64,000 nt of DNA from Acidobacteriota bacterium (lineage in GTDB: Bacteria; Acidobacteriota; UBA6911; RPQK01; JAJDTT01). The position numbers and the translations under genes are program-made. The notes beneath the pieces were generated by a model. It saw only the letters and a program-made list of their open reading frames with translations. It was not told the origin of the DNA and did no database searches. Positions 1 through 64,000 of the stretch are shown in pieces (position 1 is the first letter of the stretch; each line of letters begins with the position of its first letter). The stretch covers positions 2,528,001 to 2,592,000 of the forward strand of contig OZ253580.1 in NCBI GenBank assembly GCA_965263035.1. Direction: 5' to 3'.

Positions 1-2131
1 AAGTCGCGGGAGCGGGGATTTCCACGGGCAAAAGGGCGACGGACGATCCGGTGCTGCTCGTTTCGTAGATTCGGATTCGGTTGCTTCCGTCCCGGAAGGA
101 GGTCTCCGGAACCAGGGCCGAGAAGACGGTGTCTCCGTCCAGGTGGGAGGTTCGGGTCACGGCCCGGACGGTGCCGTTGACGCCGATGGCCAGGGTCCGA
201 CCGATCCGGGAGTCCTGATTTTCGAGTACCCTTCCCGAGATTCGGGACAACAGGAAGGAGGATTCGAGATCGACCTGCTCGAAGAGGTGGCCGCCGTCGA
301 TCTCCACCGTCAGGTCCGATTTGCCTCGGACCCAGGCGTCCGTCCGCTCCCCCACCAGTTCGGCGTGGGGTCCGATGCGATAGAGTTTCTGCTCCGAAAG
401 CTCCCCGTCCGTGGCTCCGAAGAGTTCCAGCTTCCGGTCCAGACTCTTCCAGCGGGCCTCCAGGCGGGGATCGAAGGAGAACCGGACCCCATCGTCGTTG
501 TAGACGATCTTCTCAGGCCGCTCCGGCGCCGCTGCGGTCAGGGCCGACTGCCCTTCCAGCGGCCAGTCCGTCTCGATGCCCAGCATCTCCACCAGGGTGG
601 GAAGGATGTCCATGCTCTCCACGTTGCGGTCGCTGAGGACTCCTTCCTTCTGCCCCGGCGCCTTGATGATCAGCGGGACGGAAATGATGTCCATGTAGTT
701 GGTGCCGGTCACTCGACGGCGCGAGTCGCCGGGGCGAAAGCTGGCTCCGTGGTCGGCGGTCAGCACCAGGAGTGTGGAGTCGTAGAGACCCTCCTTACGG
801 AGTCTCCGAACCAGTCCTCCGACCAGACAATCCAGAAACATCACCTGCAGGAGATGGCGCTGGTAGGACTGGGCCACCAGCCAGGGGTCCTCCAGCCATT
901 GGTTCACGTCCAGACCCTGGCTGTTGGGCCCCACCACTCCGGCCACGCCCGGCCGCTCCGAGAGGGTGTACAACTTGCCCGAGGGAAGATATTTCCAACT
1001 GGCGTGGGGAAGCATGGTGTGCAGGAAATAGAGGGCCGGGGATCCGTTGCCGCGAATGGAGTCGACGAAGTCCCGAAAACGGTCGGGCCGTCGGGACCAG
1101 TCGACGCGGAAGTCCCTCCAGGCGCGGCGAATCTGACCCGGAGCGCCGGGGTTCAGGAATTGGTTCCAGGTCTGGGTCACCGGCGGAAGCCATCGCGACG
1201 CCCAGGCCGGCGGGAGCAGGAGGTGGAGATAGGCGACGGACAGGTCCTCGGCCAGCAGCCGGACGCGGGGGCCGAAGGGTGCGGGGGTTCTCCGAGGATT
1301 CAGCCCGGTGACGTGCTCCCGAATCCTCAAGTCGTGGGAACCGGAGAGGAGGGAGAAGAGGTTCCTGGGGTACTCGCGAAACAGGGGGAGGGGAAAAGGG
1401 CGCTGCCGGGGGAGGGTGCCCGACAAGATCACGGGAATCGACAACAGGGTGCTCTCGTTGTTGGTGGTCGCGTTTCGGAACCAGTAGGCGTTCGCCGTCA
1501 GCTCAGCCAGGTTGGGGAAGAGATTCGAGTCGATCTCCCGGCGGCCATTGAGCAGGGAGACGAGCGGGAACTCGTCGAAGATCACCATGACGACGGGCGA
1601 CTTGGCGCCGGTCTGAATCGTCACCTCGGAAGCCGGGCCGGGAAGGATCAGCTTCCGGATCTCCGAATCCACGAGGAAGAGGAGGGGAAACAGGATCACT
1701 GCCGGGATCAGGTAGGAGAGATAAGTCCGGATCACCGAAAACCGGCAGTACGCAAACAGGAAACCGGCCCCGGAAAGCAGCGACAGGGCCAATGCGGCCT
1801 CTGCGGGAGCCGGCAGTTTCCGGAGTCCCTGGAGTGCGAGCCCGGCGGTCAGGAGGCCCAGCAGACCCAAGTAGATCCCGGCGCCCAACTGCGGATGGAC
1901 TCTGGCCAGCCCCCTGACCACCAACGCCGCCGCTCCCGGCAACAGGAGGGACAGCGCCAGGGTCAGCAGGAGAATGTCCACCCCTTCGCTCTGGTGGGCG
2001 GGGAGGAACTCGGGGTGGCGAGTCAGGAGGTCGTAGATGGGCTGTGCCGCAGTGAAGGCCGACAGGACCAGAAGGTGGATGATCCGGATTTGGATCCCGG
2101 CGGCTGGTTTGCTTCGACTCCGGTCGTTCAT
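1..2131 (-). CDS. membrane-anchored sulfatase-like / alkaline-phosphatase-superfamily hydrolase-transferase (3' end runs off the window)
   Basis: Not in the ORF track because there is no stop in the window. Manual translation from ATG 2131 gives N-terminal TM helices, then VVMVIFDEFP, YFLHTMLPH, LYDSTLLVLTADHG, VPLIIKAP and SMDILPT motifs. The + ORF 143..2236 is its antisense shadow. Confidence 0.85.
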   Translation of the reverse strand, partial: MNDRSRSKPAAGIQIRIIHLLVLSAFTAAQPIYDLLTRHPEFLPAHQSEGVDILLLTLALSLLLPGAAALVVRGLARVHPQLGAGIYLGLLGLLTAGLALQGLRKLPAPAEAALALSLLSGAGFLFAYCRFSVIRTYLSYLIPAVILFPLLFLVDSEIRKLILPGPASEVTIQTGAKSPVVMVIFDEFPLVSLLNGRREIDSNLFPNLAELTANAYWFRNATTNNESTLLSIPVILSGTLPRQRPFPLPLFREYPRNLFSLLSGSHDLRIREHVTGLNPRRTPAPFGPRVRLLAEDLSVAYLHLLLPPAWASRWLPPVTQTWNQFLNPGAPGQIRRAWRDFRVDWSRRPDRFRDFVDSIRGNGSPALYFLHTMLPHASWKYLPSGKLYTLSERPGVAGVVGPNSQGLDVNQWLEDPWLVAQSYQRHLLQVMFLDCLVGGLVRRLRKEGLYDSTLLVLTADHGASFRPGDSRRRVTGTNYMDIISVPLIIKAPGQKEGVLSDRNVESMDILPTLVEMLGIETDWPLEGQSALTAAAPERPEKIVYNDDGVRFSFDPRLEARWKSLDRKLELFGATDGELSEQKLYRIGPHAELVGERTDAWVRGKSDLTVEIDGGHLFEQVDLESSFLLSRISGRVLENQDSRIGRTLAIGVNGTVRAVTRTSHLDGDTVFSALVPETSFRDGSNRIRIYETSSTGSSVALLPVEIPAPAT

Positions 2132-2447
2132 CTGAAGCGGCGCTCAGCGGGGTTCCTTTGGGGAACTCCTCACAGCGACGACATTCCAACAGAAGGGGAA
2201 GAACACGGGCAGAAAGAAGAAAGAGAGCTGTCGTAGGGCGCACTTCTTTAGAGTAAGGGTCAATTTTCGCTCTACGACGTCACATGCTCCGAGCTCGACC
2301 AGGAAACCGGAAAGATGTCCCAACACTTCCACTCTCAATCCTCGTTCCTCATCAGACCCGTACTGTGGTCACTGCCATCCGGCAATGGCGATCGTGGAAC
2401 GATCCCAGCTCTCGTCGGCATCCTTACAAAAGATGGGTCAATGAGCC

Positions 2448-2829
2448 TTAAACTTGGGGTTTCGGGGACCGTCTTTTCGCTGTCTGGTCAGTATGCTCCA
2501 TGGAACGGGCGGGTTTGGCTGCGGAGCCGAGACGAATTCCAAAGACCGAAATGATCCGCTGCCAGAGGATTTTCCCCAATACGGCGGCTCCTGCGATCCC
2601 TCCTAGCAAGAGTTGAAGAAAAAGACTTCCCGATCCGGGGTCCAGGTAGGCTTGGAGCCTGCGCCGCAGAAATTGAGCTACTGCGAAAGCGGTAGAATCG
2701 GTCCATATTTCCCCGATTTCTCGGCGAATAGAACAACTATGCACCTCCATATCGAGAAAATCCGGCCTCGATTCCCCACTTTCTCGCTACGATCATTTCT
2801 ACCGCGCAGACTCCTAGAGGTATCCACAT
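2448..2829 (-). pseudogene. small membrane protein with an AYLDPGSGS motif, interrupted at codon 5 by a MITE; possibly rescued by an ATG inside the MITE (2750)
   Basis: Removing the element and one target copy restores ATG TGG ATA CCT CTA GCC TAC CTG GAC = MWIPLAYLDPGSGSLFLQLLLGGIAGAAVLGK... Confidence 0.7.
2655..2813. mobile_element. MITE family A, copy 1 (159 bp)
   Basis: Imperfect terminal inverted repeats GAGCCTGCGC...GCGCAGACTC, flanked by CTTG and CTAG; near-identical to 4683-4841 and 20993-21152. Confidence 0.85.
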
Positions 2830-3028
2830 TCTGATCTTGCCGCGAGAAAAAAACCTCCCGATGTTTTCCGAAAAATACCAGTTTGAGCGATATTAACACA
2901 GTTTTTTGGGGCTGAATGGAAGCCGGAAAGATACGCCGAGTTGGTGACGGCGAGACGAAATGGAACCGCTCCAGAACAGGATGTTCGGGGCGAATCAGGG
3001 TCGAGCAGTTCGGTCTTTGCGATATTGA

Positions 3029-4486
3029 TTAATCATACTCTCCGAATGTGTTCTGTCTGAAAACCACCAAACGCTTCGACCCGCCCTTCTTCAAACTGCC
3101 CAAAAGGAGCCAGAGCACCAAATACAGATAACGGGGAAAGAAGAGGAGCGCCTTCAGTATCTTTCTAAGAATCCGTCGCGGAAGATAGTCCGTCGACAAA
3201 GACGGCGTTCTCAAAAGATTGAGCAGGCCACGTGGGGTCCGTCTCAGATACCAACAGCCCCGATGCTCGTTGAAGACCAGGCGAGCCCGAGCCGGGAGCA
3301 GAAGAAACATCAGCTTGTGGAGCCGGAATATGGGGCGGCCCGAAAAGATCGCCGCCAAGACATCTACTCTCATCCTGGCCAGTTTCAATATCGTCCGCAG
3401 GTTGGCCAGGGTCTGTCCGGATTCATAGGTGACTACTTCCGAGACTTCCGGCCAGGACTCATAGAGCGTCTTTTTCGTCTTCGGACCGAACACTCGAATC
3501 CGGCCGGGACCTACTATCTTCCGATCCTGGAGTCGTCCCAGAACCTCCGTGGCGTATGAGTCCGCCTCGGTGGGTAGGAACAGAATCGTCGACTCCCCCC
3601 TAGAGAAACGCAAGGAGGGAGTCCGCCACAGATTGAGCAGTCCCTGCGGAGTCCGCCACAGATACCAACAGTCCCCATGCTCGTTGAAGACCAAGCGAGA
3701 TCGAGCCGGGAGCAGAAGAAACATCAGCTTGTGGAGCCGGGAAACGGGCCGACCGGAAAAGATCGCCGCTATGACATCCACTCTCATCCTGGCCAACCTC
3801 AATATCGTCCGCAGGTTGGCCAGGGTCTGTCCGGATTCATAGGTCACTACTTCCGAGACTTCCGGCCGGGACTCATAGAGTGTCTCTTTCGTTATTGAGC
3901 AGAACACTCGAACTCGGCCGGGACCCACGATCTTCCGGTCCTGGAGTCGTCCCAGAACCTCCAGAGAAGCAGAGTCCGCCTCGGTGGGCAGATACAGGAT
4001 CGTTGACTCCTTTCCGGGAAGATCTTCCTCGTAGCGGCTTCTTCGTAGAATTGCCTGGAGGTTCGCAAATCTCAAATGGTAGGGCTTCATTCGCCCATCG
4101 AAGATCAACCGGCGCCGGACGGGAAGCAGGAAAAAGAGAAGTTTCTGTTTTCTGAAGATAGGGCGACGGTTGAGGATCGCACAAATCAGATCCGGACTGA
4201 ATTCGGAAATTCGCCGCCAGAGATCCAGGAACCGGTAGTTCCCCCGCCGCGGAAATGCCATAAGCTCGACATCCGGCAGATCCTCGAAGGACTCGTAATC
4301 CTCCTGACGGCACACCAAGGCCAACTTGCACCCCGGATACAAGCCGGAATTCCTCAGTTTCTCCACGGCAGCACGTACAAGAAGCGGATGCTCGGTCTGA
4401 AGTACCAAGCACCGCGTGACGGCCCCCGTGGAATCGACTCGGCGCACTGCTCGCCGGGGGTGCACGCTCGGGGGATGGTCAGCCAT
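3029..4486 (-). CDS. protein with three tandem Rossmann-like domains resembling the glycosyltransferase family 9 N-terminal domain, plus a C-terminal hydrophobic segment
   Basis: 485-aa ORF with two nearly identical 138-aa units (414-bp offset) and a diverged first unit. The GT9 resemblance is judged by eye. Confidence 0.6.
   Translation of the reverse strand: MADHPPSVHPRRAVRRVDSTGAVTRCLVLQTEHPLLVRAAVEKLRNSGLYPGCKLALVCRQEDYESFEDLPDVELMAFPRRGNYRFLDLWRRISEFSPDLICAILNRRPIFRKQKLLFFLLPVRRRLIFDGRMKPYHLRFANLQAILRRSRYEEDLPGKESTILYLPTEADSASLEVLGRLQDRKIVGPGRVRVFCSITKETLYESRPEVSEVVTYESGQTLANLRTILRLARMRVDVIAAIFSGRPVSRLHKLMFLLLPARSRLVFNEHGDCWYLWRTPQGLLNLWRTPSLRFSRGESTILFLPTEADSYATEVLGRLQDRKIVGPGRIRVFGPKTKKTLYESWPEVSEVVTYESGQTLANLRTILKLARMRVDVLAAIFSGRPIFRLHKLMFLLLPARARLVFNEHRGCWYLRRTPRGLLNLLRTPSLSTDYLPRRILRKILKALLFFPRYLYLVLWLLLGSLKKGGSKRLVVFRQNTFGEYD
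3195..4010. repeat. intragenic tandem duplication, about 414-bp period
   Basis: For example catctactctcatcctggcc at 3361 versus catccactctcatcctggcc at 3775. Confidence 0.9.
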
Positions 4487-4682
4487 GGTTCAAAAAAGTA
4501 GGCAATCCTGCAATCTATTGTGCTGAAACATCACGTCATCAACATTGATGTAGAGATGAGTGGACACGCGAACTGCCGGGAACCTCGTCAAACCAGGTTT
4601 CCGCGCCGGCAGAGACGACGAATAATGGACGTCGCCCGGCGGGGCGAAAAAGCAGACACTACTGGCGCTGTCCGGACCGTAG

Positions 4683-4841
4683 GAGCCTGCGCGGCAGAAA
4701 TTGATCTACTGCGAAAGCGGTAGATTCGGTCCATATTTCCCCGATTTCTCGGCGAATAGAACAACTATGCACCTCCAAATCGAGAAAATCTGGCCTCGAT
4801 TCCCCACTTTCTCGCTACGATCATTCCTACCGCGCAGACTC
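4683..4841. mobile_element. MITE family A, copy 2 (159 bp)
   Basis: Same sequence and TIRs as copy 1, flanked by GTAG and CTAG. Confidence 0.85.
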
Positions 4842-5164
4842 CTAGTCCCAAGAACGACACGTAAAGGGCACCAGTACATATGGTGTTGGGCGACAATACT
4901 CGCAGTGGAAGGATTGAATAAGTCTTCGCTCTGCAGGCTGGTTATTTTCTCATCCTACATTTGAGAATGCGAAAGAACGGGTCGCGGAGAGCGTACCAGA
5001 CAGAAGTCGAGGCTTCACGCTTGCGGGTCGAGTCGGGACAATCCTCCCCGAACCCATTCGTTGCCACAGTCTTCGCAGACGAGGGCGAACCCCCGATCGC
5101 CCGTTCTCTTCTTGCCCTTCGCTAGCTTCGGAGTTCGGGGGCTGGAGAGCCCCCACTCTCAGCC

Positions 5165-6133
5165 TTACTCGCCCGATTTTCCGTATTTATTGAAGTGATC
5201 GTCCATCTGTGAGCGGGTGAGATGTCCCTTGTAGATCAGGATCCGGTAGAGAAAAAGGGTCGATTCGCCGGGGGCCAGGGAGAAGTTCAGGGGCGGGGCG
5301 CCTTTTTCGAAGTCAGCCCGGCCGAAGGGGTTGGCGGCGAACAGGCCGTAGGCGCGGGCGTGCCAGTAGGTAGGATACCGGACGCTACGGGGATGGTTCA
5401 TGATGGCCAGGGTCAGATCCTCGCCCTCGACCGATCCCCGTAAAGCCACCCACGGAGATCGTTTGCCCCAAACGTTCTCCGCCAGCTCGAGACCTTCGGC
5501 GTTCAGGTAGCGGCCGGTCCGGTCCTCCCGTAGATCGGAGGCGACGCGGATGGCCATCATCCCCTCCTCGATATCGCCGAACGTGACCTTCTGCTCCTGG
5601 GCTGTCAGGGTGATCTTCAGGTCGAGGGTTCGCCAGTCCGCGCCGGCCCGGATGATCATCCGAGAGGTTTGCTTGAGCAGGACCTTGCCCGTGGGGGCGA
5701 TCCAGTCGGAGGCCGTTCCCAAGAAGCCCTTGTCCCCGGCCTCCATTCGGGTGAATCCGGTGTGCCGGATCCTTCCGCTTCCCGGGTTGTCCCCGCGAGG
5801 AGGAAACTTGGACCAGAAGTCCACGCCGTTGACGTTGCGGTAGGTGAAGAAGACGCCTTCGTGTTGCCAATGGTCGGTCTGTTCTCCGGGGATGCCGACC
5901 TCCATGGGGAATCCCCGGGTGACCCGGTGAGCCCCAGGGCTGAGCAGGGGATGGAAGATGGGTTTGTGCAGGCCGATGCCGTAGTGGTAGGAAGCGAAGA
6001 GTGCCTCCCCGGCGTAGATGTCCACCCGCGCCGCGTCGGTCTTGACGATGCGGATCCGGTGGGGAGATTCGGCTGAGGCGGCGGACGGAACGAGCCAGAC
6101 GAGCAGCAACGCGGCAGACGCGAAGCGCCTCAT
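5165..6133 (-). CDS. secreted DUF6807/PmoA-like family protein
   Basis: Signal peptide; KPIFHPL, DHWQH, WHARAYGLFAANPFG motifs; starts 2 bp after the gspD stop. Confidence 0.75.
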   Translation of the reverse strand: MRRFASAALLLVWLVPSAASAESPHRIRIVKTDAARVDIYAGEALFASYHYGIGLHKPIFHPLLSPGAHRVTRGFPMEVGIPGEQTDHWQHEGVFFTYRNVNGVDFWSKFPPRGDNPGSGRIRHTGFTRMEAGDKGFLGTASDWIAPTGKVLLKQTSRMIIRAGADWRTLDLKITLTAQEQKVTFGDIEEGMMAIRVASDLREDRTGRYLNAEGLELAENVWGKRSPWVALRGSVEGEDLTLAIMNHPRSVRYPTYWHARAYGLFAANPFGRADFEKGAPPLNFSLAPGESTLFLYRILIYKGHLTRSQMDDHFNKYGKSGE

Positions 6134-6135
6134 TT

Positions 6136-8928
6136 CTAGCGCCCCTCTTCGTCTCTGCGCTCCTGGATCAAGTCCCTTCGTTCCTGGTCCTTTCGGTTGA
6201 TGGTGTGGTAGGCGTTGCGGAGCGCCCGCTTGAAGTCCATGGTGACCTCCACGGCCGTGGGCAGCCCGTGAATGACGTGGGGGGTGATGAAGACGACGAG
6301 CTCGGAACGGCGTTTGATCTTGGTGGTCCGCCCGAAGAGGGCCCCCACCACGGGGATGTCTCCCAGCACCGGGATCCGGCTGCGGCTGATGTCGTTGATG
6401 TCGCTGATGATGCCGGCGATGGCCACCGTCTCGCCGTCCCGGACGATCAGGGAGGTCTCCACGTAGTTCTGGCTGATGGTGGGGGTGAGAGAGGAGCCGG
6501 CGGCCTGGCTGACCTCGATGGCCAGGTCCATGGTCACGATGCCGCTGGCGCTGGTGCGGGGCATGATCAGAAGCGACGTGCCGGTGGGACGATAGTTGAT
6601 GCTGTTGGCGAAGGCGCTGGCGACTCCTGAAGTGATGGGGTCGCCGTAGGAGGCGGTGGTGACCGGGACCTCGGCACCCACGTTGATTCGAGCTTGCATC
6701 CCGTCCACCGCCAATAGCGTCGGAGCCTCCAGGATCTCCACGTTGGTCAGTGATCGCAGGGCGGTGATGGCCCCTTCCAACTCCCGTTGTGCTCCGATGA
6801 AGGCCTTGGTCACCACGGACAGTGCGCCGCCACCGCTGCCTTCAGAGGCGCCGCTGATGCTGCCGGTGGTGGGATGTCCAGTGCTGTCGGCCTGCCGGCC
6901 CCGGAGGAATGCGGCCACTCCGAAGCTGAGGTCGTCCCGCAGCTCCACCGAGTAGATCCTGGCCTCCATGAACACCTGACGCGGCAGCTTGTCCAGTTGA
7001 CGGATGGTATCCAGCAGAAAACGGTAGTCCGCCTCCGTGGACTGGATGATCAGGGAGTTGCTGAAATCGTTGACGACGATGCGGATATCTCCCGCACTCA
7101 CCACGCGGATGCCGGACGGACGGCTGAGGGAACGCCCGAACAGGGAGGGCCCCATGCCCCTGCCGCCCCTGCCGCCCCCGCCGCCGTAACCGCCGCCACC
7201 GTAGCCGCCGCCGCCACCATAGCCACCGTAACCGCCGCCACCGTAGCCGCCGCCGCCACCATAGCCGCCGTAACCGCCGCCACCGTAGCCGCCGCCGCCA
7301 CCATAGCCGCCGTAACCGCCGCCACCGTAGCCGCCGCCACCATAGCCGCCGTAGCCGCCGCCGTAGCCGCCGTAGCCCCGCTGCTGGCGGAGGAAGCCGG
7401 GGTCCTGGGTCGGGGTTCGCTGCATCTGGTCGCCGGCCTGCGGGTCCCTGGGATCGGTCCCGCCCGTGGGCAGGCCCATCCCCTGGTAGTAGAGCTGGCC
7501 CAGGACGTCCGCGATGTAGGCGGCGGTGTTGTTCTCGACCTCGTAGACGTAGGTCTTGAGATTGGTGTTGGTGGAAGGCGTGTCCAGCTTGGCGACCCAG
7601 GTCTTGACCTCCTGCAGGACCGAAGGCGCGTGCGTCACCACCAGGATGCTGTTGAGCCGCTCGATGGCGACGATGCGCACACCGCCTCCCTTTTCATTGG
7701 GAGAGAAGACCGCGCTCAGGTCTGCGGCCACGTCCACGGCGTGGTTGTGCCGGACGGTGATCAGGTCGACGGTGTTGATGGAGAAATACTCGGTGTCCAG
7801 CAGCCGGATCAGGTTCAGGGCCTGCTGGATGTTCCGGCGGTAATCGGTGATCAGGAGAATGTTGACCGAGACCAGGTTGACCACGGTGGCTCCCTCGGAG
7901 ACGAAGGGCTTCACGATCTCGATCATGTCTTCGGAGGGGAGGTAGTGGAGGGGGATGACATAGGTGATGATGCCCTCTTCGTCCTCCAGCCGGAGGGCCT
8001 CCTCCGACTCCCCCGGCGTCAGGACCGTGGGACCGGGAGTGGACTCGGAAGCCGCCGACGGCTCCTCTGCGGGAGCCTCTCCCTCTTGGGAAGGCCGGGC
8101 CGCGGCCGGCGTCACCGTCTCTCCGGGGAGAGCCACTCCTCGAGCCGGAGCAGCTCTCCCCGGAGACACCGCCGTCACGGCTCCTTCCGAGGGATCGGAT
8201 TCGGGAGATTCCTGCCCGGGAGGTGCGGTCTCGGGTTCCTCCTCCCGGGCGTCCTGTTTCTCCGGGAGTGGAGTGGGGACGGCCCGACTCGCGCCGGAGG
8301 AAGGCGGCCGGGCCAGAATCTTGTGCGGCACACGGGGACTCTTGCCGATGGGCAGGACCACGTAGATCCCCTCCTGCTTGACGATGGCCTGACCGGCCAG
8401 CTTGAGGACCTGCTCCAGGATCCGGAAGAGGGTCTTCTTGGGGATGTCGTCCATGGTGAACAGGCTGACCGATCCGGAGACGGCGGGATCGATGACGTAG
8501 GAGTACCCCAGCTCGGTCATGACGGCGTTCACCACCCGATCGATGGGCATGTCGGTGAAGGCCAGCTTGACTCCTCCGTTTCCCTTGCCGGAGCGCACTG
8601 AGCCGCCGTTCGGAGCCCTCGTAGCGCTCTGGATCTCCTCGCCGGCGGACCCTGACGCCGAGGAAGTCCCGGAGCCGGCCTGGGCGCCCTGAGCCTGTTT
8701 CCGGTAAAGCTCCTGAAGAGCCTGCCGACGCTTCTCGAGCTGGTCCCGTGACTTGGAGGCGGTGCCGAACACCGGGGGAGGACCCCCAGCGCCGTCGTCC
8801 ACAATCAACGGTTCCTGACCCGTCTGGCGGGTGGTCCCGGAACGCTGGGCGAAGCCCACGCGCTGAGCAGACCAGGTCAGCTCGGACCCGCCGAATAGAA
8901 TCAATACGATTGCAATCCACCAACGCAT
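6136..8928 (-). CDS. gspD: type II secretion system secretin GspD with a long Pro-rich linker and a Gly/Tyr-rich insert
   Basis: N0 domain (YVIDPAVSGSV), N domains, and secretin domain (LDKLPRQVFMEARI, INVGAEVPV, IPVLGDIPVVGALF, ELVVFITPHVI). Confidence 0.93.
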   Translation of the reverse strand: MRWWIAIVLILFGGSELTWSAQRVGFAQRSGTTRQTGQEPLIVDDGAGGPPPVFGTASKSRDQLEKRRQALQELYRKQAQGAQAGSGTSSASGSAGEEIQSATRAPNGGSVRSGKGNGGVKLAFTDMPIDRVVNAVMTELGYSYVIDPAVSGSVSLFTMDDIPKKTLFRILEQVLKLAGQAIVKQEGIYVVLPIGKSPRVPHKILARPPSSGASRAVPTPLPEKQDAREEEPETAPPGQESPESDPSEGAVTAVSPGRAAPARGVALPGETVTPAAARPSQEGEAPAEEPSAASESTPGPTVLTPGESEEALRLEDEEGIITYVIPLHYLPSEDMIEIVKPFVSEGATVVNLVSVNILLITDYRRNIQQALNLIRLLDTEYFSINTVDLITVRHNHAVDVAADLSAVFSPNEKGGGVRIVAIERLNSILVVTHAPSVLQEVKTWVAKLDTPSTNTNLKTYVYEVENNTAAYIADVLGQLYYQGMGLPTGGTDPRDPQAGDQMQRTPTQDPGFLRQQRGYGGYGGGYGGYGGGGYGGGGYGGYGGGGGYGGGGYGGYGGGGGYGGGGYGGYGGGGGYGGGGYGGGGGRGGRGMGPSLFGRSLSRPSGIRVVSAGDIRIVVNDFSNSLIIQSTEADYRFLLDTIRQLDKLPRQVFMEARIYSVELRDDLSFGVAAFLRGRQADSTGHPTTGSISGASEGSGGGALSVVTKAFIGAQRELEGAITALRSLTNVEILEAPTLLAVDGMQARINVGAEVPVTTASYGDPITSGVASAFANSINYRPTGTSLLIMPRTSASGIVTMDLAIEVSQAAGSSLTPTISQNYVETSLIVRDGETVAIAGIISDINDISRSRIPVLGDIPVVGALFGRTTKIKRRSELVVFITPHVIHGLPTAVEVTMDFKRALRNAYHTINRKDQERRDLIQERRDEEGR
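7155..7380 (-). repeat. 42-bp coding tandem repeat, (GGYGGGGGYGGGGY)n, inside gspD
   Basis: Unit gtaaccgccgccaccgtagccgccgccgccaccatagccgcc, about 3.5 copies plus degenerate flanks. Confidence 0.9.
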
Positions 8929-8988
8929 TATTTAAACCTCTTGCGAGAAATCATAAGTCGCGAATTCATTTCGAAAATCGAGTCTTTA

Positions 8989-9070
8989 GGAGTTCGGCGA
9001 TTGGAAATCGCCGTTCCTGTTCGGCGGCTGGAAACCGCCGCTCCTTGGCGATTGGAAATCGCCGTTCCTC
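8989..9070. repeat. REP-like hairpin cluster (3 copies)
   Basis: GGCGATTGGAAATCGCC and GGCGGCTGGAAACCGCC hairpins. Confidence 0.85.
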
Positions 9071-9071
9071 C

Positions 9072-9872
9072 TCATCTCCGCGTCGTGGCGCCGCCGCCAC
9101 CGTAGACCGGTCTTCTGGTGGCGCCGGTGCGGCCGGCGGCGGTGCCCTGGCGGCCCGTGAGGTTCGTGCGGCCCCGGGACGCGGCTCCGCCGGTCCGGAT
9201 TCGTTGCTGGCCGGCGGTGGGACTCACGGCCGCACGCGCCGCCTCCTCGGCGGGCGGGACCGATGCGGCCACCGTCTCCACCGCGGCCCGGGTGGAACCG
9301 ACGGTCACGATGTTGACCGCGCCGGAACCGGCCTGCTTGGACGCCGACTTCTTGGGCTGCTTGCCCTTCTTGGAGTCCATGATGTCGATCAGCTCGGTGT
9401 GATGGTTCCATACCAGGGTGACCGTGGTCAGGGTGATCTCACCCACCCGGTACCCCTGAACCATGTCGCCCAGCGTCACCGTCCGGGACTCGCCCTGATT
9501 TTTCTTCCCCGCGAAAACAGTCAGGAACGCCCTCTGCTCTCCCCGGATCGTGGACACGCCATGCAGAGTCGGCTTGATGGGCAACGGCGGCGGTTTCTGG
9601 GCGGCGACAGGCGTTCCGGTTTCCACCGGGTCCGGTCGGCGTTCCGGTTTAAAAAGATTCCTCTCGTGGATCTCCAGATAGTGGTTGAAAGACCGCGCCA
9701 TCTCCTGTCTGAAGGACGCCTCCTCGGGCGGTGCGGGACTCCGGTTGATCCGCTGGTAGACCTCCTGCCGCGTGGACTCCTGGAAATGGTGCCAATTCGA
9801 GATCAGACGCTGGCCCAGAAGGCCGACGCCCGCCACCAGCAACAGATTGAGCAACAGGATTCCTTGCCTCAT
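9072..9872 (-). CDS. T2SS-associated single-pass membrane protein, probably GspC-like
   Basis: N-terminal TM helix, ERNLF motif, beta-rich segment (LHGV...GDMVQGYRVGEI), position between gspM and gspD. Confidence 0.6.
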   Translation of the reverse strand: MRQGILLLNLLLVAGVGLLGQRLISNWHHFQESTRQEVYQRINRSPAPPEEASFRQEMARSFNHYLEIHERNLFKPERRPDPVETGTPVAAQKPPPLPIKPTLHGVSTIRGEQRAFLTVFAGKKNQGESRTVTLGDMVQGYRVGEITLTTVTLVWNHHTELIDIMDSKKGKQPKKSASKQAGSGAVNIVTVGSTRAAVETVAASVPPAEEAARAAVSPTAGQQRIRTGGAASRGRTNLTGRQGTAAGRTGATRRPVYGGGGATTRR

Positions 9873-10459
9873 GTTCCACTCCTGGTAGAGATGCCCGACT
9901 CGGGAGAAAGTTGAATCAGGCCGGAAACGTGCATGCTGGGATTGAGGCGTCGCTTGCCTTTGACCCTTCCGACCCGGAGCTCCAGGTTTTCGATCTTGAG
10001 GAACTTGGGATAGGAGGAAACGGCGTGGACGAACTCCAATACCTGCCGCAGATCGGCCCGAAGGTTCACTCTCAGGGTGATCTTGGCGTATCGATCGCCC
10101 AGGACCCGCTCCTGGACCCGGCTGCTCCGGGAGATGGTGATGCCCAGGCGGGACGCCAGATCCCGCACCGCCAGCTCCACCTTGGTGGTGGCGTCGCTGG
10201 AATTCTCGGCCTCGATGAAGCGGCTATCGTACTGCTGGACCAGCCGCTCGATCTCCTCGCTCCGCGACCGGTAGTAGTCCCGCTGAGAGAGGAGTTGCTT
10301 CGAACGCTGCAGCAACTTGGCCTTGGTCTCCAATTCGACCGGGATCGAGGCCCGGGCCTCATTGAAGGGCTCCACCGCAAAGAAGTAGACCAGCACGACG
10401 GCTGCCGTCAGACCTCCTCCCTGCAGGATGCGCCGTTCTCTGAGTGTCAGCTTCCTCAT
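9869..10459 (-). CDS. gspM: type II secretion protein GspM (PilO-like)
   Basis: LTLRERRIL start, TM helix, coiled coil, ferredoxin-like C-terminus; operon position. Confidence 0.8.
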   Translation of the reverse strand: MRKLTLRERRILQGGGLTAAVVLVYFFAVEPFNEARASIPVELETKAKLLQRSKQLLSQRDYYRSRSEEIERLVQQYDSRFIEAENSSDATTKVELAVRDLASRLGITISRSSRVQERVLGDRYAKITLRVNLRADLRQVLEFVHAVSSYPKFLKIENLELRVGRVKGKRRLNPSMHVSGLIQLSPESGISTRSGT

Positions 10460-10468
10460 GGTTCCCTT

Positions 10469-11869
10469 TCACTTGGACGTGGCGTCGAAGGTGAACTTCT
10501 CCCGGTTCCCCATCCCTCGGGCAGGCGCGATGTTCCGGGGCTCGACGGTGTCGAGCGACTCGGAGGTGGTGAGGTTGGACAGGAGCGCCGACGCCGAGGC
10601 CGCGTAGCCCACGATGGAGACCTGTTCCCCTCGAATCGACAGCTGATCCAGGAACGCGTCGTCCGGGGTCTTCTCCGTCATCTCCCGCAGGATGCCCAGG
10701 ACCTTCTGCCGGCCCTGCATCAGCTCCTGCAGCTCCGCCAGACGGGCTTCGGCCTGACGGGTCCGTTCCCGCAGGACCATGACCTCCTGGACCCTGGGCT
10801 GCAGAGCGTCGAGCTCCACCTGGATCTGGTGGGTCAGATCGGACTGCTGGAAATAAGCCCTGCCCAGCAGGGCCACGGCCATCACGGCCACCAGTCCCGC
10901 CAGCAGAGCCGTCGGCGCGATGCTGGACCGTTCCAGGACCAGCCGCTTCTCCTCGGGAATCAGGTTGTACCGGGCGGGCCCCGACCGGGTCAGACCCGAA
11001 ATGGCCAACCCGGCGGCGGGCAGGAATGGCTCCACCGCCTCTGCCCGGAGGTTCTGAGGGGTCAGCTGAAGATGCGTGCGGAGCAGTTCGCAATCCTCGA
11101 AGCGGGCCCGGAACTCGCCCAGGAGGGAGCCGGCAAGAGCGCCGCTCAGGTAGAGCTTGCGAAGCTCGCCCCCCACCGGACCGGCCTGGGACAGAAAGGC
11201 GTCCACATGGTGCAGGATCGAGGCCAGCGTCAGCGCCTCGTCTTCCCGCAGCCCCACCTTCTGGGAGAAGTACTTGCTGGAGCCGGAGATCAGCACCATC
11301 TCGATGGAACCGGGGTTCAGAGCCAGGGCCAGGCAAGGCTGCTCTGCGGGGAGTCCGTCGGCGTGAGCGAGCAGAACCTGGTGATAGGCGATGCTGGACA
11401 GACGGATGGCCACCGGATACAGGTCGGCGGGTTGGAGGATCTCCAGATACCGGTCCAGCGTGGCCCGCGGCAGCATGGTGATCTGGATCAGCAGCTTGCC
11501 ATTGGCTTCGTCCTTCTCCAGCACCTGATATTCGAAGTAGGATCCGTTCTCCTCGGTGGGTTCCAGGCGCTCCACCTGGAACTGGACCATCTGATCCAGG
11601 TTCTCTTCCACCTCCAGCGGCAGCTCCAGCCACCGGACCACCGCCTCGTCCCGGGGAATTCCCAGGACGACCCGGTCCTTGAGCGCCCCGTAGGACCGGA
11701 CCGACTGGCGAATACGGTCCCGGAGCTGCGCCGGCGGCAGATTCCGGAAATCCTCGATGACGGCGTGGTCCTGGAGCTCGAACTGGCGGAATCCTTTTTG
11801 GACCACGGCCAGGACCAGGTCGGACCCGCGGACTTCGACGCCGAGAGCCGTTCCGAAGCTAAATCGCAT
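10469..11869 (-). CDS. gspL: type II secretion protein GspL (PilM/PilN-like)
   Basis: Actin-like N-terminus (ALGVEV), NLIP motif, TM helix, PilN-like C-terminus. Confidence 0.8.
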   Translation of the reverse strand: MRFSFGTALGVEVRGSDLVLAVVQKGFRQFELQDHAVIEDFRNLPPAQLRDRIRQSVRSYGALKDRVVLGIPRDEAVVRWLELPLEVEENLDQMVQFQVERLEPTEENGSYFEYQVLEKDEANGKLLIQITMLPRATLDRYLEILQPADLYPVAIRLSSIAYHQVLLAHADGLPAEQPCLALALNPGSIEMVLISGSSKYFSQKVGLREDEALTLASILHHVDAFLSQAGPVGGELRKLYLSGALAGSLLGEFRARFEDCELLRTHLQLTPQNLRAEAVEPFLPAAGLAISGLTRSGPARYNLIPEEKRLVLERSSIAPTALLAGLVAVMAVALLGRAYFQQSDLTHQIQVELDALQPRVQEVMVLRERTRQAEARLAELQELMQGRQKVLGILREMTEKTPDDAFLDQLSIRGEQVSIVGYAASASALLSNLTTSESLDTVEPRNIAPARGMGNREKFTFDATSK

Positions 11870-11980
11870 GGTTCAAAGTCACCTCGTGGGAGGGGGGGTG
11901 GAGTGGGGACATTCTTGTCCCCCATTCCCAATTCGCCCACTCCGCGGTGTGGCCGTTGGTGTTCGGGCCGTTGTTGCACC

Positions 11981-12097
11981 GGAGGTCGGCGGCAAGAAAG
12001 CCGCCGCTCCCAGTCGGCGACAAGAAAGTCGCCGCTCCCATTCGGCGGCAGGAAAGCCGCCGCTCCCAGTCGGCGACAAGAAAGTCGCCGCTCCTAC
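11981..12097. repeat. tandem array of four 28-bp REP-like units
   Basis: cggcg(g/a)caagaaag(c/t)cgccgctccca repeated; the terminal GTAG on the minus strand supplies the gspK stop. Confidence 0.9.
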
Positions 12098-13098
12098 AGT
12101 TCCGTGTTCGCTTCATTCCAATACAGGACAGCATACTGCTTGATTCCGACTCCGATCTGGATCACGGCGTTGATGCGGCCGATCACCTCCGACCCGGACA
12201 GCCGTCCGGTGCTGATCAGGTTGTAGACGTTGGATCGCATGGTTGAAAGATACGAGGCCGTGTCCGTGGGCAGGCCGGGGATCTGGGTCAATGCGGTGTT
12301 CACGTCGCCCAGGGGGAACTGGCGGCGCATTTCGTCGATGACCAGCGCCGTCTCGTAGGTCAGGCCCGGGATGGCGGCCAGGACCGGGACCGGCGCCGAG
12401 TTGACGTTGATCCGGTTCACGCTGCTGAAGACGGTGAGGTACTTTCCCAGCCCGAAGTACTCGACCCGCTCGCCGTCGGGCGTGAGCCCCTTCTGGCCGT
12501 AGTAGATCTCGGGCGTCACCCCCCGCACCAGAAGCAGCTCTTCGGGGACGTCGAAGGGGCCGTTCTTGGCATAGTAGGGCTGCGGGAGCGAGAGGTAGTA
12601 GTCGCTCTCGGCCCCGTTGGGCCGAAAGAACTCGTCGGGGTCCCTCCAGTCTTCGATGGAATCGGTAAGCATGTCGGCGTCGCCGGGCTCCATTCCCACC
12701 GTGATCAGAAGGTTGTAGATCAGGTGGGAGGGGGCCGTGTTCAGGTTGATCTTCCCGGTCTCGTCCACCACCTCCACGTCGGCGAAATCGGCTCCCAACT
12801 GAAGGGTAAGGGCGCCGGTCATGACTTCAGGGACCGATCCCGGCCCCAGGTCCATGCGCTGCTGGCTCTTGGCGAAGGCCATCTGGGATTCGATGATCCG
12901 GTAGACGGCGTAGTCGATTCCGGCCCGCGCCAGGTAGTGCGCCTTTTTTTGCTCCACCAGGTTGCGGGTGGCGTCGATTTCGGTGCGGATGGCCGCGCCG
13001 AAGCTCAGCGCCAGCAGTCCCAGCGCCAGCATCACCCAGAGGACGAGGATGAGGACCGCGCCCCGATCGCCGTCACCAGTGCTCGTTCGGTTCCTCAT
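12094..13098 (-). CDS. gspK: minor pseudopilin GspK
   Basis: RGAVLILVLWV, DETGKINLN, DWRDPD, KNGPFDVPEELLLVRG, INVNSAP. Confidence 0.93.
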   Translation of the reverse strand: MRNRTSTGDGDRGAVLILVLWVMLALGLLALSFGAAIRTEIDATRNLVEQKKAHYLARAGIDYAVYRIIESQMAFAKSQQRMDLGPGSVPEVMTGALTLQLGADFADVEVVDETGKINLNTAPSHLIYNLLITVGMEPGDADMLTDSIEDWRDPDEFFRPNGAESDYYLSLPQPYYAKNGPFDVPEELLLVRGVTPEIYYGQKGLTPDGERVEYFGLGKYLTVFSSVNRINVNSAPVPVLAAIPGLTYETALVIDEMRRQFPLGDVNTALTQIPGLPTDTASYLSTMRSNVYNLISTGRLSGSEVIGRINAVIQIGVGIKQYAVLYWNEANTEL

Positions 13099-13808
13099 TT
13101 ACGATCCGCCGCCGTTCCGAATACCCGGCTCGACCTACTCCGCCGTCCGATGAAGCTGGCGTTGACGGAGGCGAAGACCTCCCCTCTGTCATGAACGATG
13201 CGGATGGCCCGGGGCACGGACTGCATTTCCTCTCCCAGCCATTCGGAGAACCAGGCGAACGCCTGCTGCCGGGGGTCGTACCCGTAGTACTGGAACTCCA
13301 GCGCGGTGATGTCCCGGATCAGGGGCAGCGGCTTTCCGTCCGGGATCCGGACCATGGCGTTGAAGCTGTCCAGGCCCACGAACTGGATCTCCATGGAGCC
13401 CATGTACGGGTCTCCATACTCGTCCTCGGCCAGACCGTAGCGGACCACCGTCAGTCCGGGCGTCTGATGCATGATGAGCGGCGCCACGGTGATGAAGGTG
13501 ACCGAATCGGGGGTGCCGAAGAAGAGGGGCGTCTGGAAGCGGGTGGGAGCCTCCACCGGGCCCAACCCGGTCCGGTCCGGCGGGGCCACCGGGCGCAAGG
13601 GGAAGAGGGATGCCACTTGGCGTTTGACCTGATCCCCGAGGATTCTCGCGGCCGCCTCTTCCTCCAGCCGGGTCTGGCTCTTCTGATAGCTGTTGAGGGC
13701 CAGGCGAAAGGAGGAGAAGACGATGCCGGCCACCAGTCCCAGGATGGTGAGGGCGACCACCAGTTCGATCAGGGTGAAGCCGGAGTCTCGTCTCACGTTG
13801 TCGGCCAT
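13095..13808 (-). CDS. gspJ: minor pseudopilin, GspJ-like (start could extend to GTG 13934)
   Basis: Prepilin cleavage motif SG|FTLIELVVAL; operon order. Confidence 0.8.
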   Translation of the reverse strand: MADNVRRDSGFTLIELVVALTILGLVAGIVFSSFRLALNSYQKSQTRLEEEAAARILGDQVKRQVASLFPLRPVAPPDRTGLGPVEAPTRFQTPLFFGTPDSVTFITVAPLIMHQTPGLTVVRYGLAEDEYGDPYMGSMEIQFVGLDSFNAMVRIPDGKPLPLIRDITALEFQYYGYDPRQQAFAWFSEWLGEEMQSVPRAIRIVHDRGEVFASVNASFIGRRSRSSRVFGTAADRK

Positions 13809-13835
13809 TTGAAGCACCTTGGTTCGGTGGTTATG

Positions 13836-13924
13836 GGAGGTCGGCGGCAAGAAAACCGCCGTTCCCAATCGGCGGCAAGAAAGCCGCCGCTCCCAGTTGG
13901 CGGCATGAAAGCCGTCGCTCCTAT
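13836..13924. repeat. REP-like hairpin cluster (3 copies)
   Basis: GGCGGCAAGAAA(A/G)CCGCC units at about 28-bp spacing. Confidence 0.85.
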
Positions 13925-14538
13925 CTTCCGCCACCGCGCAGGATCCTTTCCATCTCGCTCTGAGACCCTCCCCGGTTCGCCGGGGCGGCGTAGGGATCGG
14001 GGACCAGCTTGAGGCACCGGACGGTGTAGAATTTGCCGCGGCTGTCGTTCCTGTAGCGCACCCGGACCTCCACCAGAAGCAGGTTCACCGGCGGGACGGC
14101 GATCTGCAGGGAGAGGCCCTGCCGGGGGGGCTCCCAGAAATCCACCGTGGCCGTGTAGTCGAACTCGTCGTCCAGATTCCCTTCCAGTTGGATTGGGCCC
14201 ACCAGATCCTCGTCGCTGAGAATCCGGTTCATGACGTTCTCGGCGTGTCCCATGGCCCGATGGGCCAAGTCGATCCTCCTGACGTTCTTCAGACCTCCCG
14301 AGAAGATCTGCATGGTGACGGCGACGCCGAGTCCCAGGATGGAAACCGCGACCAGGACCTCGAGGAGGGTGAATCCCGTGGAGCGGCGGCTTGGAGCGGC
14401 GGTTTCCAACCGCCGAGCTCCGGGTGCGGCATCGAGGCGTGGGCGATTGGAAATCGCCCTTCCGAGAAGCATGGGCGATTGGAAATCGCCCCTCCTGATT
14501 GGGCGATTGGAAATCGCCCCTCCTGGTTCTTCCTTCAC
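13921..14538 (-). CDS. gspI: minor pseudopilin GspI with a REP-expanded leader peptide
   Basis: TG|FTLLEVLVAV; GTG start overlaps the gspH stop. Confidence 0.8.
   Translation of the reverse strand: MKEEPGGAISNRPIRRGDFQSPMLLGRAISNRPRLDAAPGARRLETAAPSRRSTGFTLLEVLVAVSILGLGVAVTMQIFSGGLKNVRRIDLAHRAMGHAENVMNRILSDEDLVGPIQLEGNLDDEFDYTATVDFWEPPRQGLSLQIAVPPVNLLLVEVRVRYRNDSRGKFYTVRCLKLVPDPYAAPANRGGSQSEMERILRGGGR
14393..14525. repeat. REP-like hairpin cluster (4 copies) in the gspI leader
   Basis: GGGCGATTGGAAATCGCCC three times plus GGAGCGGCGGTTTCCAACCGCC. Confidence 0.85.
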
Positions 14539-15023
14539 CTCGGTCTCCCTTGGGATTCGAGGATCGGCGACACCTTGGCCAGGCCGGTGACGGCGTCGGC
14601 CCTGACGTAGAGGAGCTTTTCCTGCCGGTTGAGCATTCCGATGGCGCCGCCGGAGCTGCGGCCGTTGGAATAGAAGTTGACCCTCCAGGGAAGCGGTGTG
14701 TTGTCCACGGTCTGAGGCACGATTCCGTCCGGCAGATCCACGCTGCCGATCTGCTCGCCGAACTCGTTGGCCAGGACGTAGTAGCCGGCGCCCGTGTCGT
14801 CACGGGTCACGATGATGCGGCGGACGGCGTGGCGTCCGATGGCCTCGAAGCGGGCCCGCTTCATGTGCGTCGCCAGATCCCGGCAGGCGGCCTCCAGCTC
14901 CAGGCCCTGCAGCCCGGAGGTGAACGACGGCAGGATCAACATCGTGGCCATGCCCATGATGACCAGGAGGACCATGAGCTCGATCAGGGTGAAACCGGAG
15001 TCTCGTCTCACGTTGTCGGCCAT
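14535..15023 (-). CDS. gspH: minor pseudopilin GspH/FimT-like (start could extend to GTG 15191)
   Basis: SG|FTLIELMVLL; VNFYSNGRSSGG. Confidence 0.85.
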   Translation of the reverse strand: MADNVRRDSGFTLIELMVLLVIMGMATMLILPSFTSGLQGLELEAACRDLATHMKRARFEAIGRHAVRRIIVTRDDTGAGYYVLANEFGEQIGSVDLPDGIVPQTVDNTPLPWRVNFYSNGRSSGGAIGMLNRQEKLLYVRADAVTGLAKVSPILESQGRPR

Positions 15024-15052
15024 TTGAAGCACCTTGGTTCGGTCGTTATTGG

Positions 15053-15188
15053 GGAGGTCGGCGGTTGGAAACCGCCGCTCCTGGTTGTTCGATTTGACTT
15101 GGGTCATGTTGCTATTGAGGGGGAGGTCGGCGGCAAGAAAGCCGTCTCTCCCAATCGGCGGCAAGAAAGCCGCCGCTCCCGCTCCTAC
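15053..15188. repeat. REP-like hairpin cluster (3 copies)
   Basis: Same family; the terminal GTAG supplies the gspG stop. Confidence 0.85.
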
Positions 15189-15640
15189 CACGAAGTCACG
15201 TCGGCGCTGTCGGTTTCGCCTCCTTCCACGCCGTCGGCCCCCAAGCTCCAGAGATCGTAGTCGCCGTACTGCCCCGGGGAGCGGTACTGGTACTCACGGC
15301 TCCAGGGGTCGTTGGGCAGGGTCCGCTTGTCCAGATAGGGACCGCTCCAGTTGTGGAGCCCGGCGTTCTCCAGCAGGCTGGTGAGTCCTTCGGCCGTGGT
15401 GGGGTAGCGGCCCACGTCGAAACGAAAGAGCCCCAGGGCCCCTTCGAACTGGTCGATCTGGAGCTTGGCGATCTCGCTCTTTCCCCGGCTCAGGCGATCC
15501 ATCACCTTGGGACCCACCACCGTGGCCAGAAGTCCCAGGATCACCAGCACCACGATGAGCTCGATCAGCGAGAATCCCCGGTCCCGCTTCCCGTCCTCCG
15601 CTCCCACGGCCTTCACGGTCTTGTCGACTGTCCCACTCAC
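15185..15640 (-). CDS. gspG: major pseudopilin GspG
   Basis: RG|FSLIELIVVLVILGLLA, FRFDVGRYPTTAEGL, WSGPYL, DPW, YDLWSLGADG. Confidence 0.97.
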   Translation of the reverse strand: MSGTVDKTVKAVGAEDGKRDRGFSLIELIVVLVILGLLATVVGPKVMDRLSRGKSEIAKLQIDQFEGALGLFRFDVGRYPTTAEGLTSLLENAGLHNWSGPYLDKRTLPNDPWSREYQYRSPGQYGDYDLWSLGADGVEGGETDSADVTSW

Positions 15641-15664
15641 GAGAACCTCCCTTTCGAAAAGTGC

Positions 15665-16894
15665 CTACAACGGCACGTCGTTGATGCTGAATATGGAATA
15701 GAGCATGGAGACCACCATGGTGCCGATGAGCAGGCCCATGACCAGGATGAGCAAGGGCTCGAACAGGGCCACGAACCGCTTGAGCGCCGTCCTCATGTCG
15801 CGGTCGTAGGCCTCGGCGATCTGGAGCAGCATGTCGTCCAGGCGGCCCGTCTCCTCGCCGACGGCCAGCAGGTGCAGGGCGAAGGGGGGAAAGATGTCCG
15901 CGTCGCGGATGGGCTTGGTCAGTCCCTCTCCCTTCTTGATGCCCGACTTGATGGACTCCATGGTGGAGGCGATGGCCTGGTTCCCAATCACCTCCTTGAC
16001 GATGTTCATGGCCTGGATCAGGGGCACGGTGCTGTGCAGCAGAGTGCCCAGGGTCCGGCTGAAACGGCTGACCTCCATCTTGCGGAAGATGGACCCCAGG
16101 AGCGGCAGCTTCAGCATCCGGGCATCCCAGTTGAGCCTTCCCTTCTCGGTCCGGAGGTAGCGCTTGAAGAGCTGCACGCTCCCGATCCCCACCAGCAGGA
16201 TCAGCCACCAATACCCGGTCAGGACGTCGCCGGCGGCCAGCATGATCTTCATGGGCAGGGGAATGGGGGCGCCGGCGTTCTCGAAAATGTCCGCGAACTT
16301 GGGGATGACGAAGCCGATCATGACGATGATGGAGGCTCCTCCCACCAGCGCCAGGACCAGAGGGTAGATGAGGGACGAGACGAAGTAGTTGCGCAGCTCT
16401 TCGGAGCGCTCCAGGTACTCCTGCAGGCGCTCCAGGATCTTGTCCAGGGCGCCGCCGATCTCACCCGCCCGAACCATGTTCACGTAGATCTTGGGGAAGA
16501 TGTGAGGGTGCGTGGCCATGCCCTCGGAAAGGGACTTGCCCGCCTTGATCTCCCGCAGCAGTTCCTTGACCACGTCGCGCAGATGGCGGTTCTCGGTCAA
16601 GTCGCCCAGCACGCTCAGGCTCCGGTCCAGGGGCAGACCCGCCTTCACCAGAGTGGAGAGCTCCTGGGTGAAGACCAGGAGGTCGGCCTGGGCGACTCGA
16701 TTGCGGCGCCAGGGGAGCTTGATCTCGCGGCCCAGCAGGCCGCCGGACTCGGTGGTGCCGGCGGAGGAGATGGTGACCGGAAACTGGCCCTGATCCCGGA
16801 GGCGCGAGGTGACGCCGCGGGCATCCGCCGCCTCCAACGTGCCCTCCACGACACGTCCGTCGGCCGTGACTGCTTTGTACTGGAAGAAAGCCAA
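15665..16894 (-). CDS. gspF: type II secretion inner membrane platform protein GspF
   Basis: FTQELSTLVKAGLPL, MVRAGEIGGAL, VGEETGRL. Confidence 0.96.
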   Translation of the reverse strand: MAFFQYKAVTADGRVVEGTLEAADARGVTSRLRDQGQFPVTISSAGTTESGGLLGREIKLPWRRNRVAQADLLVFTQELSTLVKAGLPLDRSLSVLGDLTENRHLRDVVKELLREIKAGKSLSEGMATHPHIFPKIYVNMVRAGEIGGALDKILERLQEYLERSEELRNYFVSSLIYPLVLALVGGASIIVMIGFVIPKFADIFENAGAPIPLPMKIMLAAGDVLTGYWWLILLVGIGSVQLFKRYLRTEKGRLNWDARMLKLPLLGSIFRKMEVSRFSRTLGTLLHSTVPLIQAMNIVKEVIGNQAIASTMESIKSGIKKGEGLTKPIRDADIFPPFALHLLAVGEETGRLDDMLLQIAEAYDRDMRTALKRFVALFEPLLILVMGLLIGTMVVSMLYSIFSINDVPL

Positions 16895-16941
16895 TTCTCA
16901 AGTCCTACGGAGCAAATTCCCAATCCCACGGAGGATAGAAG

Positions 16942-16967
16942 AGGGCGCCCACGAGGGGCGCCCCTAC
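16942..16967 (-). repeat. GTAG-type REP palindrome supplying the gspE stop
   Basis: Minus strand reads GTAGGGGCGCCCCTCGTGGGCGCCCT. Confidence 0.7.
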
Positions 16968-18673
16968 TGATCCTGGGTCACCCTCAACACCTCTGCAATC
17001 GAGGTCAGTCCGGACTTGACCTTGTCGAAGCCGTCATGGCGCAGTGCCACCATCCCGCCTTCGAGGGCCGCCTTTCGCAACTGGGTGGAGTCGGCGTTGG
17101 TGATGGTGAGGCGCCGGATCGGCTCGCGCATCTGCATCAGCTCGAAGATCCCGATCCGGCCCTGATATCCGGTGTGGTCGCACTCCTTGCAACCCATTCC
17201 CTGAAAGGCCGCGACCCCGGACTGCAGAGGAAAGCCGATCTCCCTCAGGAATCCCGGCTCCAAAAACTGCTCCTGCCGGCAGTGGCGGCAGACGACCCGG
17301 ACCAGCCGCTGGGCCAGCACGCCCAGTACCGAGGAGGACAGCAGGTAGTCCTGGGCCCCCATGTCCACCAGCCGGGCGATGGCGCTGGGAGCGTCGTTGG
17401 TGTGCAGGGTGCTGAAGACCAGGTGACCGGTCAGGGCGGCGCGGATGGCGATCTCCGCCGTCTCCAGATCCCGGATCTCGCCCACCATGATGACGTCCGG
17501 GTCCTGGCGGACGATGGAACGGAGCCCGGCGGCGAAGGTCAGCCCGATCTGGGGATTGACGTGGATCTGGTTGATGCCGTTGATCTGATACTCCACCGGG
17601 TCCTCGATGGTGATGATCTTCTTGTCGGGGAGATTGATCTTGCTGAGGGCGCCGTAAAGGGTGGTGGTCTTGCCGCTGCCGGTAGGGCCCGTCACCAGGA
17701 TGATGCCGTGGGGCCGCAGGATCAGTTTCTGGAACGCCTCGTAGGTGTCCCGAGCGAATCCCAGCTTCTCCAGGTCGTAGATCTGGGTGTTGCTCTTGTC
17801 CAGGATCCGCATGACCACGCTCTCTCCGTACATGGTCGGCAACGTGGACACGCGGAGGTCCACGTCCTTCCCCAGGACCCTCATCTTGATCCGGCCGTCC
17901 TGGGGGATCCGGCGCTCGGCGATGTTGAGCTTGGACATGATCTTGATTCGGGAGATGGTGGCGGCCTTCAGCCGCTTGGGGGGAGACTCGACATCGTAGA
18001 GGACGCCGTCGATGCGGTAGCGGACCTTGAGCTCCCGTTCGAAGGGCTCGATGTGGATGTCGGAGGCCCGGGATTCGACGGCCCGGGACAGGATCAGGTT
18101 GACCAGGCGGATGACGGGAGCTTCGGAAGCCAGGTCCTTGAGATGCTCCACGTCGTCGCTGTCCTCCAGGCCCTCCACGTCGGTGTCGATCCCCTCCACG
18201 ATGCGCCCCAGACTCGACGCCTGGTTCCCGTAGAAGCGCTCGATCAGATCCAGGATCTCGCTCTCCGGGGCCAGGACCACCGTGACCCGGTCGTAGCGGG
18301 TGTAGAGGCGGATGGCATCCAGGGTGGAGCGGTCCAGCGGGTCCACCATGGCGATGGTCAACTCTCCGCCGTCGGCGCCGATGGGGACGAACTTGCACTC
18401 CCGCATGAACTGGACCGAGAAGGTGTTCTCCACCACCGGGACCGTGGGGAAATTCTCGGCCACGACGTAGGGGATCTCCAGATACTCGCTCAGATGCCGG
18501 ACCAGGTCGGCCTCCGAGAGAGCCCCCATGTCGATGAGCAACTTTCCGAACTTCTCCGGGGACTGCCTCTGGAGATTGTGGGCCGTGCTCAGTTCCTCGG
18601 AAGAGATGATCCCCCGCTCGACCAGCACCTCTCCGAAAAGGGCCTTTTCCTTCAACTCAGCCAGTTTGACCAT
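16964..18673 (-). CDS. gspE: type II secretion ATPase GspE
   Basis: ASDIHIEP, Walker A GPTGSGKTTT, TIEDPVE, RQDPDVIMVGEIRD, CxxC pairs. Confidence 0.97.
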   Translation of the reverse strand: MVKLAELKEKALFGEVLVERGIISSEELSTAHNLQRQSPEKFGKLLIDMGALSEADLVRHLSEYLEIPYVVAENFPTVPVVENTFSVQFMRECKFVPIGADGGELTIAMVDPLDRSTLDAIRLYTRYDRVTVVLAPESEILDLIERFYGNQASSLGRIVEGIDTDVEGLEDSDDVEHLKDLASEAPVIRLVNLILSRAVESRASDIHIEPFERELKVRYRIDGVLYDVESPPKRLKAATISRIKIMSKLNIAERRIPQDGRIKMRVLGKDVDLRVSTLPTMYGESVVMRILDKSNTQIYDLEKLGFARDTYEAFQKLILRPHGIILVTGPTGSGKTTTLYGALSKINLPDKKIITIEDPVEYQINGINQIHVNPQIGLTFAAGLRSIVRQDPDVIMVGEIRDLETAEIAIRAALTGHLVFSTLHTNDAPSAIARLVDMGAQDYLLSSSVLGVLAQRLVRVVCRHCRQEQFLEPGFLREIGFPLQSGVAAFQGMGCKECDHTGYQGRIGIFELMQMREPIRRLTITNADSTQLRKAALEGGMVALRHDGFDKVKSGLTSIAEVLRVTQDQ

Positions 18674-18687
18674 GGGAAATCTCGAAA

Positions 18688-19236
18688 TCAGTACTCCATG
18701 ACGTCGACCCGGTCCCTGAAGTTCTCGGCGGAGATCTTCTTGATGGCCACCAGATCGACGTCGTCCTTGGAGGTGGTCAGGATCAGGGTCTTACGGCTCT
18801 TCCTGGCGTCGAGCTCGTTCCGGTCGTCGACGTAGGCGGCGATGGAGATGCGGTCGTGGCCCCCCAGTTGCTTGATGCTGTCGCCATACTCGATCAGGGC
18901 GTCGATGAGGGTCGTCCGGATCACGCGCATGTGCTCCTCGGCGGTGCGCCTCGAGGTCGGCCTCGGATCCCGCACCTCGCCGAACGGAGTCCGAATGGTC
19001 CTGCGATTCACGTTGATCTGGAAGGAGAAGAGCATCCCGTAGCCCTGCAGATAGGCTCCCCGGGGCTCACTCGTGATGGCGAACGGATCGGAGAAGTTCT
19101 GCTTGAGCACCTCGTGGACGATGCGTTCGAAGATCTCGGTGTCCTGTTTCAACCGCTCCAGGTTGAGATGCTGCTGGGCGAGTCCGTTCACGCTGGACAA
19201 CCAGCCCGCAAGCACGACCAGTCCAATGTACCACAT
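18688..19236 (-). CDS. exported hypothetical protein between the anti-sigma gene and gspE
   Basis: Signal-peptide-like MWYIGLVVLAGWLSSVNGLAQ after a G-rich RBS; this is the C-terminal part of ORF 18688..19857. Confidence 0.7.
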   Translation of the reverse strand: MWYIGLVVLAGWLSSVNGLAQQHLNLERLKQDTEIFERIVHEVLKQNFSDPFAITSEPRGAYLQGYGMLFSFQINVNRRTIRTPFGEVRDPRPTSRRTAEEHMRVIRTTLIDALIEYGDSIKQLGGHDRISIAAYVDDRNELDARKSRKTLILTTSKDDVDLVAIKKISAENFRDRVDVMEY

Positions 19237-19309
19237 CACCTTCAACCCCCCTCTTGGCGACTCGCGGCCGATTCCGGGGAGTCGGCCGGTCGTCGCAGAT
19301 TCCAAGTTC

Positions 19310-19392
19310 CAGGCACCAAACAGGTGGTTCGTCCCATTTTCAAACGAAGTGTCCGAATTCGGACACTTCGTCCCATTTTCGGACACTTGGCC
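19310..19392. repeat. palindromic element with a perfect 26-bp palindrome and gtcccattttc repeats
   Basis: CGAAGTGTCCGAATTCGGACACTTCG at 19345-19370. Confidence 0.7.
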
Positions 19393-19394
19393 CA

Positions 19395-19955
19395 TCAGCG
19401 CGTGATCAGGGCGCGCACGGCCCGATAGTCCTCCTGAGCATCTCTTTGCTGCAAGTCCAGGACCTGCAGATCCTGATGGATCTGGCCCATGTCCCGCTCC
19501 AGGTCGTCGCGCACCTGGAGCAGAGCCTGTCCGATGAGGCGCCGCTCCTCCTCCTGCCGCGCGACCGCCACGTCGTTGATCATCGTCTCCAATTCCTGGC
19601 GCGTCACCTCCAAGGTGGCCCGTTCCACCCAGCCCAGATCCCGGGCGATGACCGTCATCCCCAGAAGAATCAGGATGCAGGCCGCCGCCTTGTAGACGAC
19701 TTTCCAGGCCGGAATCCGGTCGATCCCGCGGAGGAAACCGAGGACCTTGGCGCCGGAACCGGCGCGGGCCTCGGGAACCGCCTGGTCCAGCTCCCACTGG
19801 CCCAACAGGGAACGAGTCTCCACCAACTCCAGGTATTCGGCCTTGCAATCGGGGCAACTCTCCAAGTGGCGGAAAAACTCCAGGCAGCGATCGGGGCTCA
19901 GCTCCTCTCCGTAGAGGACGTCCATCATCCGCTCGTGCATGGCCGTGCAGCTCAT
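19395..19955 (-). CDS. zinc-finger (ZAS, zf-HC2) anti-sigma factor
   Basis: HLESCPDC (HxxxCxxC), single TM helix, ATGA overlap with the sigma stop. Confidence 0.88.
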   Translation of the reverse strand: MSCTAMHERMMDVLYGEELSPDRCLEFFRHLESCPDCKAEYLELVETRSLLGQWELDQAVPEARAGSGAKVLGFLRGIDRIPAWKVVYKAAACILILLGMTVIARDLGWVERATLEVTRQELETMINDVAVARQEEERRLIGQALLQVRDDLERDMGQIHQDLQVLDLQQRDAQEDYRAVRALITR

Positions 19956-20500
19956 AGTCTCTTCTCCATCAATCTTCTCAACGTCTTCAATCCCAGATAC
20001 ATGCGCGATTTCACCGTGGAAAGGGGCAGATCCAGAACCTGAGCGATCTCGCGGAACTTCAGGCCCTGATATTCCTTCATCAAGATGACCGTCCTCTGCT
20101 TCTCGGGCAGCTTCAACAGGGCCTCCCGAAGCAGCCGGACCGTCTCCTTGGTGGCCAGAGCCTGCTCGGGCGTCGGCTGGTCGGCCTTGGTCAGCGGCGC
20201 CTCGACCGACTCCAGCAGCGGCACCGTGTCCCAGCGGCGGCGGCGAAAACGCATCCGGCACTCGTTGAGGGCGATCTTGTAGAGCCAGGAGGAGAAGCGC
20301 CTGGGATCGGTCAGGCGGCCCAGGTTCTTGTACGCCTTAACAAAGGTCTCCTGGGTCAGATCGCGGGCTTCCTCCCGATTGCCGACGTAGCGGTAGATGA
20401 AGCCGTAGATCCTCCGCTCCCACCGGGTCACCAGCTCGCCGAAGCAGCCGCCGTCTCCGGCCAACGCCAACTGGAGTAGATTCTCGTCGCTGAAACTCAT
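19952..20500 (-). CDS. ECF RNA polymerase sigma factor
   Basis: Region 2 DLTQETFVKAY and FSSWLYKIALN; region 4 LPEKQR...EIAQVLDLPLSTVKSR. Confidence 0.95.
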   Translation of the reverse strand: MSFSDENLLQLALAGDGGCFGELVTRWERRIYGFIYRYVGNREEARDLTQETFVKAYKNLGRLTDPRRFSSWLYKIALNECRMRFRRRRWDTVPLLESVEAPLTKADQPTPEQALATKETVRLLREALLKLPEKQRTVILMKEYQGLKFREIAQVLDLPLSTVKSRMYLGLKTLRRLMEKRL

Positions 20501-20629
20501 CCTCGTTCCTGTTTGATGAGGATGCGCCATTTCGTTCGAAAGTCTAAAGAAAAAACGTTTTCGGTCTGAATTCCCGAGGGCCGGTCAACGTCATTATCGC
20601 AGAAAGACTTTTCTTTGATCGAGGCGCCG

Positions 20630-20875
20630 ACCAAGCTCCGGCTCCAAGGCCGGAGCCAGGTTTCGACCGCGGCAACTGGCTGCCAGTTTACCAGTTACGC
20701 CCGAGTCTGACGGATCGGCCGCGTCTCTCGGCGCGGGTTTGGCCTCGAAGTTGCTTAGTGACGTACCCCCGAGACTCCGGCTACGGACTGGATCGGGTGG
20801 GGCCGCCGGTAATACCTGTGCTTCGCAGAAACAGGGTGGGAACCCGGCGGCCCCATCCGTCCTTACGGGGGACCG
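20630..20875 (-). ncRNA. unassigned structured RNA candidate (leader or sRNA) upstream of the ECF sigma/T2SS operon
   Basis: Several nested stems with minus-strand GNRA-type loops (GAGA, GUAA); no family recognised. Confidence 0.35.
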
Positions 20876-20939
20876 CCGGAGGATTCGCGACCGAGAACGC
20901 ACCTCCCGAACTCTGACCTGATTTTCCGAATGGAACGGG

Positions 20940-20970
20940 AATGAAATAGTGGCGAGGAACCCGCCACTAT
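20940..20970 (-). terminator. possible intrinsic terminator downstream of the M23 gene
   Basis: ATAGTGGCG-GGTTCCT-CGCCACTAT hairpin followed by a short T-rich run on the minus strand. Confidence 0.4.
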
Positions 20971-20992
20971 CCGGCACTATCCGGCACTAGGG

Positions 20993-21152
20993 GAGTCTGC
21001 GCGGTAGAAATGATCGTAGCGAGAAAGTGGGGAATCGAGGCCGGATTTTCTCGATTTGGAGGTGCATAGTTGTTCTATTCGCCGAGAAATCGGGGAAATA
21101 TGGACCGATTCTACCGCTTTCGCAGTAGCTCAATTTCTGCCGCGCAGGCTCC
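20993..21152. mobile_element. MITE family A, copy 3 (inverted), inserted at the M23 gene stop codon
   Basis: Reverse complement of copies 1 and 2; CTAG on both flanks. Confidence 0.85.
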
Positions 21153-22033
21153 TAGTAACGGAAGAAGCGGACGGGATTCAGGGGACGGCTGCCGAGCTGA
21201 ATTTCGTAGTGGAGATGAGGGCCGGTGGTGCGGCCCGTGGAACCGACGTATCCGACGATGTCTCCACGTTGGACCTTCTGCCCCACCTTGACGTTGACCT
21301 CGGCCAGATGGCCATAGCGGGTGACGATGCCGAAACGGTGGCGGAGGCTGACCAACCGGCCGTACCCATGGTGCCAGCCGGCGCGGGTCACTTCCCCATC
21401 GCTGGTGGCCACGACCTTGGCGCCGCGAGGGGCCGAAATGTCGACGCCGGGATGGAATTCCCTGTTTCCGGTGAAGGGGTCGCTCCGGTAGCCGTATCCG
21501 CCCGACGGATACCCCCGCACCGGCATCACGGTGGGCAGGGCGGACTGAAGGATGCTGCGAGTCGTGTAGTAATCCTGAAACCGGCGCAACTCACTCTCCA
21601 AAGTCATCCGCCGACCGTCCAGGGTCCGGAAACGCTTCAGGAGGTCTCCATGATCCAGGGTCAGGAGTGGGCGAGCCACCTGGCCGGGGCCGCCGGCGCC
21701 GCCCATGCCGTCGTCATCGTTCTCGGAGAGGAACTTGAGCCGGGTGGCGGTCACTTCCAGCGAGGAGATCTGGTCGGTCAACTTGCCGGAGACGGCCCTC
21801 AGACCCGCATTTTCCTGCCGCATGCGGGCGACCTCCGTCTCGAGCTGGACCACGTGGACGGTTCGTTCCGCCATCCACCAGTAATGGAGCATGGAGAACA
21901 GGAAGGAGAGAAACAGGACACCGCCGAGCAGACCGACAACGGACGTCAGGACCACGGGCAGGGAATACTTCCTGGCGCCCTCGCTCCCGGAACGAGCGAT
22001 AATCAGGGTATAGGTTTCACCAGCTTTGAACAC
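21152..22033 (-). CDS. M23 family metallopeptidase with an N-terminal TM helix and coiled coil
   Basis: RSDPFTG...FHPGVD, YGHL, GSTGRTTGPHLHYE. Confidence 0.93.
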   Translation of the reverse strand: MFKAGETYTLIIARSGSEGARKYSLPVVLTSVVGLLGGVLFLSFLFSMLHYWWMAERTVHVVQLETEVARMRQENAGLRAVSGKLTDQISSLEVTATRLKFLSENDDDGMGGAGGPGQVARPLLTLDHGDLLKRFRTLDGRRMTLESELRRFQDYYTTRSILQSALPTVMPVRGYPSGGYGYRSDPFTGNREFHPGVDISAPRGAKVVATSDGEVTRAGWHHGYGRLVSLRHRFGIVTRYGHLAEVNVKVGQKVQRGDIVGYVGSTGRTTGPHLHYEIQLGSRPLNPVRFFRY

Positions 22034-22182
22034 TGTTGCCTGCTTTGAGAGATGGGGACGAGTCCGACCGCGGTTTCCCGTCCGGAGGCGCCCCATCAGC
22101 CATCAGGCGCCGGTCAGGACATCGAGAGTCGGATTCTAGTTTGGACTCTTCCGGAAAGTCAATGCCGGAGAGAAAAGAGGAA

Positions 22183-22323
22183 AGAGAAAAGATCCCCCAC
22201 CGGCCCGGTCCGGCGGACACCCGGTAGAAAAAGGGTAGGAGCGCCGGTTTCCAACCACCGAACTCCGCTGGAGCATGGACGAATGGGCGACTGGAAGTCG
22301 CCCCTCCTTGTTTCTTAGAAGAG
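22183..22323 (+). repeat. about 140-bp composite REP-containing (REPIN-like) element, copy A
   Basis: Near-identical inverted copy at 31920-32060. Confidence 0.85.
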
Positions 22324-22527
22324 GAAAGAGTTGGCGTTGGGCCGCCGGGTGTGATGAACCGAGGCCATGCGATGCTTGGGACATCGTGAGCCGGTAGAGA
22401 GATGACGTGTTGCGGCTCCCGGGGGGCCGAAGATATCTTCCCACAAGAGTCACATATCTCGAACGGCGCCGTTCGACCACCCGATTCACCTGACATCTCT
22501 TCACTCTTTCCTCCTTTCCTCCGTCTA

Positions 22528-25500
22528 CTACTGACTCCTGATTTCATTACTGGCGTACCTGCCGAGTTCGCCGTCGATTCGGATCTCGGCGGCCAGCCGG
22601 AACTCTCCAGGCGCCGACGGCGTGTAGGCGCAGAGTTGGCCGGTGGATTGGGTTCCTTCCACGTCCGCCCACTCGGCGTCCGAGGACGCACGGGTCTGCC
22701 ATCCGGAATTGACGACGGCGTAGTGGGCGCCATCGATGACGGCGTCCTCCAATCCGATGCAACCTGACGTCGAAATGGGTCCGAACGTCACCTGGCCGGG
22801 CGATACCGAGAGCAACTCCAGCCGCGTGTAGGAGCCGTCTTCCAATCCGACCTCGTCGGCGCCGACCCGCTCGAAGACCACGATGCCTTCGTCGGCCGTG
22901 TCGACGTACGCGTGCCTGCCGTCGGGACTGGTCGCGAGACTCCGAGTCTCGCCGAATTCGGGCACCGGGTTGTTGAAGCGGTCCGGCTGCCGAATCGACA
23001 CGTAGTCGGTCAGCGCGACTTCACCGGATTGGACTCCATCGGGTCCCCCTTCGCCGTTCTCGGCTTCATCGGTTCCGGGCCGCCACTCGACGTCGTAGGC
23101 CAGATCCGTACAGAAGACGTCCACCGCAGGAGTTCCATGCCGCGCGCCGGCAAGCCCGCACCGATTCCTCGACAGGAAAGGGGAAAAGCCTGGGAACTGG
23201 TTGAAGCCAGGGACAATTTGAGGTCCCGACAGAGTCAGGCGCAGGGTTCCCAACGGACTCGGATCGGTGGGATCCGCTTCCAGGTCGAACACCGTCGTGG
23301 TCTGGCCATCGTCGTGGAAGACGAACAGATGCCGGTCGTCGCCGGTGATGGCCAGCGCTTCCAAGCCGAAGAGCGGATTCATACCCTTGGTTGCGTCCGT
23401 GAGCATCCCCGTTTCGGCGTCGCGTTCGTAGACGTGCAACGAACGGAACGTCCCCGCGTAGACGTGACTCCCACCATTGGAGATCAGGGCCCGTGTGAGT
23501 CCCGGGACCTCCAGGGTCTGGACATGCGGCAGTTCGCCCGGGGTATCCAAGGCCAGGACCTGCAACCGGTCGGCGCCGGGAAGGACCGCGTTGAGGAACG
23601 AGCCTTCGCCGTCCAGGAACAGGTCGCCGAATACTCCGGTGCTGCACTCGGCAGCGGCCGGCGGACCTCCGGTGACCGGAATCGTTCCCTCGTCCTCCAG
23701 TTTCCGTTGGGTCTCATCGAGGGGTGCGAAACTGCGCCAGGTCCCGCAGCGATGGGCGTAGAGCCGGTCTCGATGCGGATCCCAGATCAGAGAACTGTCT
23801 TCCAGGCCGTCGTCTTCCAATTGTTGGACAGAAGCCAGGCCCCCGGTCTTGGAGTTGCGTTCGAAGACTTGCAGCCCCAGCTTCGACGCCGCGTACAGAG
23901 CCGTGCCGCGGTCGTTGAAGACCAGGTTGGTGGGCCCTCGGAGCCGTACCGAGGCGCCGTTGGCGTCCCGGCCGCCGTCGGCCAGGCGTCCGGCGTATTT
24001 TAGCCAGACCGGAGGATCGGTCTCCTCCCAGTTCAGGGTGAAGTCGCCGCCCGGATGGGCGCCGCGGGCTCCCAATCGAATCGTGTAGCGGCTTCCCGCC
24101 TCGCCGCGGAAGACGATCTCGACGGCGTCGGAAATGATGCTCTCCGGCTGGTGGCTGCTCCTCACGAACTCAATCGATCCGGACCCGTCGGTACGGTCCT
24201 CGTAGACGGAAAGCACCCAGGGACTGTAGGGGTCGTCCAGCCAGAAGCGAACCCAACCGTCCGCGGGCGCTTCGTAGGTCCACCAGAGGGACGAGTGTCC
24301 CAACATTGACGTCCGTTCCCCCCGTTCGGTGGAGGCAAAACGATTCGATTCGGAGACGGAGCCGGCCGCTTCCTCCAGCACCGTCGCGCTCGCCAGATTG
24401 TCGTTGCCTGGGGTCGGTCCCCAAATCATCGTGGCGTACGCGGTGCGCAGCGCATAGGCCAAAAGACTTCGCGCCGGAAAACCGGCCGCGATCCAGTATC
24501 GCTGTCCGCCCGTGGCCTGGAACACGAAATCGGACGGCACGACGTTGGGCGGTGTCTGCGCCACCAGTTCCAGGTCTTCGATGGAGGTACCGGCGAATAC
24601 GGTCACCCGCAAATAGGAATAAGTGAAGGAGTCCTGGAGCCGCCAGGTGTAGCGGCCGTCCTCCGGAGCTTCCCAGACCCACCACCGGGTCCGGACCCCG
24701 GTTTCGGCAGGCTCGCCCGGCTCCACCGTTGCCATGCCGTCGATGCCAATGAAGAATTGGGACGAGGGGACACTCTCGAGCGGGATCGCCCCGATACGCT
24801 GATCGTTGTCGAGGACGGCTACTCTCACCAATGCATCCCAACTCAACTCGTAGGAACCACTGGGCGCTTGGGCGCTGGGAGCGGCGACCGCGATACGATA
24901 TTCGTTCCCGGCGGCCGCCGGGAACCAAGCCTCCGAACGGGGCAGTTGGGAGACCAGTCGAAGGGCCGGAATGCCGTCTCCCTCGAATACGAACACGCGC
25001 TTTGTGGGGTCACTGGAGAAACGCCACCAGCCGTCGTCCGGGGCCGTCCACCGGTACCAAGTCGTGCCCGCGTCTACTAAGAACCACTCGCCCGGTTCCA
25101 GGGTGGCGCCCTGACTGGTGCCTCCCACGGCGCCACTGGCACCCTTCAGCACGGCGGCCCGGTCGAGGTCGTCGTTGACCGGGCGGTCCCCCTGGGACCA
25201 ACGAAGATCGAGCGCGGTCCCCCGGCTCCTGTGGCTCACCCGGACCCGGTAGGTTTCCCCCTCCCCGGCGAAAAAGATCGCTCCCCACAGATCCGATGCG
25301 ACTCGCTCCAGCGCCGCGATGGCGTCACCGCTGAAAACGTCGACGCGGTCGTCGCGCCCGTCCCCGAGCTCGCCCGGCGGGTGGATATTGAAACGGACTG
25401 CACCGTCTGCCGGCGCCGTCCACCGATACCAGACCGAACCGGCGGGCCGCCCCTGACGGGCAGTGAAAAACGGTTCTCCCGGCTCCGGTGTCGCCAGCAG

Positions 25501-28350
25501 CAGATCCACCGTATGAACTCCATGCTCGCCTTCGATGACGGCCGCTGTCGCGAAGTCGTCATTGGCGGGGCGTTCGATCATTCCCGAGCCGCCGCTTCCG
25601 CCGGAGGCGACTTCCACCGAGACGGACGCCCCCTTGGCATTCCAGGCGCTCGCCGTGAAGTAAAGACGGACCGGATCCGCTTCCCCGCCGGACGAAATGA
25701 CGAACCGGACTTCCTGGGTCTCGCCGGCGGCAATCTCGCCGAGCGGGATCGACGAACCCAGCGGGATCGGAGAACCTGCAGGAATCGGCGGCAGCGGAGG
25801 AACCGAAGGCGCCGGCTCGTCCGATACCCGGGGAGGGACCGCCGATGCGAGTTCATCCGACAGATCGACCCAGATCCCGTCCTCGCGAGACACCGCCATG
25901 GAGCGGATCCGGATCTGCTCGCACCCGGAGGCCTCCCCCGTGTCCCGGCAGTCCAGGTGCAGCCGGCTCCCGGCCGCCACGTACTGGTCCGCCGTCACCG
26001 TCAGGTTCAGCTCCTGCTCCCCCTCCCCCGCCAGAATGGTTCGGTCGGTGTCGATCATCAGGCTCGGGGTGGATGCGCCCCGGATCACCGTCCACGCCAG
26101 CCCCGCCCGGGGAGGCGCGGTGTAGACCCGCCGCGCCACGATCTTCGCCCGGTACCTGCCCGGCTGCGGATTCCTCAGGATGATCCATTCCACGTTGTCC
26201 ACCCGGGACACGGAAGAATGCTCTCCGCACGCTCCCTCGCCGCAATCTCCGTCCCGGTCCAGCCACAGGTCCAGATCGTTCAAGACCGTGCTGGCAATGG
26301 TGTCCGCCGGGGGTTCGTCCCAGGTCATCACCAGGTCGAGACGGCTGGCGCCCTCGGGCACCTCGATGTCCTGGAAGGTGAACTCTCCCTCCTGCAGCTC
26401 GGCAACCGCACCGCCGCCGATCCAGCCGTCCGCCCCGTCCCGGTTCAGGATGCCGGTGCGCGCCGACGCCTTGCCCAGCCCGTACTGCGCCTGCAGCGGC
26501 CCCGGCCCGCCGGTGTTGGTCGAGGGGAAGGCCTCGGGAGCGTCCAGCCACGGGTCCGGCCGGATCGCACCCGCCATCAGTCTCGCACGCGCCAACGCCG
26601 GATGTTCCCGGTGCTCCGGGGCCGCATCCAGCAGCAGGGCGGCTACCCCTGCCGTCGTGGGTGAGGCCATGCTGGTTCCGCTGATCGCCCGATACTCGCC
26701 ACGGCTCCCGCCACCGAGGGTCGAGTGGACGCGGACACCGGTGGCAACGACCTGAGGCGCCAGGCGTCCGTCCGCCGTGGGTCCGTGGCTGCTGAACGGA
26801 GCGATGTCGCCGCTGTCCAGGGCAGCTCCCACGGAGAGGGAGCTCTTGGCGGCTCCGAAGTCGGAAAAGCCATCGATCGATTCGTTCGACTGCGCAACGA
26901 CGTAGAGCTGGCGGTGGCCCCAGACGATGGAGTCGAGCTTGCGTTCGCTGATTCCCCGGCCCTCGAACGTCCTGGAGGAAGCGCCGAGGCTCATGTTGAC
27001 GATCAGGGGCTTGAGGGGTACGGATGCCTGGCCCGGTTCGGCGCACTCCGTCGCCTCGGCCAGGAAGTCCATCCCCCCCAAGATCCCGTCCAGTCCCCCG
27101 AATCCAAAACTATTGAGCACCCTCGCAAAACGGATGTGCCGCACCGACGGCGCCATGCCGGCGAAACGGGGCTGGACGGCACCGTTCCCGACCATGGTCC
27201 CGGTGACGTGGGTCCCGTGAGCGCCGGAATCGATCCACAGATCCTCGGCTTCTTCCGCGGGAGACGAGAACAAGGTGATCCAGGCGAGGTTGGCGCCGCA
27301 GATGCTCTCCCGGTTCGACGAGATGTCCAGGTGATTGATGTTGAGCCCCGAGTCCATGACGCCGATGGGAACCGAAGCGCCGCCCATGCCCGAGAAGATC
27401 CCGGGGGAGCCGCCGTAAGCACGCAACGCGTCCGCGCCCATGGCCGGAACGGACGTGTCGTGAGCCGCTTTGACAATGCTCACCGGCTCCACGGCCAGCA
27501 CGTAGTCCGCCGCGGCGATGGCTTCCACTTGACCGTAGGCTACGTTGGCCGCATACGCCCGCAGGTCCGGATCGAACCGGCCCACCACGGCGCCCAGGTC
27601 CTCCAACGCTCGCCGCCACCGGCCGTCGGGATCGTCCGCCATCAGGGTGATGAACACCGGCGTCTGTTCCTGAGAGGGGGCGTCCAACAGCTCGCGCGCA
27701 AACGCCTCCGGAAATTTCCGCTCCGGAGGTACGGCGCCCAGCCCATCGACTTCCGGCAGGGAAACGATCTCCTGCAGCAAGGTCGGATCACCGGGCAGTT
27801 GGGCTCGTACCAGGTTGCCTGAGGAACCGTGGGCTGTTGCTCCCAAGTCGGAGAGCGGCCCCGCTACATCCTCCGGCTTCGCATCGCCGGCCAGCCGGAT
27901 CCAGCCGAAGGACCAGTCCCGTCCCGCGTCGGCCGCCTGGGCGGCGAGCGCTTCGATGGACGTGGCCGGGTCCAGCCAGTCCGGACCGGGACGCGACGGT
28001 TCGTCTTCGATGTCGACCTCGCCGGCGATTCGCGCGCGGGGCATCTCCCCGTGGTAGGAGACGAAGGAATATCCGTCGGGCGGCGAGGGAGGCGTTTCCT
28101 CCACGGAACGGTCGAGGAGGGGCGGCGTTTCGGCAGTTCGGGGCGGGGCCTGGATCTGCGGTTCCCGGACGATCCCCCGGCTTTCGGCTTCGATTCGGGC
28201 GATGGCGGCGCGGGTCGCCATGGCCTCCCCGGCCAGGGCCGGCTTCTGCTCTTCGCCGGGCGCCATGTAGTAGGCGATCAGCCCCGACAAGCCCGCCGCA
28301 ACGGCCAACGGCGCCAGGACTCGGATGGTTCTCTTATTTGCTGTCCGCAT
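22528..28350 (-). CDS. large S8 (subtilase) serine peptidase with repeated beta-sandwich modules and a C-terminal beta-propeller
   Basis: Catalytic triad VMDSG / HGTHVTG / GTSMAS; repeated (P)xND...EPGE...WYxWTAP units. Confidence 0.9.
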   Translation of the reverse strand: MRTANKRTIRVLAPLAVAAGLSGLIAYYMAPGEEQKPALAGEAMATRAAIARIEAESRGIVREPQIQAPPRTAETPPLLDRSVEETPPSPPDGYSFVSYHGEMPRARIAGEVDIEDEPSRPGPDWLDPATSIEALAAQAADAGRDWSFGWIRLAGDAKPEDVAGPLSDLGATAHGSSGNLVRAQLPGDPTLLQEIVSLPEVDGLGAVPPERKFPEAFARELLDAPSQEQTPVFITLMADDPDGRWRRALEDLGAVVGRFDPDLRAYAANVAYGQVEAIAAADYVLAVEPVSIVKAAHDTSVPAMGADALRAYGGSPGIFSGMGGASVPIGVMDSGLNINHLDISSNRESICGANLAWITLFSSPAEEAEDLWIDSGAHGTHVTGTMVGNGAVQPRFAGMAPSVRHIRFARVLNSFGFGGLDGILGGMDFLAEATECAEPGQASVPLKPLIVNMSLGASSRTFEGRGISERKLDSIVWGHRQLYVVAQSNESIDGFSDFGAAKSSLSVGAALDSGDIAPFSSHGPTADGRLAPQVVATGVRVHSTLGGGSRGEYRAISGTSMASPTTAGVAALLLDAAPEHREHPALARARLMAGAIRPDPWLDAPEAFPSTNTGGPGPLQAQYGLGKASARTGILNRDGADGWIGGGAVAELQEGEFTFQDIEVPEGASRLDLVMTWDEPPADTIASTVLNDLDLWLDRDGDCGEGACGEHSSVSRVDNVEWIILRNPQPGRYRAKIVARRVYTAPPRAGLAWTVIRGASTPSLMIDTDRTILAGEGEQELNLTVTADQYVAAGSRLHLDCRDTGEASGCEQIRIRSMAVSREDGIWVDLSDELASAVPPRVSDEPAPSVPPLPPIPAGSPIPLGSSIPLGEIAAGETQEVRFVISSGGEADPVRLYFTASAWNAKGASVSVEVASGGSGGSGMIERPANDDFATAAVIEGEHGVHTVDLLLATPEPGEPFFTARQGRPAGSVWYRWTAPADGAVRFNIHPPGELGDGRDDRVDVFSGDAIAALERVASDLWGAIFFAGEGETYRVRVSHRSRGTALDLRWSQGDRPVNDDLDRAAVLKGASGAVGGTSQGATLEPGEWFLVDAGTTWYRWTAPDDGWWRFSSDPTKRVFVFEGDGIPALRLVSQLPRSEAWFPAAAGNEYRIAVAAPSAQAPSGSYELSWDALVRVAVLDNDQRIGAIPLESVPSSQFFIGIDGMATVEPGEPAETGVRTRWWVWEAPEDGRYTWRLQDSFTYSYLRVTVFAGTSIEDLELVAQTPPNVVPSDFVFQATGGQRYWIAAGFPARSLLAYALRTAYATMIWGPTPGNDNLASATVLEEAAGSVSESNRFASTERGERTSMLGHSSLWWTYEAPADGWVRFWLDDPYSPWVLSVYEDRTDGSGSIEFVRSSHQPESIISDAVEIVFRGEAGSRYTIRLGARGAHPGGDFTLNWEETDPPVWLKYAGRLADGGRDANGASVRLRGPTNLVFNDRGTALYAASKLGLQVFERNSKTGGLASVQQLEDDGLEDSSLIWDPHRDRLYAHRCGTWRSFAPLDETQRKLEDEGTIPVTGGPPAAAECSTGVFGDLFLDGEGSFLNAVLPGADRLQVLALDTPGELPHVQTLEVPGLTRALISNGGSHVYAGTFRSLHVYERDAETGMLTDATKGMNPLFGLEALAITGDDRHLFVFHDDGQTTTVFDLEADPTDPSPLGTLRLTLSGPQIVPGFNQFPGFSPFLSRNRCGLAGARHGTPAVDVFCTDLAYDVEWRPGTDEAENGEGGPDGVQSGEVALTDYVSIRQPDRFNNPVPEFGETRSLATSPDGRHAYVDTADEGIVVFERVGADEVGLEDGSYTRLELLSVSPGQVTFGPISTSGCIGLEDAVIDGAHYAVVNSGWQTRASSDAEWADVEGTQSTGQLCAYTPSAPGEFRLAAEIRIDGELGRYASNEIRSQ

Positions 28351-28392
28351 AATCCACCTGCTTCTCTGACCCGAATTTCCTACCCGGGGCCT

Positions 28393-29814
28393 TCAATTCG
28401 ACGAAATGGAGACCTTGGAAATCGTCCAGTCCCCGTCCTCATCCCTGCTTGCAATGAGGGTGACCCGATACTCGTTGAGAGTCGCGTCTTCGATGTTGTG
28501 GCTCTGAACGTGACAGAGAATGATCTGTTCCATCCGCAGACAGGCCGTGCCGCTGGCGGCCACGGTAAACGTGCCGACGGTTTCGTCTCCGGCATCTCTC
28601 AGGTCGCATTTGCCTCCCGGTGGAATGACGCTCCCGGCGGCGCAGGCCTGGCTTGCCGGTTCGGTGACCGTGAGGGTTACCGAGTCCGTCGCCGTCTGTC
28701 CGTCCGCGCCTCGTACCGTGATGCGGTACGTCGTGGTGTCGGTGGGTGACACGGTCCGCGATCCCGACATCGGGACGGCGCCGATTCCTGGGGTGATCTC
28801 CGCGCTCTCGGCATCGGTCGAAGTCCAACTCAAGGTCGCTTTCTGGCCCCGTTCGATGGAGGTGGGGGATACCGTGATCCTCGCCGCCGGGCGCGTCGTA
28901 GGCTCACCGCCGGGGAAATGAATCCGGGTCGTGATGGGTACGCTGGTCACCGGGATCGAGCTGAAGAGATGCCCCGATTGAAGGAGCGCCATCGGATGGA
29001 CATCGAAGATCTCCTCCGGCTCATCGTCCTCATTCACCCGGCGAAGATGGAGGGTGCCATAGAAACGTGGCCCGACTTCGGGGAAGAGCTCGTGAACATA
29101 CTGCGCCATATGCTGGCCTGGTCCGAGTTCCAGAGTCCGGGTGGAACTATGGTCTGCCTCGGAGTCGAGGAGATACGCCTTCAGACGAGCCGTGCCGCCC
29201 GAACTGTTGGCCAACGCCAGCGCCGTTCTGGTGCGGGCCCCGTCGTCCTTGACCACCGGCAGGGAAAAAGCCGGAGTCGCCGCACTGGGCTCGACGCCGA
29301 CGATGGCGCTGACCTGCCGGGTATCGGGATCCATGAGACTGTAGACGGCTCCCCCTCCGATCCGCTTGCCGGAGGGAACCGACACGCTCGCCCAACCCAC
29401 CGTAATACTTCCGGACCCGCCGGTCTCCAGAAAGACCGATTGAGAGGCGGGGACGGTGACCGAGAATGAATCGCCCGACCCGACCAGTTCGTCCGTTCCC
29501 AATCTGTAGAGATCGACGACCATGCCCAAGCCGTCGGAACGCCGGAATCGGAGGGTCGCCATGAGTTCGTCCTCTTCGGCATTGGTGAGGAATATGGCGG
29601 TGGTGATTCCGATGCCTTCGCCGACGCCGTCCGCCACTTGCGGGAAAACGATTTCGTCGCCGGCGCCCGTGACGAACTGCTCTTGTCCCGCGAGCTCCTT
29701 GAGCGTGGCGAATTTCTGTTGCTGTGGCTCGGACGGCTCACCCTCGGCCAGGGTGAGCGCAAACCCCAGTGACAAGACCCACGGCATTGCCGCCACGGTC
29801 GTTTTTCGTGTCAT
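28393..29814 (-). CDS. secreted hypothetical protein with a PKD/Ig-like domain and a Cys-containing C-terminus
   Basis: GGAGG RBS, signal peptide, FPQVADG motif, SPTSIERGQKATLSW...TTTYRIT. Confidence 0.75.
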   Translation of the reverse strand: MTRKTTVAAMPWVLSLGFALTLAEGEPSEPQQQKFATLKELAGQEQFVTGAGDEIVFPQVADGVGEGIGITTAIFLTNAEEDELMATLRFRRSDGLGMVVDLYRLGTDELVGSGDSFSVTVPASQSVFLETGGSGSITVGWASVSVPSGKRIGGGAVYSLMDPDTRQVSAIVGVEPSAATPAFSLPVVKDDGARTRTALALANSSGGTARLKAYLLDSEADHSSTRTLELGPGQHMAQYVHELFPEVGPRFYGTLHLRRVNEDDEPEEIFDVHPMALLQSGHLFSSIPVTSVPITTRIHFPGGEPTTRPAARITVSPTSIERGQKATLSWTSTDAESAEITPGIGAVPMSGSRTVSPTDTTTYRITVRGADGQTATDSVTLTVTEPASQACAAGSVIPPGGKCDLRDAGDETVGTFTVAASGTACLRMEQIILCHVQSHNIEDATLNEYRVTLIASRDEDGDWTISKVSISSN

Positions 29815-30067
29815 GTTTTTTCCTCCACCGGCGTTAGGTGTTGTATAGGGTAACAACTGAGGCGTGGTTGGTGAGGACCAGGGGGTGGATTAGAGGGTGG
29901 AACAGGCGCGATGTTTGGTCGCCGCGCCTGTTGCCTGCCACGAGGGTTTGTCAATCGTATCGCCAGGCGACTTTTGCCACGAGGCGCGGACTGCGACGCT
30001 GGAATATGTTGTGCGTCGTTGAAACGGAGGTTGCCGTCACGGGACGCCCGTTCGGGAGGCGATACGG

Positions 30068-30610
30068 ATGAACGCCTCGTTCGACACCCTCGCGGCCGCC
30101 CGCGAGACTGGAATCCGCGGCTTCGACGACAGGCAAGTGGCAGTCTTGTTGAAGGTCATGCGCAGTAGTGGAGAGTCCGCCGTTACGAAATCCGATCTCG
30201 CCCTCGTGAAATCGGAGTTCACCCGCATGGATGCATCGTTGCGGCGAGAGATCACCGCAACCAGAACTGAACTCCGGTCCCCGGTTGCCGAGTTGCGCGC
30301 GGAAATTGCATCCTCTGCGGCCGAGTTGCGTGGAGAAATCGCTACGGCCAAGGCGGAGCTCCGAGCGGGCATGAATGCCATGGCCAACAAGCTGCTCCTC
30401 TCTCAGTTACCCGTTGCCGGGCGGGAGCGGCAGTTTTCTTGCCGCCGACCTGGAGCGGCGGTTTTCTTGCCGCCGACCTCCGGGGTGGACACAAGGCAAG
30501 TCGAGGAATGGAAGACAAGAATGGGCGACAAGAAAGTCGCCCCTCCCAGCGGGCGGCAAGAAAGTCGCCTGTACCCTTCTCGAGTAACCTTTAGGGGACT
30601 TCACCCATAG
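30068..30610 (+). pseudogene. DUF1640/CCDC90-like coiled-coil protein, probably degraded
   Basis: FDTLAAARE..., VTKSDL, 11-aa coiled-coil repeats; apparent compensating indels near 30107-30118; C-terminus runs into REPs from 30423. Confidence 0.55.
30423..30570. repeat. REP-like hairpin cluster (4 copies, two inverted pairs)
   Basis: GGAGCGGC(A/G)GTTTTCTTGCCGCC twice, then GGCG(A/G)CAAGAAAGTCGCC twice. Confidence 0.85.
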
Positions 30611-30739
30611 TGGGTGAAGAGGGCCAACCGGCCGGGAGCTACCGTAAAGTCGCAGCGCTCTCAGAGCACCTGGAGGGGACTCGTGCCCCGGCCGGTAGCC
30701 GCGATGGAGAACCTGTGGGAAGTCAGTGTCCCCTCCCAA

Positions 30740-31855
30740 TCAGCAGCAGACTTCGCGGATCATCCGGCCGTAGATCTCCACCGCTTCTTCGAGTTGCTCA
30801 ATGGAGATCCACTCTCCCACCGTGTGGGCCTGGGCGATGTTTCCGGGGCCCAGGACCACCAACTCTTCGACCTGGTCCTTGATCCAGATGGAGTCGGTTC
30901 CGTAGGGGACGGTCTCAGGTTTCCGTCCGCCGCTGGCCCGGGAAGCCAACTGCACGAGATCGGCGTCGGGAGAAACGTAGAAGGGACCCTTGAACGCCGT
31001 CTCCACCTCCAGGCCATGGGCTCTGGCCCTGCCGGCGACGATCTCCATCAGTTCCCGGCTCGCGTCACCGGGCATGGGCCGGAAGCCGATCTGGCAGGTG
31101 CTTCTGGCCGCGCTCACGTTGGGGCGGGTGCCGCCGTCGTCGAAGACCATGTTGAAACCGTTGGTGGGCGGATCGAAGTCCGTGTTCCGGTAGCGGGGAT
31201 CCCGTTTCACCTCCTTGGCCAGTTCGGCCATCTCGGCCAGGAAAGGAGCGATCAGAAAATTGGCCGAGGTGCCGAGGTCGGTGCTGGTATGGGCGGCTCT
31301 GCCGCAGGCCGTGGCCATGACCAGGACGCCTCCCTTGTGGGCGTAGACGGGCCGCAACTCGGTGGGCTCGGCCACAACGGCGTAGCTGGGCCGGGTTTCC
31401 TTGAAGAACCGGGATTCCCGGACCACCTGCTTGGCCCCGCCTCCGCCCACTTCCTCGTCGGCGGTGGCCATGACCAGCACCGGCTTCTTCAGAGTCCCGG
31501 CGGCCACGGCGGCAGCAGCCATGGTGGCCGCCAGAGGTCCCTTCATGTCGCAGGACCCCCGTCCGGAAACCTTGCCGTCTCCCACCACCGGGTCGTACGG
31601 GTCCCAGTCCTCCTCCTGTCCCGGCACCGTGTCGGTGTGGGAGAAGAAGGCGAGCCCTCCCGTTCCCGATCCCTTCCGGCCGACGATGCTGACCTTGGTC
31701 TCCCCGTTTTCGTCCACGTAATCCAGGCGTTCGGTCTCGAAGCCGTGCTCGCGAAACCGCTCCTCGACCAGGTCGGAGACCAGAGAGTTGCTCCAGCGGC
31801 TGACGGATTTGATGGCGACGAGATCCCGGGTCAGGGAAACTGGGTCGAGGTTCAT
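30740..31855 (-). CDS. M20 family amidohydrolase (acetylornithine deacetylase-like)
   Basis: SHTDTVP, GRGSCDMKG, ADEEVG, VAEPT, GPGNIAQAHT. Confidence 0.88.
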   Translation of the reverse strand: MNLDPVSLTRDLVAIKSVSRWSNSLVSDLVEERFREHGFETERLDYVDENGETKVSIVGRKGSGTGGLAFFSHTDTVPGQEEDWDPYDPVVGDGKVSGRGSCDMKGPLAATMAAAAVAAGTLKKPVLVMATADEEVGGGGAKQVVRESRFFKETRPSYAVVAEPTELRPVYAHKGGVLVMATACGRAAHTSTDLGTSANFLIAPFLAEMAELAKEVKRDPRYRNTDFDPPTNGFNMVFDDGGTRPNVSAARSTCQIGFRPMPGDASRELMEIVAGRARAHGLEVETAFKGPFYVSPDADLVQLASRASGGRKPETVPYGTDSIWIKDQVEELVVLGPGNIAQAHTVGEWISIEQLEEAVEIYGRMIREVCC

Positions 31856-31919
31856 GCGAAGTTCTCCTGATCGATAGCCCGGCACCAGAGTCCGCTCGGC
31901 GCCTCCTCTTTCCTTTTTT

Positions 31920-32060
31920 CTCTTCTAAGAAACAAGGAGGGGCGACTTCCAGTCGCCCATTCCTCCATGCTCCACCGGAGTTCGGCGGTTGGAAACCGCC
32001 GCTCCTACCCTTTTTCTGCTGGGCGTCCGCCGGACCGGGCCGGTGGGGGAGCTTTTCTCT
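31920..32060 (-). repeat. about 140-bp composite REP-containing (REPIN-like) element, copy B
   Basis: Inverted copy of 22183-22323. Confidence 0.85.
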
Positions 32061-32070
32061 TTGCTTTCCG

Positions 32071-33540
32071 TCAGGCGAGGATCTCGTGGACCAGCCGGGC
32101 CGGATACTGGTCGGTGAGGCGCTCCTCCAGGCCGTGACGCCGGTAGACCAGGTCCCGGTGGTTCAGGCCCAGCAGGTGCAGGAAGGTGGCGTGAAAGTCG
32201 TGGACGCTGACCCGGTCCACGGCGGCCTTGTGGCCGATGTCGTCGGTGGCGCCGTGGACGTAGCCGGCCTTGACTCCCCCTCCGGCCATCCAGAGGCTGA
32301 AGCCGTCGGGACCGTGGTCCCGGCCGGCGGCGCCGCCGTTTCGAAGCTGGGAGATGGGCATGCGGCCGAATTCCCCTCCCCAGATGACCAGCGTGTCGTC
32401 CAGCAGTCCCCGCTGCTTCAGGTCGCGAACCAGGGCGGCGGACGGCTGGTCCGTCTTCCGGCAGCAGTTTTCCAGGTTCTTCTTCAAGTCCGAGTGATTG
32501 TCCCAGATCTGGTACTCGATGAAGATCTGGACGAAGCGCACTCCCCTTTCCACCAGCCGCCGGGCCAGCAGGCAGCGTCTCCCGTAGGAGGCGGTGGCCT
32601 CGTTGTTGAGACCGTACATCTCCTTGGTGGCCTCGCTCTCCGGGGAGAGGTCCAAGGCGTCGCTGGCGGCCAACTGCATGCGGGCGGCCAGTTCGTAGGA
32701 GGAGATCCGGGCGTCCAGGTCCGGCTGCCAGGGACGCTCCGTGCGATGGGAATGGTCCAGGCTGCGCAGCAGGGACCGCTCGGCTTCGATCAGGGGATTG
32801 GGCAACTTCTCCCGGGGATTCAGGTTGAGCACGGCCGGATCCCTCTCCCGGAACCGTGTGCCCTGATACATCGGAGGCAACCAGCCCGACTGCCAGTTCT
32901 GAATTCCGTTGACCGGCAGCTTCTTGTCTTCCAGAACCACATAGCCAGGCAGGTTCCGGTTCTCGGTGCCCAGTGCGTAGGTGACCCATGCGCCCAGGGT
33001 GGGGCGGCCGGGAATGGTCCGGCCCGTGTGAAAGAGGTTGATGGAGGGCTCGTGGTTGAAATGCTCTCCGTACATGGAGCGGACCAAGGTGATGTCGTCC
33101 ACGATGGTGGCGGTATGCGGCAGGAGCTCCGAGAGCTCCATTCCGCACTTGCCGTGCCGGGAGAACTCCCACGGAGACGGCATCAGAGTGCCGACCTGAT
33201 CCATGTTCTCGATCTGGTTGAGCATATCCCTGGGGGCGGCGCCGCCCGCCATTCGAGCCAGGGTCGGCTTGGGGTCGAAGAGATCGACCTGGCTGGGGCC
33301 GCCGTTCATGAACAGGTGAATGACCGACTTGGCCTTGGGCTCATGGTGGGAAGCCAGCGGAGTCAAGTCGCTCCGGGGCCGTCCGTGGTCAAGGCTCGGC
33401 GAACCCGGAAGATCCTTCTGCAGCAGCCAAGCCAGGGCCGCGCCGTGGACTCCGTCGCCGAGACGGGAGAAGAAATTCCGCCGGGTGCCGCGGAGGTTCG
33501 ATCCGAAATTGGCCATGAGGTGCCTCGCTCGGTCAGTCAA
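32071..33540 (-). CDS. DUF1501 domain protein (Tat-like signal)
   Basis: TRRNFF, FMNGGPSQVDLFDPKP, LARRLVERGVRFV, WDNH, GEFGR, GRDH. Confidence 0.92.
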   Translation of the reverse strand: MTDRARHLMANFGSNLRGTRRNFFSRLGDGVHGAALAWLLQKDLPGSPSLDHGRPRSDLTPLASHHEPKAKSVIHLFMNGGPSQVDLFDPKPTLARMAGGAAPRDMLNQIENMDQVGTLMPSPWEFSRHGKCGMELSELLPHTATIVDDITLVRSMYGEHFNHEPSINLFHTGRTIPGRPTLGAWVTYALGTENRNLPGYVVLEDKKLPVNGIQNWQSGWLPPMYQGTRFRERDPAVLNLNPREKLPNPLIEAERSLLRSLDHSHRTERPWQPDLDARISSYELAARMQLAASDALDLSPESEATKEMYGLNNEATASYGRRCLLARRLVERGVRFVQIFIEYQIWDNHSDLKKNLENCCRKTDQPSAALVRDLKQRGLLDDTLVIWGGEFGRMPISQLRNGGAAGRDHGPDGFSLWMAGGGVKAGYVHGATDDIGHKAAVDRVSVHDFHATFLHLLGLNHRDLVYRRHGLEERLTDQYPARLVHEILA

Positions 33541-36448
33541 TATACAGAAACTCCGCCGAATTGAGGAGCGTGAGAACCACCGAGCTCAGCGCCGACCAGC
33601 GGGCCCCGGGGCCCCGCGGCGCGGGATCGTTCTTCCGTTCCAGGTGGCCGCGCCACTCCCGCTGCAGGCGTTGCAGCGACTCCTCGATGCGCCGGTCCTC
33701 CTCGGTCGTGGGATAGCGGCTCAGGACCTCCAGATAGAGTTTCTCGATCTGCCCCGGCGTGTCTCCCGGAGCCTGGTCCATGAGACGGCCCGCCAGATAG
33801 CGGGCGTGGCCGCGCATCAGCTCTCCGTTGAAGAGCTGCAGCGCCTGCAACGGGACGTTGGACTGGCGGCGCTGATCGCAGTTGGGGATCATCACCGGAT
33901 AGTCGAAGGCCTCCAGGGAGGAGACGGGCATGCGGCGCCTCTTGAGCAGATAGACGGCCCGGCGCCACCCGCCCGAGGTGGATTCGGGCACCACCTCGCC
34001 GCTGGATTCCTCCTTCAGGGGGACGGGAATTCCGAAGGGGGTCGGGTCCAGGCGGCCGGTGACGCGCAACACCGAATCGTGAATGGCCTCGGCTTCCAAC
34101 CGCCTCAGGGGCATCCGGGACAGGAGCAGGTTGTCGGGGTCCTGCTGCCGGACCCGGGGGCTGACCCGGGACGTCTGCCGGTAGGCCGCCGAGGTCATGA
34201 TCAGCCGGTGCATGGCCTTCATGCTCCATCCCCGGTCCACGAACTCGGCCGCCAGCCAATCCAGGAGCTGCGGATGCGTCGGCTGGGACCCGGTCTTGCC
34301 GAAGTCCCCCGGGGTGGTGACGAGTTCCCGGCCGAAGTGATGGCCCCAGATCCGATTGACCTGAACCCGCGAAGTCAGAGGGTGCCCCTCCTGCGTCAGC
34401 CAGCGGGCCAGGCCCAGACGGTTGCCGCTGGTATCCCGCCCCGGAGACGGCTTCGGACGGTACGGCTCCAGGCCGGTGCCGGACAGGATTCGGGGCACGT
34501 CCGGGTACACCCGTTCCGCCACCGACTGGGCTTCTCCCCGGTTCAGACGATAGACGGGAGACGGGTCCCCACCCATGTCGTAGAGCGCCCGGATGCCCGG
34601 CAGGGTCCGGTACTTGGTCTTGTCCCGGAAATTGGTCTCGGAACCGTACTTGGAGTTCTTGATGTGCGCGATGTCCTTCTGCAACTGGCTCGCGGACTCC
34701 TTGAACTCGGGGAACTCGTCACCGAGAGCAGGGTAAGTGGGGTCCACCACCTCCTTGAACTTCCGGGCCAGGAATCGCTGCAGACTGGAGCGTTTCGCTT
34801 CGGGCGTTTCGGCGATGGCCCTGAGGTCCGTCTGCAGGTCGGGCGGCAGGGCGGCCAGCGCCTGCTTCTGAAATTTTTCCTTGTAGGGCCGCGCTTTGTC
34901 TTCCAGCTCCGTTTCCAGGTTCCGAAGTTTGACCTGGAGGGGGGCGTTGTGGGCCTCGACCTCCTTGAGGTCCGCCTCCAGGGCGACGCGCAGGACCCGC
35001 TTGGTGGGCGGACGCCAGTCGTAGGGGTCCAGGGCGGTCTGGAAGATGGCGGCCAGGCTGTAGTACTCGCGCTGGCTCAGGGGATCGTACTTGTGGTCGT
35101 GGCAGCGGGCGCAACCGACGGTCAGGCCCAGAACCGAAGAGCCCAGGACCTGAAGCTCGTCGGCGATGACGTCCATCCTTTCCTGGAGCGACCCATTGGG
35201 CTGGCCATAGGTGCCGTCGGGGGCCAGCCGCAAGAAGCCGGTGGCGGCGATAACGTTCACCAGTTCCCGGGTGACCTCCTTCTGTTGCTTGTAGTTCACC
35301 AGCTCGTCGCCCGCCAGCTGCTCCGTCAGGAAACGGTCGTAAGGAGTGTCCCGGTTCAGCGCCCGGATCACGTAGTCGCGATAGCGCCAGGCATGAGGGC
35401 GGACCTTGTCTTCGTCGATGATCCCCTCCGAATCGCTGTACCCGGCCACGTCGAGCCAGTACTGGGCCCAGCGCTCCCCGTAGGCGGGAGAGTCCAGGAG
35501 CCGGTCCAGGAGCCGCCCGTAGGCCCCCGGCTCCCGGTCCGCCAGGTAGTCCAGGACTTCTTGCGAGGCGGGGGGCATGCCGGTCAGGTCCAGATAGGCC
35601 CGGCGCAGCAGGACCAGGGGCCCGGCCTCGGGAGAGAAGCCGAGGTCCTTGGCCTCCAGCCGTGCCAGCAAAAAGAGGTCGATGGGATTGCGGGCCGGCT
35701 CCGGATGACGGACTCGAGGCAGATCCGGCCTGCGCGGAGAGCGGAAGGACCAGAACTCCGTGTCTTCCGGGGACAGGGGGGGATCCGCGACGGCATCCGC
35801 CGGGGGCGGATCGACCGCGGCCCCGGCCAGAATCCACTGACTCAGGACCTCCACCTCGGCCGTGGTGGGAGGCCGGATCTTGTCCAGGGGAGGCATCTCC
35901 TGGGAGATGATGCGGGAAAAGAGCAGGCTCCGGCCCGGATCGCCGGGGACGAGAGCCGGCCCCGATTCGCCTCCCCGGAGTCGGCCGGCCCGGGTCCGCA
36001 GGTCCAGTCCCGCCTCCTGCTTGGCCTTTCCGTGACAGTTGACGCAGTGCATCTGAAAGATGGGCAGCACGTCCTTCTCGGTATAGAGCCGGCCGCCCGT
36101 GTGAGCGGCCTGGGCGTCGATCCAGAGCCGGATGGCCCGGATCTCCTCCTGGGACAGGTTGACGTCCCCCGGGGGCATGGCGCCCGAGATCAACTTGGAG
36201 ACCAGCAGGCTCCGGTCCGAGTCCCCGAGCATCAGGGCGGGTCCCGACTTCCCTCCGGCCAACATGGCCTCGAGGGTGCCCAGGTGGAGTAGGCCCTGGG
36301 GATCGGCGCCGCTGTGGCATTGGAGACAGTTCTTCTCGAAGATGGGGAGGACGTCCTTCTCGAAATCGGCGTCGGCGGAGCCGCCCGCTTGAAGAGCGGG
36401 GCCGAAGATCAAGCAGGCCAACGACGTCACACAGAACTTACGCAGCAT
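33533..36448 (-). CDS. planctomycete cytochrome c / PSD1 (DUF1549-DUF1553) protein with three CxxCH motifs
   Basis: CLQCH, CVNCH, CARCHDHKYDP, YGERWAQYWLD, PTHPQLLDWLA. Confidence 0.92.
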   Translation of the reverse strand: MLRKFCVTSLACLIFGPALQAGGSADADFEKDVLPIFEKNCLQCHSGADPQGLLHLGTLEAMLAGGKSGPALMLGDSDRSLLVSKLISGAMPPGDVNLSQEEIRAIRLWIDAQAAHTGGRLYTEKDVLPIFQMHCVNCHGKAKQEAGLDLRTRAGRLRGGESGPALVPGDPGRSLLFSRIISQEMPPLDKIRPPTTAEVEVLSQWILAGAAVDPPPADAVADPPLSPEDTEFWSFRSPRRPDLPRVRHPEPARNPIDLFLLARLEAKDLGFSPEAGPLVLLRRAYLDLTGMPPASQEVLDYLADREPGAYGRLLDRLLDSPAYGERWAQYWLDVAGYSDSEGIIDEDKVRPHAWRYRDYVIRALNRDTPYDRFLTEQLAGDELVNYKQQKEVTRELVNVIAATGFLRLAPDGTYGQPNGSLQERMDVIADELQVLGSSVLGLTVGCARCHDHKYDPLSQREYYSLAAIFQTALDPYDWRPPTKRVLRVALEADLKEVEAHNAPLQVKLRNLETELEDKARPYKEKFQKQALAALPPDLQTDLRAIAETPEAKRSSLQRFLARKFKEVVDPTYPALGDEFPEFKESASQLQKDIAHIKNSKYGSETNFRDKTKYRTLPGIRALYDMGGDPSPVYRLNRGEAQSVAERVYPDVPRILSGTGLEPYRPKPSPGRDTSGNRLGLARWLTQEGHPLTSRVQVNRIWGHHFGRELVTTPGDFGKTGSQPTHPQLLDWLAAEFVDRGWSMKAMHRLIMTSAAYRQTSRVSPRVRQQDPDNLLLSRMPLRRLEAEAIHDSVLRVTGRLDPTPFGIPVPLKEESSGEVVPESTSGGWRRAVYLLKRRRMPVSSLEAFDYPVMIPNCDQRRQSNVPLQALQLFNGELMRGHARYLAGRLMDQAPGDTPGQIEKLYLEVLSRYPTTEEDRRIEESLQRLQREWRGHLERKNDPAPRGPGARWSALSSVVLTLLNSAEFLYID

Positions 36449-36667
36449 GATCTCGTCTCGTGTCCTTTAAAACTACAACGGGGATGGCTTTTGGGGCAAC
36501 TGGAGACGGGAAAACAGTAACGAGGAAAGAGAGAAGAGGCAGACGTTTGCATGCGGGGACTACATTTCACAGTCGGCGGCGAAATCCTGGAAGACACTCT
36601 TTTGGGAAACTCCTCAACGCGAGACACCTCACCTCCATCTGTTAGTGTGTTCAAAGTCGGAAGAGCC

Positions 36668-38008
36668 ATGTTGTCCGTTCGATTGCTGGTTGCATCCACC
36701 TTGCTGGCGGCCGTCGCGTGTGGTCCTGCACGCGTTCCGTTGGTCTCGACCGGACCTCTTTACGACCTGGACCGGATTCCTCAGGACGCCACGGCCTTTA
36801 CCGAGAGCGGGGATCGGCCCATTCTCCAGGTCGGCAAGGACTGGCTCGAGAAGTTCGAAGCCTACTGGTACGGGCCCTGGGAGCGGACCGAGCCCGCGGT
36901 CTGCAGGGCGGCGGCGTTTGGTTGGGCCGCCGAATCGTTCTCCGGGAAGCCGGTCTTCGGTCCCAGTCTGCTGAAACTTTCCGCCTCCCAGGTGGCAGCC
37001 GTCGTGGCCAATGCGCAACTGGATGAATTTCCCAGTCGAGCCGAATACGGGATCGCCATCCGCAACACGGCCCTGCGGGCGCTGCCTTCGGCGGAACCCT
37101 TTTATTTCGACTTCCGCGAGGCGGGAGAGGGATACCCGTTCGACTACAATCAGAATTCGGCAGTCTGGGCGGGGACGCCCCTCTTCCTGACCCACGTCTC
37201 CCGGGACGGACGGTTTCTGGGAGCGGAATCGCCTTACACCTGCGGTTGGATCGATGCGCGGGACGTGGCGTTCGTCGACGAGGAGTTCATGGCCGCGTAC
37301 CGGCAGCCCCGTCTGGCCGCCCTGCGGCGGGACCGGATCCCAGTCTCCGGGGACCCCGGCGGATTCCTCTTCGAGGGGCGGATCGGAATGCTGCTGCCCC
37401 TGGCGGACGGGGCCGAACCAGGCGGTGTCCGGCTGCTGGCTCCCGTGGCCGACGCGAGTCGCCGGGCTTCCCTTTCGCAGGTCCGGCTGGCGGAACAGGA
37501 TGCCGCGCCGATTCCGTTTCCGTTCTCCCAGGATCGTCTGGCCGAGCTGATCAACCAGATCGTGGGGCAGCCCTACGGTTGGGGTGGACTGGGCGGTCAT
37601 CGCGACTGTTCCTCCACCATCCTGGATATCTTCCTGCCCTTCGGACTTCGCCTGCCGCGCAACTCGAGAAGTCAGGCGAGTGCGGGGAAAAACGTGGACC
37701 TCGCCAAGCTCTCCGCGGACGAAAAACGAAAGCGAATTCTGGAAGCGGCGGTCCCCTTCCGCACGCTTCTGAACATCAGGGGCCACGTCATGCTCTATCT
37801 CGGAGCCTTCCGGGGCTCCCCGGTGGCGTTTCACACCATCTGGGGACTCCGGACGGCTTCCCGGGACGAGTCAAGCTCGGGGCGGTTTCTGATCGGGAAA
37901 TCGGTCATCACCAGTCTGTCGCCGGGACTCGAGATCAGCGAGTTGTCACCGAGCAGGGGCGACCTGCTGGACCGCATCGACTCCCTTACTTTGCTGGGAG
38001 AAGAATAG
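36668..38008 (+). CDS. NlpC/P60 lipoprotein with SH3-like domains
   Basis: Lipobox AVAC; GQPYGWGG, RDCS, LPRNS, GHVMLYLG. Confidence 0.9.
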   Translation: MLSVRLLVASTLLAAVACGPARVPLVSTGPLYDLDRIPQDATAFTESGDRPILQVGKDWLEKFEAYWYGPWERTEPAVCRAAAFGWAAESFSGKPVFGPSLLKLSASQVAAVVANAQLDEFPSRAEYGIAIRNTALRALPSAEPFYFDFREAGEGYPFDYNQNSAVWAGTPLFLTHVSRDGRFLGAESPYTCGWIDARDVAFVDEEFMAAYRQPRLAALRRDRIPVSGDPGGFLFEGRIGMLLPLADGAEPGGVRLLAPVADASRRASLSQVRLAEQDAAPIPFPFSQDRLAELINQIVGQPYGWGGLGGHRDCSSTILDIFLPFGLRLPRNSRSQASAGKNVDLAKLSADEKRKRILEAAVPFRTLLNIRGHVMLYLGAFRGSPVAFHTIWGLRTASRDESSSGRFLIGKSVITSLSPGLEISELSPSRGDLLDRIDSLTLLGEE

Positions 38009-38062
38009 GTGCTCGATTCACCGGCGTCGCGTCAGGCCTGACGATCCAGGCCGGGACTGAGT

Positions 38063-38296
38063 TCAGGCGGCGGTGCCGCGTCCATTGCGGACGAAGAAAT
38101 CCCGCAGCACATCGAGAGTGCCTTCGACCCGTCCTATGCGGTCACGGAGATCTCCGATCTGGTGATCCATACGGTCACGCAAGTCCTTTATGTCCGCTCG
38201 CAAATCACCGCGCACGGATCGGATGGATCGGTCCAGGTAGAAGAATCCCAGAATGAGAATCGCGGGAGTGATCCACTCGGCAAGTTCAGGTGGCAT
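38063..38296 (-). CDS. small membrane-anchored coiled-coil protein
   Basis: AGGA RBS, short TM helix, DLRDR repeats, RIGRVEG. Confidence 0.65.
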   Translation of the reverse strand: MPPELAEWITPAILILGFFYLDRSIRSVRGDLRADIKDLRDRMDHQIGDLRDRIGRVEGTLDVLRDFFVRNGRGTAA

Positions 38297-38487
38297 CGGT
38301 TCCTCGTAGAAACAAGAATAACATCCCGGACGAGCTCCAGAAACAGGAAGGATTGGGCGATTGGAAATCGCCCCACCGCCGCCCTCGTACAGGGTTGGAC
38401 GGGACCCCTGATCCCGGTCCTCGATCTCTCGATATCTAAAACGGTACGATTCAGAAAAACGCGAAAGTCGGCGTCCAGGAATATAGA

Positions 38488-41400
38488 ATGGCCGAAACCA
38501 AGAGGAGCGGACCCGTGAGCGTGTTCTGGATTTCAGCTTGCCGTGTTTTTGTCATCCTAGCGGCCTTGGCTGCGTTGTTGGCATTGGCGCCGGAGTCGGC
38601 GGCCGCGGGGACCGAACGGAAAACAGCGACGGTGGCTCCTCCCGTGGAGCGGACGGTCGACTTTCAGACCGACGTCCTTCCCCTGTTCGAGGCCAGTTGT
38701 TTCAAGTGCCATGGGCCTGCCCTGGCCATGGGAGGACTGAGGCTGCACACCCGTCCGGACCTGTTGGCGGGCGGGGACAAGGGCGCGGCGGTGCTGGAGG
38801 GGAACAGCTCCGGCAGCCGTTTGATCCGTCTGGTGGCGGGCATGGACGACTTGAAGATGCCCCTGGACGGGGAGCCCCTCAGCCCGGAACAGGTAGGGAT
38901 CCTGCGGGCCTGGATCGATCAGGGAGTCATTTGGACCCAAGGAGCGGCGGTTTCCAACCGCCGAACTCCGGACGAAGCACCGGGCAGATCGGTTTCCGGC
39001 GAAGGCCATTGGGCTTTCGAACCGGTTCGGCAGGATCCGCCGCCCCGGGTCGCGGACAGCGATTGGGTGCGAAACGACATCGACGCCTTCGTGCTGCAGA
39101 AGCTGCGAAGTGAAGGTTTGGAGCCCTCCCCCGAAGCCGACCGGTCCACCCTGATCCGGAGACTCCATCTGGATCTCCTGGGCCTGCCTCCGACGCCGGC
39201 TCAGCGGGAGCGCTTCCTGAGCGACCGGCGTCCCTACGCCTACGAGCGGTTGCTGAACCGGGTGTTGTCGTCGCCCCACTTCGGGGAACGCTGGGCCCGG
39301 CACTGGCTGGATCTGGCCCGCTATGCCGACAGCGACGGTTTCGAGAAGGACAACGTCCGCCCCCATGCCTGGCGCTATCGCGAATGGGTCATCGACGCCT
39401 ACAACCGCGACCTTCCCTTCGACCAGTTCGTGCTGGAGCAGTTGGCGGGAGACCTGCTGCCGGGGGCCACCGTGGAGCAGAAGACGGCCACCGGATTTCA
39501 CCGCAACACGCTGACCAACACCGAGGGGGGGGTGGACCCGGAGGAATACCGGGTGGAGCAGGTGGTGGACCGGACCGACACCACGGGCCTGGTGTTCATG
39601 GGGCTCACCGTGGGCTGCGCCCGCTGCCACTCCCACAAGTACGACCCCATTTCCCACCGGGAGTACTATCAGTTCTTCTCCTTCTTCAACACCGGGATCG
39701 AGAAGAACATCCCCGCCCCGCTTCCGCGGGAGCAGGTGGCCTACCGGTTGGCGTCCCAGCAGTGGGAACGGGAGCATGGGAAGCTGCTGGCCGCCCTGGA
39801 GGAGCAACGTTCGGAGCTGAAGGAGAAGCTGGAGGGGGCGCAGGCCGTGGCTCTCTGGGAAAAGGGGTTGGACCACTCTCCCGTGGAGTGGATTCCGCTG
39901 GACCTGTCCGGCTACGCCGCTGCCGGGGGCGCCGAGTTCAGCGAAGACGAGACCGGCGCACTCCTGGTGAGCGGCAACAATCCCAAGCAGGACCGCTACA
40001 CCCTGGTGGCCAACGTCGAGCTTCGGGGCATCAACGCCATTCGGCTCGACTTTCCGACCCACGAATCCCTTCCCTCGGGCGGTCCCGGACGATCGCCGGA
40101 AGGCAACTTCGTCCTCTCCGAGCTCAAGCTCGGAGACGCCCGGCTCTCCGACCCGGTCAAGCCCACCGAGGTGCCGGTGGAGAGGGTGGTTGCCGGCTAC
40201 TCCCAGAAGGGGTTCGAGATCGAGAAGGCCGTGGACGGAGATCCCAAGACGGGTTGGAGCGTGAACGGCCCCCTGGGGCCCAACCGGGATCAGCAGGCGG
40301 TCTTCGTGACCACTCAGAGCCTGGGGCGCTACGGCGGATCGTCACTCACCCTGACCCTGGAGCAGCTCCACGGCGAGAGCCACAACATCGGCTCCCTGAG
40401 GGCCTACGTGACTCAGACGCCGCGAAAGGATCTGAAGCAGGTCTTCCCCCTGCCGGTGGAGCGGGCCTTGGCGGTGCCGGCCGGGGAGCGGAGCCCGCAG
40501 CAGCAATCCGCGGTCCTGGACTTCTACGTCGACCTGGACCCGAGTGTCGGGAACCGTCTGGCGGCGTTGGAGGGACACCGCAGGGCCCGGCCCCGTCCTC
40601 CGGGGACCATGGCCCAGACGCTGGCCCGGAACCCCGACCCGCCCCGGACCCACATTCATATGCGGGGAGATTTCCTGATTCCGGGGGAGGAGGTGTGGCC
40701 GAATACGCTTTCCGTCCTGCCGCCGCTGGAGCCGCGCGGGAAGGACCCGGACCGGCTGGATCTGGCCCTCTGGTTGACCGATCCCTCACACCCTCTGACC
40801 GCCCGGGTCGAGGTCAACCGTTTCTGGGAGCATCTCTTCGGCCGGGGACTGGTGGCTACCAGCGAGGACTTCGGCACGCGGGGTGAGAAACCGTCCCATC
40901 CCCGGCTCCTGGATTGGCTGGCCAAGGAGTTCGTGGCCGGCGGCTGGAGCCGCAAGGAACTGGTGCGATTGATCGTGACGTCGGCCGCCTACCGGCAGTC
41001 CTCCCACATCCGTCCCGAACTCATGGAGAGAGACCCGAAGAATCTGCTCCTGGCCCGCCAGAATCGTTTCCGAGTCGAGTCGGAAGCGACGCGGGACCTC
41101 TATCTGGCGGTGGCCGGACTGCTGGAGCCGCGAGTGGGCGGCAAGAGCGTCTACCCGCCGCTGCCGGCGGGAATGGCCGATCTGGGGTATGGCGGGACGG
41201 AGTGGCCCGAAAGCTCCGGGACCGGCAAGTACCGGCGGGGCCTCTACATCTTCTTTCAGCGGACCGTGCCGTACCCCATGCTCATGACCTTCGACAGTCC
41301 CGATTCCAACACCTCTTGCGTTCGCCGGATCCGGTCGAACACGCCGCTTCAGGCCCTGACGTTGCTCAACGGTCCTCTCTTCGTCGAGAGTGCCCGATCG

Positions 41401-41673
41401 CTGGGACGAAGGATTCTGGAAGAGGCCCCTTCCGGGGAAGCGGATCGGATCGGATACGCCTTTCGCCTGGCACTGGCCCGCGACCCGAACCGCCGAGAAG
41501 TGGAGATCGTCCACGAGTTGCTGGCCGAGCACCGCAGCGCCTTCGAACGGGAGCCTGAGGCCGCCGCCGAGTTCGCCGGGTCCGCCGACGGGACCGAGGC
41601 CACCGAGACGGCCGCCTGGATCGCCGCCAGCCGAATGATTCTGAATCTGGACGAGTTCCTGACCCGGGAGTGA
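38488..41673 (+). CDS. planctomycete cytochrome c / PSD1 (DUF1549-DUF1553) protein
   Basis: CFKCH, FGERWARHWLDLARYADS, CARCHSHKYDP, PSHPRLLDWLA, NLDEF. Confidence 0.92.
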   Translation: MAETKRSGPVSVFWISACRVFVILAALAALLALAPESAAAGTERKTATVAPPVERTVDFQTDVLPLFEASCFKCHGPALAMGGLRLHTRPDLLAGGDKGAAVLEGNSSGSRLIRLVAGMDDLKMPLDGEPLSPEQVGILRAWIDQGVIWTQGAAVSNRRTPDEAPGRSVSGEGHWAFEPVRQDPPPRVADSDWVRNDIDAFVLQKLRSEGLEPSPEADRSTLIRRLHLDLLGLPPTPAQRERFLSDRRPYAYERLLNRVLSSPHFGERWARHWLDLARYADSDGFEKDNVRPHAWRYREWVIDAYNRDLPFDQFVLEQLAGDLLPGATVEQKTATGFHRNTLTNTEGGVDPEEYRVEQVVDRTDTTGLVFMGLTVGCARCHSHKYDPISHREYYQFFSFFNTGIEKNIPAPLPREQVAYRLASQQWEREHGKLLAALEEQRSELKEKLEGAQAVALWEKGLDHSPVEWIPLDLSGYAAAGGAEFSEDETGALLVSGNNPKQDRYTLVANVELRGINAIRLDFPTHESLPSGGPGRSPEGNFVLSELKLGDARLSDPVKPTEVPVERVVAGYSQKGFEIEKAVDGDPKTGWSVNGPLGPNRDQQAVFVTTQSLGRYGGSSLTLTLEQLHGESHNIGSLRAYVTQTPRKDLKQVFPLPVERALAVPAGERSPQQQSAVLDFYVDLDPSVGNRLAALEGHRRARPRPPGTMAQTLARNPDPPRTHIHMRGDFLIPGEEVWPNTLSVLPPLEPRGKDPDRLDLALWLTDPSHPLTARVEVNRFWEHLFGRGLVATSEDFGTRGEKPSHPRLLDWLAKEFVAGGWSRKELVRLIVTSAAYRQSSHIRPELMERDPKNLLLARQNRFRVESEATRDLYLAVAGLLEPRVGGKSVYPPLPAGMADLGYGGTEWPESSGTGKYRRGLYIFFQRTVPYPMLMTFDSPDSNTSCVRRIRSNTPLQALTLLNGPLFVESARSLGRRILEEAPSGEADRIGYAFRLALARDPNRREVEIVHELLAEHRSAFEREPEAAAEFAGSADGTEATETAAWIAASRMILNLDEFLTRE

Positions 41674-43169
41674 AGACTATGGATTCTCCGGAAAACAGAT
41701 TGCTGGCCTCCCGCCGCGACTTCCTCACTACTTCGGCCAGCGGCCTCGGGACCGCGGCCCTGGCCTCCGTGCTGGCGGGCGAAGGGCTGCTCCAGGCGAA
41801 GCCCGACGCGGGCATCACCAACCCTCTCTTCCCCAGGCAACCCCATTTCGCGCCCACGGCCAAGTCCTGCATCTTCCTCTTCATGGCGGGCGCGCCCAGC
41901 CAGTTGGACCTCTTCGACCCCAAGCCCAAGCTCATGAAGTTGGACGGACAGCCCATGCCCGAGTCGCTGCTGGAGAAGGTGAGATTCGCCTTCATCCGCA
42001 AGGAGACAGCGGTCCTGAAGGGTTCCGGGGTCCGGTTTCGGAAGCGGGGCGAGTGCGGGATGGAGATCTCCGACCTGCTGCCCCACATCGCCGGCTGCGC
42101 CGACGATATCGCCCTGATCCGGTCCCTCCACACCGACACCTTCAACCACCATCCGGGCCAGCTCATGATGAACACGGGTGTGCCCACCTTCGGCCGGCCC
42201 TCCATGGGATCCTGGATCAATTACGGACTCGGCAGCGAGTCGGAGAACCTGCCCGGGTACGTGGTGCTCACGGCCGGCCGGGGAACCAGCGGCGGCGCTT
42301 CCAACTGGACCAGCGGATTCCTGTCCACCAACTACCAGGGCGTATTGTTTCGAAACCAGGGCGACCCGGTTCTGAACCTGACCAATCCGGCAGGACTCCC
42401 GCACGAGTGCCAGCGTCTGGGACTGGACCGGCTCCGGCAGCTCAACCAGGAGCGCTACCAGCAAACCCGGGATCCCGAGATCCATTCCCGGATCGCATCC
42501 TACGAGTTGGCCTTCCGGATGCAGTCCTCGGCGCCCGAGCTCATCGATCTCGGCGGCGAGAGCGAAAAGACGCTGGAGATGTACGGCGTGAATCGGACCG
42601 AGGAGGAATGGAAGGACAAGCCCAACCGTGGCTACCGGTCGGGAGTCTTCTCCACCTATGCTCGTAACTGCCTGCTGGCCCGGCGCCTGGTGGAGCGGGG
42701 TGTCCGCTTCGTCAACATCTATCATGCTTCCTGGGACCACCACAGCAACCTGGAAACCGGACTGGGTTTCAACTGCATGATGTGCGATCAGCCGGTGGCG
42801 GCCCTCCTGAAGGATCTCAAGCAGAGAGGGCTGCTGGACGAGACCCTGGTGATCTGGGGTGGGGAGTTCGGCCGGACTCCTCTGGGTGAGAACCGCGTGG
42901 GCCGGGAGCCGAACACGGGCCGGGATCACCATCCCTTCGCCTTCTCCATGTTCATGGCCGGGGGAGGCATCCGAGGGGGACAGGTGCTGGGCCGGACCGA
43001 CGACATCGGATGGAACCCGGTCGAGGACCCGATTCACATCAACGACCTCCACGCCACCATCCTGCATCTGTTCGGGTTGGATCACGTCCGCCTCACCCAT
43101 CGCTTCCAGGGCCGCGACTTCCGGCTGACCGACGTGGGGGGCACGGTGGTTGCGAAACTGCTGGCATGA
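41670..43169 (+). CDS. DUF1501 domain protein (Tat signal)
   Basis: SRRDFL, FMAGAPSQLDLFDPKP, WDHH, GEFGRTP, GRDHHP. Confidence 0.92.
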   Translation: MKTMDSPENRLLASRRDFLTTSASGLGTAALASVLAGEGLLQAKPDAGITNPLFPRQPHFAPTAKSCIFLFMAGAPSQLDLFDPKPKLMKLDGQPMPESLLEKVRFAFIRKETAVLKGSGVRFRKRGECGMEISDLLPHIAGCADDIALIRSLHTDTFNHHPGQLMMNTGVPTFGRPSMGSWINYGLGSESENLPGYVVLTAGRGTSGGASNWTSGFLSTNYQGVLFRNQGDPVLNLTNPAGLPHECQRLGLDRLRQLNQERYQQTRDPEIHSRIASYELAFRMQSSAPELIDLGGESEKTLEMYGVNRTEEEWKDKPNRGYRSGVFSTYARNCLLARRLVERGVRFVNIYHASWDHHSNLETGLGFNCMMCDQPVAALLKDLKQRGLLDETLVIWGGEFGRTPLGENRVGREPNTGRDHHPFAFSMFMAGGGIRGGQVLGRTDDIGWNPVEDPIHINDLHATILHLFGLDHVRLTHRFQGRDFRLTDVGGTVVAKLLA

Positions 43170-44794
43170 GCTTCCGTTTCCGCCGCCGTCTCCTGGCTCC
43201 CGCCGCCGCCGGTGCCGTTTTCCTGCTGTCGGGTTGCGCCGCGGAGGAGGAACCTGAGGCAAGGCCCGCCGGGAAGTACCGATTCATCCTCTCCAACGAC
43301 GGGGGATCAGTGGCGGGTCCCGTGCTGGAAGCTCCCATCGGAGTGGAAGGCCTGGTCAAGCTGGCTATAGAACCTCTCCGGGACACCCAGATCAACACCC
43401 TGTTCTGGCAATTGGGAACCGACCCCTACCTGGGGTCCCCGTCCCACCGGCTCTCGGACTACTACTCGCACCGGACGGAGGTGGGCCCCATCTGGGGGAC
43501 GGAGAACCCTTCCTTTCAGAGCGCCGGGCTCTGGCGCATCCGGGAGAACGCGAAACGGTTGATGGAGGCCGGAACCGACCCCGTCGCCGTGGTGGTGGAG
43601 CATGGGCACCGGGCCGGCCTGGAGGTCTTCGTCTGCATGCGGGTCAACGACATCCACGACACCCGTCTGGAGGGTGGGGTGGAGGACCCTCTCATGTCGC
43701 CCGTCAAGAAGCGGCATCCCGACTGGCTCCTGGGCGAAGAAGGCATCCGCAGGACGGCTTACAACTTCGCTCTGCCCCAGGTCCGGGAGTACAAGCTGGC
43801 CCTGGCCCGGGAAGCCATCGAGAACTACGACCTGGACGGTCTGGACTGGGACTTCTGCCGTCACCCCTTCCTCTTTCCCCAGGGGAGCGAAGCGGAGGGC
43901 GCGCCCCTTATGACCGAGCTGCTGGGTGAAATCCGGCGGGCGCTGGACGAGAAAGGGGAGCGGGTGGGCCGCCGGCTCTCCCTATCGGTGAGGGTGCCCC
44001 GCTCTCTGGACGAGGCCCTGGCGCAGGGAATGGACGTGAGGAGTTGGCTCTCGAAGGGGCTGCTGGACATCCTCATCGTCGGCTACCAGCCGGGGAACAA
44101 GCATCGTCTCCCAGTAGAGGAGTACGTGGAGGCGGCTCGGGGAACCCGCACCCGGATCGTGGCCCAGGGCCTGGGGCTCTTCCAGCAGCCCAGACCCCTC
44201 TCGGCCAAGCTCATCTGGAACGAGAAGGACTACTACACGGCCGAGATGTGCCGCGCCGTGGCCGCGGCCCACTACCGGGCCGGCGCCCAGGGGATCTTCG
44301 TGTTCAACAACCATTACCTGCAGGTGGTTCGGGATCGGCAATACGACCGCCTCCCCTGGAAGGAATTGGGGGATCCCCAGGTCATCGCCCGCAAGGACAA
44401 GCACTACCTGGCGGATCAGCAGAAGTGGGGAGCCGGCCGGCTGCCGCTGGACCTGGCGAAGGTGGGAGAAGAGGTGGAAGTCTCGCTGGACGTGGCGGAC
44501 GACTTGGAAGCGGCCAGCCGGGAAGGCGTCCTGAAATCGGCGACGCTCCGTCTTCTGGTGGACCAACTGACCCCTCAGGACCGGCTGGAGGTCACCCTGA
44601 ATGGCCGCCCCATCGGGGATCCCGACACGCAACACGTCTTTTTCAACGAGACCTGGCTCGAGTTCGCAGCGGGTCCTCCCCAGCTCAAGCAGGGCTGGAA
44701 CCGGATCGGTACCGCAGTCCGGGCCCGCAATCCCCAGATCACCAGCCCCCTCTCCCTCAAGAGCGTCGAGATTCTGGTGAAATACACGGAGTGA
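43166..44794 (+). CDS. glycoside hydrolase-like (GHL10-type TIM barrel) lipoprotein
   Basis: RRRLL...LLSGC signal; MRVNDIH, HPDWLL, YNFALPQVR, YDLDGLDWDFCRH; ATGA overlap with the DUF1501 gene. Confidence 0.75.
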   Translation: MSFRFRRRLLAPAAAGAVFLLSGCAAEEEPEARPAGKYRFILSNDGGSVAGPVLEAPIGVEGLVKLAIEPLRDTQINTLFWQLGTDPYLGSPSHRLSDYYSHRTEVGPIWGTENPSFQSAGLWRIRENAKRLMEAGTDPVAVVVEHGHRAGLEVFVCMRVNDIHDTRLEGGVEDPLMSPVKKRHPDWLLGEEGIRRTAYNFALPQVREYKLALAREAIENYDLDGLDWDFCRHPFLFPQGSEAEGAPLMTELLGEIRRALDEKGERVGRRLSLSVRVPRSLDEALAQGMDVRSWLSKGLLDILIVGYQPGNKHRLPVEEYVEAARGTRTRIVAQGLGLFQQPRPLSAKLIWNEKDYYTAEMCRAVAAAHYRAGAQGIFVFNNHYLQVVRDRQYDRLPWKELGDPQVIARKDKHYLADQQKWGAGRLPLDLAKVGEEVEVSLDVADDLEAASREGVLKSATLRLLVDQLTPQDRLEVTLNGRPIGDPDTQHVFFNETWLEFAAGPPQLKQGWNRIGTAVRARNPQITSPLSLKSVEILVKYTE

Positions 44795-44795
44795 G

Positions 44796-46643
44796 ATCGG
44801 GTCGAGTGCAGGGGATTGCGCCCCTGCACCCTCCCACACCACCGGACGTACCGTTTTCAGTATCCGGCGGTTGGAGTCACCCGAGGTCCGATGGAATGAG
44901 GAACCCATAGCGGCGCAGACGGCGGTTGCTCAGGGCCGTGTGCAGCGCTGAGTGCCGGGCGATTCGCCAGCTTCCTCGACTGCTGTGGGCCACTCGAAGC
45001 AGCGGCTCACGCACCCCCAGAGACCGCAGTCGCCGGAGACGCCCTCGCCAACCATGCCAGCGCAACCAGAAGCATTTGCGCATGTGGCGCCGGATCCAGC
45101 CTTCCAACCTCCAGACCGGACGCCGCCATTCCGCCAGCCGGTAGTATCCCCACCAGCCTCGGATGTGCTGCCGCCATTGGTCTCTCAGTCCCAGGCTGCT
45201 GAGGTTCTGTCGGGCGTCCCAGAGTTGGCGCACCCGTAACTTCAGCCGCTTCAGGCTCTCCGGGGCCACTTCGATCTGCCCCTTCCGGGTGATCCGGAAC
45301 CCCAGGAGCTTCCGCTCCCAGGGCCGGCCCACTCCAGTCTTGCGCGCGTTCACCTTCAACCGCAGATGCTTCGCGATCCACTGCGGCAGGTTCCGGACCA
45401 CTCGATCCGCCGCGGTCGCTCCCCCTACGTAGACGTTACAGTCGTCCGCGTAGCGTACGAAGCAGTACCCGCGTCTCTCCAGTTCTTTGTCCAGCGGGTC
45501 CAGGTAGAGGTTCGCCAGCAGCGGGGAGAGCGGTCCGCCTTGCGGCGTCCCCTCCCGGGCTCCCACCACCACGCCTTCCACCAGAACCCCGCTGCGCAGG
45601 TACCGGCCAATCAGTTTCAGCACCCGTTTGTCCCGGATGACGGCCCCGATTCGCCGCATCATGATGTCGTGATGCACCCGGTCAAAGAACTTCTCGATGT
45701 CCAGATCGACGACCCAGTCCCGGCCTCCCCGGACCACGTACTCCCGTGCCGCTCTCACGGCATCGTGAGTGCTGCGTCCCGGTCGGAACCCGTAGCTGTG
45801 CTCGCTGAACCCCGGTTCGAAGATCCGCCCCAGCTCCTGCAACAGCAGTTGCTGGATGAATCGATCCAGCACCGTGGGGATCCCCAGGCAGCGGACCCCA
45901 CCGTTCGGTTTCGGGATTTCCACCCGCCTCACTGGGGTCACCGCGTAGGTCCCGTCCAGCAACTTGCCACGGATTCGCGGCCAGTGCTTCTGAAGGTGTC
46001 CCTCCAGTTCGGTGGTCTTCATGCCGTCCATCCCCGGCGCCCCCCGGTTGCGGAGTACCGCTCCCAAGGCCGCCCCGTAGTTGTCCGCCGAGACCACCTG
46101 TTCCATCAGCGACTCGTACCTCTCCCTTCTTTCCGGGTCTTCGCCGCCACCGAGACTCGATCTCCGCCCTTCCGGCTTGACGGGTTCCACCCTTGGGCCT
46201 TCCGGACCCGGGCCAGAGGATCTCTCCCCGGCTCCCGTCTTCGGAGTTCTTGGCGCCTCCATTGGCGAGTCCTCCATAAGGTCGGTACGACTCCTTCGGT
46301 CCTTCGCTCCACCGGCTCTACCCGGCTTCTTCGCTACTACGACCTCTGCTGACTTCTCAAGGGCTCTCACCCTTGAGATCTCCCCGAGTAAGGTGCTGCA
46401 TCTTTCCCCCCGGGCCGCCCGGCTCTACCTGGTACGTCTGGATGGGGTTCGGGTTTCGCTGTTGCTCGCCAGCTCACCGCCCGCACCCGGCCTCGCTGCC
46501 GGTTCGTGTTCCTGCGGTCGTGGGTTTGCCTTCCGCTTCCTTCAGCTTCACCTCGCGGCTACGCCTTGCGGTTCGGCTAGGGTTGGTCCCATCACCTCCC
46601 TTGGGATCTTTCATCCCTTAGATACAGCCCATGTCGGGCGCAC
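44796..46643 (-). mobile_element. complete group II intron, class IIC (1848 nt), inserted in a REP hairpin
   Basis: 5' end GTGCGCCCGACATGGG at 46643; AAGTCAGCAGAGGTCGTAGTAG segment; short domain V AACCGCCGGATAC...GTACGTCCGGTGGTG with CGC triad; domain VI ending CCCGAT at 44796. Confidence 0.93.
44877..46262 (-). CDS. ltrA: group II intron reverse transcriptase/maturase (class C, no endonuclease domain)
   Basis: APGMDG, LGIPTVLDR, SYGFRPGRS, DIEKFFD, GTPQGGPLSPLLAN, RYADD, X domain; GGAGG RBS before ATG 46262. Confidence 0.95.
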   Translation of the reverse strand: MEAPRTPKTGAGERSSGPGPEGPRVEPVKPEGRRSSLGGGEDPERRERYESLMEQVVSADNYGAALGAVLRNRGAPGMDGMKTTELEGHLQKHWPRIRGKLLDGTYAVTPVRRVEIPKPNGGVRCLGIPTVLDRFIQQLLLQELGRIFEPGFSEHSYGFRPGRSTHDAVRAAREYVVRGGRDWVVDLDIEKFFDRVHHDIMMRRIGAVIRDKRVLKLIGRYLRSGVLVEGVVVGAREGTPQGGPLSPLLANLYLDPLDKELERRGYCFVRYADDCNVYVGGATAADRVVRNLPQWIAKHLRLKVNARKTGVGRPWERKLLGFRITRKGQIEVAPESLKRLKLRVRQLWDARQNLSSLGLRDQWRQHIRGWWGYYRLAEWRRPVWRLEGWIRRHMRKCFWLRWHGWRGRLRRLRSLGVREPLLRVAHSSRGSWRIARHSALHTALSNRRLRRYGFLIPSDLG

Positions 46644-46835
46644 GAGCGGCGGCTTTCTTGCCGCCGACAGGGGGGCAGGGGGGACGGAGTCCCCACTTTA
46701 CACTTTCACCCCTCTACACTTCCCGGCCACCGAATCGCATAGCGGCAATGAAGAGCAGGCGGCAAGAAAGTCGCCTGGCCCAGTGGGCGACAAGAAAGTC
46801 GCCCCTCCTGGCGATTAGAAATCGCCCCTCCTACG
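46644..46835. repeat. REP-like hairpin cluster forming the intron's 5' exon
   Basis: GAGCGGCGGCTTTCTTGCCGCC at 46644 and further copies at 46759-46833. Confidence 0.85.
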
Positions 46836-47631
46836 ACCGCGCGTCGGAGGCGTCGATCCTCTCGATCCCTGAAGCGTGGGTCTTCACGGCTTCCAGCACC
46901 AAGGTGCGGCCCGCCAGCAGATCCAGGCTGTGCATCGCCCGGCGTACGTCCTTGTTGGCCTCCCGCTGGCGGGGATCGGTCTCCTTGCGCATGGTCCGGA
47001 TGGAGTAGAGCCGATGGAAGGGATAGAAGAGGAGCAGCGGCCAGCAGGAGCGGCGCCAGAGGTCGGTGGTGGCTTGAGTGATCCGGAAGCCGCTGCTGTG
47101 GAGCGCGTACCGGATCTGGTAGTAGGTCATGGGGTTGATGTGGTCGAACACGGGAGTGTGGGCGAACTCGTTCAGGGGACGGGGACAGAGAGAATAGAAC
47201 CCGGTCAGAAAGTACTTCAGCCTCGAAGCCGAATTCAGGATGTTGGGAGTCGAAAGGATGAGCCTGCCCTGCCACTTGAGGATCCGGTGGCATTCCCGGA
47301 TGAAACGGAAGGGGTGCTCCAAATGCTCGATGCCTTCCAGACAGACGACGTAGTCGAACGACTCATCCGGCAAGTCCAGGGGGCGGTTCATGTCCAAACC
47401 GAGACATTCCACGCCCTCGCACTTGAAGAAGCCCGGGTCCAGGTCCGCCGCCACCGTCTGGAAACCCATTTCTCGCAGGCAGTGGGAGATTCCTCCCTCG
47501 CCTGAGGGAATGTCCAGGATCCTGCCCCTGGGCAAGTCTTCCATGAGATCCAGGACCTTGAAGAAGGTCCGTTCGTGGGCAATGACCTGAAAGCCCTCGG
47601 GTTTCTTCCGAGCTCGACTCACCGATCCCAT
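46831..47631 (-). CDS. class I SAM-dependent methyltransferase
   Basis: ILDIPSGEG, SFDYVVCLEGIEHL, LILSTPN. Confidence 0.9.
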   Translation of the reverse strand: MGSVSRARKKPEGFQVIAHERTFFKVLDLMEDLPRGRILDIPSGEGGISHCLREMGFQTVAADLDPGFFKCEGVECLGLDMNRPLDLPDESFDYVVCLEGIEHLEHPFRFIRECHRILKWQGRLILSTPNILNSASRLKYFLTGFYSLCPRPLNEFAHTPVFDHINPMTYYQIRYALHSSGFRITQATTDLWRRSCWPLLLFYPFHRLYSIRTMRKETDPRQREANKDVRRAMHSLDLLAGRTLVLEAVKTHASGIERIDASDARS

Positions 47632-47655
47632 TTCAGCACCGCCGCGAAGATGGTC

Positions 47656-49986
47656 TCAAGTTCGGACCATGGAAAAAAGGAGAATGGCGCCCGTACTGAA
47701 CAGGAGATTGGGACCCCAGGCGGCCAGCAGCGGCGAGAGCAGGCCGTTGGCGCCCATCATGCCGAAGATCCCAAAGGCGCCCCAGTAGCAGATCCCGATG
47801 AGCACCCCGGCCGCAATGCCGTAGAGCGCCCCCTTGCGACCCATGGAGAAGGCGAAGGGGATGCCCAGTATGGCCATGATGGGTGTGACCAGAGGCAGGG
47901 AGATCTTGGTGTAGAGATCCGTCTTCAGGTGGTCCACCTCGAAGCCTCCCTGTTGCAGGTCGAGGATGTACCGGTTCAGCTCCGGGTAGGTCATCTTGCT
48001 GGATTCCTTCACTTCACGGGCGAAGTACTCGGGACCTTCGCTCAGTTCGAATTCACGGCTCTCGAACCGGATGAAATCTTTTCGCTCCGGGTGTTCCAGC
48101 TCTCTGATCCAGCCTTGGGACAGGACCCACCGTCCGGTGTGCCGGTCCCAGGCCGCCTTCTGAGAATAGACGTGCCGTTTCAGCCGTCCCTCCTGGATGT
48201 CCAGGTCGAGGACGGAAAGGTCGCCGAAAAGGCCCCGCTGGGCATCGAAGTAATTGTAGTGGTAGAGCCGTTTCCCCTCGCCGAAGATCCAATTTCGTCC
48301 TTGCTGGTAGAAGGTCTGGACGGGACGGCCCTTGATGATGGTGCGCAGGTTGTCCTGCCGCTGGTTGGCGTAGGGAAGGACGTATTCCTGGAGCACGTAG
48401 AGGAAGGTTCCCACCAGCAGAGTCAGCCCCAGCACCGGCAGGCTCACGCGGTACACGCTGACGCCGCAGGCCTTGAGCGCCGTGATCTGACCCGTCTTGT
48501 CCAGCAGGCCGAAGGTGACGAGGGTGCCGATGAGGATGGAAAGGGGCACCAGCAGCATCAGGATGTGGGGCGCCAGGTAGAAGAAGTAGGAGATCAACAA
48601 GCCGTAGGGACTATCGTATTCCAGGACGTCGTCGATGAGGTCGAAAAAGGTGAAGAGATAGAAGAGGGCCATCGTGACCGAGAGGGCGAGGAAGGAGTAG
48701 AGGAGAAAGGTCTTCACCAGGTAGAGATCGATGACGCGAGCCACTCGGGGCCGCATCTGGATCAGGCGGGACCGGCGCCGTTGGAAGCCGGAACTGCTTC
48801 GAATCGTCGAGAGCATCCGCCGGAAACTCTGGGCGGCTCGGGTCAACTTCCGGTCCAGACGAGGGTAGACCTGGCGCCAGCGCAACGGTCTCGAATCCAA
48901 GGCGCCGTAACGGAATGTGGCCCAAGCCAGCAATCCCGTCAGCAGGTTGGTTCCCCACACACCCACCAGGGGATGCAGCATCCCGCCGCGGGCCAACTCG
49001 AAACCGGTCGCGAAGAGGACATAGTAGGCCAGCGCCACCACTACGCTGGCCACCAGCCCGTATCCGCGCCCGCCACGATGATTGCGGGCGCCCAGAGCGA
49101 CTCCCAGCACGGCGAAGATGATCGGCGAAACCGCCAGCGCCAACCGGCGGTTCAACTCCATCCAACTCCGGTCTCGCGTGGCGCCCGGATCGCCTTGGAT
49201 CTCCCTCCAGAGTTGAGTTGGCGCTTTGTCTTCGGAGCGCCTGGGACCGTTCGAGTTCTGTTCCACTGGAGGGAGTGGGAGCGCAAAGTCCCAATTGCGA
49301 AACCGGCTCAGCGTCATTTTTTCGGGAGCGTCCCGCGGGGTGTTGTAGCGCAGCCCGTCCTCAAGATGTAACTGGACCCGGCGCTTGTCTTCGTCGATGA
49401 GGGCCTCCCCGCCCCGGGAGAGGACGATTTCGGTCTCCGCATCGCTGCCGGTGGAAAGGAAGACCCCGTTCCAGAATCCGTTCCTCAGGTCCACGTCGCC
49501 GGCGTAGAGCACCCAACCCTTCGGCAGCCCTTCGTAGAAGACGCGCGCTTTGATCCGGGAAAGGACCGGCTGGACGCCGATCTCATGACGGAGCGTCTGC
49601 AGGTTCCAGTTCCCGGCCGGCAGCAACACCAGGGTGAGTCCCAGCGTGAGCAGGCTCACCAGCAATCCGATGTTGACCACGTGGCGCACCATCCGGTGGA
49701 CGCCGATCCCGCAGGCTCGCATGGCCACGATCTCGCTGTCGGTGGAGAGGCGGCTGAATCCGATCAGCGTCCCGATGAGGAAGGAGAGGGGCACGCTGAA
49801 GACCAGGATGCTGGGCAGAATCGACAACACGGTCTTGACGACCGTCAGGACGGGAGCGTCGGCTCGGATGAGGAGCTCGGTCAGGCGGCCGAACTCCCGG
49901 GTCAGAACGGCGAAGGTGAGGAACAGGAGGGTGATCAGGGAAGGGGGCGCAATCTCCTGGTTGATGAGCTTGTTGATCTTGGTCAT
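47656..49986 (-). CDS. lptF: fused LptF-LptG LPS export permease
   Basis: Two YjgP/YjgQ-type halves (EIVAMRACG and QITALKACG; VWGTN and AWGPN). Confidence 0.9.
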   Translation of the reverse strand: MTKINKLINQEIAPPSLITLLFLTFAVLTREFGRLTELLIRADAPVLTVVKTVLSILPSILVFSVPLSFLIGTLIGFSRLSTDSEIVAMRACGIGVHRMVRHVVNIGLLVSLLTLGLTLVLLPAGNWNLQTLRHEIGVQPVLSRIKARVFYEGLPKGWVLYAGDVDLRNGFWNGVFLSTGSDAETEIVLSRGGEALIDEDKRRVQLHLEDGLRYNTPRDAPEKMTLSRFRNWDFALPLPPVEQNSNGPRRSEDKAPTQLWREIQGDPGATRDRSWMELNRRLALAVSPIIFAVLGVALGARNHRGGRGYGLVASVVVALAYYVLFATGFELARGGMLHPLVGVWGTNLLTGLLAWATFRYGALDSRPLRWRQVYPRLDRKLTRAAQSFRRMLSTIRSSSGFQRRRSRLIQMRPRVARVIDLYLVKTFLLYSFLALSVTMALFYLFTFFDLIDDVLEYDSPYGLLISYFFYLAPHILMLLVPLSILIGTLVTFGLLDKTGQITALKACGVSVYRVSLPVLGLTLLVGTFLYVLQEYVLPYANQRQDNLRTIIKGRPVQTFYQQGRNWIFGEGKRLYHYNYFDAQRGLFGDLSVLDLDIQEGRLKRHVYSQKAAWDRHTGRWVLSQGWIRELEHPERKDFIRFESREFELSEGPEYFAREVKESSKMTYPELNRYILDLQQGGFEVDHLKTDLYTKISLPLVTPIMAILGIPFAFSMGRKGALYGIAAGVLIGICYWGAFGIFGMMGANGLLSPLLAAWGPNLLFSTGAILLFSMVRT

Positions 49987-50156
49987 GGCCGCGCCGTAGC
50001 TACCCGGTCACCTGTCCCGAGACCGGACAATCTACCAAAAATAGACATGATTCCCATTGGGAGATTCCAATGGATGAGCGGAGGGGAAACTTCCGGTCCC
50101 TCCTAAACCCCCTGTCGGCGACTGGAAAGTCGCCGCTCCAGTGCTAGAATTTCCAC

Positions 50157-50777
50157 GTGATTCTCCACGACCTGGGGGTCCTGCCGTTTGCGGAGGCTTT
50201 TGCGCTTCAGGACGAGACGGTCCGTCGAGTTGCGGCCGGTCGTCAGGAGGAGACTCTCCATCTGGTGGTGCATCCCCACGTCTTTACCGTGGGGAGCGGG
50301 GGAAACGCACAGAACCTGCTGGCCCCTTTTGATCCTGAGGGACGTCCCATCGACTTGGTCCGAATCAATCGCGGGGGCGACGTGACCTACCACGGACCGG
50401 GACAACTGGTCGGGTACCCGCATCTGGACTTGCGGAGACGGGGACGCGACGTGGGGTTGTTCCTGCGGACCCTGGAGCAGAGCCTGCTGGACACGGCCGC
50501 CCATTTCAGGGTGCAGGCGTTCCGCAGGGAAGGCCTGACCGGCATCTGGACCCGGCGGGGCAAGCTGGGGTCCATCGGCGTGGGGGTGCGCCGTTGGGTC
50601 ACCATGCATGGGTTCGCCCTGAACCTGAACCCCGACATGAGGTACTTCCAGTTGATCAACCCCTGCGGCATGGCAGGCTGTCCCGTCACTTCGCTGGCAG
50701 CCGAGGCGGGAGCCGAGCCGGGCATGGAGGAGGTCAAGGAAGTCTACTGGCGCTCGTTTCGCCGGGTTTTCGGCTGA
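50157..50777 (+). CDS. lipB: octanoyltransferase LipB
   Basis: HPHVFTVG, NRGGDVTYHGPGQLVGYP, KLGSIG, HGFALN, INPCG. Confidence 0.95.
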   Translation: MILHDLGVLPFAEAFALQDETVRRVAAGRQEETLHLVVHPHVFTVGSGGNAQNLLAPFDPEGRPIDLVRINRGGDVTYHGPGQLVGYPHLDLRRRGRDVGLFLRTLEQSLLDTAAHFRVQAFRREGLTGIWTRRGKLGSIGVGVRRWVTMHGFALNLNPDMRYFQLINPCGMAGCPVTSLAAEAGAEPGMEEVKEVYWRSFRRVFG

Positions 50778-50837
50778 GAGAGTGGAGGGGCGATTTCCAG
50801 TCGCCCATTCCTCGATGTCCCGTCCGCTCGGAAGGGC

Positions 50838-51365
50838 TCAATCTTTTTGCGGCGCCGGCGAGCTCTCCAGGAGCTTCGCCATGTCGTAGACCATTCCTTC
50901 CCGCGTGTAGGAGGAGAACTCCAGAATCCCCGTGTCCATCCGGATGGCGTCCTCGGGACACGCCTCCACGCAGTAGCCGCAGAAGACGCAGAGACCCAGG
51001 TCGATGTCGAACCGAACCGGATATTTTTCGATCTGGGGGTTGGGGTGCTCACCGGCCACGATGTAGATGCAGCGGGCGGGACAAGCCGTTTCGCACATCA
51101 TGCAGGCCACGCATCGGGGCGAGCCATCTTCCCGCCGAGTCAGCCGATGCAGGGTCCGCAGCCTGGAGGCCAGCGGCCGCCGTTCTTCCGGATACTGATA
51201 GGTTTCGGCGCCGCGAAGATGCCGCGCCAATCCCACCTTGTGGGCCAGGTGGATAAGTATGTTGCGGAAGAAATGGCGCGCGGTGAGCCGAAGTCCCTTC
51301 AGGATTCCCGGAAGATAGGTGGATTCCCAGAAACTCAGCTGGGCCTCGACCTTCTTGATGGCCAT
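50838..51365 (-). CDS. nuoI: NADH-quinone oxidoreductase subunit I
   Basis: TYQYPEE and two CxxCxxCxxxCP motifs. Confidence 0.93.
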   Translation of the reverse strand: MAIKKVEAQLSFWESTYLPGILKGLRLTARHFFRNILIHLAHKVGLARHLRGAETYQYPEERRPLASRLRTLHRLTRREDGSPRCVACMMCETACPARCIYIVAGEHPNPQIEKYPVRFDIDLGLCVFCGYCVEACPEDAIRMDTGILEFSSYTREGMVYDMAKLLESSPAPQKD

Positions 51366-51455
51366 GATCAGTTCCCGCTCATTTCCCGCGTCGTCGTCCG
51401 AACGCCATGAGACTACGCCGACTGGCTCTCCTCTGGCAAGACAGATACTTCGTCA

Positions 51456-52538
51456 TCAATTCGTTCCCTGCCACAAGAGGACCACCCCCGTCACCAGGAT
51501 GTTGAGGATGGAGAGGGGCAACACCATGGTCCAACCCAATCTCAAGAGCTGGTCCCACCGAAAGCGGGGCAGGGTCCAGCGGATGAGCATGAAGATGAAG
51601 CAGAAGAACGAGACCTTGAAGAGGAAAGCGCCGACCTGAAGCAACAGCACCACAGTCTGGGGAAGAGGCCAGGCGGCGCCCCACGGAAACTCGAATCCGC
51701 CCGGCGTGAGATAGGGCACCTGCCACCCCCCCAGAAACAGGGTGGTGACCAGGGAGGCCGCCAGCACCGTCTCCACGAAATCGGCGGTGTAGAACATGCC
51801 GAACTTCATCCCGCTGTATTCGACGAAATAGCCGATGATCTCCGATTCCCCTTCCGGAATGTCGAAGGGGACCCGTTTGGTCTCGGCCAGCGCGGCGGTG
51901 GTGAACAGGATGAAACCCAGCGGCTGCAGGACGATCCCCCAACGGGGAAGCCAGCCGAGCAACAGCTCTCCCTGCTGGAGCACCATCTCCTGGAGATGGA
52001 GCGTCCCGAAGACCATGATCAGGCCGATGACGGTGGCGCCCAGGGTGATTTCGTAGGCGATCATCTGGCTGGAGGCCCTCAGGCCTCCCAAAAGGGCGTA
52101 GTTGTTGGCGGAAGACCAGCCGGCAAGAACGAAGCCGTAGATCCCCATGCTCATGGTGGCCAACACGTAGAGGAGACCCACGTTCAAGTCCAGGATCTGG
52201 AGCGACACCGTGTGTCCCCCCAACTCGTAGATGCCCCCGAAGGGTATGACGGCAAAGCTCACCAGGGGGAAGAAGAGGGCGATGACGGGAGCCAGGGTGT
52301 GGACCAGGCGGTTCCCCTGATTGGGAACGAAGTCCTCCTTGGTCAGCATCTTGAGGGCGTCGGCGATGGGGTGAAAGAGCCCCAGCAAGCGCAGGCCCAG
52401 GATGCTGGCCCGGTTGGCGCCGATTCGATCCTGCATCACGGCGCTCTGCTTCCGCTCCAGCCAACTGAGCAGATAGACGAAGCCCATGACCACGTTGAAA
52501 AAGAAGAAGACCTTGGCCAGAACGATCAGGGTACTCAT
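51456..52538 (-). CDS. nuoH: NADH-quinone oxidoreductase subunit H
   Basis: ERK...QDRIG, IADALK, AETKRVPFD, EYSGMKF, PRFRWDQL. Confidence 0.95.
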   Translation of the reverse strand: MSTLIVLAKVFFFFNVVMGFVYLLSWLERKQSAVMQDRIGANRASILGLRLLGLFHPIADALKMLTKEDFVPNQGNRLVHTLAPVIALFFPLVSFAVIPFGGIYELGGHTVSLQILDLNVGLLYVLATMSMGIYGFVLAGWSSANNYALLGGLRASSQMIAYEITLGATVIGLIMVFGTLHLQEMVLQQGELLLGWLPRWGIVLQPLGFILFTTAALAETKRVPFDIPEGESEIIGYFVEYSGMKFGMFYTADFVETVLAASLVTTLFLGGWQVPYLTPGGFEFPWGAAWPLPQTVVLLLQVGAFLFKVSFFCFIFMLIRWTLPRFRWDQLLRLGWTMVLPLSILNILVTGVVLLWQGTN

Positions 52539-52561
52539 CTTGTTCGGGTGCGGGACCCCCG

Positions 52562-54148
52562 TCAGCCGGCGCCGTTCGAGCCGAGGATCTCCCCGAACTC
52601 GCCCAGATCCTGGTAGCTCCGGCCCCGCCACTCGGAGAAGAGGTCCTCCGGTTCCGGGTAGAACAGGGCATGGCCCAATCGTTGGGCCAGGTCACAAAGG
52701 ATCTCCAGGTCCGGCCTGGACTCTCCCAGCGGTAGCAGCGCCTGGGCAAAGTGTTGGACCCGTCCCTCGAAATTGGTGAACGTCCCTTCCTTCTCCATGT
52801 GGGTGACGCCGGGAAGGACGGCGTCGGCCATTCGGGCCGTGGAGTTCCAGTTGGCGCCCTGGAACACCACGTACTCGGCCTGCCGGATCAACTCTCCGGC
52901 CTGGTCCGAATCGAAGTCGTGCCCAAAGACGTAAAGGACTTTCACTCCACCGGCCGCGGCATCCCCCAGGGTCCGCTCCGCGTCACCCTGCAAACCCAGA
53001 TCCACGGCCCCGCGGCTGTTGGGGTTCCGGTCTCCCAGCAGCAGAAGCCCGTCCTCCGCCGCCGTTTTCTCCCAGGGATTCCGGAATGGAATTCCGGCGA
53101 CACCCAACTGCTCCTGGAACAACTTCCGGACCAGATAGAGCTCCTCGTTGGATTGCTGGGGAGAAGCGATGATGCCCAATCCCTCCGCTCCGAACTTCTC
53201 GACGGTGGTTCGCAGGGCCGTGGCCACCTCCTCCAGGACCTCCTCCCAGGCGCGAGGTTGGAGTTCCCCTCCAATGCGCAGGCAGGGGTTCTCGATGCGA
53301 TCCCGGTCGACGAAACCGTAGCCGAATCGGCCCTGATCGCACATCCACCATTGGTTCACCAGCGGGTTGAACCTTGGCTTGAGCCTCTGGACCCTCCTGC
53401 CGTCCGCCTTGTAGCTGCGCTGCACATTGAAGTGGACCGCGATGTTGCAGCCCCGGGAGCAACCGTTGCAGACGGACGCTTCCTGCGAGAGGTACCAGAC
53501 CCGGCACTGGAAGCGGAACTCCCGCTCGGTCAACGCCCCCACCGGACAGATGTCGATGACGTTCCCCGAGTAGTTGTTGTCCAGCTCCCGGCCTGGGAAC
53601 AGGTCGATGACCGACCGGTCGCCTCGATCCAGTACCCCCAGCTCATGGCTCCCCGACACCTCTTCACAGAAGCGGACGCAGCGGGTGCAGAGGATGCACC
53701 GCTCCTGGTCCAGCATGACGTGGGGTCCGATGGGAAAAGCCTTCTTCCGTTTGATCTTGTCTTCGTAGACCCGGCTCTCGTGCAGCCCATGCTCCATGTA
53801 GAAATTCTGGAGATCGCATTCTCCCGACTGGTCGCACACGGGACAGTCCAGGGGATGGTTGACCAGCAGAAACTCCAGCATGGCCTGGCGCATCCGGAGG
53901 ACCTGCTCCGAATCGGTGGAGACCTTCATGCCGTCCCGGACGCGAATGTGGCAGGAGATCTGCAGCTTGGGCATGCCTTCGATCTCGACCGCGCACATGC
54001 GGCAGCTGCCGGCGACGCTGAGTCCCGGGTGGTAGCAGTAGCGGGGAACCATCACCCCCAACCGCTCCGCGGCCTCCAGGACGTTGGTGCCCGGTTCGAC
54101 CTGGATGTCCTGTCCGTCGATATTGACCGTATCCATCGGATTCACCAT
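52562..54148 (-). CDS. nuoG: NADH-quinone oxidoreductase subunit G (short form)
   Basis: CYHPGL..GSCRMC, NHPLDCPVCDQSGECDLQ, CILCTRCVRFC, CxxCSRGC. Confidence 0.93.
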   Translation of the reverse strand: MVNPMDTVNIDGQDIQVEPGTNVLEAAERLGVMVPRYCYHPGLSVAGSCRMCAVEIEGMPKLQISCHIRVRDGMKVSTDSEQVLRMRQAMLEFLLVNHPLDCPVCDQSGECDLQNFYMEHGLHESRVYEDKIKRKKAFPIGPHVMLDQERCILCTRCVRFCEEVSGSHELGVLDRGDRSVIDLFPGRELDNNYSGNVIDICPVGALTEREFRFQCRVWYLSQEASVCNGCSRGCNIAVHFNVQRSYKADGRRVQRLKPRFNPLVNQWWMCDQGRFGYGFVDRDRIENPCLRIGGELQPRAWEEVLEEVATALRTTVEKFGAEGLGIIASPQQSNEELYLVRKLFQEQLGVAGIPFRNPWEKTAAEDGLLLLGDRNPNSRGAVDLGLQGDAERTLGDAAAGGVKVLYVFGHDFDSDQAGELIRQAEYVVFQGANWNSTARMADAVLPGVTHMEKEGTFTNFEGRVQHFAQALLPLGESRPDLEILCDLAQRLGHALFYPEPEDLFSEWRGRSYQDLGEFGEILGSNGAG

Positions 54149-54150
54149 AT

Positions 54151-54309
54151 CAGCCCGCGGCAAAAGTCGTCACGGCATTCGACCGGGTCTGCATCGTGCG
54201 CGAACTGCGTTGCTCCTCGGTCACATACTCCCGGTATGCTCCCTCAGAGCGCCTTGTCCGGCGGGCGCAGCCCCGGTTTCGGTGCTCGCGGGACTTTCGC
54301 CGCGGACTG
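54151..54309. mobile_element. MITE family B (159 bp) between nuoF and nuoG
   Basis: TIRs CAGCCCGCGGCAAAAGTC and GACTTTCGCCGCGGACTG (16/18 match); ATAT on both flanks. Confidence 0.7.
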
Positions 54310-54339
54310 ATATCAGCCCGGAGCCGTGCCGGGACGCCG

Positions 54340-55638
54340 TCACTCTTGGGCCCCGGCCGGAACCCGCCGCTCCAAATCGCATCTCCCGTGCTTCAGGTGG
54401 TAGTCGAACTCGTCTCTGAACTTGACCAGGAAACTCCGCAAGGGCATGGCGGCGCCGTCACAAAGGGCGCAGATGGACGTCCCCGACATGTTGTCCGCGA
54501 TCTGCAGGAGGTCCTCCACGGAACACCGCCTCGCCCGGCCCGCGTGAATGGCGTCCACCGTCCGGGCCACCCACCCGGTGCCCTCCCGGCAGGGGGTGCA
54601 CTGGCCGCACGACTCGTGGGCATAGAAGTGGCTGATCACCCGCATGGCCTCCACCATGCAGACGTCCTCGGCCATGACCACGATTCCGGCAGAACCCAGC
54701 ATGGAACCGATCCTGGCCAGGTGGTCGAAATCCAGAGGCACGCCGATCTCGTCGGCGGTCAGGACGGCGGCCGAGCTTCCTCCGGGGATCACCGCCTTCA
54801 ACTGCTTGCCGTCGGCCATGCCCCCTCCACAATCGTAGATCAGCTCCCTGAGGGGCGTCCCCATGGGGAGTTCATAGACCCCCGGCCGCTTGACGTCGCC
54901 GGAGAGAGAGAAAAGCCGCAGGCCTCCGTTGCGCTCCGAGCCCAGGTTCGCAAACCACTCCCCGCCGTTGGTGACGATGTGGGGAAGATAGGTCAGGGAT
55001 TCCACGTTGTTGATGACCGTGGGGCATCCGAAGGCGCCCACCACCGCCGGGAACGGAGGCTTGAGCCGGGGCCACCCCTTCTTGCCCTCCAGCGACTCCA
55101 GCAGGCCGGTCTCCTCTCCGCAGATATAGGCCCCCGCTCCCACGTGCATGTAGACATCGAGAGAGAAGTCGCGGCCCAGGACCCGGCTCCCCAGAATACC
55201 CTCCCGATAGGCCTCTTCGATGGTTTCCCGGAGGATCCGTTCGGGATGGACGTACTCGCCGCGGATGTAGATGTAGGCAGTGTGGATTCCCACCGCGCGG
55301 GCGCAGATGATCATCCCTTCCAAGAGCCGATGGGGGTCCCACTCCATGATGTAGCGGTCCTTGAAGGTCCCCGGCTCACCCTCGTCGGCGTTGACCACGA
55401 GGTAGATGGGCTTGCCCGTGTCGCGGGGAACGAAGCTCCACTTTCGGCCCACCGGGAAGCCGGCGCCTCCCAGACCGCGGAGATTCGACTTCATGACCTC
55501 CTCGGTGATCCGTTCCGGAGCCATCTCATCCAGGGCCTTGAGAGCGGCCTGGTAGCCGCCGTGCTCGCGGTAGTAGTCGAGCTTGCGAGCCTGGGGATTG
55601 CCGAAGTCGCGGGAGATGAGCCGGAGCCGGTCCCTCAC
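54340..55638 (-). CDS. nuoF: NADH-quinone oxidoreductase subunit F
   Basis: LRGLGGAGFP, NADEGEPGTFKDR, GAGAYICGEET, ESCGQCTPCREG. Confidence 0.96.
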   Translation of the reverse strand: MRDRLRLISRDFGNPQARKLDYYREHGGYQAALKALDEMAPERITEEVMKSNLRGLGGAGFPVGRKWSFVPRDTGKPIYLVVNADEGEPGTFKDRYIMEWDPHRLLEGMIICARAVGIHTAYIYIRGEYVHPERILRETIEEAYREGILGSRVLGRDFSLDVYMHVGAGAYICGEETGLLESLEGKKGWPRLKPPFPAVVGAFGCPTVINNVESLTYLPHIVTNGGEWFANLGSERNGGLRLFSLSGDVKRPGVYELPMGTPLRELIYDCGGGMADGKQLKAVIPGGSSAAVLTADEIGVPLDFDHLARIGSMLGSAGIVVMAEDVCMVEAMRVISHFYAHESCGQCTPCREGTGWVARTVDAIHAGRARRCSVEDLLQIADNMSGTSICALCDGAAMPLRSFLVKFRDEFDYHLKHGRCDLERRVPAGAQE

Positions 55639-56192
55639 GCCTCCCCTCGCAAAGTCTCACCATCCAGGATCCGGTCCGCCGGAGGGGCGATTTCCAATCG
55701 CCCGTTCCGGCCTTGTGATTTCTCTCCATCCAGGATCCGGTCCACCTCCGACCGGTTCAGGGGGCCATGGTAGCCGTCCCCCAATTGCATCATGGGAGCC
55801 AGCTCGCAGGCGCCCATGCACTGTGGGACCGCCTCCCAGCTGAACTCACCGTCGGCAGTGGTTCCTCCGCTGGCGACTCCCAGTTTCTCCCCAAGGTATC
55901 TCTGGACGCCGCGGCAACCTCGGACCCAGCAGGAGATGCTGGTGCAGAGGCGAATGTGCCGGCGGCCCATGGGACGGGTCCGGTACAGGGTGTAGAAGGT
56001 CAGGACCTCGTGGACGTCGATGACCGGCAAGCCGAGAACCTGGGCCACGTGCTCCTCTCCTTCGGGGGAGACGTAACCCAACTGCTCCTGCACCAGGTGA
56101 AGGGCGGGGAGCAGAGCCGCTCGCCGAGTGGGATAGACCTTGAGCAGGGACTCCAGGCGCTCCCTTCTCTCCCGGGTGAACTCGAAACTCAA
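55635..56192 (-). CDS. nuoE: NADH-quinone oxidoreductase subunit E
   Basis: TFYTLY, CTSISC, CMGAC; TTG start overlapping the nuoD stop. Confidence 0.92.
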   Translation of the reverse strand: MSFEFTRERRERLESLLKVYPTRRAALLPALHLVQEQLGYVSPEGEEHVAQVLGLPVIDVHEVLTFYTLYRTRPMGRRHIRLCTSISCWVRGCRGVQRYLGEKLGVASGGTTADGEFSWEAVPQCMGACELAPMMQLGDGYHGPLNRSEVDRILDGEKSQGRNGRLEIAPPADRILDGETLRGEA

Positions 56193-57514
56193 CGGTCCAG
56201 TTCTCCCGCGATCATGTTGACCGATCCGAAGGTGGGAACGATGTCCGCCATCTGGTCCCCTTCCAGGATGCTGGAGAGAGCCGCCATGATGGGGAAGCAG
56301 GGCGGACGGCAACGGACCCGCCAGGGCCGGTCGCTCCCGTCGCTGACGATATAGAAGGCCAACTCGCCGTTGGCGCCCTCCATCGGGAAATAGACTTCGC
56401 CGCGGGGAGGGCGAATCCCGTGGCCCATCATCACGATCTTGAAGTGATTCATCAGGCCCTCGATGTTGGAATAGACCTGCTCCTTGGCCGGAAGGCGGCT
56501 CGTCTTGTCGGCGGCGTAGACCCGGTCGTGGAAGCGCTTCTCCGATCCCTGGAGGGTCGGCTGGATCAGAACCTCGTTGCTCAGGAGGCCGCGAGTCTTG
56601 CCGAACTTGCCCAGATCCGCCATCAGGTCGGGGGAGATCAGTCTTCCCTCCGGGTCCACGTTGGTCGGACCCTCAGGCATCTGTTCCAGGCATTGCTCGA
56701 TGATCCGCAACGACTGCCGCATCTCCTCCATCCGAACCAGGTAGCGGTCCATGTTGTCGCCTTGCTCGCCCACCGGCACATCGAAATCCATGCGGTCGTA
56801 GACAAAGTAGGGGAAGGCCTTGCGAACGTCGTAGTCAATGCCCGTCGACCGCAGGAAGGGTCCCGTTATGCCGTAGGCCACGGCGGATTCGGCGGAGATG
56901 ACGCCCACTCCCCGCATCCGGTCGTAGAAGATGCGGTTGTGAGTCAGGAGATCATCCACTTCCTCCAGAACCTCTTCCACCTTGCCTATCACCTCTCGGC
57001 AACGCTCGGAGAAATCGGCGGTGAGGTCCGCCTTGACCCCGCCGATCCGGCCATAGGAGACGGTGAGCCGGGCGCCGGTGACCTCCTCCACCAGTTCCCA
57101 CAGCCACTCCCGGGCCTTGATCATGTACAGGAAAACGGAAAATGCCCCCAGCTCCATGGCCGAGGCTCCGATACAGGTCAGGTGATCGCAGATCCGGGAG
57201 ATCTCGCTCATGAGCACCCGGATGTATTGGCAGCGTTCCGGGACCTCGAGATCCATCAGTTTCTCGACTCCCGCGGCGAACGCGAAGTTGTTGATGACCG
57301 GGGAGACGTAGTTGAGCCGGTCGGTGTAGGGGAAACACTGGGTGTAGCTGGACGCCTCGCAATGCTTTTCGAATCCGCGGTGGAGGTACCCGATCTCCAC
57401 GTCGGCGCTACGGACCACTTCACCATCCAGGCCCAACGCGATGCGGATCACGCCGTGCATGGCCGGGTGGGCCGGTCCCGCGTTCAGCAACATGGTCCGG
57501 GTGGTCTCAGTCAT
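56189..57514 (-). CDS. nuoD: NADH-quinone oxidoreductase subunit D
   Basis: GPAHPAMHG, GYLHRGFEK, DRLNY, GELDR. Confidence 0.95.
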   Translation of the reverse strand: MTETTRTMLLNAGPAHPAMHGVIRIALGLDGEVVRSADVEIGYLHRGFEKHCEASSYTQCFPYTDRLNYVSPVINNFAFAAGVEKLMDLEVPERCQYIRVLMSEISRICDHLTCIGASAMELGAFSVFLYMIKAREWLWELVEEVTGARLTVSYGRIGGVKADLTADFSERCREVIGKVEEVLEEVDDLLTHNRIFYDRMRGVGVISAESAVAYGITGPFLRSTGIDYDVRKAFPYFVYDRMDFDVPVGEQGDNMDRYLVRMEEMRQSLRIIEQCLEQMPEGPTNVDPEGRLISPDLMADLGKFGKTRGLLSNEVLIQPTLQGSEKRFHDRVYAADKTSRLPAKEQVYSNIEGLMNHFKIVMMGHGIRPPRGEVYFPMEGANGELAFYIVSDGSDRPWRVRCRPPCFPIMAALSSILEGDQMADIVPTFGSVNMIAGELDR

Positions 57515-57524
57515 CGCGCCAGTT

Positions 57525-58004
57525 TCAATCCTTGGGGCCCACCAGGGGCTGCCGCTTGTCGATGGGATAGTCTTTTCGCAGGGGATGCCCCTGGAACTCT
57601 TCGTACATCAGGATGCGGCGCAAGTCGGGATGTCCTCGGAACCGGATCCCGAACATGTCGAATACCTCTCTCTCATACCAGTTGGCGGCCGGCCAAAGGG
57701 GCGTCACCGAGGGGGCCTCCGGAGACGAGCCGTCCACAGGCGCCTTCAACCGCAGCCGGGCGTTTTTCGACCGGGAATAGAGGTGGTAGACCAACTCGAA
57801 GCGGGGCTTCCGCTTCCAGTGGTCGACGGCCGTGAGGTCCATGAGGAAGTCGAAGCGGAGTTGGGGGTCCTCCTTCAGAAAACGTGCGACCCGGGCCAGA
57901 GCCTCCGGCTTCAGGGTGGCCGTATCCTCACCCAACCTGGAGTGGGTCCCCAGGATCTCTTCCGGAAAGCTCTCCTGGAGGCGGGTCAGGGATGTGCTCT
58001 GCAT
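57525..58004 (-). CDS. nuoC: NADH-quinone oxidoreductase subunit C
   Basis: WYEREVFDMFG, HPDLRRIL, GHPLRKDYP. Confidence 0.95.
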   Translation of the reverse strand: MQSTSLTRLQESFPEEILGTHSRLGEDTATLKPEALARVARFLKEDPQLRFDFLMDLTAVDHWKRKPRFELVYHLYSRSKNARLRLKAPVDGSSPEAPSVTPLWPAANWYEREVFDMFGIRFRGHPDLRRILMYEEFQGHPLRKDYPIDKRQPLVGPKD

Positions 58005-58138
58005 CGGAATGACGAACGTCCTTCGGCCAAATGGGATCAAGGTGCGCGCCGTATGCGGATACGCCGCAAGTGATCAGCCCGAAAAAACAGCGAAACCGGG
58101 GTCCGCCTGCCGGGCGCCCCGGCTTTCTCTTCCCTCTC

Positions 58139-58618
58139 CTAGACCTCCTGTCTCTGCTTCCGGATCTTTTCCTGCAGCATCATCAAGCCCTGCAGCACGG
58201 TCTCCGGCCGGGGAGGACACCCGGGGATATAGACGTCCACCGGAATCACGTGATCGATTCCGCGGACCGTCGCGTAGTTGTCGTAGAAACCACCCGTGCA
58301 GGTGCAGACTCCAAAGGCGACCACCCACTTGGGGGCGCACATCTGCTGGTAGACGTTGACCAGAACCGGGGCGATCTTCTGGCTGATGGTCCCGACGACG
58401 AAAAGGACGTCGGCTTGCCGCGGGGAGAAACGGGGGAGACCGGCGCCGAAGCGGTCCACGTCGTAGTGGGCGCAGGCGGTGGCCATATACTCCATGCCGC
58501 AACAGGCGGTCACGAAGGGATATTGAAAAATCGAGTACTTCCTCGCCCACCCCACCACCTGGTCGAGGCGGCTGGTGAAGAAACCCAACTCGGGGCTGCC
58601 CTTGAAATCTACTTCCAA
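58139..58618 (-). CDS. nuoB: NADH-quinone oxidoreductase subunit B
   Basis: TACCGME, SPRQAD, PVDVYIPGCPPRPE. Confidence 0.95.
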   Translation of the reverse strand: MEVDFKGSPELGFFTSRLDQVVGWARKYSIFQYPFVTACCGMEYMATACAHYDVDRFGAGLPRFSPRQADVLFVVGTISQKIAPVLVNVYQQMCAPKWVVAFGVCTCTGGFYDNYATVRGIDHVIPVDVYIPGCPPRPETVLQGLMMLQEKIRKQRQEV

Positions 58619-58971
58619 TCCAGTGCTCCTCTCTTGACCGAGTAGTAAAGCCCGGAAAGCACGACCAGCAGAAAGATCAGCATCTCGAAGAACCCGAACC
58701 AACCGAGCTCCCGGTAAACAACGGCCCACGGGAACAGAAAGATCAGCTCCACGTCAAAGAGGACGAAAAGCAGTGCCGCCAGGAAGAATTTTACAGAAAT
58801 CCGACCCCGGCGAATCTCCGAAGGTTCATTGCCGCACTCGAACGGCATCTCATGGATCGCGCCTCCGCCCTTCGGTCCCAACCACTGGGTGATCAGAACC
58901 ATTCCACCGGCCGTGGCGCCGGCAAACACGAGAAGGAGTAGAAAGCCGAGGTAGCCTTCCGTGCCAGTCAT
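58609..58971 (-). CDS. nuoA: NADH-quinone oxidoreductase subunit A
   Basis: PFECG, FVLFDVE, FLFPWA, GALDW. Confidence 0.95.
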   Translation of the reverse strand: MTGTEGYLGFLLLLVFAGATAGGMVLITQWLGPKGGGAIHEMPFECGNEPSEIRRGRISVKFFLAALLFVLFDVELIFLFPWAVVYRELGWFGFFEMLIFLLVVLSGLYYSVKRGALDWK

Positions 58972-59258
58972 GAGTCACCCGATCCGGATCCGATCCCGTC
59001 CGCTGAGCCGCCACAGTATACGTTGAGAAGCCGGAAAAGAGAAAAGAGAAAAACGAGGAAAGAGAAAAGAGCAAAGAGAGGTGTTGGTTTGGAAGAGAAC
59101 GCAAGGTGGTCCCGCTTTGGATGCCATCTCCCGGTCTGCACCCCGCTGTGCGTAAACTCCTCGCCTGCCTTCACTCTTTTTTCATTTCCTATTTTCTCTT
59201 TCCTCGGAAGCCGGAACGCCTTGGCGGGATTTGCCGGAGGCTGTTAAGGTTATGCGCC

Positions 59259-60176
59259 ATGGTGGCGGGAAAGGGAAAGCGGCGGCGCCATCCACCCTGG
59301 ATCAAGGTCCGGGCTCCGTTCGGCGAAGGCGTCCATGAACTGAAAGGGCTCCTGGGTGGCCTCGGCCTCAATACCGTCTGCCAGGAGGCCAGGTGCCCCA
59401 ATCTGGGTGAATGTTGGGCCCATGGGGTGGCCACTTTCATGATCCTGGGGCGAGTCTGCACTCGAGGCTGCCGCTACTGCGCCGTCAGCAAGGGGCGCCC
59501 TCCGGTGTTGGACCGGGAGGAGCCCCGGCGGGTGGCCGAGGCCGTGCGGCAGATGGGCCTGAAACACGTCGTGGTCACCTCCGTGGACCGGGACGACCTG
59601 GCGGACGGCGGCGCTTTCATCTTCGCCGAGACGATCCAGGCCATTCGAGAGCTGCACCGCGGGTGTGTGGTCGAGGTCCTGATCCCCGATTTCCAGGGGG
59701 ATGAGGCGGCGCTGAGGACGGTTCTGGATGCTGGTCCCGACATCCTCAACCACAACATCGAGACGGTGCCCCGGCTCTTTCCTGCCGCCCGGGGCGGCGG
59801 CGACTATCGACGATCGTTGGATCTCTTGAGCAACTCTCGCCGGATCTCGCCGGACACGGCGACCAAGACCGGCATGATGCTGGGGTTGGGAGAGCGCGAA
59901 GCCGAGGTATTGCAGGTCATGGAGGACCTGGTGGAACGGCAGGTCAACATCTTGACGCTGGGACAATATCTGAGACCCACGTCCTGGCATCTGCCGGTGG
60001 ATCGATACTACCACCCGGACGAGTTCCGCCGTTGGGGGGAGACGGGAATGCGTCTGGGGTTCGACCATGTGGAGAGCGGCCCCCTGGTCCGGTCCAGCTA
60101 TCTGGCCGACCGCCAGTTCGCCCAGCTCAGGACGAACACCGGGAAAGCTCAACAGCGTACAATTAAGCGGACGTAA
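59259..60176 (+). CDS. lipA: lipoyl synthase LipA
   Basis: CQEARCPNLGEC, CTRGCRYC, RSSY. Confidence 0.96.
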   Translation: MVAGKGKRRRHPPWIKVRAPFGEGVHELKGLLGGLGLNTVCQEARCPNLGECWAHGVATFMILGRVCTRGCRYCAVSKGRPPVLDREEPRRVAEAVRQMGLKHVVVTSVDRDDLADGGAFIFAETIQAIRELHRGCVVEVLIPDFQGDEAALRTVLDAGPDILNHNIETVPRLFPAARGGGDYRRSLDLLSNSRRISPDTATKTGMMLGLGEREAEVLQVMEDLVERQVNILTLGQYLRPTSWHLPVDRYYHPDEFRRWGETGMRLGFDHVESGPLVRSSYLADRQFAQLRTNTGKAQQRTIKRT

Positions 60177-60203
60177 GAATCAGTCGGAAAGGAGTCAGGC
60201 AAA

Positions 60204-60761
60204 ATGCCCAGGTATTTGCCGGTACAGCCGGATGCGGCAAATGACAAGGTTCGGAATCTCTACTCGGCGCTGGAGAGTGAACTGGGTTTCGTGCCCAACT
60301 TCATCAAGACTTCGGCCCACAGCGACAACTTCGTGGAGTCGGTGGCAACCTTGTACGGCACGGTCATGGGTGAGACGGGTCTGAGTGAGAAGATCCGATC
60401 GCTGGTCATCCTCAGGACCTGCCAGGTCGACAAGTGCGCCTATACGGCGGCCCCCGCCCTGAAACGGGCTCGGGAGGCGGGTTGGACCGAAGAGCAGTTG
60501 GACGCCATCGACCAAGCTGCGGAAAGCAATCTGTTCGTCTACTACGAAAAGGAAGCCATCCGGCTGGCCGAACTGACCAGCCTGAGTCCGGACGACGTCC
60601 AGGAGGAGTTCTGGATGCAGTTGGACAACCACTACACCTCGGACCAGGTGGTGGAGATGATCACCCTGATCGGGTTCTTCAACATGATCAACCGCCTGGC
60701 TCTGGTGCTGGAAGTGGCGGCGGACCCGGAGCCCGCGGCCGCCGGCGCGGGCGCCTCCTGA
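60204..60761 (+). CDS. carboxymuconolactone decarboxylase/AhpD-like protein
   Basis: GFVPNF, KCAY, EMITLIGFFNMINR. Confidence 0.8.
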   Translation: MPRYLPVQPDAANDKVRNLYSALESELGFVPNFIKTSAHSDNFVESVATLYGTVMGETGLSEKIRSLVILRTCQVDKCAYTAAPALKRAREAGWTEEQLDAIDQAAESNLFVYYEKEAIRLAELTSLSPDDVQEEFWMQLDNHYTSDQVVEMITLIGFFNMINRLALVLEVAADPEPAAAGAGAS

Positions 60762-60775
60762 GCGAATCCGTTTCG

Positions 60776-61243
60776 ATGACTCCCGCGGGCAAACTCGACT
60801 CCGCGTCCGCCCCGACCGAAACCACCATCGGCGGCAGCAAGGCTCTGGTGATCCCCATGGAAGTGGAGTTTCACGACCTGGACGCCATGGGACACGTCAA
60901 CAACGTCCGCTATTTCACCTTCATGGAAACGGCTCGGGTGGCCTTCTTCCGCCACTTTCTGAACGCCCGGCGGATCCACGATCTGCAGATGATCGCGGTC
61001 GAAGCCTCCTGCCAGTTTTTCTCGCCCGCTTACTGGGGAGAGGTCCTTCTGGTCCAGGTCCGGATCCCCCGAGTCGGCAATACCAGCTTCGACTTCCAAT
61101 ACGAAATGACCGAGCGTCGATCGGGCCGCAAGATCGCCCAGGGCAGGACCGTTTGCGTGTCATGGGATTACGTTACCGAGTCCAAGCTGCGGGTTCCCGA
61201 CCGGGTCCGGGCACTCTGCTCCGGAGACGGCCTCGGAGGCTGA
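60776..61243 (+). CDS. acyl-CoA thioesterase (hotdog fold, 4HBT-like)
   Basis: DLDAMGHVNNVRYFTFMETAR. Confidence 0.9.
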   Translation: MTPAGKLDSASAPTETTIGGSKALVIPMEVEFHDLDAMGHVNNVRYFTFMETARVAFFRHFLNARRIHDLQMIAVEASCQFFSPAYWGEVLLVQVRIPRVGNTSFDFQYEMTERRSGRKIAQGRTVCVSWDYVTESKLRVPDRVRALCSGDGLGG

Positions 61244-61253
61244 CTTGTCCACC

Positions 61254-61451
61254 ATGGAATGGGAGCACAAGGGAATGCGCTTCGCCGTCTCGACCCAGGA
61301 GCTGGGCCCGCTGGTTCTGGCGTCGGCCCGGGTCGACGCCACGGGCCCCTACATCCGAATACGCCCTTTCTCCGCCATGGGCACCGACCGGGACGAAGCC
61401 ATCGAATTCCTGAAGAAGCAGATCCGGCTGGAGTTCCGGCGGCTGCCTTGA
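61254..61451 (+). CDS. small hypothetical protein
   Basis: Follows the thioesterase in an apparent operon; high-GC3 codon usage. Confidence 0.55.
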   Translation: MEWEHKGMRFAVSTQELGPLVLASARVDATGPYIRIRPFSAMGTDRDEAIEFLKKQIRLEFRRLP

Positions 61452-61508
61452 GGGGAGGGGGGGGAGGGGGGAGTGTTGGCCGTTCAGTTGGTGGTGGATT
61501 GGGTCTCT

Positions 61509-61598
61509 GGAGTTCGGCGGCAAGAAAGCCGCCGGTCCCAATCGGCGACAAGAAAGTCGCCGCTCCCATTCGGCGACAAGAAAGTCGCCGCTCCTTAC
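61509..61598. repeat. REP-like tandem array (three 28-bp units)
   Basis: GGCG(G/A)CAAGAAAG(C/T)CGCCG units abutting the VWA gene stop. Confidence 0.85.
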
Positions 61599-62488
61599 AC
61601 CGCGGGCGCGTAATAACCGTTGCGGTGCCTGATGTTCAGCCCCTTGTCCCGGAACAGTTTGACCTCGATCTCCCTGAACTTGCCGTCACGGGTACGGTTT
61701 CTGGGAACGTACGTCAGGCTATATTGGGACCTGAGCTCTTCGTTGACGAGATCGAAGGTCTGCTGCAGTCCGTCGGCGGTGTAGGGAAAGAAAGCTCGTC
61801 CGCCCGTCTCGCGGGAGAGATTCCTCAGGATCTTCTCCCCTTTCTTCTGCTGATCGGCTCCGAAGCGGCTGGTGCCGATGCTGTAGACGGTCACCCCGGA
61901 GACGTGGATACCCCGCAGGACGTCCTCCATCGTGTGCTGGCTGTCCTGGTCGACCCCGTCGGAGATGACCACGATGGCCTGGCGGGTGTCGGGATCGGTC
62001 ATCTTCTGGGAGGAGACACTCATCAACGCGTCGAACAGCTTGGTTCCGCCTCCCGCCTTCAGTTCGCGGATCGCCTTGGCGATGGATCTGGGATTGGACG
62101 TGAAGTCGTGCAGGAGGGAGACGCCCGAATCGAACTCCACCAGGAGCACTTGATCCTGGGGGCGGAGGATGGAATGGACGAATCGGGTAGCGGCCCGCTT
62201 TTCGAACTCCAGCTTCAAGCGGACGCTGGAGCTGGTGTCGATGAGCAGACCGATACGCAAGGGCAGGGCGGTCTCGTGTCTGAAATTGGTGATGAACTGG
62301 CGCCGTCCGTCCTCGTAGATCTGGAACCGGTCCTTCTGGAGATTGGTGACGAACCGGTTCTTTTGATCGGTGACCGAAACCAGGATGTTGACGGCTTCGA
62401 CCTCGACCCGAATCGGGGTCTGCTGAAAGGCGCACAACATCCAGAGGCCGATCCAGAGAAGGGCGCGGGCAGGATGCATCCAGACCAA
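61595..62488 (-). CDS. VWA domain protein (Acidobacteria-type)
   Basis: VSVTD, IDTSSS MIDAS motif, ISDGVD, ETGG, ELRSQY, GYYAP. Confidence 0.9.
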   Translation of the reverse strand: MVWMHPARALLWIGLWMLCAFQQTPIRVEVEAVNILVSVTDQKNRFVTNLQKDRFQIYEDGRRQFITNFRHETALPLRIGLLIDTSSSVRLKLEFEKRAATRFVHSILRPQDQVLLVEFDSGVSLLHDFTSNPRSIAKAIRELKAGGGTKLFDALMSVSSQKMTDPDTRQAIVVISDGVDQDSQHTMEDVLRGIHVSGVTVYSIGTSRFGADQQKKGEKILRNLSRETGGRAFFPYTADGLQQTFDLVNEELRSQYSLTYVPRNRTRDGKFREIEVKLFRDKGLNIRHRNGYYAPAV

Positions 62489-62538
62489 TCTACAACAATT
62501 TACATTTGGCCGACAATTTTGTGAGAATACCGCCTACC

Positions 62539-63123
62539 ATGGGTTCCAGAGACGATCAGCTTCGCCTTCTCGACCGCATCGCCCGTCGGATCGTGGACGA
62601 ATGGTACGAGCGTGCCAAGCGGAGCTACGTCACCGAGGAAGACAGCCGGGACGTGGGTGTCGAACCCGAAGTCAAGAGATTCCATCGCCGCGGCAACCAT
62701 CGCATCAAGTTCTCCCGGCGGCGGGAACTGGAGGTCACCTACGGCCTGGGCGCGCTGAGGAAGGACACGCGGCTCTGCGTGGAGGCCAGCGTCAACAACA
62801 AGTCCGCCGGTTTCGACTACGATCTCTTCACGGGGCGGCTTCAGGACTACTACTGGGAATGCCGGCATGAGAAGCCATGGACCGACCCCGAGTTCGATCA
62901 CTTCAGCTTCAGCGATCTGCTCCACTTCGATCCCAGGATGTCCCACTCGGTCTCGCTGGACATCCGCAAGGACAAGGCCGACATCATTCGCCTGACCTTC
63001 GTCCTCGATTCACGCCCTGAGGATCGCCTCATGGGCCGTGTAGAACTCCTGAAGGACCTGTTGGAAACCTACTGTCTCGCCCCCTTGAGACGCATCTACG
63101 CCGAGTCTTACCGAGAGCGGTAG
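62539..63123 (+). CDS. hypothetical protein
   Basis: Globular-looking ORF with coding-like codon usage; no family recognised. Confidence 0.65.
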   Translation: MGSRDDQLRLLDRIARRIVDEWYERAKRSYVTEEDSRDVGVEPEVKRFHRRGNHRIKFSRRRELEVTYGLGALRKDTRLCVEASVNNKSAGFDYDLFTGRLQDYYWECRHEKPWTDPEFDHFSFSDLLHFDPRMSHSVSLDIRKDKADIIRLTFVLDSRPEDRLMGRVELLKDLLETYCLAPLRRIYAESYRER

Positions 63124-63144
63124 AAGCGGCTGAAAGAGCCCCGT

Positions 63145-63441
63145 ATGGACCAGTCCAAAATCGAACAGCAACGCCGGATTCAAGAGTTTCTGAACCGCGA
63201 CTACAGCTGGCGCCTGTCAGCGGGAGAATGCAACTTCCTGATTCAGCTCATCGCCTTTCTGGTGCAGGCGAATCCCCCGTTCGTCGTGAACGATGAAGGG
63301 GAGAAGGAACCGTTGAACTACCAGAGCATCCGATCCATGGTTCTGCTCAACGAGAAGCTCAGGGCCCAGTTGCAGGATTTCGCCTCCCGGGAATCGATCC
63401 TCATGGACGACATGGACCCGGTGACGGATCGGGTCCAGTAA
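63145..63441 (+). CDS. hypothetical protein
   Basis: 98-aa ORF following the previous gene. Confidence 0.6.
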   Translation: MDQSKIEQQRRIQEFLNRDYSWRLSAGECNFLIQLIAFLVQANPPFVVNDEGEKEPLNYQSIRSMVLLNEKLRAQLQDFASRESILMDDMDPVTDRVQ

Positions 63442-63483
63442 CCGGCGCGGAATCCAGGGCCGGCGGCTTCCATCGGTCCCCGG

Positions 63484-64000
63484 TCACGGCTTCTTGCTGG
63501 TGGCCGCCAGTTCCGTCTCGACCCGAGGCAGGTTCTCCGCCGAACGCCCCCTCAGCGCCTGGAAGCGAACCACTTCCCCGACCACCAGAAGAGCGGGCGA
63601 GCGGATGTCCGCCTTCCGAGTCCGGCCGAAGATGTTCCTCAGGGTCCCGGTCGCTTCCTGTTGATTTTCCAGGGTGCCCGATCCGATGACTGCGGCCGGC
63701 GTGTCGAGCGGCCTTCCATGGACCACCAGTCGGGAGATGATCTGCTTGAGGTTTCCCAAGGGCATGAGGAAGACGACGGTGTCGGCCCGGCCGGCCAGTT
63801 CCCAGGATGGATTCCGGCCGGTACCTGAGGCGCGATGCCCGCTCAGGACCAGGACGGACGAGGAGAGCTCCCGGTGGGTCAGGGGAATCCCGGAAGCGGT
63901 GGGAACCCCGAAAGCGGCGCTGACCCCAGGGACGATCTCGAAGGGGACCTGGTGAGCCGACAAGTACTCCATCTCCTCCCCGCCCCGGCCGAAGATGAGG
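63484..64000 (-). CDS. cobA: uroporphyrinogen-III C-methyltransferase (5' end outside the window)
   Basis: LIFGRGGEE, EIVPGVSA, GIPLTHR, TPAAVI, SPALLVVGEVV. Confidence 0.9.
   Translation of the reverse strand, partial: LIFGRGGEEMEYLSAHQVPFEIVPGVSAAFGVPTASGIPLTHRELSSSVLVLSGHRASGTGRNPSWELAGRADTVVFLMPLGNLKQIISRLVVHGRPLDTPAAVIGSGTLENQQEATGTLRNIFGRTRKADIRSPALLVVGEVVRFQALRGRSAENLPRVETELAATSKKP

Follow-up and report, generated by a model that had tools for sequence, protein, structure and literature searches.

A class C group II intron whose probable landing site is an abundant family of REP-type hairpins in an Acidobacteriota genome

The locus described here lies in a stretch of 64,000 nucleotides from an Acidobacteriota bacterium, all of which was analysed and which is referred to below as the window, and it raises the question of how a group II intron came to be placed directly behind a REP hairpin and whether the family to which that hairpin belongs is the landing site of the element. 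An earlier note, made from the letters alone, had proposed a IIC intron inserted into a REP hairpin followed by GCTC, and this proposal was borne out by the junctions at 46644|46643 and 44796|44795 as well as by the assignment of the hairpin to a family of 274 copies.

Anatomy of the intron and its junctions

The element is a class C (IIC) group II intron of 1848 nt on the minus strand of the window, running from 46643 to 44796, as judged from its sequence and its Rfam matches (Table 1), and its ends are identical across the 24 copies present in the genome. On the minus strand, the 5' junction reads ...GGCGGCAAGAAAGCCGCC-GCTC|GTGCGCCCGAC at 46644|46643 and the 3' junction ...CTCGACCCGAT|CTCACTCC at 44796|44795. 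A plus-strand open reading frame at 43010..44794 ends with the stop codon TGA at 44792-44794, and therefore only a single base (44795) separates it from the intron, which agrees with the previously described distance of 1 nt past an opposite-strand stop.

Table 1. Coordinates of the intron, its parts and the surrounding repeats in the window
Feature	Position	Strand	Details
Full-length class C group II intron	44796..46643	-	Ends GTGCG...CCCGAT; Rfam D1D4-3 and D1D4-1
Domain I core with the AGGAA bulge motif of class C (CTGAAGGAAGC)	46395..46562	-	RF02001, 81.4 bits, E 1.1e-14
EBS1 (GAGC), intron positions 177-180	46464..46467	-	Loop of the stem-loop at 46458-46473; Rfam alignment
Domain I core-to-domain IV stretch	46299..46392	-	Rfam group-II-D1D4-1 (RF01998), 44 bits
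Domain IV intron ORF, longest frame 497 aa	44877..46370	-	RT and maturase, without endonuclease domain
Domain V, CGC replacing AGC in the basal stem	44838..44871	-	Fold, z -6.2
Domain VI with bulged GA; candidate branch-point A at 44802	44798..44836	-	Fold
IBS1 (GCTC), final 4 nt of the 5' exon	46644..46647	-	Invariant in 24/24 copies; covaries in relatives
First base of the 3' exon (C); putative IBS3	44795	-	C in 23/24 copies
REP hairpin of the 5' exon, GGCGGC-AAGAAA-GCCGCC	46648..46665	-	274-member genomic family
Hairpin GGGGAC-TCC-GTCCCC, the second of a longer composite repeat terminating in the target REP	46680..46694	-	
Two REP copies upstream of the target, in the opposite orientation	46758..46803	+	

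Two marks of class C introns are the CGC triad of domain V and, in domain I, the AGGAA bulge motif (Toor 2006, accessible part). Both were found, since the basal stem of domain V reads CCGCCGG in the predicted fold and the bulge motif CUGAAGGAAGC was aligned within RF02001. Regarding the intron ORF, conservation with other IIC RTs begins near 46133, and its Pfam matches were RVT_1 (3.7e-38) and GIIM (4.3e-7), with nothing else. The closest solved relative was the GsI-IIC RT (6AR1, E 2.5e-134), followed by 7UIM, another group II intron RT/maturase entry (E 1.9e-102), and this domain content together with these structures indicates an RT of class C, as had been expected. The Rfam group-II-D1D4-3 match has the stem-loop GCTG-GCGAGCAA-CAGC at 46473-46458 as its terminal hairpin.

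As single-stranded DNA, the REP hairpin of the 5' exon is predicted to form a 7-bp stem, which includes a flanking C/G pair (-9.9 kcal/mol, z -2.9). The composite repeat with the GGGGAC-TCC-GTCCCC hairpin has 37 matches in the genome, with the intron present or absent. The two opposite REP copies and the target stand in an inverted, REPIN-like arrangement, the long-range pairing of which could be seen in an alignment that had arisen by chance. Upstream of the intron lies a methyltransferase gene in the same orientation (46831..47631, minus strand).

Contigs from four runs, three of them from RNA libraries, were compared at 44400-47000 (contig depth cannot rank expression), and the exon-exon joint 44795/46644 was not seen in this interval in these RNA-library contigs, which are unreliable for showing joints. 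The loose contig ends near the borders of the intron are consistent with its other copies.

Copies and target rule in the genome

The genome contains 24 intron 5' ends and 24 intron 3' ends, corresponding to two RT-encoding copies, 19 intact ORF-less minis (630-632 nt) and three minis broken by an IS. The two full-length copies differ at six positions, none of which is in the conserved RT part, and the 19 intact minis have a median identity of 97.8%. In the mini copies, the ORF has been cleanly replaced by a GAAA-capped hairpin.

A hairpin followed by GCTC precedes the intron in 24/24 copies, the outcome anticipated for a collection of genomic copies, and its end lies 4 nt ahead of the insertion site in every one of them; the next base is C in 23/24. 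The stems of these 5' exons vary in sequence yet remain paired (GGCGGC/GCCGCC, GGCGAC/GTCGCC, GGGGG/CCCCC, GGGGAC/GTCCCC and GGCCATC/GATGGCC). The short EBS1/IBS1 (3-4 bp) and the 5'-exon stem-loop of class C are represented here by a covarying pairing of 4 bp and by the hairpin. Class C introns habitually insert behind an intrinsic terminator (a hairpin with a T-run) or an attC site, which was not observed among the copies, all 24 of which have the GCTC tail; this preference is a habit of the class and not a structural criterion, and "other inverted repeats" have already been allowed as class C targets (Toor 2006, accessible part).

The hairpins behave as a REP family in that a short palindromic unit occurs in hundreds of copies, in arrays and in inverted pairs. 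The window holds 19 matches at up to three mismatches against 0.09 expected on the basis of 100 shuffles, in none of which 19 was reached, and the genome holds 274 at up to two mismatches, often in tandem arrays with a period of 28 nt (67 gaps between neighbours are exactly 28 nt) and in both orientations. Two weak matches to Y1_Tnp (39 and 36 bits) were detected in the genome, with candidate Y1 transposases at 2482924 and 3478135 that may include the RAYT of this family, and one of the matches has REPs approximately 0.8 kb off one side and 2 kb off the other. The REP tail reads GCTCC, without a T-run, and C is the next base in 115/117 of the empty GCTC-tailed REPs, as in the 3' exon at this locus, which upholds the claim that removal of the intron restores the usual tail.

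Occupancy depends on this tail: 18/135 REPs with GCTC carry an intron versus 0/139 with other tails (Fisher p 1.6e-6). The main REP family hosts 18/24 copies and close variants host at least two more, while three copies are on rarer hairpins (GGGGG-loop-CCCCC and GGGGAC-AAGGAT-GTCCCC). The copy at 436835 of the genome (minus strand) uses a non-REP hairpin in an antisense gene, identified by Pfam as that of a zinc alcohol dehydrogenase, within the 3' end of this gene, and thus a REP as such is not required; stop-to-stop frames across the 24 intron sites are uninformative at 62% G+C, and this copy alone was resolved by Pfam. The recognition rule can be regarded, from these comparisons, as established to the level of a hairpin, a 4-nt IBS1 and a C, and the abundance and harmlessness of REP sites may explain why REPs are used. 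Among perfect hairpins followed by GCTCC, 16/86 with AAGAAA loops were occupied versus 4/189 with other loops, the latter including 0/50 with GGA loops. This bias could reflect extra recognition or, equally, the loss of insertions within genes, and hence targeting and selection are inseparable here.

With dnaA at 2.872 Mb and the GC-skew minimum at 2.86 Mb, 20/24 introns had the lagging-strand-template orientation versus 41/117 empty GCTC REPs (p 2e-5). Insertions prefer the lagging-strand template.

EBS1 pairing, relatives and Acido-Lenti-1

The suggestion that the GAGC loop is EBS1 gained support from covariation. Exons ending in CCTC go with a GAGG loop in three genomes of the same genus (G003, with 3/6 copies aligned, G008 and G001), and exons ending in GCTC with a GAGC loop in the present genome (G000), G004 and G031; the switch between GAGC and GAGG is independent of the relationships of the remaining intron sequence. 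Across 48 non-redundant homologous loci, at least three of four loop-exon pairs were formed in 46, with a mean of 3.48 of 4 pairs versus 2.26 +/- 0.11 for shuffled loci, and none of the 5000 shuffles reached 3.48. On the strength of these alignments, we assign EBS1 to this loop. The 3' exon begins with C in nearly all members of the RT clade of the intron, a base too invariant for EBS3 to be located by covariation.

In a midpoint-rooted FastTree phylogeny of 79 sequences, drawn from the best 80 of 585 RT relatives, the intron fell within a clade of 29 tips (support 1.0), in which T-rich exon tails were found in 0/25 cases versus 22/24 in the rest of the tree. The tree gives a clean split without the direction of change. 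The wider claim that this lineage homes to REP families held up in the relatives, since the 5'-exon hairpin belonged to a multi-copy repeat family in 4/4 other genomes tested: the exon hairpin plus tail was matched 54 times in G041, 110 times in G042 (Methylobacter marinus A45), 46 times in G043 (Luteolibacter) and 24 times in G044 (Bryobacterales), most of these sites being empty, with 0-1 for reversed-pattern controls. In 32/40 of the intron copies fetched from these four genomes, the end of a perfect stem of 5 bp or more lies 2-6 nt ahead of the insertion site, and by the same criterion the remaining 8/40 had none.

Beside the orthologous GHL10 gene, no intron was found in G001, G002, G003 or G005, and in G004 an intron is present, 3 nt further out. 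Species differ in their REP content, and hence an exact match to the empty site near this gene was not obtained; an exact comparison of filled and empty sites came from G044.

The Acido-Lenti-1 motif has been described as sometimes lying near group II introns for no known reason. The conjecture that the REPs studied here are this motif failed for the present genome, in which RF01687 had 0 matches (150/1095 candidates scored), with none at E up to 10 in 46600-46900 of the window and none at the gathering score (37 bits) in the window. The link between the motif and intron targeting held in G044, in which the insertion point of a sister intron, the RT of which is 63% identical, falls precisely behind model position 23 within one Acido-Lenti-1 copy; copies without an interruption score 37-40.4 bits. 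The motif is multi-copy, often occurs in inverted pairs and acts as a REP-like repeat. As a general target it was rejected: in 15 genomes rich in Acido-Lenti-1, the intron 5' pattern with two mismatches remained at control level, and an RT search of such genomes returned five class C loci, four of which had flanks and follow T-tailed hairpins (four genomes). A REP-like Acido-Lenti-1 serving as an intron target would explain its proximity to group II introns, and its multi-copy nature, along with its interruption by an intron in one genome, suggests a concrete reading of a motif to which no function has been assigned.

Interpretation, alternatives and known systems

Taking together the anatomy, the copy set, the target rule, the EBS1/IBS1 covariation, the strand bias and the repeat-family targets in five genomes, all of which were observed directly, we consider it very probable that this element is a class C group II intron retroelement, the landing site of which is an abundant family of REP-type hairpins. 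The excised intron RNA, bound to the RT/maturase, would recognize the DNA hairpin, and the 4-nt loop of EBS1 (GAGC) would base-pair with the GCTC directly past it, after which reverse splicing between GCTC and the next C, presumably into single-stranded DNA, would be followed by copying into DNA at that site. The preferred strand would be the lagging-strand template exposed at replication forks, at which priming may also take place. The two RT-encoding copies most likely serve the ORF-deleted derivative with protein in trans, a form of trans-mobilization by which it would have spread to at least 22 sites.

The main competitor of this reading is an ordinary class C intron that accepts any stable DNA hairpin followed by GCTC-C, with REPs dominating as the commonest survivable sites outside genes. 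The copy in a non-REP hairpin within a gene and the three copies on rarer hairpin types speak for it, as does the rule of the class itself, a hairpin plus 3-4 bp (Toor 2006; Gomes 2025; accessible parts). We regard it as unlikely but worth serious weight, considering that EBS1 varies by host and fits the tail of the repeat family in each of five genomes, that T-rich tails are absent throughout the clade of 29 tips and that the AAGAAA-loop REPs are occupied far out of proportion to other perfect hairpins with the same tail. The two readings share one mechanism and differ in degree. It is less likely still that the REP hairpins are transcription terminators of the host (of the U-tract-less, "I-shaped" kind) and that the intron is merely a terminator-targeting member of class C. 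Class C introns do follow terminators (Zimmerly and Semper 2015; Toor 2006; accessible parts) and the copy in the window is downstream of the co-oriented methyltransferase gene, whereas the targets belong to one sequence family with 274 copies, often in tandem arrays and in both orientations, their tail has no T-run and the empty targets are in the leading-strand sense in only 41/117 cases. The descriptions "REP" and "terminator" may overlap here.

Duplication or transposition at the DNA level of segments comprising a REP and an intron, without retrohoming, appears very improbable. A longer composite repeat does lie upstream of the REP in approximately 10-14 of the 24 copies; however, at least 10 copies lack it and it is empty in 29 cases versus 10 occupied, the 3' flanks are unique directly past the intron in most copies (in 3/24 a further REP unit follows), insertion is precise at GCTC|C, and the replication-strand bias is unlike that of the empty REPs.

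Beyond this genome, the same habit appears, from sequence comparisons, to mark a class C sublineage in Acidobacteriota, Verrucomicrobiota, Lentisphaerae and Gammaproteobacteria, the predicted EBS1 of which matches the 3' tail of the hairpin repeats of its own host and not a terminator T-run. We lean, with reservation, toward a monophyletic class C sublineage in at least four phyla that lives on REP-type repeats instead of terminators, with EBS1 retuned for each host, and in which a SINE-like ORF-less form here outnumbers its autonomous parent 22:2. Three target habits of bacterial group II introns have been distinguished, namely homing sites, terminators and attC (Zimmerly and Semper 2015, accessible part). 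REP-type repeats addressed through a host-specific EBS1 would be a fourth, by which a retroelement that recognizes 4 bp could find hundreds of harmless sites in GC-rich genomes without U-tract terminators. It would also link REPs to retroelements, both of them large classes of bacterial "junk", supply a natural example of a bacterial retroelement that is non-autonomous and suggest a simple reprogrammable target rule, a hairpin plus 4 nt.

The terminator-targeting introns B.h.I1 of Bacillus halodurans and GsI-IIC of Geobacillus stearothermophilus resemble the present intron in their RT without an endonuclease domain, small ribozyme, CGC triad in domain V, AGGAA bulge, 4-bp EBS1/IBS1, predicted lack of IBS2, the place of which is taken by a hairpin, and bias for the lagging-strand template, but the target here is a high-copy repeat with a GC-rich GCTC tail and not a T-run. 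IIC-attC introns are likewise a class C sublineage that left terminators for a different structured and recurrent DNA hairpin, which in their case is the bulged attC of a cassette array and not an 18-nt perfect REP hairpin found across the chromosome. ORF-less introns are rare in bacteria (Zimmerly and Semper 2015, accessible part), and the trans-mobilized ones of Thermosynechococcus (Mohr 2010, accessible part) are also non-autonomous ribozymes beside a few RT-encoding relatives; the present intron differs from them in being of class C, in its ratio of 22 to 2 and in the clean exchange of the ORF for a tetraloop hairpin. The use of REPs as harmless and abundant sites is shared with REP-targeting insertion sequences and with the group II intron of Pseudomonas putida KT2440. 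The latter is associated with REPs in 2/9 copies according to a table in the accessible part of Tobes and Pareja 2006, the only entry on REP-targeting group II introns found in the literature searched, whereas 18/24 copies lie in the main REP family here and a pairing between EBS1 and the REP tail has been identified that covaries across hosts.

The intron at the window locus and its REP family

The earlier note described a class C group II intron behind a REP hairpin, 1 nt past the stop of an opposite-strand gene, and both observations were confirmed by the junctions, the Rfam matches, the reverse transcriptase (RT) and domains V and VI. The junctions, read from the sequence, delimit 1848 nt in which group II intron parts are present. 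The Pfam search identified no domain in the ORF besides RVT_1 and GIIM, and the nearest solved relative of the RT was that of GsI-IIC (6AR1, E 2.5e-134). Domains V and VI folded with a z of -6.2 against shuffles; the basal stem of domain V carries CGC, a GA is bulged out of domain VI seven bases before the intron end, and the AGGAA bulge motif is CUGAAGGAAGC in the Rfam alignment. A CGC triad, the AGGAA bulge motif and a short EBS1, the loop that pairs with the last 4 nt of the 5' exon, are given as marks of class C by Toor et al. (2006; PMC1702495).

Features of the intron locus and related elements (window coordinates unless marked genome)
Feature	Position	Strand	Remarks
5' junction	46644, 46643	minus	...GGCGGCAAGAAAGCCGCC-GCTC, then GTGCGCCCGAC...
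3' junction	44796, 44795	minus	...CTCGACCCGAT, then CTCACTCC...
Rfam group-II-D1D4-3	46395-46562	minus	81.4 bits, E 1.1e-14
Rfam D1D4-1	46299-46392	minus	44 bits
Loop with GAGC (stem-loop)	46473-46458		loop GCGAGCAA, GAGC at intron positions 177-180
Intron ORF	44877..46370	minus	Pfam RVT_1 3.7e-38, GIIM (group II maturase) 4.3e-7
GHL10-like protein gene	43010..44794	plus	stop one base short of intron
Methyltransferase gene	46831..47631	minus	upstream of intron, co-oriented
Composite repeat	46666-46740	minus	...AAGTGTAGAG-GTGGGGACTCCGTCCCCCC-TGCCCCCCT..., ends in target REP
IS-interrupted mini	genome C1:3067627	plus	
IS-interrupted mini	genome C1:3925592	minus	
IS-interrupted mini	genome C1:5180457	plus	
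Mini in non-REP hairpin (L015)	genome C1:436206-436835	minus	target GGCCATC-AGGTC-GATGGCC + GCTC
Weak Y1_Tnp match	genome C1:2482924-2483100	minus	REP copies at ~0.8 kb and ~2 kb, one each side
Weak Y1_Tnp match	genome C1:3478135-3478365	plus	

The hairpin GGCGGCAAGAAAGCCGCC had 19 matches in the window when up to 3 mismatches were allowed (0.09 expected; none of 100 shuffles reached 19), and GGCGRCAAGAAAGYCGCC had 274 in the genome (6.198 Mb, one contig, 62% G+C) at up to 2 mismatches. The genomic REPs are found in both orientations, and 67 gaps between neighbours are exactly 28 nt, which indicates tandem arrays. Their tail is GCTC in 135 copies, CCTC in 48, TGTC in 19 and another sequence in the remainder; as single-stranded DNA, the hairpin has a 7-bp stem (-9.9 kcal/mol). 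The composite repeat in front of the window copy occurs at 37 genomic places, and GCTC REPs preceded by it were occupied in 10 of 39 cases vs 8 of 96 for those lacking it (p 0.012). Y1_Tnp (PF01797) had two weak matches in the genome (36 and 39 bits), and the one flanked by REP copies may represent the RAYT of this family. At the orthologous site by the GHL10 gene in the comparison genomes G001-G005 (L141-L145), downstream REP content varies by species, as with a GGCGCGT-loop-ACGCCGC family in G001, and REP families therefore turn over fast; G004 has a full-length intron there, 3 nt farther from the stop.

Intron copies and the target rule

The genome contains 24 5' ends and 24 3' ends of the intron. 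Two copies are full-length, differing at 6 positions, none of them in the conserved RT part, while 19 are intact ORF-less minis of 630-632 nt (14 distinct sequences, median pairwise identity 97.8%), in which CGAGGCTC-GAAA-GAGCCTCG stands in the ORF's place and domains I-III, V and VI are retained. Three further minis are IS-interrupted: two hold an identical 1782-bp IS in opposite orientations and at different positions, with a 388-aa, rve-type transposase-like ORF that is IS3-like by eye only, and the third holds a 4.7-kb insert, the ORFs of which resemble by eye a large serine recombinase and an IS21-like element, with a weak Bac_DnaA match as the only one inside. The first 120 nt are equal to those of the full-length copies in 22 of the 24.

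The earlier note proposed testing whether the 5' exons of other copies end in a REP hairpin plus GCTC; a hairpin plus GCTC ends the 5' exon in all 24 copies, the 3' exon starting with C in 23. The main REP pattern is matched by 18 target sites; two more are close variants (GGCGGC-TGGAAA-CCGCC and GACGAT-AAGAAA-GTCGCC) and the last four are other hairpins (GGGGG-TTGAAAA-CCCCC, GGGGG-TTGCAAA-CCCCC, GGGGAC-AAGGAT-GTCCCC and GGCCATC-AGGTC-GATGGCC), so that the stem sequence alters with its pairing kept. REPs with a GCTC tail were occupied in 18 of 135 cases vs 0 of 139 with other tails (Fisher p 1.6e-6), and since 115 of 117 empty GCTC REPs continue with C, the insertion point lies exactly between GCTC and the C of the normal REP tail. 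Spread via duplicated DNA segments is disfavoured by the 3' flanks, which are unique right after the intron in most copies, three of the 24 running into another REP unit.

The proposal that the REP family itself is the target was borne out for these 18 copies and for the restriction to GCTC tails among REPs, but not as a requirement for a REP as such, because the L015 mini stands in a non-REP hairpin within the last ~48 codons of an antisense gene for a zinc-dependent alcohol dehydrogenase (ADH_N 6.4e-28, ADH_zinc_N 7.7e-19), and takes the place of these codons. A whole-genome census of perfect hairpins with 6 bp or more in the stem, 3-8 nt in the loop and GCTCC directly after gave 255 empty and 20 occupied sites, the latter comprising 16 of 86 AAGAAA-loop REPs vs 4 of 189 of all other perfect hairpins (p 4e-6); hairpins with a GGA loop were occupied in 0 of 50 cases. 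The preference for the AAGAAA loop may reflect extra recognition, or harmful insertions may have been lost.

The dnaA gene at 2.872 Mb coincides with the cumulative GC-skew minimum (2.86 Mb; maximum, 5.84 Mb), and the sense strand is on the lagging-strand template in 20 of 24 introns vs 41 of the 117 unoccupied GCTC REPs (Fisher p 2e-5). This bias agrees with the one reported for introns that lack an endonuclease (Miura et al., 2022, PMC8919778, citing Robart 2007), and suggests that the fork supplies the substrate as single-stranded DNA.

Minis were also observed in genomes of the same genus. That of G008 (L034) has its deletion junction in common with the minis of the present genome, and its capping hairpin has changed in a compensatory manner. 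The junction in G003 (L033) differs, which indicates that the ORF was lost independently; a search of G001 (L032) with the mini as the query gave a single copy, of mini size, and none of full length. In two RNA libraries, the summed contig depth over 46140-46661, the ribozyme part common to minis, was ~100x that over the RT ORF (44922-46139), and in one run of unrecorded library type the ratio was ~20-30x (runs X15, X16 and X1); as contig depth does not measure expression, these ratios are only a hint that minis are transcribed.

EBS1 pairing and the RT lineage

Same-genus introns are 87-92% identical. G003 (3 of 6 copies aligned), G008 and G001 have the 5' exon end CCTC with the loop GCGAGGAA, and G004 and G031, the latter of the same order, have GCTC with GCGAGCAA. 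The rest of the intron groups otherwise, G003 with the present genome (GTGCG start) and G004 with G008 (GTGTG start), and the loop and tail were thus switched jointly more than once or exchanged jointly. In the best 80 of 585 confirmed RT relatives, on one-genome-per-species contigs, domain I was located by profile (72 hits) and the aligned loop was then read. At the 48 non-redundant loci whose boundary was defined, the loop and the last four exon bases formed 4 pairs in 25, 3 in 21 and 2 in 2. The mean was 3.48 pairs vs 2.26 +/- 0.11 with exons shuffled among loci, and 0 of 5000 shuffles reached 3.48; the shuffle overstates independence because kin have a common history, yet the 48 loci comprise 32 distinct exon-tail/loop combinations. 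The GAGC loop, which had been proposed as EBS1, changes along with the exon end in both comparisons, and the assignment is upheld. In the nearest relative outside the genus (L061/L036, G031:C112), GCGTG stands in place of the expected 5' end GTGYG, and a GGCCCA hairpin arm and GGCTC precede its candidate 5' end.

A midpoint-rooted FastTree phylogeny of 79 RTs placed the window intron in a 29-tip clade (local support 1.0), in which the record titles include Acidobacteriota, Bryobacterales, Verrucomicrobiota, Lentisphaerae and Methylobacter, among others. T-rich 5' exon ends (at least 3 T among the last six bases) were present in 0 of 25 known ends in this clade vs 22 of 24 among the other 50 tips, where they are classic hairpin-plus-T-run sites. 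In four clade genomes outside the genus, a search for the exon hairpin and tail at up to 3 mismatches (reversed-pattern controls, 0-1 matches) gave 54 matches and 10 intron 5' ends in G041 (Bryobacterales), 110 and 8 in G042 (Methylobacter marinus A45; often inverted pairs ~40-55 nt apart), 46 and 3 in G043 (Luteolibacter sp.), and 24 and 23 in G044 (Bryobacterales); most family members are therefore empty. Flanks of 40 of the 44 copies were retrieved; in 32 of the 40, a perfectly paired stem, 5 bp or longer, ends 2-6 nt before the site, and target hairpins shared a family in 7 of 9 (G041), 4 plus 2 of 8 (G042), 2 of 3 (G043), and 5, 2, 2 and 2 of 20 (G044). G044 has the EBS1 variants TAGG, TGGC and TAGC with the tails CCTA, GCCA and GCTA. 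REP-type targeting appears to belong to a lineage rather than to a single genome.

Acido-Lenti-1 and comparison with known introns

Acido-Lenti-1 (RF01687) is described in Rfam/Wikipedia as sometimes lying near group II introns. The main text of PMC2864571 has the motif only as a Table 1 entry. The suggestion that the REPs of this genome are this motif was not supported, the covariance model giving no match in the window or the genome (150 of 1095 genomic candidates scored). Many copies were present in 38 of 151 sampled Acidobacteriota genomes, 24 of these over the cut-off (37 candidates scored per genome, two genomes having at least 37; one G016 match, flagged unpublished, was counted). They often form tandem arrangements or inverted pairs spaced by 100-150 nt (e.g., G097:C63:22320-22520 and G139:C159:36142-36342), an arrangement that is REP-like and REPIN-like and makes the listing of the motif as an sRNA gene questionable.

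The idea that targeting explains the association with introns stood for one case. The G044 repeat carrying the intron L066 is Acido-Lenti-1, with four copies in three stretches (40.4, 38.1, 38.1 and 37.0 bits; gathering score 37). The 5' exon of L066 ends in ...CCCACGACTGGCGTCGTGGGCTA, which represents hairpin 1 followed by CUA (model position 23); the EBS1 is TAGC, and the 3' exon CTTTCCATCGCCCCGTACCGGGGCTTGG... is identical over 60 nt to the sequence that two uninterrupted copies have after GGGCTA. Another G044 copy (L232) lies behind the variant hairpin that scores 37.0 bits in L218. The Prosthecobacter contig L068 has an Acido-Lenti-1 copy ~280 nt upstream of a 29-tip-clade intron. However, class C introns found in four Acido-Lenti-1-rich genomes were behind T-tailed hairpins, which argues against generality. 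In L068, the Acido-Lenti-1 copy is separated from the hairpin targeted by the intron by three ~62-nt tandem units (1690-1910).

Considering the sequence evidence as a whole, the observation and core interpretation of the earlier note hold. The literature searched, which included few subscription papers and does not prove absence, contained no account of an intron lineage that targets REPs. Zimmerly and Semper (2015; PMC4424553) list three target habits, namely, homing sites, terminators and attC, and regard ORF-less introns as rare in bacteria; the introduction of a 2025 paper (PMC12584367) has IIC introns inserting after rho-independent terminators, and 'other inverted repeats' were already mentioned by Toor et al. 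(2006; PMC1702495). The mechanism would be that of class C introns, and the new elements, judged from sequence, would be the kind of target, an EBS1 matched to the host, the predominance of ORF-less over full-length copies (22 to 2) and the Acido-Lenti-1 link. In the table of Tobes and Pareja (2006), the Pseudomonas putida KT2440 intron is REP-associated in 2 of 9 copies, whereas 18 of 24 copies of the present intron are in the main REP pattern.
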